From positions 1 through 43,248 of the forward strand of contig LPNZ01009482.1 of the NCBI GenBank assembly GCA_001655205.1: a stretch of 43,248 nucleotides of DNA, in the 5' to 3' direction. The notes beneath the pieces are model-generated. The model did no database searches. It was not told the origin of the DNA and saw nothing but the letters and a program-made list of their open reading frames with translations. Of this stretch, positions 1-43,248 are shown piece after piece. A program made the position numbers and the translations under genes. The DNA comes from Lenisia limosa (lineage: Eukaryota; Protista; Breviatea). Position 1 is the stretch's first letter. The number at the start of each line of letters is the position of its first letter.

Positions 1-79
1 AAAGCAAACCAAAACAAAAAAGAGGCTCACAGAAAGGGTTAAAGCGAAACAGAAAGAGGCCCACGGAAAGGGTTAATAG

Positions 80-310
80 GTTCATGGGGCAAGCCCATTT
101 CAGCCTTGAGAGTGGGGAAGGCCGGAAACGACGAAGGCACCATTCTGTTCTTGACTTCTTTGGTAGAGATGGCGAGGGCTGACGGGCTCGTGTCTACTGC
201 TACTATCTACGAGGTCAGTGGGTGATGGCAAAGTCGGCCTGAGCCTCAATTAAAACTAGTATCATAAGACCCCGTAGTTGCTGAACAACAAAGACCCAAA
301 GACGACATAA
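80..310 (+). CDS. 3' two exons (80-213, 278-310) of an unknown gene: ...SWGKPISALRVGKAGNDEGTILFLTSLVEMARADGLVSTATIYE|LLNNKDPKTT*
   Basis: AG at 78-79; donor GAG|gtcagt at 214; acceptor cccgtag| at 277; phase-0 join in frame to TAA 308-310. No family recognised. Confidence 0.5.
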
Positions 311-322
311 CACCTATAAACG

Positions 323-3300
323 CTATTTGACGTCAACGTTATCATCACCATGCTGATTGCTTATGATATCCTCAAGGTACTCTTATAGTATATAAATATT
401 AACCCTTTTTAGGCAATACACATATCTTGGTAACTTCTAAAGTAATATCTGACTGTCGGTAGACATAGCACGGTTTTCTTGTCGTCAATACCCACCCACA
501 ATGGTCTGTGAGCAGGTAAGAAGGCCTCCGCATGGCAGCGCTACAGCTCCACGAATACTATTTTGGTCAACAGCAGTATGACAAATCATATTCATGAAGA
601 CCCAAGAAGAGCCATATTCTGTCATCCAACTATGTATTTAGTAGTTTCCCTAGTTTTCTAATGTATATTATTCTCTTGTCCAACCCAAGAAGACACGTTG
701 ATGAGAGGACAGCGCGAATGGCAGTCATCATTTCCTGTGAATGCATGGCCAGGCCAACACTTCCGCATTGCGTCTGTGTGTTGAGCGCCTTTCAAAACAT
801 CATTATAATTCACCTTTAGTAACAAAGAATGACTTGACTATTTGTTTCGTCTATACCCCCCCCCCCACCTCCAGCTCGGCCGTGGCGACAATGTCATCNN
901 NNNNNNNNNNNNNNNNNNNNNNNNNNNNNNNNNNNNNNNNNNNNNNNTGGAGTCAACTGATGCTCCTCCACTCGTCTCCCCAAAGCTGCCCACTCTTCCC
1001 ATTCCTGGGTGTGAGATTTGAACGATGTCAGAAGAGATGAGATTGAAATTGATGAAATGATGAAACAAAAGGATCAGGTAGTTGGGTGAGGTTTTGGGAT
1101 CTGCTACTCCAAATGGAATAACGTTTGTCTTTAAAAGAAACAATTGTTGCTGCTCCTCAAAACACAAGTCCACGCAGCCCCTCCAAGACACATTGTCCGG
1201 CCATCACACCCTTCTAAGATATCATTTGCCATTGTCCGGCCAAGACACCCTTCCAAGATACCATTTGCCATTGTCTGGCCAAGACACCCTTCCAAGATAC
1301 CATTTGCCATTGTCCGGTCAAGACAACCTTCCAAGATACCATTTGCCATTGTCCGGCCAAGACAAGCCGGGGGGTCTGATACGCTGGCCACGCGGCATAT
1401 TATCGTGGCTGCTCTAGGGGCCGACATGGGCTGAAGGTGAGAGAAGGCTTGGGTAATGCATATCGATCCAGTATTGTGTGTATACATGGGTTATTAATTA
1501 TTTAATATAAAATAAAAAATACGTTTATGATTTAGAAACAACAAAACAAAGCTCGGCCCATCGGGAGGGTGAACAGCTTACTTGTCTGAAGGTAAACGAA
1601 AGGTCCGTAATCTTTGGTGGAGGGAGCGATACCGATACTTGGCGGCTTAAGAATGAGAGAGGAAAATAACTAAAACAGCGTATTTCAAAAAACACAGGAG
1701 AACGATCCATTAGAGCTGTAGTTCCTTGGTTCCCACATAATGTGCGGCTTCTTCTCGGGGGTATGCTGTGTGGGAATTTGGTGCCGCATTGCCCTGTCGT
1801 CAACCCAATGCTGTGAGTCCTCATAATGGTCTATAATGTCACTCACACGGGAATAAAATGTCAAATAAGGGTAAAAGGGAACCCTGAATATGCTCCTTAA
1901 ACTTTGGAATGTTGTGCTGAAGTCGGGTTGAGAAAAGTCTTGGGTCAATGGGTTGGGAGTCTACACAGATTAGCACAAATAAAGAAGCAATGCCCAATCG
2001 TACAGAAATATTCAATGATTTATCTCTAAAATTTTTTTTGGACAAAATAAAACCCTAACCATAAACTTAAAACCCTCCATTGAAACACGACAAAAGCTCA
2101 CAGATTCCTTTGGCGCAGGAGTGCGGCTGCGTGAACGGCCTCTGGACCTTGACCGTGCACGTGACCTGTTAATGGCCATCATGACATTGTTGAATGTCGG
2201 GTTATTTTGAGAAGCATAAAATAATATGATATTAAACATAGGGCTTCACTTCGGTTCGAAAAAAGGCTGAATTTATCGATAAATCCTCTCGAAAACTATT
2301 GATATTTTGCCCTGTCTTTTTTGAAACGAAGTGAAGCCCTACTTCCACACCGTTTCAGAAATATGTGTAACAACATTACCACTTACCTTGAGCGAGAGCG
2401 CGAACGTGATCGAGACCTAAAACAATCAGGTACGTGCCGTCTTGCTGTGTATCATATTGATGGAGCTGAAGAAATGTATGGTTTGTACATGGGCAATAAA
2501 ACATGAAAGAAGATACTCTTGCCTTCCATCTACTATCATATCACCACGATCCAAATCTCAAAGAAGCTTTTGATTAGAAAATTAACTGGTTTCAGCGAAA
2601 CGTCTACACCACCCGTAGTTTTGGACTCACAGCAAGTAAAATTTAATCAAAATTTGGCGAAAAATACACAGCCCTTGTACAAACCTAGACCTTGATCTGG
2701 AGCGGCGTGACGACTGAGAATTGGCGTTGTTCTGTGAGTCGAAGTCGCCGGAGGGCTGGGAAAGCTCAGAAAACTCAGTGGTTGCAATGGTCGGCATTGT
2801 TGTGATTGGATCTATGACGCTCTGAATAGTGGCCTCGAAGACGGCAATGGAGAGGTTGGAGGCTCTGAAGGGGTATCAGCCGGATAGTTGTCACCGGGAC
2901 GGCGGCATTTATATTATAGCATATCATATGATATGGTTTCCTTTTGGGAAATAAGGAGTTCTTGAGTTGTTATTGTGTGGTTAGTAATGAGATGACAACT
3001 AGAGGACTGTAAGGATAATAGGTTTGCATGATAAAGTCGTACATTAAGTTAGTTAATCAGGAGGGCCTATGCGAGGGTAAGAAGTGAGGTCCTACAGGCT
3101 ATCGGGAGTAATATAGCGAGGGTGAGCAGCTATAAGGTGGATAGACTGAGGTGCAGTGGCAAATGAGATTGGTTTAATAGCAAAGGAGATGTCTCATCAT
3201 ATTGAATTATTACTAGGGTTTCACTTCGGTTTTAAAAAAGACTGAATTATTCGATAAATCTCCGAAAATTATCGATATTTAACAGGTATTAATCGAACCG

Positions 3301-6300
3301 AAGTGGAGCCCTAATTACTACCAGATCCCAGCACACTTAGTTGGTGGGATAACAGTGGACATATCAGGCTCAAGTGTGTTGAAGTCTAATCCGCCAATTC
3401 CTTCAGCGTCCAAAGATGCCCGCAGAATCTTCGCGTCTACAGTGTTGGACATAACAGAGTGAAGATTAAAGTTGAGTTTATTGAGGTGGAATTCTTAGAG
3501 GGATGAAGGGGGCCATTAGCTCCTCTTTATTCCCCCTTCCCCCTTCCCATAGTCTTATTAAACAATACTACACACACACATACCCTCCTTTACGTTAGTA
3601 GTAATCTTTATGATTTCCTTCGTTTCACCCCCCCCCCCCNNNNNNNNNNNNNNNNNNNNNNNNNNNNNNNNNNNNNNNNNNNNNNNNNNGAACCACGTCA
3701 ATGAACTTGTAGGACTATGGGGATGAGAAAAAGCAATAAAACCAAAGTTCAATAAAGGACTTATGAAGAGCTCCATTTTTATAGATTGCCAATTCCCACC
3801 CTTCCATCTCCGTGGGTCCAAATAACAGGGCTGAAGAACACCCCTTCAGGGAAGATGATAATGAAAAGACTACATAGATAAGATCCTTTTCACTCCAATA
3901 AGGCTGAAGAATATTTAAAAAAAACCTCCTATTCATTGGTTTAATTTGTTTTATTACCATAGATCCCACCATCCGGTGAAGTCGGAACAAAGAAGTAGCA
4001 CACGATTCTCTTCTAAAAAGCGTGAGGCTATGAAGACCAGCCTGAATAGTACAAGGTAGTATTTCTCTGATAGCGTGATGGTGTACTATACAGATTCGGC
4101 CAGAATACAACATTGTTATATTTCTCATTTATAAGATATGATATTAGATACATGTACACCATATAATTTGTATTCCTGAAGGGATGCAGATAAATAATGA
4201 TCCAATAACACAAAGCTGAACTAACAAAACATCTTACAAAAGACCTACCTTTGGTGGCTCTCAGAATGAAGCCAGAAACCGAATGTGTTGGAGATAAGGA
4301 CTCAATAGCATCAACTGTCTTCCTACTCGCGTCAATTCAGTCAAACCTTTTGCGTTTTTGCAGATTTTTTCTTCTACAAGTGTATTTTACAGTATACAAG
4401 CGTTCAGAAAGGGGATGATGCTATCAACCCCCATCTTCACCATCATGAGATTTTTCCACCAGCACGCAACTACTTCCACCCCACCGTTTGGCCAAAACCA
4501 CCGAGGACGTCACAATCTCGTCTCTGTTGTGATAGACGCGTTTGGCCGGCAGCTCGCTAGGGAGCGGGATAATATTGGACCTATGGTGATAAATAATGCT
4601 TCCGTAATAATATGTGACCAAAGACCCTGCTGACATTCTGAAACTAGCGTTGTTTTTGATTGGAACAAACGATTTGCACTCTTCCTCAGTAGCCTTTCGC
4701 ACGACTGAAGCAAAAAGAAGAATAGAGTCTGTGGAGAGTCAAAACAACTTTCAAACTCAGTATAAAGAAGGCAAACTTGTTGTTGCAATGAAAAACATAC
4801 AACCACTTAGGAAGCCCACCATCAGGACTGTCGTTGTCACCAATACATCGATACTGTCCTCTTTTCAGGGGTGCCTGTGTGAGGTCCGGGGCCGTATTTG
4901 GTGCAGTCCCAATCAAAGTAAACTGGAAAGAAGGTGGCTGAGAGCCGCTGAAACGTCAGAAAAGGTACTCAGAAAAGCAAAAACAAAACAATTGCAGACT
5001 TATCTGCAGCATTGACCTGACTTCCATAGGACTCCACTCCTAAAAGAGTCAAAACCACAGGGTTAAAGAACTTATTTGGGATATGATTCATGGTCATTTC
5101 AATCCAAAAAAGAGACATAATATCGATATATATGTAGATCTACATTATTCATTGTCAAAGGGTTTAGGTCAGAAGAGCAGAGCTTCCCTTCGGTCCAGAA
5201 ATACTCTCGATAAATCCTCGAAAAATGTCGATACTACCATTTGCACCCCTTGTCATACTTTTGACCTTCTGCTGACTCTGGCTCTGACTCTGTAACTGGG
5301 TTTGTACCTGTGTGTCTTCAACTGGACAATAATCCAAGGCGACAATAATCAGTTAAATGTGAGGCAACAAAAGAGAATACGACAGTTCTCCAAAGCTATC
5401 GAAACAAAGAACAATAGATTAACTGTTGGGGGNNNNNNNNNNNNNNNNNNNNNNNNNNNNNNNNNNNNNNNNNNNNNNNNNNNNNNNNNNNNNNNNNNNN
5501 NNNNNNNNNNNNNNATCCGGAGCAATAGCCCTTACATCCCAATCCCCTCTCCTTCCTGTCCCCAAAAGCGAACCTTGAGTACAATAATCCTCGAGGTTGA
5601 CTACACCGTAGCACACCAAATTATCACCCCTGTAGAGGATTGCGTCTGAAGTGGTCAGAAGAGTGGCTTCGGTTGGGGAAATTTCTGAATATTTCGAAAA
5701 AAATTCCATAATTAGTTTTTTTCTTTTTTACCGGCCTTTTTCTGAGCGGAGTACCCGAAATATGACCATGCAAATAACGTCACTCAAGTGGTGGAATAAA
5801 GTTATTTTCCTTGGAAAAGCATATCGTATATCATATATCCAATCTGTCATGACTCACTCTATATAGTAAATACCATATCATATCTAGTACTGCATAACAT
5901 GATAGTGTGTCTATTATGATATCATATGCTACGTAGGATATCAGGAGTAATACACACCATGGCAGTTTGTGAGCAGGATTTGGATATAATGCGGCTTCCT
6001 TTCAACAGCTTCATGTGGGTTCTGCTCTGTTCCTAAAACATCAGTGACATGGAGAATTGTGTTTGCTTACGCCAGGAACGCTTTGCAGCTCGCCAGTGGT
6101 TCGGCTGAAGAGGGGACGGTGCAATTAGGGTTATTGGAATGCCCAGCGTTCGGCCATCTGATATGTAAGCTTCCCTTCTGTTCAAAAAAACTCGGTAAAT
6201 TATCGATAATTTTAGAGGATTTCTCGTAGCGCCACTCTGGACACTATCTCGTACCCCCCCCCNNNNNNNNNNNNNNNNNNNNNNNNNNNNNNNNNNNNNN

Positions 6301-9300
6301 NNNNNNNNNNNNNNNNNNNNNNNNNNNNNNNNNNNNNNNNNNNNNNNNNNNNNNNNNNNNNNNNNNNNNNNNNNNNNNNNNNNNNNNNGGCTGTCGGAGG
6401 AGACGGTCATTGGTCCAAACCCGGCTATGCGCTGCAGTAAATTTAGAAATAAGTAATAAAACAAGGTTGTATCTGGCTTAAGCCGTCCACACCACACTAT
6501 ACTATTAATGCACCCAATCTTTTGCCTTACAACTCTGTGCACACAGCTTTTTGCGTGCCCCCCCCCCCAGTAATATTACTATTTGTTGTTGCTTATACAT
6601 CCCACAAAGGTTTGAAGAAAACCATCAATCACATGACGCACCTTTCTGTTCAGCTGTGTTCGTGATGGTTCTCGCGTTTTGCAGAGCAGTCAAGAGCTTG
6701 GAGGAGAGCCCGCCCTCAACAAACTTGTTCTTTTTCTGTTTACCTGGTGACAAGGGCCCTGTTGATGTTAGAACGAAGGACTACAAAGTTTTCTACCTCT
6801 TCTTTCGGGAGGCGGTTGTACTTTCTTAGCCATTTTGGACAGCGCTTGGATATGAGACCTGAAAGAGTTACACTGGCATTCGATTTAGTCCAAAAATCTT
6901 TGGACTGTAAATACAGATCATCTGGCACTAATAAGTCCCCCTCAGCTCCTGCAAAGTATCCTCCAGCTCACGGCAGTTCCGGTTCCTTGGCCGTTTGTGA
7001 GAAGAGAGTCCTCTTCGTTGGGACGCTATCGGCGAGACCCGAAGGAACCAGGTCTATGTCCCGATAGCCTTTGGGAAGCGGCGACTTCTTGAGCGGCGGA
7101 GGAGTGTCGATGGGGTCCATTGACACGTTAGAGACGTCTGCGGCATCAAAGGCATAAAGGAGCAGATACCCATAAAAGCCTTCTTACTAGGGCTTCTCTT
7201 CGGTTTGAAAAAGACCGGTGCATTATCGATAATTTTCGAGGATTTATCGAGAAATTCAGTCTTTTTTGAACCGAAGTGAAGCCCTAGACGTTGGAGACGT
7301 TTGCGGCATCAATGGTATAAAGGAGATCCCGTAGAGAGCCTTCTTACAATTCACAGTATTCGCTGATCCTTGAGTGGACAAGTCCATGTTTTCCGCCTCA
7401 GTTATTGCGTCAGACAGAACCTTGATTTTTAAGAAACAACAGAGCAAAAGTGGAAAAGAATCGCAATAGTGTTATTTTTTGAGAATTTTAGTCTTTTTTG
7501 GACAGAAGCTCCTTGCCTTGCCATAAGCTTTGGTAACATACAGATTGTTTAATGGGAACATAGGCTTCACCCCGCATCGCTGCTCGCATTCGACTGAGAA
7601 ATAATCAAACTTGAACGCAATTCAAAGCAAATAACGGGAGGTCACAATCACGTATTCTGATATTCCTTATAAAGTACGAATTGAATTGTTTGATAAGAGA
7701 ACAGGCTTGGATCTCCGCTAACGCTAAATCCTCATTGGCCGGTTGCGGGAGAGACCGAAATTGTACGGGTCCACCAAGCTTAGGGAAGAACGACGGCTTG
7801 GAGGAGGCGGAAGACTGGGCAACCTGTCTGGATGGCGCTTTCCTTTTGACAGTGGATCGTGAAGAACCTGATGAAGATGTGATCTCTTATGATAACCACA
7901 GCATATCTCATGATACGCTACAACAAACGATATATTAAAATAGTCTATCATATGATATTTTATAATACAAATGTATTTCATGCAAAAATAAAAAAGAACA
8001 CATTAATGGTTCAAGAAAGCGCCTATCCCATTCCTCTGCGCAAACTCAAAGAAGAGAAGATGCTCTTTTGCTTGTCACTAAATGACGATGCTGTTGGAGT
8101 GTCTGAAGTGGATGGTAGGATCTCATTCAGACCTTTCGGTTCTGGGGTCTGAAAGATGAACCTAGGAAACCATGTATTGCTTATCTTACTCTTTTCGGAG
8201 ATTTTGCAGCACATTAACAGGACCCACCACCAGGTAAGTATGGATATGGATATTTCCTTAGATAAAATCTAAAATAACAACCTATATACCCACTTTTGGT
8301 CTTCCTGGTGTCCGGGAGCGAGAAATACGAGGCACGCTCGGGGCTGGCGAAAAAATCTATAAGTCACGTCAATACGGTGACATTATATAAGTAAAACAGG
8401 CGCCAGACAGAAATAAATGCAGAACTACTTTCCTCTTTTAGGTTAGACTCCACTTACAGATTGTTTTGGGGTTGGTGTGATGTTGCGTAACAATGAAGGT
8501 TTATGTCTCGAGGGGGTCAAACTTTTCTTTTGAAGAAGTACCTGAAATGTTGTTTTATTGGAGCTTTTTAATGGTGTTCATCATGTATAAAAAGCTCTCA
8601 GAAAGGGCGATTTGGATTCTCAGACTCAACCAATAAGTGGTGCCAAGTAGCCTCTTACCTCAACAGCATCGTGTGGGGACGCGCGCTCTTCTTTGGATGG
8701 AGTTGGCTTGGGGGATTGTGACGGTTTACGGACAAGTTGAATCTAACCCTCCAATGAGAAATGAAAACACATATCATATAGTACATCCAAATTTCCCATA
8801 ATTTTTTGGACATTTAACTTGTCAGTTGCCCTCACCTCGTCTGAGCCTTCAGAGCTGTCTTCTTGGTCGAAAACAAAGACATTGCTCTGATCATTCTCAT
8901 CCTCATTGCTGTCTTCATGACATTCATTTGCCTCGGTTGACTGAAGTAGGGCACTCCTTTGTTTGTTTTCATCAAAGAGTGGTCTTCTATTACGATTCCC
9001 TCCTGAAGAGTGAGAGATAACTTAGTTTTTTTTAGCTTTGACACAGGTAAAGAGTAAAAGGGTCAACAAAGAAACAATGGAAAGATAAGGACTCGGACCA
9101 TCTTCCCACGTGGAGTTTTTGCCCTATCCACTCGTAGAACAGAAAGCGGGGTTTTTCTCTCGGACACAGGCTGAAGAGATTCCTTTGCTGACACTACGGG
9201 GTCAATAAAACCGTCCATTTCCAATACTCAATTATCCATCCATCCATAGAAGACTATTGGCCACCCCCTCCACACAGGTATTTGGTCCTTTCGACCTTGA

Positions 9301-12300
9301 GCGGCCGCGTGGTAAGTTGACCTTCAGCTTGACTTCGCCAATCTCCTTCTCATCCTTCTCATCATTGGCTCTGGTCTTCTTCCGGTACGTTCTTGGAGTC
9401 TTAGTGCCCGGCGGTTTGACTTCAGGGCCCTGGGTAAGGTCCTCTGATTTACGAGAGAAGATCCGCTGGTGCTTATGTGGGGTTCCTGCATTGTTATATT
9501 GAACTCTGTCAAATCATCACAATATTCTCATAAGATTAATAAAGTCAAAGCCCTGCCCACTTGATCGTCCCCTTTTGGAAGCCGAATCAAAAAGTTCTTT
9601 GGAGCCTGTTTAAATGTTATTTGCAGAAAAGAGGGTCTCGAAGCTGCTACTGTAGTCATTGAAGGACAGTAGTATGCACTATCCATCCCAACCTGATGTT
9701 TCTTGCTCGTCAATCGAGTCATCAAACACGATCTCGCCTAAAATGTTAAAGCAGCTGTTAAACGTCGCAAGAGCGACAGATATTTGAACAGGGTAATCTT
9801 AATTGACCCATCAAATAAAGTCATATTTCAACTACACCATTTATACATTGAAATTTAGAGGTATAAAATCCAAATAATGCTGAAGATAGGAAAATGGTCA
9901 GAAATGTGAGACAGAAACGTGATTCACACTACTCATCGTCTTACCTCCAGAACTGTCAAAATTTAACTCCATGCCTTAGTTCATATATCAAACAATTGAA
10001 TCAAATGCTAGAAGGCACGGAAGGTGCCTTTACACTGAAGAAAAGAGACAATTTCGGGAAACGTGGGGCTATTGTCTCAATAAGTCATCCTGTACAATTA
10101 TAGATACTTATTACATTCATAAATTCTTCAATACTACAATACAAAGGCGACTTAAAAAATTCAAAATGTGCTGAACTATAAGAATACATGGGAATGCACT
10201 GGAACAACAAAACTATTTACTTTCTTTTTCCTTTTTCCTCCCTCTCTTCTGCTTACCTGCATACTGCCCTCTTTCCAACCACGTTCCAACCTTTTTACTT
10301 TTAGAGCTGTTGAGATAATAAATTGATGACCGTGGTGAACCTACTACGAAAACAAAGAAACTTGCCAGTACCCCTGCCATCCCCTCTTGTAGTATTGAGT
10401 AGTTGTTATATATGAAGTACTCATAATTTGAGATTGAATTTTGAACAATGGATGAGACAAAGACGGTATGCCTAGTCCATCTTTTCGATGTTTGCCTGAA
10501 CTGTTCTTCACTTTGACTCTCCAGCCAGATGCCAAGAAAGAGGCTCATAAACAGGTAGAAAAGCAAAGAAGGAAGGTCGGGTGCATTTGGGTTGTTCGCA
10601 TTTTTTCAATGATTATTATGTTCATTTACCCCCAAAGGCCTTGAATATGCACTTTAACAACCTGAGAACTCTGCTCCCGCCACATAATAGTCGAGCAACA
10701 AAGGTGGGCAGGACTATTGATCCATGGAGGGAAAATATACAGTGACGAGGATAATTCTTGACCAATTTTACTTGGGAAATCACATAGCAAATCGGTCAAG
10801 ACTTATCCCGGTAACTGTATTCTTCGTATGGGGGTCCGACTCCCTGTGGTTCAGACCTTCACTTCCATTACGATGCTCTTTGTAGATAATTAAATTTGTA
10901 AGACCTACTCGAATACATCAACTTAGAGTTGAACCTTGACCTGCGTGGAAACTGGTTTCCCTGTATTACATCTAGTGCTTCACTTCGGTTCATAAAAGAC
11001 CAGTAAAATATCGATAGTTTTTATCGATTTATCGAGAAATTCAGTCTTTTTCGAACCGAAGTGAAGCCCTAATTACATCATCAAGCAGTAGGTCCTCAAG
11101 CAAAAGATAAAACAGTGATACATGATATACAAATGATACATCATATCACTTTTTGGATCATTTTCACATGTGTGAACTATTATTTTCCACGCAGTGATAT
11201 GACACCTCTTATTTGCTCCTATGATAATTGACCGACACGTCTCAATGATACTCTGATACACTCGGGATGAACCCTCGTGTTATAATCGTTCACCATTTCG
11301 ACTTGAAAGTCGGTCATGATCACATCACAAGTGGATATGAGTGAACATATCACATCGAGGTTTTTTGAGTAATTCGGTGACTCTTTCCCAGGCCGACATT
11401 CTTCGGCTCTGTGCAACCCATCTGGTCAACCTGCAGAAGGAAGTTATTGCAGCAGCATCAATGCGGGACGTCATTGTTGCTGCTCTCGATAAATGTGTTG
11501 AGGGTGTACGTCTCTTAGTATAGTGAAGGGGGGGCATGATGGAACGGCGGAGCTACAAGGCAAATGATGACTCAATTTCGGTCAAATGAAATATTGACCT
11601 TTTCTATTTAGGAACCGTTCGGGTACACAAATTTTTCATTTTTTTTAAGTACCTACTCAAGAGGATGTACCTAAAAATTAGTAACCCTAATGCCAACTTT
11701 AAAATTATTACGTAAATGTATGTACAATACGTGTACCCGAACGGTCCCTTATACTGCCCTGACTTGACTCAGCGATGGGACACGAAGCTGACATTCCTAA
11801 CCAAGCTACCACTACGCCTTTGGTGAACCTCAAGTATGGAGGGGAGTTTTGAAGCTTCATTCTGAAAAAAGACAGAATTTCTCGGGATATCTTTGATTAC
11901 TATCGATATTGTATGGGCCTTGTATGATGTTGTTGAAGAAATTTGATGAACTGGTTTCACTTTGTTGTGGTTTAAAATATGAAATATTTTTCTTCAGTTA
12001 ACTTGTTTTTTTTTTGTATTTATCGATATGTATGGACATATTGAGATATGATATCATATCATATCACTCTTGTAAAACCTCCAAACATATCAAGACCAAT
12101 CCATTGGGTTCTGTTAGGACAAGGGTTAATCGATGGTGCTTTAAAATCTGAGGAAATCAGAATCTTTACTAAAGTAATGGTTTTGAAGAGCACAATAATA
12201 TCTCCATGATATCTATTGGTGAATAACCCAGGTTCACAGATAAGTTGGAAGGCTTTCATTTAGGTCAAAATATCGGACTCTATCGTTGATAGTTCCATGA

Positions 12301-13442
12301 GTCTTTTTATGACGAAGTCCAATTGACCATTAAGAAAAGCTCCACGCTTGGCAGAACCGCTTGTTTCTAGTATCCAGACATTCACGTTCCCTTTCATGGA
12401 CCAAGCAACTCCAACTTCATCAGTTCCACTAATCACTCCAACAAAGTATGATCAATATCCCTTTTATAGCACTAATGTTCCGTCTTGAATAATATGGTAT
12501 ACAATACATACAGATGTCTGTCAGGGGAACAGATACCCTGGGTTTGTTTGAATACTCTCTGAATAACTTGCCATGTAGTTTCACGCTGGGGGCCTTGCCA
12601 TCCCAGCCTTTGTCCAGCCTTCCAAGCATCCCAATGACGTCTATTGATGCCCCGGGTACGAAATGGATTGTTTTGGATAGTTTTGAATTTGCTTCCATTT
12701 CACCTGTTCATTTTCACAAGGTTGAACCGTCTTTTCAACGCAATGAGACTATGCTCACAAATCTGACCTTCAGGCTCCGCGGTGTCCAATATTCAGCTTG
12801 TTACGCAGTGCGATAACGAGCCACTGAACCTTCAAGAACTTCACCACCCCCATGCTTTAGAATCAAGTTAGTGAAATGATCAGCAGCATTTCTCATTTCT
12901 ATTTGTCAAATAAAAGTGTCCCATCTCACATTTCATGTATAACAAGTATTTCCCTGATGTCAGGAAAAATATCTCTATTTTTCGAAGATTGATTATTTTT
13001 TATTTTTTTTCAGATCCCTTGTAACATTTTTGGTAACGTAGTATTACTATCCTATGAACATATCACCAACAACAGACGGGATCTCCCTGCCCCCTCTTTC
13101 TGCCCAACCTGTTGCCCAGACTGTCACTAAAAATATGACTCTCAGATGATCAAGAAATCGGTATGCTCTGGTATTTGTTTCAATCCTTTTATTTAATCTG
13201 CTTTAATAACCAGTGTCAGGATTCCTTTTCACATTCAGGAAGTACTGATGAATCATGACTTGCAAGTTACAATTACAACTGTTCTCTAACTCTATTTAAA
13301 TGTTCCTGTTTCACTGTTTCTTGCACATAAGGCTGTTTGCATGTTGATTGAATGCTGGTACACTGTTTTACCTTCTTTTGTGTGGTGGTATGCCATCTCG
13401 GGTGTAAGTGTGTATGATTTCCTCCAAATCGGTTCTCGACAT
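323..13442 (-). CDS. Large multi-exon protein of unknown function (possibly two genes). N-terminus MSRTDLEEIIHTYTRDGIPPHKR; long low-complexity charged/Pro/Ser middle; RS-rich exons near the C-terminus
   Basis: Many minus-strand exons with phase-compatible GT-AG sites, e.g. 13442-13372; HVISGTDEVGVAWSMKGNVNVW (~12435); GNRNRRPLFDENKQR (~8990); DAILYRGDNLVCYGVVNLEDY (~5645); EFHLNKLNFNLHS (~3495); SRSRSRSRSR (~2410); SRARSRSRGRSRSRTPAPKES (~2165); probable last exon EYLEDIISNQHGDDNVDVK* ending TAG 325-323. Not every join was resolved and N gaps interrupt it. Confidence 0.6.
1191..1364. repeat. 39-bp tandem repeat, about 4.5 copies (cattgtccggccaagacacccttccaagataccatttgc), intronic
   Basis: Units start at 1191, 1230, 1269, 1308 and 1347. 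Confidence 0.95.
2239..2341. mobile_element. MITE family 1 (TAGGGCTTCACTTCGGTT TIR, ~100 bp, hAT-like), full copy
   Basis: TIRs tagggcttcacttcggttc ... gaaacgaagtgaagcccta; internal core shared with other copies. Confidence 0.9.
3214..3313. mobile_element. MITE family 1, full copy with near-perfect 8-bp TSD
   Basis: TIRs present; flanks attattac (3206-3213) and attactac (3314-3321), 7/8 identical. Confidence 0.9.
5181..5234. mobile_element. MITE family 1 fragment (gcttccct variant)
   Basis: agcttcccttcggtcc...tcgataaatcctcgaaaaatgtcgata matches the left TIR and core. Confidence 0.65.
6167..6226. mobile_element. MITE family 1 truncated copy
   Basis: aagcttcccttctgttcaaaaaaactcggtaaattatcgataattttagaggatttctcg matches the 32595 copy. 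Confidence 0.75.
6469..6560 (+). repeat. Dispersed repeat family 4 (no obvious TIR), copy 1
   Basis: gtatctg..aagccgtccacacc...cacccaatc.tttgccttac..ctctgtgcacacagcttttt; matches 27332-27443 and 38197-38302. Confidence 0.8.
7188..7286. mobile_element. MITE family 1, full copy, lying between two copies of a ~60-bp direct repeat
   Basis: TIRs present; flanking duplicates at 7125-7187 and 7288-7347. Confidence 0.9.
10740..10817. mobile_element. MITE family 2 (CAGTGAC TIR, TA target site; Tc1/mariner-like), 78 bp
   Basis: ta|cagtgacgaggataattcttgacc...ggtcaagacttatcccggtaactg|ta; reverse-complement homologue at 38071-38146. Confidence 0.8.
10973..11071. mobile_element. MITE family 1, full copy with perfect 8-bp TSD attacatc
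   Basis: attacatc at 10965-10972 and 11072-11079 directly flanks the TA...TA termini. Confidence 0.92.
11611..11748. mobile_element. MITE family 3 (PIF/Harbinger Tourist-like), 138 bp, TTA TSD
   Basis: tta|ggaaccgttcgggtacac ... gtgtacccgaacggtccc|tta: 18-bp TIR with one mismatch; 3-bp TTA duplication. Confidence 0.8.
11852..11910. mobile_element. Degenerate MITE family 1 remnant
   Basis: aagcttcattctgaaaaaagacagaatttctcg...tatcgatatt resembles the TIR plus core. Confidence 0.5.
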
Positions 13443-13559
13443 TTGTTTGACCCAGCAGTGTAATAAGAATATGAGAAAGTCAGCAAAAAGACAAAGTTAA
13501 AAAGTTACAAAGACTGGGACCGATACTTTAGTATTATTCCTCCATTCCAAACTGGGGCG

Positions 13560-15453
13560 CTGGGACAAACATACTCCAACAATTAGTGATCAATTTCACT
13601 TATTATCGGGATATTTCCACACCTGTGCAACCAGCATTGGCTTTCAAATCATCCCCAGATCCCAAAATCATAAATGAAAACAATAAACAAACCAGGCGAA
13701 TTCATGTCGGTATAGCAGAAACTGACTATATTATTTTGACAAAGTATAATTTCAAAAAAGTATCACTACTTAATAGTTGTATAAAAATCAGCAGAGTGTG
13801 ATTTTCCTTGCGAGTTTTTCAGCACTTCTTTGGAGAACTTAAAATTAAAGACTACATCATCACTCTACTCTGTACCATCATAATTGCCTTTAGGTGAAAA
13901 TTCAGATGTAACAAGTCAGAAAGTGACTCGCTTTGTCACCGTTTTCAAACTGCATTTATATCTTCCCTGAATGATTGGTGAACAAGATATTTTAAAATCA
14001 ATAACAGTTCAGCGAACTTATCAAAGTGATTAATCATGAGTCATGACTTCGCGGTTATTCAGTTCGCAAGGAGTTCGAGCGGAACATGCGGCAATCTCCA
14101 TTTTATGGCGGGTTCACGGTTACAGGTAACTTCAGAAAACTAGTTGTCAGGTGTGCCTTGAAAAGACTACTATCATTAAATATATATCCAATTCCACTGC
14201 ACTTCGAATACATTTTCAGTATAAACAAAAAATGTAGGCGGTACACTTATGACATGATTGTGCTTATTCTACTCACAACTTCAAACATGACATCATTCAA
14301 CAATAAAATAGGTTTGATAACTGTAAGATTTTTTGTATAATACTTATAAATTTATCATTTATTCCCAGTGTACTTGTAATATGAACAAAATTTCAAGTTG
14401 ACACCATACTTTGATTTTCACATTGGCAGAAGGATGATTTGGAATGGAAATGGGAATCAAAATATTGAATACCCAAGGTTTGCAAGGTAACCTACATAAT
14501 TGTCACATTTTTTCCTTCTTTGATGAAATACATATAAAATTTGAAAACAAAAAATGCTTGGTTATTTCTAATGATCTAGTCTGTTTGATGTAATTGCATG
14601 CTTATCAAACGCTATGATGCCGCTCCAAGCCTCAACTAGAACAGATGCAAATCAAAGAGAATTCGAGAACTTCCATGACGATTACCTGCTGGTTTCACAG
14701 CTTCGCTCAAGTATTCAAAATTATGTGAGGAATATTATATTTTATTAAAGTTTTGTTTAGGCTTGGACTGCTGTCTCATTCTCTTGATTGTTTTGAATTT
14801 CTCAATAACCTGTTTTAGAATGATAGAACCGATGTTATTTCTCTTTCATTGAAGGAATTCCACACCCCTGTCACAGAAACTCTCTTTGCTCATGAAAGTT
14901 ATGAGCAGGACTTTGACGAAGTCTACCAGTTTTAGAATAGTGCTATTTTCTTGTAATGATAATTTTTTAAAAAAATAACTATAATTTGTAAATATCTTTG
15001 GTACTACCTGATTCTTGTGCTCATTTGAAATGGAATGGATGATAATTGACGTGATGTTATGTGTATGACTATTTACCAACAAGAATAACTAGTAGTTGAT
15101 CTTATGCATATTAATTGAAAAAAACAAAACACCGAATCCGCTTACTGACTCGGATTCAAGTTGAAAAGTGCAATAGTGCAAAATAGAAGTGAGTTATCCA
15201 GGAAGAGTTGTGGCTTGTATTGCATTTTCAGCTTCCTTTTCACCGGAAAGTGTTTTCACCGCGTAGAAGAGCTCGCCATTACAGTAGCTTTACTCTCCTC
15301 CCAGCGTATCTAAATTCAAATCTAACTCAAAATATATAGAAACCTACAAACCATAGGTCCAAGAATAATTTCATGAGATGAAGGGGCATCTTCAGCAAAG
15401 ACAAGAGCGCTGCTCCAAAACAAAATAAAAATGACTGCAATCCTTGTGAACAT
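13560..15453 (-). CDS. Putative secreted protein; exon 1 MFTRIAVIFILFWSSALVFAEDAPSSHEIILGPM; downstream exons and 3' end unresolved
   Basis: ATG at 15453 followed by a typical signal peptide (basic N-region, hydrophobic core, VFA cleavage site) and a gtttgt donor; candidate internal exons EAVKPA|VEAWSGIIAFDK near 14690-14600. The 13560 boundary is a guess. Confidence 0.45.
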
Positions 15454-15521
15454 AATGACCAACCCGTGGGAAAATAAATGACATAGTCATTTATTTCGGT
15501 TAGGCTTCTATATGTCTGCAA

Positions 15522-15591
15522 ACGGAAGAAAAAACGGAAAACGGAAGTTGATACAGGCAAACGGCATAAGTGGAAGACGGAAGAACGGAAG
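15522..15591. promoter_or_regulatory. Cluster of ACGGAAR motifs in a divergent intergenic region
   Basis: ACGGAAR at 15522, 15534, 15541, 15577 and 15585, plus variants at 15561 and 15570, between ATG 15453(-) and ATG 15990(+). Function is inferred only. Confidence 0.35.
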
Positions 15592-15989
15592 TGGGGACAA
15601 ATGATCTAACTGATCGACTTTTAAACAAGTGGTCTCTACCCCATCCAATCCCCTGGTTCTAATATATTAACTGCCATCCAGTTCAGAGTTTAGCGCAGAA
15701 GCAGAAGATTATATAAAGGAAGCTGGAAGAATATTAGAACCGGATTAGAAGGTAAGAAGGTGCCCTCAGACCGCCATCTCTCCCACTCCCAACCTGACCT
15801 CCGCTTANNNNNNNNNNNNNNNNNNNNNNNNNNNNNNNNNNNNNNNNNNNNNNNNNNNNNNNNNNNNNNNNNNNNNNNNNNNNNNNNNNNNNNNNNNNNN
15901 NNNNNNNNNNNNNNNNNNNNNNNNNNNNGTGCTCCCAATCAAACACTCATCTTGGGTAATACATATATATTTATTTATCCCTAGCACTC

Positions 15990-17522
15990 ATGCAGAATCT
16001 CAAACTTCTTCTTCTTGGAGATGGAGCAGGTCTGTCTCTTCGGCTTTAGTTCATCATTCTGATCAGCACAGAGATAATAATACAACCTTAAACATGCAGT
16101 CATAACATTTACATGTTTAGTTGGTAAGACATGTCTTTTGATTTCGTACACAACCAACTCCTTCCCTGGCGAATACATTCCGACAGTGTTCGACAATTAC
16201 TCCGCAAATGTGATGCTTGAAGGGAAGCCCTACAATGTCGGGGTATGCAGGCTGTTCTGAGTTCAAACTTTCTGGTTTTGAGCAAGTTAGTCAAAAGTGT
16301 ATCAATCCATCCTCTGGATATTCGGTGTTGGAATGAAGGCCTGTTTTTGCTTTGACACCAGCAGCTTTGGGACACAGCAGGGCAAGAAGACTATGACCGT
16401 CTCCGGCCCCTGTCGTATCCGAACACGGATGTGTTCCTGGTGTGCTACTCGGTGTTCTCAAGGTGGGCAATGCCCCAATAAAGAGCTCTTCGGGTGACCT
16501 TGCAAGAGTATATGATATGATATACTCTATATCATATACTATGATGTAGAAATACTACTAATATATTCCTCATTGCTTTGGCGAACATTTCTTATTTTTG
16601 TCCCCTCTTTTATTATTCATTATATATCGAGACTGGACTTTACTTTGTAGATCGTCGTTTGAAAACTTGGACAAATGGATTGCTGAAGTTGGAGAGGGGC
16701 ACTAGTGTTGCTAATGCAAAGAAATAACACGTTCAGGTGAACCAGCACATGCCTGATAACCGCATCTTGATTGTTGGACTCAAATCAGACTTGCCTAGAA
16801 ATGTAAGGGCTCCAACATTCTTGCAAAACAGACTGTTTTTTGTGCTATACATAGTATCATCCATAAATAATATCTCTATTTTGTACTTCTTTTCATTTCT
16901 GAGTTTTCCCCTTGAAGTTGGATTGTCTTTTAAAGGCACCAGTTCAAATCCATTTATGATCTTGCATGTGGCAAATTATCAAGATTAATTGTGAAAAATA
17001 GGTTCTGATTTAATTTGACATCAGCAGTTGCAATAATTGTTGTAAAAGCACTGCTTTTGGATGGGCCAAAAGAAATATGGTCCTAAATGCGTATCGTTTC
17101 CCTTGTCTTGATTCAATACATGTTTTTTTAAAAAAAAACTAATTATCAGGTTCCGACGCAAGAGGCCCGCGACTGGTGCCGACGGTTCGGATACCCGTTC
17201 GTTGAGTGCAGTGCGCTAACCCAGGCCGGGGTCAAGGACGTGTTTGACAAGGCTATTGATGTGGCAACCGAGGTTGGTCTGTTTCATAGTGGTCGTGAAA
17301 TAATGATTCAAAGGCGAATGTCACGTATTGTATTTGGGGCTCCGTGCTTTTTCAGTGACGTTCGTTTCAGTTTTGTTATTCTAAGCTTTCGCCCACATGC
17401 TCTTGAATGAACTATTGGAGGTGATGATTGACATTGTAGGAGAAGGGAACGAAAAAGCGGAAGAAAAAGAGCAAGAAGGAAGCCAAGCCAAAGATTAAAG
17501 CTTCAGAGAAGAAAATTGCAGC
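15990..17522 (+). other. Domain: Rho-family (Rac-like) GTPase 1 with polybasic tail
   Basis: Exons 15990-16029, 16121-16242, 16365-16462, 16651-16687, 16737-16802, 17150-17272, 17440-17522. Motifs [46 protein letters not shown], then KKRKKKSKK. Confidence 0.95.
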
Positions 17523-20500
17523 GTGAGTTGAGATACTGTCATATGCTGTTTTTTCGACTTTTGATTTTTCCATCACACTTCAGCAACCTCAAAAAACTTG
17601 ATCATGCAAAACTTGTCTTTGTTGGTGATGGTGGAGGTAAGCAAAACTTCGCTTTGTCAAATCGTTCCAACTCCTTCAGCTGGTAAAACAAGCTACATGT
17701 ACACATATGCATCTGGCTCGGCCCCTATGGAGTACATTCCCACCGTTTTTGATAGTTACTGCGCCACGGTACCGATTATGGGCGAGCAAGTCACTATTTC
17801 AGTGAGTGTGGCTCGGGAGTTCAAAATCAAGTATCTTTTTGTGATTAAAATAATTGAGTTGAGATCGGCGCGCCTTTGATTTTGGTACAGTTTGGTATAT
17901 TAGTATGAAACTAGAAGTTGCAAAACTGGAAATAATGTTCAACATTCGAGTATTAGATAAGCTTAATGTTCTTTGTTACAAATGAAACGACTAATAGATA
18001 AGCTTAATGTTCTTTGTTACAAATGAAACGACTAATTGTTATTCTGACCGTAAGCTTTGGGACACTGCGCATAACGAAGACTACGACCGACTCCGCCCCT
18101 TATCGTACCCCGAAACGACCTGCTTTATTGCGTGCTATGCGGTCAACAATAGGTTAGCAAACATTAAACTACCTCCACTCATACATTCTGTGACTTACCA
18201 TTACAGTGAATCTTTCAAGCGGGTGTTTGACAAGTGGATTCCTGAGGTTTGTGAACTGAAGAATTGTCAAACTCTTATCATGAACTGAAGAAATGCCGTA
18301 CTCATGTGTTCTTATCACCCAGGTGTTGTATCACTGTCCCGGTACCCCTGTCATTGTTCTTGGGCTTAAATCGGAGGTAGACGACAGACAAGTAAGGTGG
18401 TGCACATATCATATTCTGGCCTTTATCGTCTAACTGGGCCTCAAAATCTTTCATATTCCTAAAGCGCATTTGTTACACCGTCCCCCCAGGTAACTATTGA
18501 AGAAGCGAAGAAAATGTGCCACCAGGCAAAAGTCGGATACTTTGAGGTCAGTGTTCTAATTCAGGGTCAAGTTCACTCATCTCCTATTCTCCTTCTATTT
18601 ACCCCATCAGTGCTCACACTCTATTTACCCCATCAGTGCTCACACTCTATTTACCCCATCAGTTCTCATCACATGCTATTTACCCTATCAGTGCTCATCA
18701 CATGCTAACACAGATGTCAAGGAAGCCATGAATCAAATTCTGATGGGTATGCCACGATATTTTCTCGGGAGGGCTTCACTTCGTTTTGATAAAATATTAA
18801 GCCCTAGGGTGGGAGGGTGCATGTCGTGCTATTTTCGAAAATAACAACAATGATTCAAAACATCTGATAAGTCAAATATGACCAACCTGCTGCCTTTATT
18901 CATCGCGACAATTGACCCTGAGAGTCGTGCTGTAAGTGAACTTCACGATTCTAGTGGCTGGGGGAGGCAAGACTGAGGAGCCGAAGAAAGCCAAACCAGC
19001 TCCTTCATCCAAGTTGGTGGGGTGTCGCTTTACTCTTCTGAGTTTCTTTTGGAAAGTTTGAGCGTTTCTTTCGTTCATTCATATAATAGAAAAAGCAGCA
19101 AATTCCTCATCCTTTCAAGGGACTACTTGCTCAAAGTCTCATCTGATGAAACGGCTATGCCTATTGCCACGTCATCAATCAAAAAAGCGGCTAAGACCAG
19201 AAAGGCACTTGTTCTGTCTCCAAATGAACAGATCGAAGTTGCTGTATTCGCCCCCGAATTCGGTGGGGGGTGCGATATTGTTACATTCTTCAAATGACAA
19301 TCCAAGCCCTCATTTGTTTGAGACTTATGAAGACTACTGGTTTGACTTTTGACCATATTCCCTGTTCCTAGGGTTTCACTTCGGTAGAAAAGATGTAGCT
19401 TCTCACGCAATCAGAGAAATTCAGCAAAGTGTTTGGAGAGCCGAAAGCCTTCTCCTTCGATGTCGGCAATCTGACATATGTCAACTGCTCCCGTAGGCGG
19501 AGTGGAAAAGGGGAAATTGGGTAGAACAGAATGATACGTCACTGATGTGGGTAAATGGAACAACAATATTTAAGAACTCTCGAGACATCAGCTTTCTCCC
19601 ATGTGTTAATCCAGCTTAGACGGCCGACATGATGAGTATTGCAACTTTGGAGTCAGTTTGGTAGTTCACGAAGGAGACATGGAGACGTGGACCCAAGCTG
19701 TTCACTCCATGATGGCCAATGTGGTAGGCCTTTTGTGACGTCGGGTCCCACAAATGTTCTAATGCTCTTGAATAATCTCTACAATATCAAGCTTTTTGGA
19801 ACAGGGGGTGAATGTGTATTGAATTTAGTAGTGATTGTTTAAACCAATATCCTACCCACAAGACTCACATCTTCAGCCCCACAGTGTTTTCAGCGGCCAA
19901 CACCTTTTCACTATTAACTTCAAAAAGCAAAGCACTGCTGTTGATGATATGAACCCTCGAGAAATGGTCTGTTGCAAAAGCTATCACTATTACTATAATG
20001 TCGTCTCATGAGATGGGCTTTATTGCAGAAAATGACAGATTTTTAGGATTTCCAGGTGAAGTATGAGAAGTTTTGTGCCGAAGCTGGGTTGACAATCATA
20101 GAGGTGCGTGGTTAAGTTTTTGTTGCAGAGTCGATTTGAAATTTTTTAAACGTGATCGTGGGATATTGTAGTTACTCCTCCTTATGCTTAAGACAAGAAA
20201 TCATAACCCACAAATCCATCTAATTTGCTCCAGAGATCAGGTACAATTGAGGGTTCGCTTTTCAAAGCCATAGGAGACAGAACAATGGGGGATTTCAGTG
20301 GGTGGTGGTGTCATAATACAGAAACGATGAATATACTCTCCTTTCAGTTGAATAACTCTCCGATTAGCTCTCTTTTCAATTGAATAGCTCTTCTTTCAGT
20401 TGATTAACGCTAAATAGCTCTACTTCCAATTGATTGACTGGTTCAGAAAACTCGGCAATGGGACACACAGATTCAATCTTCTCACTTGAGGTATTCTGGG

Positions 20501-23500
20501 GAGCCACAGAAGCAGTTTAGAAGTGTTAGCCATGAATTTATCAATATCTTTTAGCCATGATGGTATGTACACCAAGGCTGATACACCCTTTTTAGCATTT
20601 CTCGTCTGCACATCTGAAATTGATCAAAAAATAGTCTACAGAGACCTTCTCTTATTCTTACCGCCCAGTACCACGAAGGATTCCTCTACTCAGGATCACG
20701 AGATCGAACGATCAAACAGTGGGACATTTCGACAGGGCTGTGCACGGCAACATTCACAGGGCATAACGGCCAGGTTTGTGCACTGCTGATTAACTGACCT
20801 TCAGATTCTGTGTATGGCAATGGACAGCAGCAACAATATGATGGTAGGCTGCTCTTCATTTCAACACAAAAGCAGGTTGAATTTCTTGATCAAACCAAAT
20901 ATCAAATAAAAAATGATATCTATCTGTCTTGGGAATGTAATCAAGTTCTTTTTGGAAATGTTTAGGGCTTCCCTACGGTCCGAAAAGACCATCAAAATAT
21001 CGATATTTATCGAGACTATATTCAGACTTTTTTTGAGACTGTGGGGAAGCCCTAGTAAAGATAACCTATGCTTTCAGTGACGAGCCACTTTTACGTTTTT
21101 AGGTCAGCGGATCTGCTGATGGTTCTGTCTGCCTTTGGAGCCTCAGAGAAAAGGGCCAAGTTTCGGTTTGTGGTGGTAGCAATACTCACGGCAGTCTCAA
21201 CACTACCGAATTATATGATATCAATCAATATCATATGTACTAAGTATCGATAAATCTAGTTTTATGGAATTGAACAGAAGCCCAAGTGTTTGTTCTTTTT
21301 GAGGGAGAGACCAGAAATTTTAAATCAAATCTAGGGATGCAAAAGACTAAATAGGAATATCCAAGCTACCCCCCCCCTCAAAACCCACAATGACCTTGAC
21401 CCTTGAAGCCGCGAGCAACGGGTCAGCACAACGAGGCGGTCAACGCTCTCAGTCTCCTCGGCAACACCCTCATCACCGCGTCATCCGACAAGAGAGTCTG
21501 CGTGTGGGACCTCACAACCGGCTCTTCGGTCCTCACAAAGCCGGTTGCTTCCTTCATGTACGCTGTCAGTTTCAATGGCTGATATCGCATGTATATCATC
21601 TTTCATGTAACCAATTATAATTTATTTTGATCACCAAGCAGTTGTGGATTTCTCACCCCTCAGAGCCCCAGACTCGATTATGTCCATGTGTGTCGTCGCT
21701 GCCTCCATGGCATATAAGGCCTTCATTATTGTCTGTGGGGGTAATGTGATGAATCAAGTTCGAACAAGACCAGCATTCTTGAATATGAGATAATTCCATT
21801 CCATGACTTTATAACCCCCAAGGCTGCCGGATGTAAGGACGGCTCAGTCTGCTGCTTCCTGTCATCTCAAATTGATGCTGAAAACTGTTGGTGGAAGGGG
21901 GTTCTGGGTAATCTACTTGATTACCTTTACATAATAATAACTACGTTTAAATCTTTCATTAAATTCTCCATAAATATACTGGGAGTTTTACTGACCAACG
22001 TTATCATTATAACTTCTGAAGTCACGGATATTGCCCCTCAAGCAGTCTACCGCTACCACTCTGCTTCAGCCAACTACATGGTCGCCTGCAGTGCTCGTCC
22101 ACCTGCAAATGAACGTGGTATGCTCTTTAATCTCATTTTTGCTCATTTCTTATCTAAAGTTCTTTATTGTTGGCAAAGTATATAAGCCTTACCATCAGAA
22201 GAGGGAGGGGGTACACCTTTAATGTCACATTGAGCTATTAATGCAATAGAGTTTGTCCTTTTTATCACAATGACCCTCTCTGCACTTAACTCTAAAGCAT
22301 CCACCGCGAACACCTTTGTTGGGGGCGGTACGAACTTCACCTCCACCAAGTACGCTAAAGTGATGAAGAAAGTGACTTACTTGTGTTTGTTTGTGTTTCA
22401 ACCCTTGCTAGTCAGGCCTATTTTCTGTATTTCTACTTTCCGTTTATTTGTTGTCAATTCAGTGATATTGCAGGTTTGCCCCTGGAAAAGCGGAGCTGGT
22501 GTACCTTGTGTCCGGTGACAGCTCAGGCGGACTTGTGTCATGGGTTGTGAGCATTGTCTCCGATTCTCTTATGGGAGTAAGAGGGCTTTCAAAAGGGATT
22601 TAACAATGGAGTATTTTATATCAAGAGGGCTTCTAAAATGCTGATTTTTTTATGAATCCTCAATAAATATCCTGACGTTAAGCCACAATATGAAGCCCGA
22701 ACCTTATCGCCTCCAGATGGCAGCAAACGGCGGTATAGCACCCCATGATGACGCGATCAACTANNNNNNNNNNNNNNNNNNNNNNNNNNNNNNNNNNNNN
22801 NNNNNNNNNNNNNNNNNNNNNNNNNNNNNNNNNNNNNNNNNNNNNNNNNNNNNNNNNNNNNNNACTGCTTTGTCATGACTCTGTAGCCTCAAGAGACGGG
22901 ACCTGCAGGCTGCTTTCGTTGCCGACTGGCTCGGTTGTTCTGAAGATCGACACGCTTATCACTTCGCTGCACGCAACAACTCTCAGATCCGTCTTCGTGA
23001 CCGACGAATGCATTGTGAGCTTTATTGGGCTCAAGTTTCATGGTCCACAATGTTGTTTTTTCTTTTCCTTTTTTGCTCCACAGATTGGTATCACCTTGTC
23101 CCCCATTAAATATGAGGTCGTAGTCCTTTTGGTACACTGCTTTCTTATTGCCCAGTACCTGGCCTCCAAAGACGGCCGACTGAGGTGTCACAGTTTGATT
23201 GATGATGGAGAAGAGGTAATGTTGGCCCTAAAATTGTCAAATTCGAGGAGATAACAGCCACTCTCCATATTGGGTAGATAACTTGAGGCTCATTCCTCAG
23301 GTCTGGGCCAAGGATGGGCATGTCGATTACTTGAACCGCATCATTGTCGCTGAAGGGGCCGTCTATAGTGCTGGTATGTTGAGGCACTGGGCTTTTCCAT
23401 CCATTGTTGATTGTTTACTTGGCCCTTTTGGGTGGTGCAATAATTGAAAAATTATTTTTGGTATTTCAAGACGGTCATTTTGTTACAGAAATTCCTTTAC

Positions 23501-26500
23501 AGGCACTTTGATTTCAAATATCATCAGTCCATCCCTCCAAACAATGAGTCCCTTCACACTCAAGGCCGAGATCGAGTTATCCGAAAGTGGAATGCCAAAA
23601 ACGGGTCCCTTCTGAGAGTGTTCTCCTCACCGACAGAGCGGAAACCATGTGAGTGCAAGCTTGATTTTTTTTTATCATTAATTTCTGACTTCTTGGAAGG
23701 GGTAGCATCAATATTGTTTTTCACCATCTTTTTTCCAAAACCTTATTCCTATGTTATGTTGTGTGTTATGCACTTATTCTTTTATGCACAAGGTGAAGCA
23801 TTATTCTTTTGTTATGCTCTTTAGTGGAGAGAGCCCCAAAGATTGCCGCCTGGGTTGCCTGGTTCACTTTCGCGTTTGAAATGCTTCAGTTCACCTCGTT
23901 TGCCTTCAATGAAAACGTCAACTGGTGGGCTTGTAGCTGTTATTGGGAGAACCCCACTTTTGCCCGAATTAGACTGATACCTCTCGAAAAACTGTGTGAT
24001 CAATTAATCGAGTAATATTTGTCCCAAGCAGCAGAGATTCGATTGTGTTCAAGAGCTCCTTTTTGCAGTAAAGTCTCTCTTGAAATTAGGATCATAGAGA
24101 TCCGGCAGTTGACTGTACACAAAGAAAAAAACCCGCAGAAAACGACAGAAACAGGACTTCACAACAGTAACTCTTTAGGCCTTCATGGCACCCCCTGACA
24201 GTCCTCCTTCCGCCTCTCGCCCTCAACATCACCATCCCATCTGACTGGACCACGCCTGTTCTGGCTGGGGCGTCTTGCTTTGTGGGTCAGCCTTCTTCCT
24301 CAATTTCACCTTTGATTTGATTGATTTCAACCATAACAAGATTGTGTGTATTCTGAGCTGCATTATGCTTCGTTCTTGATTTCCAACATTTGTGCCTATT
24401 TAGAGGATTCAATAATCATATCGTTTATGGCCCCACGATGCCCTTGCTGACATCTTAGACGCTACTCTTCCTCTTTATGTTCTACCTGGCATCATCATTC
24501 AAAGGAGCGATCCCAGGATCGTTCATGTCCAAACTTTGGCCTCTTGCTTCTGGTAAGTCCCTTAATTGGGCTCATCTAAAAAGGTGTTGGCAACATCTGT
24601 AGTTAAAAAAAAAGTGATAAAAGTGGTATTTTATAATCAAAATTAAAAAAATAAATATTAATTTTGCTACTACAGGCATTTTTTTAAAAGAGCCACCTAT
24701 TTTTAGAAAAGCCCTAAATAGCACAGTCTATGACACCACAAATGGACACTGTCGTCACATAATAGACTGAATTCCCGATAAATATCGATATTTTGACGGT
24801 CTTTTTTGGACCGCAGGGAAGCCCAAGTCGTCACACTTCAGGCATCTGTTACTCCGGCTCCACAATGCTTGTTGTCCCCACCGCTCGTACGTTGTATCTT
24901 CAGGCATCGTGTGACAAGTCATGTGATACTGTGGGGGGGTAAGATGTTAGTCTCTGTTGTCAAAGACTGGTAAATATCGTTATTGTTCGAGACATTCGTT
25001 TTGGAAACACCTTACTTGTGTAAGACACTGAAAGAGAATTGGTTGGTTGTGCGATATTGCAGGAATGAAATGAATAACGTTTCAGGATGAAGATTGGGGA
25101 GTGGCCGTTCTTGCTGGAGTTCTCCTGCTACCCTACATTCTGACAGTTTTACGCCTTGTCCTGGTAGGGGGCTTCGTTTGGCAGTGAAGTTCATAATATT
25201 TGACTAAGTACACACTATAATAGGATTAAGTGTTATGTTGAGGCCTTCCCTTCAGCATCCAAAAGGACCTCTTTTCATGACAATGTCCTTTCTCAGATTG
25301 GTACTTTGCTCTTTTACCTTCAATATGACTACTCAAACATCCCCTGAGTAGCACATACCATATCCTTGTCCGCAATTTGTCAGACTTAACCAATGAAGGT
25401 CAACGGCATGCTGTCGCGTGTGGCAGTGTATCTCAAAATGAAGTGGTCTGAAGTGAGGGGGGGGGGCAATCAAGGAACGCAGACTTTTGTTCGATTGTAG
25501 TTCTATTCGAATTCTCAACCTTGAAATTACTCACCATCAGGACTCCCCTAATCTAGCTCGTGTGCACAACGCCTCCCTCCGCTCTGTCATGATCAATGTT
25601 CCAACGTATATCGTATGTTGGGCTTCACTTTGGGACGAAAAAAACGGGGAATACCGATATTGTGTAGTTTGCTATCCAAACATTAGATGAATCCTTCGTA
25701 TCATATCAAATGCTAACCTGCACCATTTCGCAACGTTGCTGGAAGGTAAAATAATGAAAACATTCGTCATTTCATCCATTTCAGTTCAAACTGCTTCTTG
25801 TTGTGGTATTTGTCAGCCTTTCCACTGACAATGCTTCAACACTCTCAGTCCTCAACGCCCTCGTACTTCCCCTCTTCATCTTCATCGTGAGTAGAGCTGA
25901 GTCTAATTCGTATTATTTCGTCAGAAACACCTGATTACAGAGAGGTGAAGAATATTACGTGTTAGGATAATTCCTTGATAAATCATCAAACTCGATACTA
26001 TAACTGTCGTAGTCTCCACCCCACTTCAAGACCTCCGCAAATGTCAGTCGATTTACGGCCTCATTCCTCGTCCTTTTTGCTCATGCATCGGCAAGGTATT
26101 TTTCGGGAGTAAATGGGCTTCACTTCGGTTCTAAAAAAACTGAACTATTATTTAACAAATCTTAAAAACAATGCATAAGTATAATTTTGGTATTTATACT
26201 TTGCCACATCCAGTCCAGACTCAAGCCAACTGACCGCGCAGGTTCCTTTTGGCATATCCGGAATACAGCGAGGAAGTAGCGCAGATCCACACGCTAGCTT
26301 CGGCCGCGATGGTGCCGATTTGCTCGCTACTGATGTATAGTCGCATCAAGTCCATGCAGAAGTCCTTCAAAGTCACCCGAACAGCCAACATGATTGCTGA
26401 GGTTGAAGATATGAAGGTGGCCTCTTCTCCATGTAACAGTCCTGGGTGTCTACTAATCATAAATGAGATGTGAAATTCTAGTATTACATGTTTACTGTAG

Positions 26501-26936
26501 ATATTGGATAAATAATTCCATCTTTTCTGCCTAATACGGCCGTCCCCCACACCCATCCGCTGTAACCCCGCAGCCTCCGACGCTGAAGGAGCTCGAGGAA
26601 TCCTCAACCACTCAAAACGGCGACTCGGGAGACTCGTTCTTCTGTGACGTTTGCGGCAGCAAGGTGGGGGGGTCTAGGTTGTCTTCCATTTGAACATCAT
26701 TTTTTGAAGTCTTTGGGAACAAAATTCATTTCTGCAAGTATATGTTAACGCATATATTATTTTTGATATGTAGAGTGGTATTTTCGAAACCAGGCGAAGT
26801 TCAATTTACGAATTCCTATGAGTTGCTTATGTTATGCTGTGTTAACCTCTATTAGGTTCCGCCAGCAATGTGGGATAGTCACCAGGACTCCCTGAAGCAC
26901 CAAGAAAACCTGAGTATCAAAGCGTCAAGACTCTAG
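15990..26936 (+). CDS. Multidomain protein: Rac-like GTPase + degenerate second Rho domain + PH-like + WD40 repeats + multi-pass TM domain + C2H2 (U1/matrin-like) finger
   Basis: About 40 exons joined in phase from ATG 15990 ([40 protein letters not shown]) to TAG 26934-26936. One N gap (22764-22863) interrupts the WD40 region. Some joins use weak donors (gtctgt, gttggt, gtacgc). Confidence 0.7.
17954..18035. repeat. Exact 41-bp tandem duplication in an intron
   Basis: tagataagcttaatgttctttgttacaaatgaaacgactaa x2. Confidence 0.95.
18595..18706. repeat. ~26-bp intronic tandem repeat (ctatttaccccatcagtgctcacact), about 4 copies
   Basis: Direct inspection; fills most of intron 18566-18713. Confidence 0.9.
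18770..18806. mobile_element. MITE family 1, internally deleted mini-copy
   Basis: agggcttcacttcgttttg...aagcccta; both ends retained. Confidence 0.7.
19369..19393. mobile_element. MITE family 1, solo TIR
   Basis: tagggtttcacttcggtagaaaaga. Confidence 0.65.
20447..23650 (+). other. Domain: WD40 repeat region
   Basis: [10 protein letters not shown]|[19 protein letters not shown]; GHNGQ|ILCMAM...[13 protein letters not shown]; [11 protein letters not shown]...[12 protein letters not shown]; AAGCKDGSV; [13 protein letters not shown]; ASRDGTCRL; ASKDGRLR; [11 protein letters not shown]. Confidence 0.92.
20963..21054. mobile_element. MITE family 1, gcttccct subfamily, full copy
   Basis: tagggcttccctacggtcc...gtggggaagcccta. 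Confidence 0.85.
24764..24824. mobile_element. MITE family 1 partial copy (gcttccct subfamily)
   Basis: agactgaattcccgataaatatcgatattttgacggtcttttttggaccgcagggaagccc. Confidence 0.75.
25621..25665. mobile_element. MITE family 1 partial copy
   Basis: gggcttcactttgggacgaaaaaaacggggaataccgatattg. Confidence 0.55.
26115..26146. mobile_element. MITE family 1 partial copy
   Basis: gggcttcacttcggttctaaaaaaactgaact. Confidence 0.7.
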
Positions 26937-27030
26937 TCCATATTTAGATGAATGTGAATGTAAGATTGTACCATAGCAATGAACGTTACATTGGCTCGAA
27001 GTCTTGATGGGATTCTTGTGTACCAGGCGA

Positions 27031-29430
27031 TTACTTCAGAGCTTGCCACCCTACAACTGTGGGCAGTCGGCCATATTCCTCAGTGAATCTGAACAGTCAG
27101 GCTCAAGAGCTCGAATATTGACTGTTTTTTCTCATAAAACGACAGGTCATCATAATCATTAGATTTGCAGCCCATATATCTTTCAAAAGACATCCAACGT
27201 CATGCCCCCTCCCCACTCCTCCTCATCGGTGCTACTCGGATTGACATCTTCCATCTGAATCGTCACACCACAAACAATGAACATTAAAAGAAAGGATGCC
27301 ACAGTATATCTCAATGAGAAATAAAAAACTAGTATCTGCCCGAAGCCGTCCACACCATCCCGCTTATCAAAGATATTGGATTATAGTATAATATTAATTC
27401 ACCCAATCATTTGCCTTACTCTGTGCACACAGCTTTTTGTGCCAATACTATGCTCTCACTTCTGTTTAAAAGAGGGGTGCACACAAATTCTTACTTGTCC
27501 TCTATTTCTCCACACCAACCTTTTCAGACTCTAAAGGAACCAGTTCTGACGGACAAAATTGTCTACGAAATAAGCGTTTCTTTCTTGAATAAACTATGTG
27601 CTCAAACTTCATTCACACAATAATCGACCCTTCTAACATGAATCGCTCCTCCATTCTCTTTAGTCTTTCATTAACATCCATTTTAGGCTCTTGACACAAA
27701 CGCTCCCCTGCAAAATAAGCATTCAAGAGGTACTACAATCGATATTCTTTTTTGGTCAAATCGAAAAAAATGGTGCTCTTTTTCCTAATAATAAACAACA
27801 TAAACTGCCGTTTTGTCTAACCAGGGTTGCCGTACATCACAAATGAGGGCCCAATCGTAGAATCAGAAGGAATGTGCGTTCCTGTGAACGTCAAGATATG
27901 ACAAAATCACGATAATTTATTTACCAAAGCGAAACCTTAGATATTTTTGCAGCAAACTTCATACTATTTAAACTTGGTGCTAAGGTAGAACACACCAACA
28001 CCCAGTCACCTGGTAATATGACAGCTCCTTCTTTGATAACCACTCGTTCACCCTATACGAGGTCATCAAGACATGGTATCGCCAAGACCTACAATAACAC
28101 ATCTCTCGCCGATGTGACACGCTTTTTCCAGCACTGATGCCTGGATTGATGCGCCTTTTCCAATGAAAACGCAATCCTCAATTTGCACCTTATGGTATCG
28201 CGTTCTGACGGAATGACGTTCCAAAAGGCCCCAAAAATCAGTTAACAAAAAACAATATAATATACTATGTCTAATGATGACTACTACGTGTTGACATGGG
28301 TGTTTTTTCTTGTAATATTTCTCAGATCATCCATTTTTATTGTTTTTGGCTTTCCTGAGAATCAATTCAATAAATTGGGGGAATCAAGGCATTATCTGGT
28401 TCAAAAAAACACAAACAAACAAGGAGTGTCTAGGGTTTACGCATATAGTATATGATATACCGTAAAAGCCCGAATTTAAGCAACCATTTATTATAGCCCC
28501 CCCCCCCCCGCTACATGTCATCTGGTGAGGATTGTTTCACTNNNNNNNNNNNNNNNNNNNNNNNNNNNNNNNNNNNNNNNNNNNNNNNNNNNNNNNNNNN
28601 NNNNNNNNNNNNNNNNNNNNNNNNNNNNNAGTATAACATCAGAAGAACTACATTTGTGAGCTTTTCGCAGTTCTCTTCCAACACAATCCTCCCTCCCAAA
28701 AACCACCACCTTTCTCAACATTTCACCATGCCCACGCTTCACCTTTCTCAACATTTCACCATGCCCACACTTCAACTTTCTCAACATTTCACCATGCCCA
28801 CGCTTCACCATGCCCACATTTCACCATGCCCACATTTCACCATGCCCACNNNNNNNNNNNNNNNNNNNNNNNNNNNNNNNNNNNNNNNNNNNNNNNNNNN
28901 NNNNNNNNNNNNNNNNNNNNNNNNNNNNNNNNNNNNNNNNNNNNNNNNNNCATTTCACCATGCCCACATTTCACCATGCCCACATTTCACAGTACTTCCC
29001 AACGCGGATGTCAGAGAGGTCACTTCGAATCACAACTCTTGGATGGACAATGCACTAATATTGACATCAGAAAATTTTGTACTAGATCTCTTTTGTCACT
29101 GAACGCAAGCTGAACAAACCTTTTCAACAACCAAGAACCTTCTGCCATCCCTAATCTTGGACTGTCGCGACAGCAGGCTTCCGCCAACATCTGGAAACTG
29201 TCAAAAGAATGGACAGACGATCCCAATTCTTCTCCATTTTTAAGCTTTCTCTCCCAGTGGAAAGGTTCAAACCTTTTCTTAGTTAGTGTATAAAAAGTGT
29301 CATTGACAGAAAAAAAAAGGCATCTGGAAGGGAAGATATGTCCCAGAATTCAAGCCCACACACTTCTCCACTCAGTGGGGTTATACGAACGCGGCTGGCT
29401 GGAAATATTTTCATCCGTTGAGACACGCAT
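27031..29430 (-). CDS. DCTN5: Dynactin subunit 5 (p25), left-handed beta-helix protein
   Basis: Exons read GGSLLSRQSKIRDGRRFLVVEK|CIVHPRVVIRSDLSDIRVGKYCEI...TRYHKVQIEDCVFIGKGASIQASVLEKACHIGERCVI|GERVVIKEGAVILP|GTHIPSDSTIGPSFVMYGNP. This is colinear with p25 as I recall it (SRQS, IRGDL.VRVG, HIGDHVFI, VGKNCVIG). Probable ATG 29430. One exon is partly in an N gap. The stop is either 27565-27563 or 27033-27031. Confidence 0.85.
27332..27443 (+). repeat. Dispersed repeat family 4, copy 2
   Basis: Shares aagccgtccacacc with copy 1, agatattggattatagtat with copy 3, and ctctgtgcacacagcttttt with copy 1. Confidence 0.85.
28709..28989. repeat. Intronic minisatellite (catttcaccatgccca 16-mer within ~35-bp units), partly collapsed into an N gap
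   Basis: Direct inspection. Confidence 0.9.
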
Positions 29431-29851
29431 CTAAAGAAAGTTAGCATCAAAACTGCTAATTGATTCCATTCAATACGCCAAAAAAGATGAAATCGACTTA
29501 CACTGAAAAGTGTCCAAAACAGCGAACAGGCTGAACTCAGATTGTTTTTATTTATAGTTTATTTAACTTAATTTAGGCTTGATTTAAAAAGTGGAAAGGT
29601 CAAATGGTCAAAGGGATGGTTCCATGGACAAAAGGGACTACAAAGTTCCCGGTACGGCACCTTGCTATTCCTCCGAAAAAATCATGTCTTTTGTCCTTTA
29701 GTCCTTTTAATAAGAGTAACAACCACAGGTTGGTGTGTGTTGTGTTTTCTTCGTCTGTGCTCTGCATATACACAGCATAGTTTGTTGGGGGAGGGAAGTG
29801 ACTCATTTTTGTGATCGACGCATGCATGTCACAATCGCAGAAAGACCTCAG

Positions 29852-32800
29852 ATGTTCTCACCCTCTTCGCTCCTTGTGACCTTTATTACGTTTGTGTTAT
29901 TGATCCAAAATGCCGTCGGCTCAATTGACGGAATTGCCCAGTCTCCTCTTCTTCCTGTTCATTTAGGCGGATTCGCCTTCTTTGAGGTCAGTCTGGCTGG
30001 TTTTTTTTTATTCCAGTGCCCTCCTTTGTACTTTGCGTTGTGTTTGAGTTACAAAACAGAAACAGAGAATCTCTTCTTTGGTTTTTGTCTTCACTCCATC
30101 CTCTGACGGCTGTTTCTAGTATATCTTTCCCAAGAACGAGACCAGCCCAGGACATGGTGTTGCCATCGGACTGAATGCCAACGGATTTGTAGCCGAATTC
30201 GCTTTCGATTTGGGTGGGGTAGGTTGTCACACTGGTCCTCAAGGAGGTGTTTGGTGATCTTATTGTTTCAAATCTCTTTTCCACCCGCAAACACTGGGAT
30301 CTCCCTTCCCCTTGTGCTACTCCAACACTCTTCAGATGGTGGTACCAGCAACTTTGAGATTCTGAAAACGGGCTACCTCGGCACTAAAATCGCCTTTAAT
30401 GACAGGCAGATGCATAACAGCCGGCATGTGGTGGGGGGGGGGGNNNNNNNNNNNNNNNNNNNNNNNNNNNNNNNNNNNNNNNNNNNNNNNNNNNNNNNNN
30501 NNNNNNNNNNNNNNNNNNNNNNNNNNNNNNNNNNNNNNNNNNNNNNNNNNNNNNNNNNAAATATCGATAGTTTTCGAGGATTTATCGAGATATTCAGTCT
30601 ATTTTTAGAGCGAAGCAAAATTTTACCCGAAACAGACTGTTGGCGCCTGGCACTTTTTGGCCTTGGACATCGGCACGGGCGTTCTGATTGTCATCAACAA
30701 GGACACTCTTCAGGTTGGCAAGGGATGCTATAGTTTAGTGGTGATACTATCGTTTAGTGGCGATGTTGTGTGAGGGGTTGGTGTTGCTGCTTTTCCGCTG
30801 ACCTCTTTAGAGCCGAGTCTTCACCACTTTGAATCTTATCACTCAAGAGTAAGACCGGGCTCACTTCTTCTCACTTTTCCAGTGAATATATTATGGGGAC
30901 AGTTTACATCCCGGCACGTCAGCATTTGTTGATCTATGGATCTGACCTGGCTGTTGCTGCGTTTGATATTTCAAACCCCCTTTCTCCCTGTAGGAGGGGG
31001 GAAAGGACTTACCCTTGACACTTGGATTATTCATTTTCACTCCACAAACACCAGTTCCCCTCCCGTCACATCTTGGAAATGACTCTATTTCTATCCCTGT
31101 TTTTCTCTCTCGATTTGTTGACCTTCCAGCCGCCACCGCCTCCGCTGAGCCTCTTCATTTGAACATAATTGATTCTTGTGACCAGGTATGGGTACAGGGG
31201 AAAAGCATTACCGGAGTATCCTGACGTGATGACTTGATTCATATCATATAATACTAGTACTATATTATGGTGGGGGTAAACATGGTAACTCTTTTTTGCA
31301 GTGTAGTTTTTATTGAAACCATTAGTGACTAGGGCTTCACTTTGGTTCGTAAAAAGACTGAATTACTCAATAAATCCTCGAAAACTACCGATATTGTACT
31401 GGTCTTTTTCGAACCGAAGTGAAGCCCTAGTGGTAACTGTTTTCATTGAATGCACATCCATATGGAGTAGTCACTGTTAGCTCTTGCCTGCTACCTGTTG
31501 TTCTTACCAACATCAACATTTCACCCATGCCAGAGTGATGGGATGCGGTGCTGCCTGGGCTTTGTTTTTTTTTTGTTTTGTTGTTATCAACCCTCGTGTG
31601 TTGTTAGCCAACAGAGTTGATTTTGGGCTTTTTTTTTTGTTTCATAAATTTTCCAATTTTACCCCCCTCCCCATCAGGTCCACGCTTTGAGTTTTATTAA
31701 CTTTAATGGCTATGACGTGGCCTACTTGTACTTTTGCCAAATAGGAGCCACATTTACCTCGACGTTCCAATCTGCCAGCTTTGACGTGAGGGGAAGTCTT
31801 GCTGGCACAGCTTTTCTAGTCAAGGCTTACAGATATGAATGTTTCATATCTACTGTTAGCAACCTTCACTCCCTTCGTAGGACACAACCTTCACGCTGAC
31901 CAACGTTTCGCCTTTTGACGTTCCTTTAACGGTGGGGGGTAATCGTTTTTCTTGTTCCATCTCGGAGGCTAAATGCTACTCACGCTACAATTCCCATCTT
32001 ATTTCTCTTCAATTTGACAACACTTTGCTTTAGGTTACCTACTGATATGGTCCCAATTGACCCTTTTGAATTCCCCCTGACTCGTAGGATTTTCTGCCTT
32101 TTGGGGTCCCTTCCAGTTATGTGTTGTTCGTGCCTCCAGCAATGCGTCTTTATATCGACGGAGTCCCTTCCACCCTTGGAGTTAGTGTGGCTGCTGCTGG
32201 TGGTGGTGATGATGATGATGGTTGCGATGAGTTCCCGTTTCCCTTCTATTGACCTTTGTTAGAGTTATTGCGACCCCGCCGAACCGCTCTACCAAGCTTC
32301 TGACAATGTTTACGTGTGTGATGATGGTAATTCCAATGTAAGAGGGGGGGGGTGACAGAGGTTGAGTTATTTTGGGATTCAATTCAATTCGCCTTATTAT
32401 TGTTCTCCTACTCTATTAACCCCCCCCCCCCCNNNNNNNNNNNNNNNNNNNNNNNNNNNNNNNNNNNNNNNNNNNNNNNNNNNNNNNNNNNNNNNNNNNN
32501 NNNNNNNNNGCAAAAACTGCCACACAATCCGTTCTCACCGATGGCTCGGACGCGCCCTTCCCAGTAAGCCGGTTGATGTTAATTGCGTTGGAGGTAGGGC
32601 TTCACTTCGGTTCAAAAAAACTCGGTAAAATATCGATAATTTTCGAGGATTTATCGAGAAATTCAGTCTTTTTTTGAACCGACGTGAAGCCCTACTGAGG
32701 GGGGTGGTAAAGGAAATTGTAGCAACATCATCTATTTCTTGCACTATGTTAGTAGCGCCAGTCCAATCCAGAGTGTTTCCTTTCTAACCTATTTCCCTTT

Positions 32801-35800
32801 TTGTATGTGTGTGTGTGTAATTTATTTTCCCTTGCACGCAGTTATTCACTTCTCCAGTTGGGTCCGTCAACTTTCTTCGTGAGAGATTACCAATTTGCAC
32901 AAATTGCCGCATTAGAGGTCTGTAAGGTCCCCATCTCCTCCAGGTGCCTCCCAGCTGCTTTTCACCCCTCACAGAATAATGGTTCTGTCACAATTGGCTC
33001 GAAGTTCTACCATCAAATTGCTCCCGATTTCCTTCAGTCTGAAAGGGTGAAGCCAATTTCGGACACTCTTGGTGTGTTCACCAGCGATGTGAGAGGGGGT
33101 ATCCGCTTGTGACACTGTTGCGAATACTTATTTAACATTTTACTATTTCCTTTCCTTCATGCTCCCCCAGTATTCCATTTCGTTTGTGGAGCTGCCTCTG
33201 ATGACTATTCTGCAATCTTACGCGTGAGCCGGGGGTGAGATGTGACACAAAAGGAGGGGGTGATTCCATTTTTGGAACGTCAACCAGGCGTATGGTATTC
33301 CAACTGCTTGCTTTCAGCTGTAAGGCGGAGTCCCTGTTGGCCTGGTAGTCTCACTTTTGCGACTCCCTTTTTATTGTCTCAAATTCTCCTATGGCTGGAT
33401 TAATATATTTTATTTATTTTGTATTTGTAACTAGTTATAATTCCTCATTTTCCAGGTTTTCTGCCAAGAGGACAACAATCAACACCACCCAGAAAATCAA
33501 CTTCCCAGGCATTGCTGTCTGTTGACGACATTTATACTGTATTCTTTGTCTCAAATACCGTGTACTTACAGACCACCTCATGACCCCCCCCCTCCAGGTT
33601 GACCGTTCTCGTGGAGTGGCTTACACGCTGGTTGGAAACACATTTTATGCCACTCACTCCGATCAAAACCTTATCATATCTTTGGAGGTAGGGGGGGGGG
33701 GGACTAAATTGCTCTTATTTCGGATAGAAATTGAGGAGGTAAACAGCTTGCCTATCCTTTGATTCTAATCCGCCTCAGGCTGCTGACGCCGCTACTGACA
33801 TGCAAGGGGTGGTTGCCAAGCAGGGCGAGGACACTGTTTTCGTTGTTGTGAGTGGAGATGGTGTTATGGTTGGAAAGCGTTTTCTTTTTAGCGGCTTTCA
33901 ACTCACCCCACAGACCTTGACTTCGATCTACGAAATGCATTTCAACCCCCCATCCTACTCAAAACTCAGAGACTGGGTCCCCACCGGAGGCACCAGCACT
34001 ATCCGATTCCACCCCGAGCATGTGGATCAATGGGTCTGATGGAGGTCTCTTTGAATCGTTTTTTGACTTTCAGCCTTTTTCTGAATTCTCGTTCTTTCAA
34101 TTGGTCCCCTTTCTAATCCTTCATTTTTTCCTTCCTCACAGGGCAATCTTCGTGGATTAGAGCGGTCAACTGCTACGGATAGAAACGCCTACCCCTTCCT
34201 CTTGGTGAGATACTTATTTATACATATATCTCCCACGATCCCTCTTTTTTTGCTTTGTCTATTATTCCGATGTGGTCTTGCAACTACAATTCGTCACCCT
34301 TCCCTCAGGGAACCACAGTGGACCGATTTGTGAAGGGCTCGCGTGTGATGTCAAGCATGGCAGTGTTTATGGACTCTGACGAGGCCTCTGAGCCTTATGC
34401 TGTTGCTTTCCATAGGTCAGGATTGACCCTGCTGGAGTTCAGAGGTAACTTGGCAATTTCAAATTGGAATTCTACACTTACCCTTTCCTTTTGATTTCAA
34501 AAGATTCTCATCCCCCTCAGAAAACTACATTTCAACTGCCCAGGAAATCTACGCTGATGCTTTCATGATTGATAGACTGGTGTGGAGGAAACAGCTTTGA
34601 AACTTGATTATCTGTTCCTCCTCTCTTTAACATCCCTAGGCCATTGGACAAGGTACTGTCGCGTTATCCTCATCTAACCCGACTGAAATGCTGGTTTGTG
34701 GAGTGAACGCTGCTTGCTGAACTGTTAATACATAGGAGATTAGTTTAGTTAGTGGTAATGAAATGAACCTCGAGAATATCTCAAATTATGTGATTCTCTT
34801 CTATTGTTTTGCAACAAAACTTTGCTTGAAAATTCCACATCTCCTTCTGTTGTCCCCTCTGAAGGATTTGTTGAATCACAACTTTCAGTTCACAAGCACT
34901 GCCGAAATGAAGACAATTTCAAATGTTGGGGGGGGGGGTGATCAGCAAGTGAGAGTTTTTGTATCTACCTGCCCTCACATTGAACCCCGCTTGAATTCTG
35001 CTTTTTGTCAACCTGGTAGTTTGTTCTTTCGCTTGTTCTGTCCTTTTATATCAGGGCAGCATCAGGACTTTCCCTATTACAACTTATCTTACTTGTTCAT
35101 AATAAATTCTTTACCCCCCCTCCACAGACCCAGGAGTTGAACTACCAGTCAGCACCCTACACGTATTACTTCCACACCTTCGCTGTAACCAGTCCTACTT
35201 CTGTTATTTTGATAAGTCTCGACGACATCATGGTTCATCACATCGAACTCCAAACAACTGCTGTTTGTCAGGTGAGAGGGGGGGGCGCCACTGCTGTCTA
35301 TCCAGATTAATAAGCTATTGAATTGAGATTTTTGGATTCACAGAGTTGAGAACTCCGAATCTTCCCTCATCCCCCCCCCCCCNNNNNNNNNNNNNNNNNN
35401 NNNNNNNNNNNNNNNNNNNNNNNNNNNNNNNNNNNNNNNNNNNNNNNNNNNNNNNNNNNNNNNNNNNNNNNNNNNNNNNNNNNNNNNNNTCTGAGAGCAA
35501 CTGTGGTTCATGCGGCAGCACTTGCAACGGTTCGAGGGTCGTGATGAGTCGTTTATGATAGTGGATATTCTATCATATCACAGCAGTATTACTACTAACC
35601 AAATCCCATATAGGTAATGTTTTTCCTGATACGGTGGAGGTCACGGCGGAGGTCATGACTGTTTTCTCCTTCTGACAACCCACTTTAAACTCACCACCTT
35701 GATCCATCAAAAACAATGACAACTCTTCTATATCATAGAATGCTGTTTCTCATTCCACACAGCCCTTGACGAATACTGCACGGGTACCCGTTGTGCCTCC

Positions 35801-38800
35801 AAGTGGTGCCCTGGCGGTGCATTGTGTGGTGGTGAATGTGTCACCTTCGACGTCAACAACTGTGGTGAGCAGGAGGAACTTCTCATCCACATCCTCTTCG
35901 TTATCCTTACTTCCTTATCGTTACTTCCTTAACCTTACTTCCTTTGCCCCTTACCAAGCGGCTGAAACTCCCGTCAAAACATACAATCCAGAGTGATGAG
36001 ATTTATAGCAGATTGATAGAGATTTTTGGAGATCTATATCAGATCTTTCCCAGATCATTCCAGATCTTTCACGATCTCTTCAGATCTTTCGAAGATCTCT
36101 GCTTGCTCCTTTTTTTGCCCCTTACTTCCTTTCCTTTCCGTATATATTAGTCCCCTCACATGTTATTTTATATGACAAGTACCCCCCCCCCCTCAACCCA
36201 TCATATCATATTTTGTGTACATTTCCCTTTTACCCCTCGCAGGAGGCTGTGGTGTTACTTGCTCCGAAGGCTATACTTGCAAGATCGTTCCAGAGGGTGC
36301 CGTATGTCAGCCCCCCAGTATGCAGGCCTGTCTCGAACAACTGGTCTCACCAACGTGTCTTTGACGGTAGCATTATCATCTTCTTGCAAAACGCTTGAAG
36401 ATTTTCTTTTGATTTTGAGGATGTGTCGTAACGATTGAGTTCTTCAGCCTCCCCATTTTGACATGACCCCTCTTACCGTTTAGCTTGCGATCTGCCCAGC
36501 ACTCTCAACTCTGTCATATCATGCAATAACACTGGTGCTGATATCTTCGCCTCTGATAGCTGCACTGTAAGGGGGACAAGACTATCGCAGGAGTGTCGAG
36601 GCATGTCCACTGAATGAACTGAAACTCCCAATTTTCATACCCCCCAGAGCTCTTGCTCCCCCTCGACGTTCTCCAACATGACCGAGCCAGCCGTCTGTCT
36701 TCAAAGCGGAACCTTTGATCAGGACCTCGAATGCTATGGTGTGCAGCATTGTAACGATTATTTACCTTCTCTGTTCAACTTCACGTCCTTTTCCTCGCTC
36801 GTTTCCTATTCTGCCTAACCCCCCAGCCGTGACCTGCACCATGCCCACTGTGTCGAACGGACAGCTGCTGTGTAATAGCACCGGTACCTCCATGTCCACG
36901 GACCAATGCTGGGTGGGTTAGAGGTGCATTAATATACTGTGTGTGAAAAAAATCTGTCACTACCTGCCCCCCCCCCTCTGCTTGTCTTATCTTTACAAAC
37001 TCTCTCTTCCAGTTGGAATGTGACCAGCACTATGAGGCCTCAACCACAGCCTTCTACTCATGCGGCTCGGACAGAAGCTTCAATGCCACCTTCNNNNNNN
37101 NNNNNNNNNNNNNNNNNNNNNNNNNNNNNNNNNNNNNNNNNNNNNNNNNNCCGTTTGGGGGTTACTAAGGGTTAGATATTAGAAGCTCTCTTTTTGCGAA
37201 GTTACTTACCGCATCTTCAGCTGTTCCATGCAATTCAGTGGTGATTCCAAATGGCGACATTGAGTGCAATAACGAAACTACTGGAGTGCTTTCCTCACAC
37301 GAATGCTGGGTGGGCTGTGGAAAGTGGATATAGTACAACGTCATAACATATTAATTCTTGTCAGGCTGACTGTCTTCCTGGCTACTTCGCAGTCAACAGC
37401 ACAACTCAACATTGCAACCTTGAGGGCCTGTTTGAATCTAATTTCGCCTGTGAAAGTGAGGCTTAGACATTGGAGTTCAAGGGATAGTGTTGTTAAGCCC
37501 GCTCAACTTCCTGAATACACTTTATGATTCCTTCTTGGATCTATTCCCCTCCCCCCCTCTAACCCCCCAGCCGTGACCTGTACCATGCCCACGGTGTCGA
37601 ACNNNNNNNNNNNNNNNNNNNNNNNNNNNNNNNNNNNNNNNNNNNNNNNNNNNNNNNNNNNNNNNNAATAGCACCGGTACCGCCATGTCCACGGACCAAT
37701 GCTGGGTGGGTGGCGCACTAAAATGCTGTGTGTGAAGAAATCTAACTATTTGTTCTCCCCCTCCGCTTACCACCCCCAGTTGGAATGTGACCAGCACTAT
37801 GAAGTCTTGACCACAGCCTCCTACTCATGCGGCTCGGACGGAAGCTTCAATGCCACCTTCACTTGTGACCGTTTGGGGGTTATTAAGGGAAATAAAGCAA
37901 GTTAGATATTAGAAGCTCTCTTTCTGCGAAGTTTCTTACCGCATCCAGCGGTTCCATGCAATTCAGTGATGATTCCAAATGGCGACATTGAGTGCAATAA
38001 CGAAACTACTGGAGTGCTTTCCTCACACGAATGCTGGGTGGGCTGTGGAAAGTGGATATGGTATAGTACACAGTGACCGGGATAAGTCTTGACCGATTTG
38101 CTCTGTGATTTCCCAAGGAAAATAGGTCAAGACATCCCAGTCACTGTATATATTGTATATAATATGCAAAGATGAGTTATAAGAATAGGTTATATCGAAG
38201 CCATCCACAAAGACCATCATGCTAATAAGAGATATTGGATTATAGTATTAATTCACCAACCATTTGCTTTACAATTCTGTACATAAAGCTATCTACATGC
38301 CTCCCCAGCATGCTTTGAATAAAAACAATTGCCACATTACATATTAATTCTTCTCAGGCTGACTGTCTTCCTGGCTACTTCGCAATCAACAGCACTACTC
38401 AGCATTGCAACCTTGAGGGACTCTTTGAATCTGATTTCGCCTGTGAAAGTAAAGCTTGGACATTGGAATTCAATGGAGATCCTTATCCCCCCCCCCCTCT
38501 AACCCCCAGCCGTGACCTGCACCATGCCCATGGTGTCGAACGGACAGCTATTGTGTAATAGCACCGGTACCGCCATGTCCACAGACCAATGCTGGGTGGG
38601 AGGGGGGGGGGGTGAAATAGGTGAATAGTGAGAGACACTCAAAAAACTCAAATTGAAGAAACTCGTTCCATTTTTTTGAATGTGTTCGATAGAGAGTATG
38701 AATAACTCTTCCAGTTGGAATGTGACCAGCACTATGAGGTCTCGACCACAGCCTCCTCCTACTCATGTGGCTTGGACGGAAGCTTCAATGCTACCTTCAC

Positions 38801-40270
38801 TTGTGATCGTTTGGGGGTTATTAAGGGGTGGGGTTCTGTTTTGAGCTTCTGCATCCATATTCTGCATTACCAAACCCAAACACACCCACAGACGTCACTT
38901 GTAATATTCTGCCATTGTCTCACCCCACAGCCGTCACTTGTAATATTCCTGTTATTGACCACGGTTTCCTTGAGTGCAACAAATCTGAAGAGCTTGCTGC
39001 CATGTCAAACCATACTTGCTGGGTGAGTGAAGCAATTCTGAATCGCAAACCAATCCCTTGCTATTTATATCGATCATCACTTTATAGAATCGGGTCTCAA
39101 ATTTAACTGAGGCTCTTTTTGATAAACAATGATTTAACAACGATGTCTTCTGAACTTCAGCCAGACACTACCTTTTTTATTTCTCATCTCTCCTCATCAT
39201 AACCCCCCTCAACCTTTGTAGACTGGTTGCAACCCAAGCTATGCTGCCAACACCACCCAAAGCCAAAGCTGCACGCTCTCTGGAGAGTTCTTAGAACCCT
39301 TTAAGTGCTCCCGTGGGCTGACTTTCTTGTTCTAATTTCTGACATTCCTTCCTACCACCTGACACTCCCAGCCATACCCTGCACCATGCCGAATCTAGCC
39401 CAGGGAACTCTTGTTTGTCATAACGGAACGTTTGCTTCTGAAACTTGCGAAGTGAGTTGATGTTTTGTTGAAAGCAACTGACATGGAGTTTCTGCGATCC
39501 TCACCCCCCTCCTTTTGATAGTTTTCTTGTCCCAACACAATGGTAGCGTCACACACCTCCGTTTCTTGTACTGAAGCCGGTAACACCTTCCCTGAACTTC
39601 TTTGCAGTACACCAACCGAAGTCGAAGACAGGTAGAGAAGGGTTGAGTTCAAGGAAGTAATGTAACAGTAATGTAACAGTACCACAACTCATACATACAT
39701 GCATACACACATAATATCACATGCATCATATTATATATTACATACATACACACAAGCTCACACACACGCAGACAATATAATGCGCTATCTGTGCAATGAT
39801 ATTGTTTCTCACTTTCTTCAGTGAGTCTACCTCCGCTGTCCCCGCAGTCGCGGAGGATGATGATGATGGGCTGTCCCTGTGGTACCTCGTGGGCTTGCTG
39901 CTGATTGTCGGTGGAAGCGGCATGGCCATTGTTGTCATTACAAACAAGGTGAGTACGTGTCTCGCAATCTCTTATCGATTGTAAATTACCCCTGCTAACC
40001 ACGTAAATGACAACTCTGACTTTCCTTGATTCAACACTTTACTATTGTCTTTGGTTCCTTACCTTCTCTCGCAACTCCCTACAGAAAGCTGAACCCCTAT
40101 CCAAGACGGAGCTCCAACCTGTGGCTGAGGGAGATTCAACTGCTACCCTTGTTGAGAGCCCTGAAGATGCTACTGTCACCATTGGTACTACTGAGACCCT
40201 CGCTACTGTGGATGATGTTGTTGAAGAACCGAAGGAAGAGGTGAAGGAAGAAGATAGGGTAGAGGTAAAG
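29852..40270 (+). CDS. Large type-I membrane surface protein: signal peptide, beta-propeller-like region, Cys-rich CGSCG repeats, eight 6-Cys sushi/CCP-like modules, one TM helix, acidic tail (3' end lost in gap)
   Basis: MFSPSSLLVTFITFVLLIQNAVGS; AVAAFDISNPLSP (LVIVD-like); NCGSCGSTC; GCGVTCSEGYTC; modules of form C-x11-C-x11-C-x3-C-x13-C-x11-C; TM LSLWYLVGLLLIVGGSGMAIVVI (39822-39949); tail exon 40085-40270. Confidence 0.8.
30559..30617. mobile_element. MITE family 1 partial copy (left part in N gap)
   Basis: aaatatcgatagttttcgaggatttatcgagatattcagtc. Confidence 0.75.
31330..31429. mobile_element. MITE family 1, full copy
   Basis: tagggcttcactttggttcg...cgaaccgaagtgaagcccta. Confidence 0.92.
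32595..32694. mobile_element. MITE family 1, full copy
   Basis: tagggcttcacttcggttc...gaaccgacgtgaagcccta. Confidence 0.92.
36030..36100. repeat. Degenerate ~11-bp tandem repeat (cagatctttc), intronic
   Basis: About six GATC-centred units. Confidence 0.7.
38071..38146. mobile_element. MITE family 2 (Tc1-like), 76 bp
   Basis: cagtgaccgggataagtcttgacc...ggtcaagacatcccagtcactg; absent from the paralogous B1 intron. Confidence 0.85.
38197..38302 (+). repeat. Dispersed repeat family 4, copy 3
   Basis: gaagccatccaca...agatattggattatagtattaattcaccaaccatttgctttac; absent from the paralogous B1 intron. Confidence 0.8.
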
Positions 40271-40503
40271 GTTGGTGGGTGCAAAGAGGAATTATAGGTT
40301 GGGTTTGCAATACCTTTCTTTTCAAATACATTTGACAAAGTACCATGCGTAACCCCCCCCCCCCCNNNNNNNNNNNNNNNNNNNNNNNNNNNNNNNNNNN
40401 NNNNNNNNNNNNNNNNNNNNNNNNNNNNNNNNNNNNNNNNNNACAGTCTCGAGGGAATATGGGGGGGTTGTGTTATGGGTGTTCAGAGGGATGAACGAGG
40501 GCT

Positions 40504-42560
40504 TTAGCCGAGTTCATCCCGAGGAACACCTGCAACACAACCAAAGCCCACTCCTGACAATTCCCGAGGGCGTCCTGAGTGAAGGAATCATGTTCCTGCA
40601 GGGATTTTGGTTTGAGTCGGTTTTCCCAGTGATATTCATCATTTTTGGGCCTAGCGGGAAAAAGACATCTGCTTACAAATATTTTGTTCACGTTAAAAGT
40701 GAGACCTCAAACATGGTGCTAGCGAGGCTGGCTTTTTTGACATCTTAACAGATCGCTAAGTTCAGCTTTTGTCCTTTTGTGCTGATAATCCTTTTAAACT
40801 TCATCTTATATGAAATATAGAGCATTGATTGATCCTGAGAGGAATATTTTTCAATTTTCCTTATTAAATAATAAATTTTAACTGGGGATGCACTGATTCA
40901 AAAGAAGAAGAAAAGAAAACAAAAAAAAAGAAAAAATGATGAAAATACCAGGGGGAAATGACGAAAATGAAAATTTTTGGGTATATAATGTAATATCATA
41001 TCATACTGGTGTTTTATAGGAGTCTGCCATCTTCTGCTTTTTGCATTTTTTTTATTTTTTGACACATTTTTACTTCTCCTCAGGTTGTGGTGGATACCCC
41101 TGACGCTGCTGAGGTTGACAACAGGTGGGAACTGGGAAACAGTTCGTGTATTATCACTGGATATGTCTAATCTCTCCAGAGTGTAATTCAATATGCGGTA
41201 TGTTTCTGGTAGTATTCTAAGTCTAGTTCTTCTTTAGGTATAATTGTGATGTATTCTGATCTAACTATTTAAAAAAAAAATCTCGTTTAAGCGTCACCAT
41301 AGTCAGAGACAGAGTGTTCGGTCAATAACACCAATTCCCTTGTTTATATGAATGCATGCTTCCCAAGTGAGAATCGGTTAACAACCGCCAGCTTTGAATA
41401 ATGATACCCCTTCCTCGTCCTAGGCCAGCAGCATCATTTTGACAGTAAACAACCAGTCAAACTGATTCCATCCTGCTCTTCTCTTCTGGGATTGTGGGAT
41501 TCTGGGAAATAACGGTTTATAGGAGGTCAGGGGGTAAATCTATTCAGATTCACAATACAAAATATACGTTATATCCGTTAGTGGAAAGGAGAGCATGAGG
41601 AGAGGAGGATAAAAATAAGGAGCATGAAAACATATAACACCTCTTTCATGCAAAACAACTTTAAAACCTCGCTACCATCAGTAGAAAAGCTGAAGAAGAA
41701 CAAAAACTCACACAGATAAGTGGCGACAAGACAGATAGTTACGGCGGCGGCGGCGACGAAGACAAAAGACGGTCGATGAGAACGGGGCAACAGGGAAATG
41801 GTTGTGGCAGGTCGGCTTCAGGTCAGCTTCAGGGGGTTGTGTTAAAAACACCTTTGGGGTAAAGGATCAAAGTGTACTCTAATCCGAGAAAGAGGCTGCC
41901 CGAAGGCCAACTACGTTGCCAGGCAACGATAGCTTCGACCAGAAAGGTCGGTGGCCGTTTGACGGGCGAATCTCATGAGACTGCATTACTACAGCTCCAA
42001 TCAAGGCCTGGATGAAGACAGGAGGTGGAGGGAGTAGTTGCAGTAGCTAAGGGTGAAGGAAAATAAAGGTGTAGATAGTGAGATTATTCTCCGTGAGGTA
42101 ACTTAAATAGTCGCGCATGGACGGACTGACCGGGCCATGGAAGGTCATGCTCGGGGTGAGGGAGAGGTGATTGCCCGTGACACCTCGGGCGATTCTGAAA
42201 TCTGTGGTTGTTGGCGATTTGGGTCTCTTCTGGCGTGGGGGGGGGGGGGNNNNNNNNNNNNNNNNNNNNNNNNNNNNNNNNNNNNNNNNNNNNNNNNNNN
42301 NNNNNNNNNNNNNNNNNNNNNNNNNNNNNNNNNNNNNNNNNNNNNNNNNNNNNNNNNNNNNNNNNAGACAAATATATTGAAAGATGAAAATAAACACATA
42401 CAAACAAAAATACAATATCAGTAAACAACAAGAAGAAAAGAAACAGCGAAAACAAAGAAAAACTAATCTGAGGTGGCAGCGGACCAGCATACCAAGGAGA
42501 CCAAAACCTCCCAATCGACTTGCACTCATCGAACAAGGCGACGACAGCGCTCACCAAAAC
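40504..42560 (-). CDS. Poorly resolved multi-exon gene of unknown function, with one hydrophobic segment (SFVFVAAAAVTICLVATYL)
   Basis: GC-richer blocks bounded by AG/GT on the minus strand; candidate last exons NMIPSLRTPSGIVR|SVPRDELG* (TAA 40506-40504). Frames and strand are not secure. Confidence 0.3.
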
Positions 42561-42943
42561 GCGATTTTTTGAAAGGACAAGAAATGTATTTTTCGAAAAA
42601 CATTAAGTAAACAAAAGCTAATAAAGATATATAGGAGAGCGGCGGCGGAGTGGACGGAGACGGGCTGGAGGGAGTGATCTCTTCTGGAGCGGGGCGGTGG
42701 GCGGTCTGGCAGCGGAAAACAGACTAGAACGAGGCAGCGAGATGGTGATTACTTCTGTGGTGACGCGGCGGGTGGTCTGGGCACTTGGTTTATGGGTTTC
42801 ATATCACATAAAACGATTTATGGGTTTCACCTATCACATAATAATGTAATAGGGATGATATTCAATTGTTGTAAATNNNNNNNNNNCGAGGTATTATCTT
42901 TTTTGTCTATGATCCTAAAGTTATTGGAGTCATATAAATTTTG

Positions 42944-43015
42944 GCTGTGATAGTATAATGGTCAGTACAACAGATTGTGGCTCTGTAAATCCCGGTTCGA
43001 TTCCGGGTCATGGCA
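42944..43015 (+). tRNA. tRNA-His (GTG), intronless
   Basis: GCTGTGA/TCATGGC acceptor stem, D arm, ACAGA-TTGTGGC-TCTGT anticodon arm, GGTTCGATTCC T arm, discriminator A, followed by a T-rich Pol III terminator. Confidence 0.97.
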
Positions 43016-43111
43016 TTTCTTTTTATTTTATTTTCAAAGAAAGAGGAACAGCATTTTTTTGTTTTTTCAAATTTCTCTTTATTGGGAAGAAAAGAAGCGC
43101 AATGTAACAGA

Positions 43112-43200
43112 ATGAGTATGATAGCGCGGATTGTGACCAGGATCGGGCGGCTTGTCCATGGCTTTGACCCGTCAACGAGCCGCCTTCGTCTGATGGAGAG
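43112..43200 (+). CDS. Possible first exon of the next gene (MSMIARIVTRIGRLVHGFDPSTSRLRLMER)
   Basis: ATG 43112, GAG|gtgggg donor at 43201 and a downstream G-run. No homology recognised. Confidence 0.35.
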
Positions 43201-43248
43201 GTGGGGGTATTGGTGTCAGATTGTTGATTGTAGAGTGGGGGGGGGGGG

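Follow-up and report, generated by a model that had tools for sequence, protein, structure and literature searches.

The stretch of DNA analysed here (the window, 43,248 nt) carries on its plus strand, from 15990 to 26936, 48 short exons in colinear order with 47 introns between them; in our gene model they encode a product of 1,345 aa and are closed by a TAG stop codon (26934-36). The domains follow each other in the order Rac-like GTPase (Rho1), Lys-rich linker, degenerate Rho domain (Rho2), PH-like region, WD40 propeller, transmembrane (TM) helices and finger (Table 1). A previous sequence-only reading had listed these elements, and Pfam and PDB matches, hydropathy and the sequence itself put all of them on the plus strand where that reading had placed them, the PH-like label apart. 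About 30 of the 47 introns are backed by polyA RNA contigs, comprising the stretches from Rho2 over the following linker to the PH-like region and from the exon preceding the propeller into the WD40 exons, introns within the TM block, and the connection of the TM block to the finger. The gene model was constrained to join the RNA-anchored exons, so that the in-frame chain alone proves nothing. The RNA contigs leave three intervals uncovered, one at each of the links L1 (16945-17541), L2 (19333-19929) and L3 (23419-23991).

Table 1. Features of the Rho-WD40 locus and its 3' neighbour, with positions counted from the first letter of the window
Feature	Position	Strand	Basis
Rho1, Rac-like GTPase domain, 6 exons	15990..17272	+	Pfam Ras, PDB, RNA joints
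Rho1 exons	15990-16029, 16121-16242, 16365-16462, 16651-16687, 16737-16802, 17150-17272	+	
Lys-rich linker exon	17440..17522	+	sequence; no RNA cover
Link L1, putative 61-nt intron between Rho1 and Rho2	17523..17583	+	GTGAGT...TCACACTTCAG
Rho2, degenerate Rho-like domain, 7 exons	17584..18746	+	RNA joints, PDB
Linker and PH-like region	18955..19723	+	RNA joints, gene model
Link L2, uncertain stretch	19724..20103	+	gene model; RNA from 20069
WD40 propeller, ~8 blades, 16 exons	20234..23648	+	Pfam WD40, RNA joints
Assembly gap	22764..22863	+	L001 6592-6693, X2 contig, gene model on filled sequence
Link L3, putative 176-nt intron, final WD blade to TM helix 1	23649..23824	+	splice scores, composition
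Multi-pass TM domain, 10 exons	23825..26416	+	hydropathy, RNA joints
Cytosolic tail with finger	26574..26936	+	RNA joints 26416^26574, 26663^26856; zf_UBZ
3' part of convergent neighbouring gene	26937..27720	-	RNA contig, sequence, translation

Rho1 is joined by RNA at 16242^16365, 16462^16651 and 16687^16737. Its translation, which includes ECSALTQ, shows the G boxes GDGAVGKT, the T in YIPTVFD, DTAGQE, LKSD and CSAL, so that G1 to G5 are intact except for the LKSD in G4, and the catalytic residues of G1-G3 and G5 are retained. The single exons match Pfam Ras with E values from 4e-11 to 6e-9, and the best solved relative is Rac1 (PDB phmmer, 7e-21; 74.7 bits over 40 aa). For the exons of Rho1 and Rho2, all of the 60 best PDB matches shown are Rac, Cdc42 or TC10. 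The helix known as the Rho insert, typically ∼13 aa between G4 and G5, is absent from both domains; the junction at that point is predicted in Rho1 (16802^17150) and proven by RNA in Rho2 (18391^18490). In both, G4 and G5 lie 24-25 residues apart, which is a Ras-like spacing; from the G4 Asp to the G5 Ser it amounts to 24 residues in Rho1 versus 39 in Rac1. A CAAX box was sought in all readings of Rho1 and none was found: if the linker exon is left unspliced the frame ends in KKIAA followed by the TGA at 17524-26, and if 17272 is read through it ends in HALE and a stop. As modelled, the Lys-rich linker between the two GTPase domains is 40 aa long.

Rho2 is covered by RNA joints at 17801^18055, 18152^18207, 18246^18323, 18391^18490 and 18546^18692, and its best solved relatives are Cdc42 and Rac1 (PDB phmmer, 6e-7). 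Since intron positions are common to Rho1 and Rho2, the two domains are tandem duplicates. While G1 (GDGGAGKT) and G2 are kept, G3 reads DTAHNE, G4 LKSE and G5 CSSH, i.e. the glycine and glutamine of G3 and the aspartate of G4 are lost. Probably, Rho2 is either a pseudo-GTPase or a partner that is permanently loaded. The RNA contains neither a stop nor a CAAX box at the end of Rho2 and continues through the linker into the PH-like exons by the splices 18746^18955 and 19012^19120, two joints that the sequence-only reading had anticipated; the TGA at 18913-15, named there as a possible terminator, sits inside an intron that is removed in RNA. Of the exons downstream, 18955-19012 and 19120-19262 are supported by RNA, while 19415-19492 and 19620-19723 are predicted. 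For the PH-like label, which is tentative, one weak Pfam match was obtained, PH_alsin (E 0.027), on a stop-free stretch; among the clean exons of the region no PH-type profile matched.

About eight WD units, of the ∼40-aa type with GH...WD signatures, can be read by eye in the model of the propeller. One exon (20669-20773) exceeds the Pfam WD40 cut-off of 27 with 30.2 bits, exon 21409-21555 reaches 23.7 bits, blades 4-5 are degenerate, and the later blades are degenerate and gave no Pfam match. A generic WD40 match was also obtained with Beta-prop_SCAP (E 0.0035). RNA joints were observed at 20103^20234, 20297^20447, 20490^20669, 21557^21664, 21730^21823 and 21886^22022, of which the third, proposed before, is supported by a loose end of 10 letters. 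The arithmetic of RNA depth supports exons 20805-20843 and 23156-23220; the former, a 39-nt exon after a 31-nt intron, completes blade 2.

The propeller is interrupted by an assembly gap. A metagenome contig (L001), which agrees with the window at 100% identity on either side of the gap, supplies 102 nt, and a further contig (X2) bridges it with the same length. The first 38 nt of the fill are exon (...INYLHSGYGGGNCAT), and the remainder, which contains 11 G in a row, forms the beginning of an 87-nt GT..AG intron whose donor lies in the gap, whose end is at 22886 and whose acceptor is at 22887. Read straight through, the filled gap meets a TGA, while removal of the intron keeps the frame and yields a good WD blade. 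This stop, the position of the gap in mid-propeller and the degenerate blades 4-5 could indicate a decaying or mis-assembled locus, either a pseudogene or a chimera across the gap. We consider this highly improbable, as two contigs with identical flanks bridge the gap, a canonical intron removes the TGA, and polyA RNA is correctly spliced on either side. Moreover, all 48 exons are in frame, no frameshifts or stops were found within RNA-proven exons, and the RNA/DNA difference seen once, at 18706, is synonymous.

Hydropathy predicts 7-9 helices for the TM block, six of them strong and two to three weak. RNA joints 24552^24842, 24930^25086, 25163^25399, 25886^26013 and 26095^26242 connect its exons, and depth arithmetic supports 24281^24459 and exon 25541-25612. 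The whole protein had been proposed to be a receptor, channel or transporter; the multi-pass domain is indeed present, but it matches no known family and the functional label is thus unsupported. Pfam, searched with nine TM exons up to an E value of 1, returned no family (a match to DUF2809 is at chance level), PDB searches with the TM exons found nothing, and the tail exon of the TM block retrieved only the locus itself from 1.84 billion protein representatives; the family searches were run exon by exon, so that a distant match of the whole domain could escape them. The finger in the tail contains FFCDVCGSK and follows the pattern C-x2-C-x11-H-x5-H, which is split by an intron. Its match to zf_UBZ is weak (E 2.4e-4) and, with 21.1 bits, misses the cut-off of 25.6.

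Downstream, the transcript of a convergent neighbour, whose CT..AC introns occupy 27089-27216 and 27255-27519, overlaps the 3' end of the Rho-WD40 gene, and the RNA contig continues past the stop codon. Both stops are only ∼90 nt apart, and short intergenic spacers therefore occur here. The genome is compact.

Whether the chain from Rho1 to the finger belongs to a single gene depends on the three links. In L1, the putative intron contains the TGA at 17524-26, which is overlapped by the donor GTGAGT, and, only 17 nt behind it, an in-frame ATG (17543). Its donor scores 3.5 and its acceptor 6.0 on matrices built from the introns of our own model chains, the L1 intron included; the composition is intron-like, and the RNA-proven acceptor at 24842 has the same motif, TCACACTTCAG. 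In L2, the chain between RNA-backed exons is uncovered from 19262 to 20056. The predicted exon 19877-19966 and exon 20056-20103, which is covered by RNA from 20069 on, have the lowest coding scores in the chain; in the latter, the WD frame is open for 36 codons upstream of the first Met. In L3, the donor GTGAGT behind CAT scores 5.4 and the acceptor 3.7, and the composition is the most intron-like of all intervals (-0.41 per codon). TM helix 1 starts right at this acceptor with no ATG before it, and no polyA signal AATAAA or ATTAAA occurs in 23600-23900. The joints formerly proposed at L1 (17522^17584) and L3 (given as 23650^23825, in the present model 23648^23825) hence stand on good splice signals, outside RNA cover.

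The same links would be the borders if two or three adjacent genes on the same strand had been wrongly chained together, a possibility of some weight, although we hold it to be rather doubtful. For example, a gene for Rho1, perhaps with Rho2, and the PH-like region could end near 19738, and one for the propeller, with or without TM block and finger, could start at 19949 or at a Met before WD blade 1; in addition or instead, a separate gene for TM block and finger could start within 23751-23825. All three links lack RNA cover, reading through meets stops at 17524, 19736 and 23822, the exons beside L2 score low and genes are tightly spaced in the region. ATG-initiated alternatives can be constructed, since starts may formally be placed at ATG 17543 for Rho2, at MNPREM (19949) or the Met directly ahead of WD1, and in an MLC mini-exon (23751). 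However, every boundary falls on a good donor/acceptor pair of compatible phase, and the spacers of 17-200 nt are intron-like and, around L3, free of the polyA signals. Separate genes would also leave TM helix 1 without a start codon and Rho1 and Rho2 without a membrane anchor, and the 36 open codons before the first Met of exon 20056-20103 speak against them as well. Given splice signals, intron-like composition, the missing CAAX box and the missing start before TM helix 1, we favour fusion at all three links. That Rho1 to finger form a single gene, as the sequence-only reading had claimed, is plausible and our preferred interpretation, because RNA shows Rho2 spliced onward, the exon preceding the propeller joined to WD blade 1, and the TM block spliced to the finger and the stop; this part of the claim stands on RNA, while at L1 to L3 it stands on arguments from splice sites and composition.

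With somewhat better than even confidence we thus propose that one 48-exon gene encodes a polytopic membrane protein of ∼1,345 aa. Ordinary Rho GTPases are small, prenylated proteins that move on and off membranes via GDIs. Here, the cytosolic N-terminal part would consist of Rho1, Rho2, the PH-like stretch and the ∼8-blade propeller, and the 7-9 membrane helices may replace the prenyl anchor, given that a CAAX box is missing from every reading. A Rac-like switch fixed in this way to one membrane would escape extraction by GDI, and next to it the pseudo-GTPase and the propeller, as a scaffold, might read the GTP state of Rho1 locally. In an amoeboid flagellate, such a local readout could, for example, steer actin at the anchoring membrane, and the UBZ-like C2H2 finger in the tail could couple the protein to ubiquitin-dependent sorting. 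This mechanism is inferred throughout; the TM domain belongs to no recognisable family, and the PH-like and UBZ labels stay below their thresholds. If there is one gene, its product could also be a conflict or innate-immunity sensor, in which the WD40 repeats would form the array that senses the ligand, and the N-terminal pair, one domain intact and the other degenerate, would give the signalling output. This is improbable, as a STAND-type NTPase and a death-like or TIR effector are missing, and to our knowledge Rho GTPases do not act as immune effectors of the sensor type.

If the proposed membrane-anchored switch is correct, GTPase signalling would be tied firmly to a single membrane protein and would not depend on recruitment through prenylation and GDI cycling. 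A Rac-like domain that is a permanent part of a multi-pass membrane protein, together with its degenerate copy and a propeller, would represent a natural experiment in wiring a switch to one site. A full-text literature search found no protein of such architecture and eighty metagenomic Rho loci contained nothing beyond the Rho domain; like the search with the tail exon, these results agree with the suggestion of the sequence-only reading that a combination of tandem Rac-like GTPases and WD40 repeats ahead of a multi-pass TM domain is undescribed. The chances seem evenly balanced that this is the first Rho-family switch within a polytopic membrane protein, in which an active Rac-like domain and a pseudo-GTPase partner are tethered via PH-like and WD40 regions to an orphan domain of ∼8 helices. 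Breviates branch off close to the root of animals, fungi and amoebae, and if the DNA is from a breviate, the locus bears on the early variety of Rho signalling in that region of the tree. Its value is limited, as the protein seems to be lineage-specific.

Compared to classical Rac1 and Cdc42, Rho1 has a P-loop and switch I/II near those of Rac1, but it lacks the Rho insert helix and the CAAX box and forms one chain with over 1,100 additional residues. Roco proteins (LRRK2-type, Roc-COR...WD40) also combine a small GTPase and a C-terminal WD40 domain in one large signalling protein, and here, too, regulation may be intramolecular or dimer-based. However, the GTPase of the locus is Rac-like, kinase and LRR are missing, and Roco proteins are not polytopic in membranes. 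Pfam Roc matched with 13.5-24.4 bits, short of its cut-off of 27, and in every case scored lower than Ras; no COR domain was found among the scanned exons. A cytosolic WD40 propeller and TM helices on one chain are known from Sec12/PREB and SCAP, yet Sec12 is a Sar1 exchange factor with one TM helix and in SCAP 8 helices precede the propeller; similarity to either was restricted to the generic match to Beta-prop_SCAP.

The locus seems to be a lineage-specific variant among the atypical multidomain Rho proteins and would extend their short list, which includes RhoBTB and Miro. RhoBTB is likewise an atypical, unprenylated Rho protein, whose C-terminal extension is large and whose GTPase cycle is altered, but it is soluble and carries two BTB domains, of which no match was found in the locus, in place of the WD40 propeller and the TM helices. 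Miro shares two GTPase domains per chain, the first of them Rho-like, the lack of a CAAX box and a TM segment of its own as anchor. In Miro, two pairs of EF-hands separate the GTPase domains, the second domain is not Rho-like and the anchor is a single C-terminal tail, whereas here no EF-hands were seen, and tandem Rho duplicates joined by the short Lys-rich linker are followed by the WD40 propeller and the multi-pass domain.

The gene model at 15990-26936 on the forward strand rests on a window that is eukaryotic and intron-rich, with a G+C content of ∼42% and 16 runs of N. The stretch is represented in two runs of the same 2016 study, a polyA metatranscriptome (X1) and a DNA-like run (X2). 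Furthermore, an ENA metagenome locus (L001) matches window 16173-33260 at 100% identity and supplies actual bases at the N positions of the window. The size of an N run is a poor guide to the true length: the runs at 28542-28629, 28850-28950, 30444-30558, and 32433-32509 comprise 88, 101, 115, and 77 N, but 12, 25, 61, and 48 letters in L001. At window 18706 the genome has T and the RNA contig C (GCT to GCC, both Ala), a synonymous difference that is likely allelic. Gene calls on the ENA contig (L001 6050-7084, 7150-7845, and 10001-10330) run through TGA and introns. Since these calls ignore introns, the database proteins of the organism are unspliced artefacts that mask the real proteins in sequence searches. 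One of them, P0001, is an unspliced ORF called on L001 from the same DNA as the gene studied here.

For the gene model, RNA joints served as anchors, codon and splice-site scores were trained on the anchored exon chains, and intervals without RNA were filled by a dynamic-programming search. The training chains also contained a few joints inferred by eye, including 17522^17584. The final model consists of 48 exons, spans 1,345 codons and terminates in a stop at 26934-36. Of its 47 introns, ∼30 are backed by evidence from RNA joints, loose ends or depth arithmetic. The depth arithmetic, used as a check of exon size, takes the X1 depth of a bin as the product of contig depth and covered bases. 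It assigns 72 nt to the exon within 25520-25710, for which 25541-25612 is the sole fit; a 126-nt candidate was ruled out, since the RNA depth demands 72 nt. According to RNA record 4, an exon of 39 nt with CAG before it must lie between 20773 and 21103. The sole candidate that satisfies this, 20805-20843, encodes 13 residues that complete WD blade 2 and lies directly behind a 31-nt GT..AG intron (20774-20804). A minimum intron length of 40 nt was dropped, since it misses this exon. Acceptors in this sequence carry a branch-point-like CTGAC, CTAAC, TTGAC or CTCAC only 5-9 nt before the AG. The longer introns contain very high-copy short repeats (20958-21015, 24060-24134, 24770-24830, 26115-26140, and 27332-27400), with summed X2 depths of thousands to tens of thousands; the copies at 20983-21015 and 24773-24805 are inverted and 94% complementary. 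These repeats may be MITE-like or introner-like elements.

RNA contigs and the convergent neighbour of the gene, with positions in the window
Feature	Position	Strand	Remark
RNA island 1	16183-16762		
RNA island 2	17722-18710		
RNA island 3	18691-19170		
RNA island 4	20069-20678		
RNA island 5	20697-21150		
RNA island 6	21443-22079		
RNA island 7	~22948-23364		
RNA island 8	24239-25165		
RNA island 9	25152-27088		
Convergent gene, 3' part	26937-27720	minus	ends ...GWQALK* near 27028; CT..AC introns 27089-27216, 27255-27519

The sequence-only reading had proposed a single gene across the whole region. Its exon architecture and domains were confirmed, the PH-like label excepted, and its claim of one gene is supported in part. 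RNA joins the last Rho2 exon to the linker and then to the PH-like exon, so that the TGA at 18913-18915, past which an in-frame continuation had been predicted, is indeed intronic. Transcripts ending before the WD or TM blocks had been named as evidence against one gene; RNA joins the pre-WD exon to WD1 and is continuous from the TM block through the finger to the stop, but three links, Rho1 to Rho2 (17522^17584), PH-like to WD (19262 to 20056), and WD to TM (23648^23825), each lie within a zone of zero RNA coverage. At the first link, a GTGAGT donor includes the TGA stop, the 61-nt interval closes with TCACACTTCAG, a motif identical to the RNA-proven acceptor at 24842, the TGA is only 17 nt from the next in-frame ATG, and there is no CAAX box. 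The link from WD to TM has a strong donor (score 5.4), its 176-nt interval is by composition the least coding-like of all intervals, and TM helix 1 begins directly at the acceptor with no preceding Met. The link from PH-like to WD is the weakest of the three: 3-4 exons are predicted there without RNA cover, two of which score low for coding, and plausible alternative starts are present. Taken one by one, the WD to TM link is highly probable, the Rho1 to Rho2 link nearly as much so, and the link between them still probable. The full one-gene fusion is somewhat favoured, the main cautions being that the model was forced to connect and that gene spacing is tight.

Tight spacing is seen at the 3' side, where the end of the convergent gene is ∼90 nt from the stop of the studied gene and an unstranded RNA contig fuses the overlapping 3' ends of both. 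A spliced 3' UTR past the stop was rejected; the introns there are CT..AC and thus belong to the convergent gene.

Rho1 (aa 1-162) shows the complete set of five G boxes (GDGAVGKT, T of YIPTVFD, DTAGQE, LKSD, and CSAL), its switch exon matches Rac1 best (7e-21), and a Lys-rich exon follows. Rho2 (aa 190-354) has the motifs DTAHNE, LKSE, and CSSH, and its best match is Cdc42/Rac1 (6e-7). Since the intron positions of both domains are identical, Rho2 is a tandem duplicate. The Rho insert is absent from both domains, where G4 and G5 lie 24-25 residues apart, and no reading of either domain gives a CAAX box. The Rho2 introns hold tandem repeats at 18594-18697 (26-nt unit, 3.9 copies) and 17947-18036 (41-nt unit, 2.2 copies).

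The PH-like stretch (aa 374-482) ends in a Trp-containing helix and gave a single weak profile match, while Pfam found no match in its four exons. Pfam detects WD40 in two exons, and ∼8 blades are visible by eye, the middle ones degenerate. The propeller contains the assembly gap 22764-22863, which corresponds to 102 nt in L001 (6592-6693) and has this length also in an X2 contig that crosses it. Both supply the gap letters but not independent confirmation, because both probably share their source sample with the assembly. Read straight, the frame of the filled gap runs into a TGA. In the splice model, a donor ACTG/GTATGG lies 38 nt inside the gap. Paired with the acceptor ATGACTCTGTAG/CC at 22887, it defines an 87-nt intron, the removal of which yields a well-formed WD blade with the frame unchanged. 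A 48-nt intron behind the G run, with signals of 1.6 and -1.2, was rejected in favour of the 87-nt intron, which beats it on signals and on the WD blade. Both flanks of the gap are thus continuous, and the canonical 87-nt intron puts them in frame. This intron includes a run of 11 G, which presumably broke the assembly.

The TM block (aa 973-1264) comprises six strong and 2-3 weak helices by hydropathy. No match was obtained with Pfam for nine TM exons or with phmmer against PDB for two. Exhaustive phmmer of the TM tail exon (58 aa) against 1.84 billion representatives yielded no homologue, only P0001, from the gene's own DNA, and P0002, a low-complexity chance match. The top ESM Atlas scores for this exon (0.71) were uninformative, and a metagenome scan gave 330 pattern matches and 0 relatives. 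The tail pattern is C-x2-C-x11-H-x5-H, with a weak UBZ-type profile match.

Scanning metagenomes with a Rho2 stretch retrieved 80 loci. Every one of these is an ordinary single Rho gene without a tblastn match to the 985 non-Rho residues of the model, and a literature search for the domain combination found nothing relevant. In its way of working, the protein most resembles the atypical multidomain Rho proteins; the gene model lacks the defining features of each family. Unlike Miro with its EF-hands and single tail anchor, RhoBTB with its BTB domain, Roco with Roc-COR, and classical Rho proteins with their insert and CAAX box, the model has none of these and instead places Rho1, the Lys-rich linker, Rho2, the PH-like stretch, WD40, the TM block, and the finger tail in this order.
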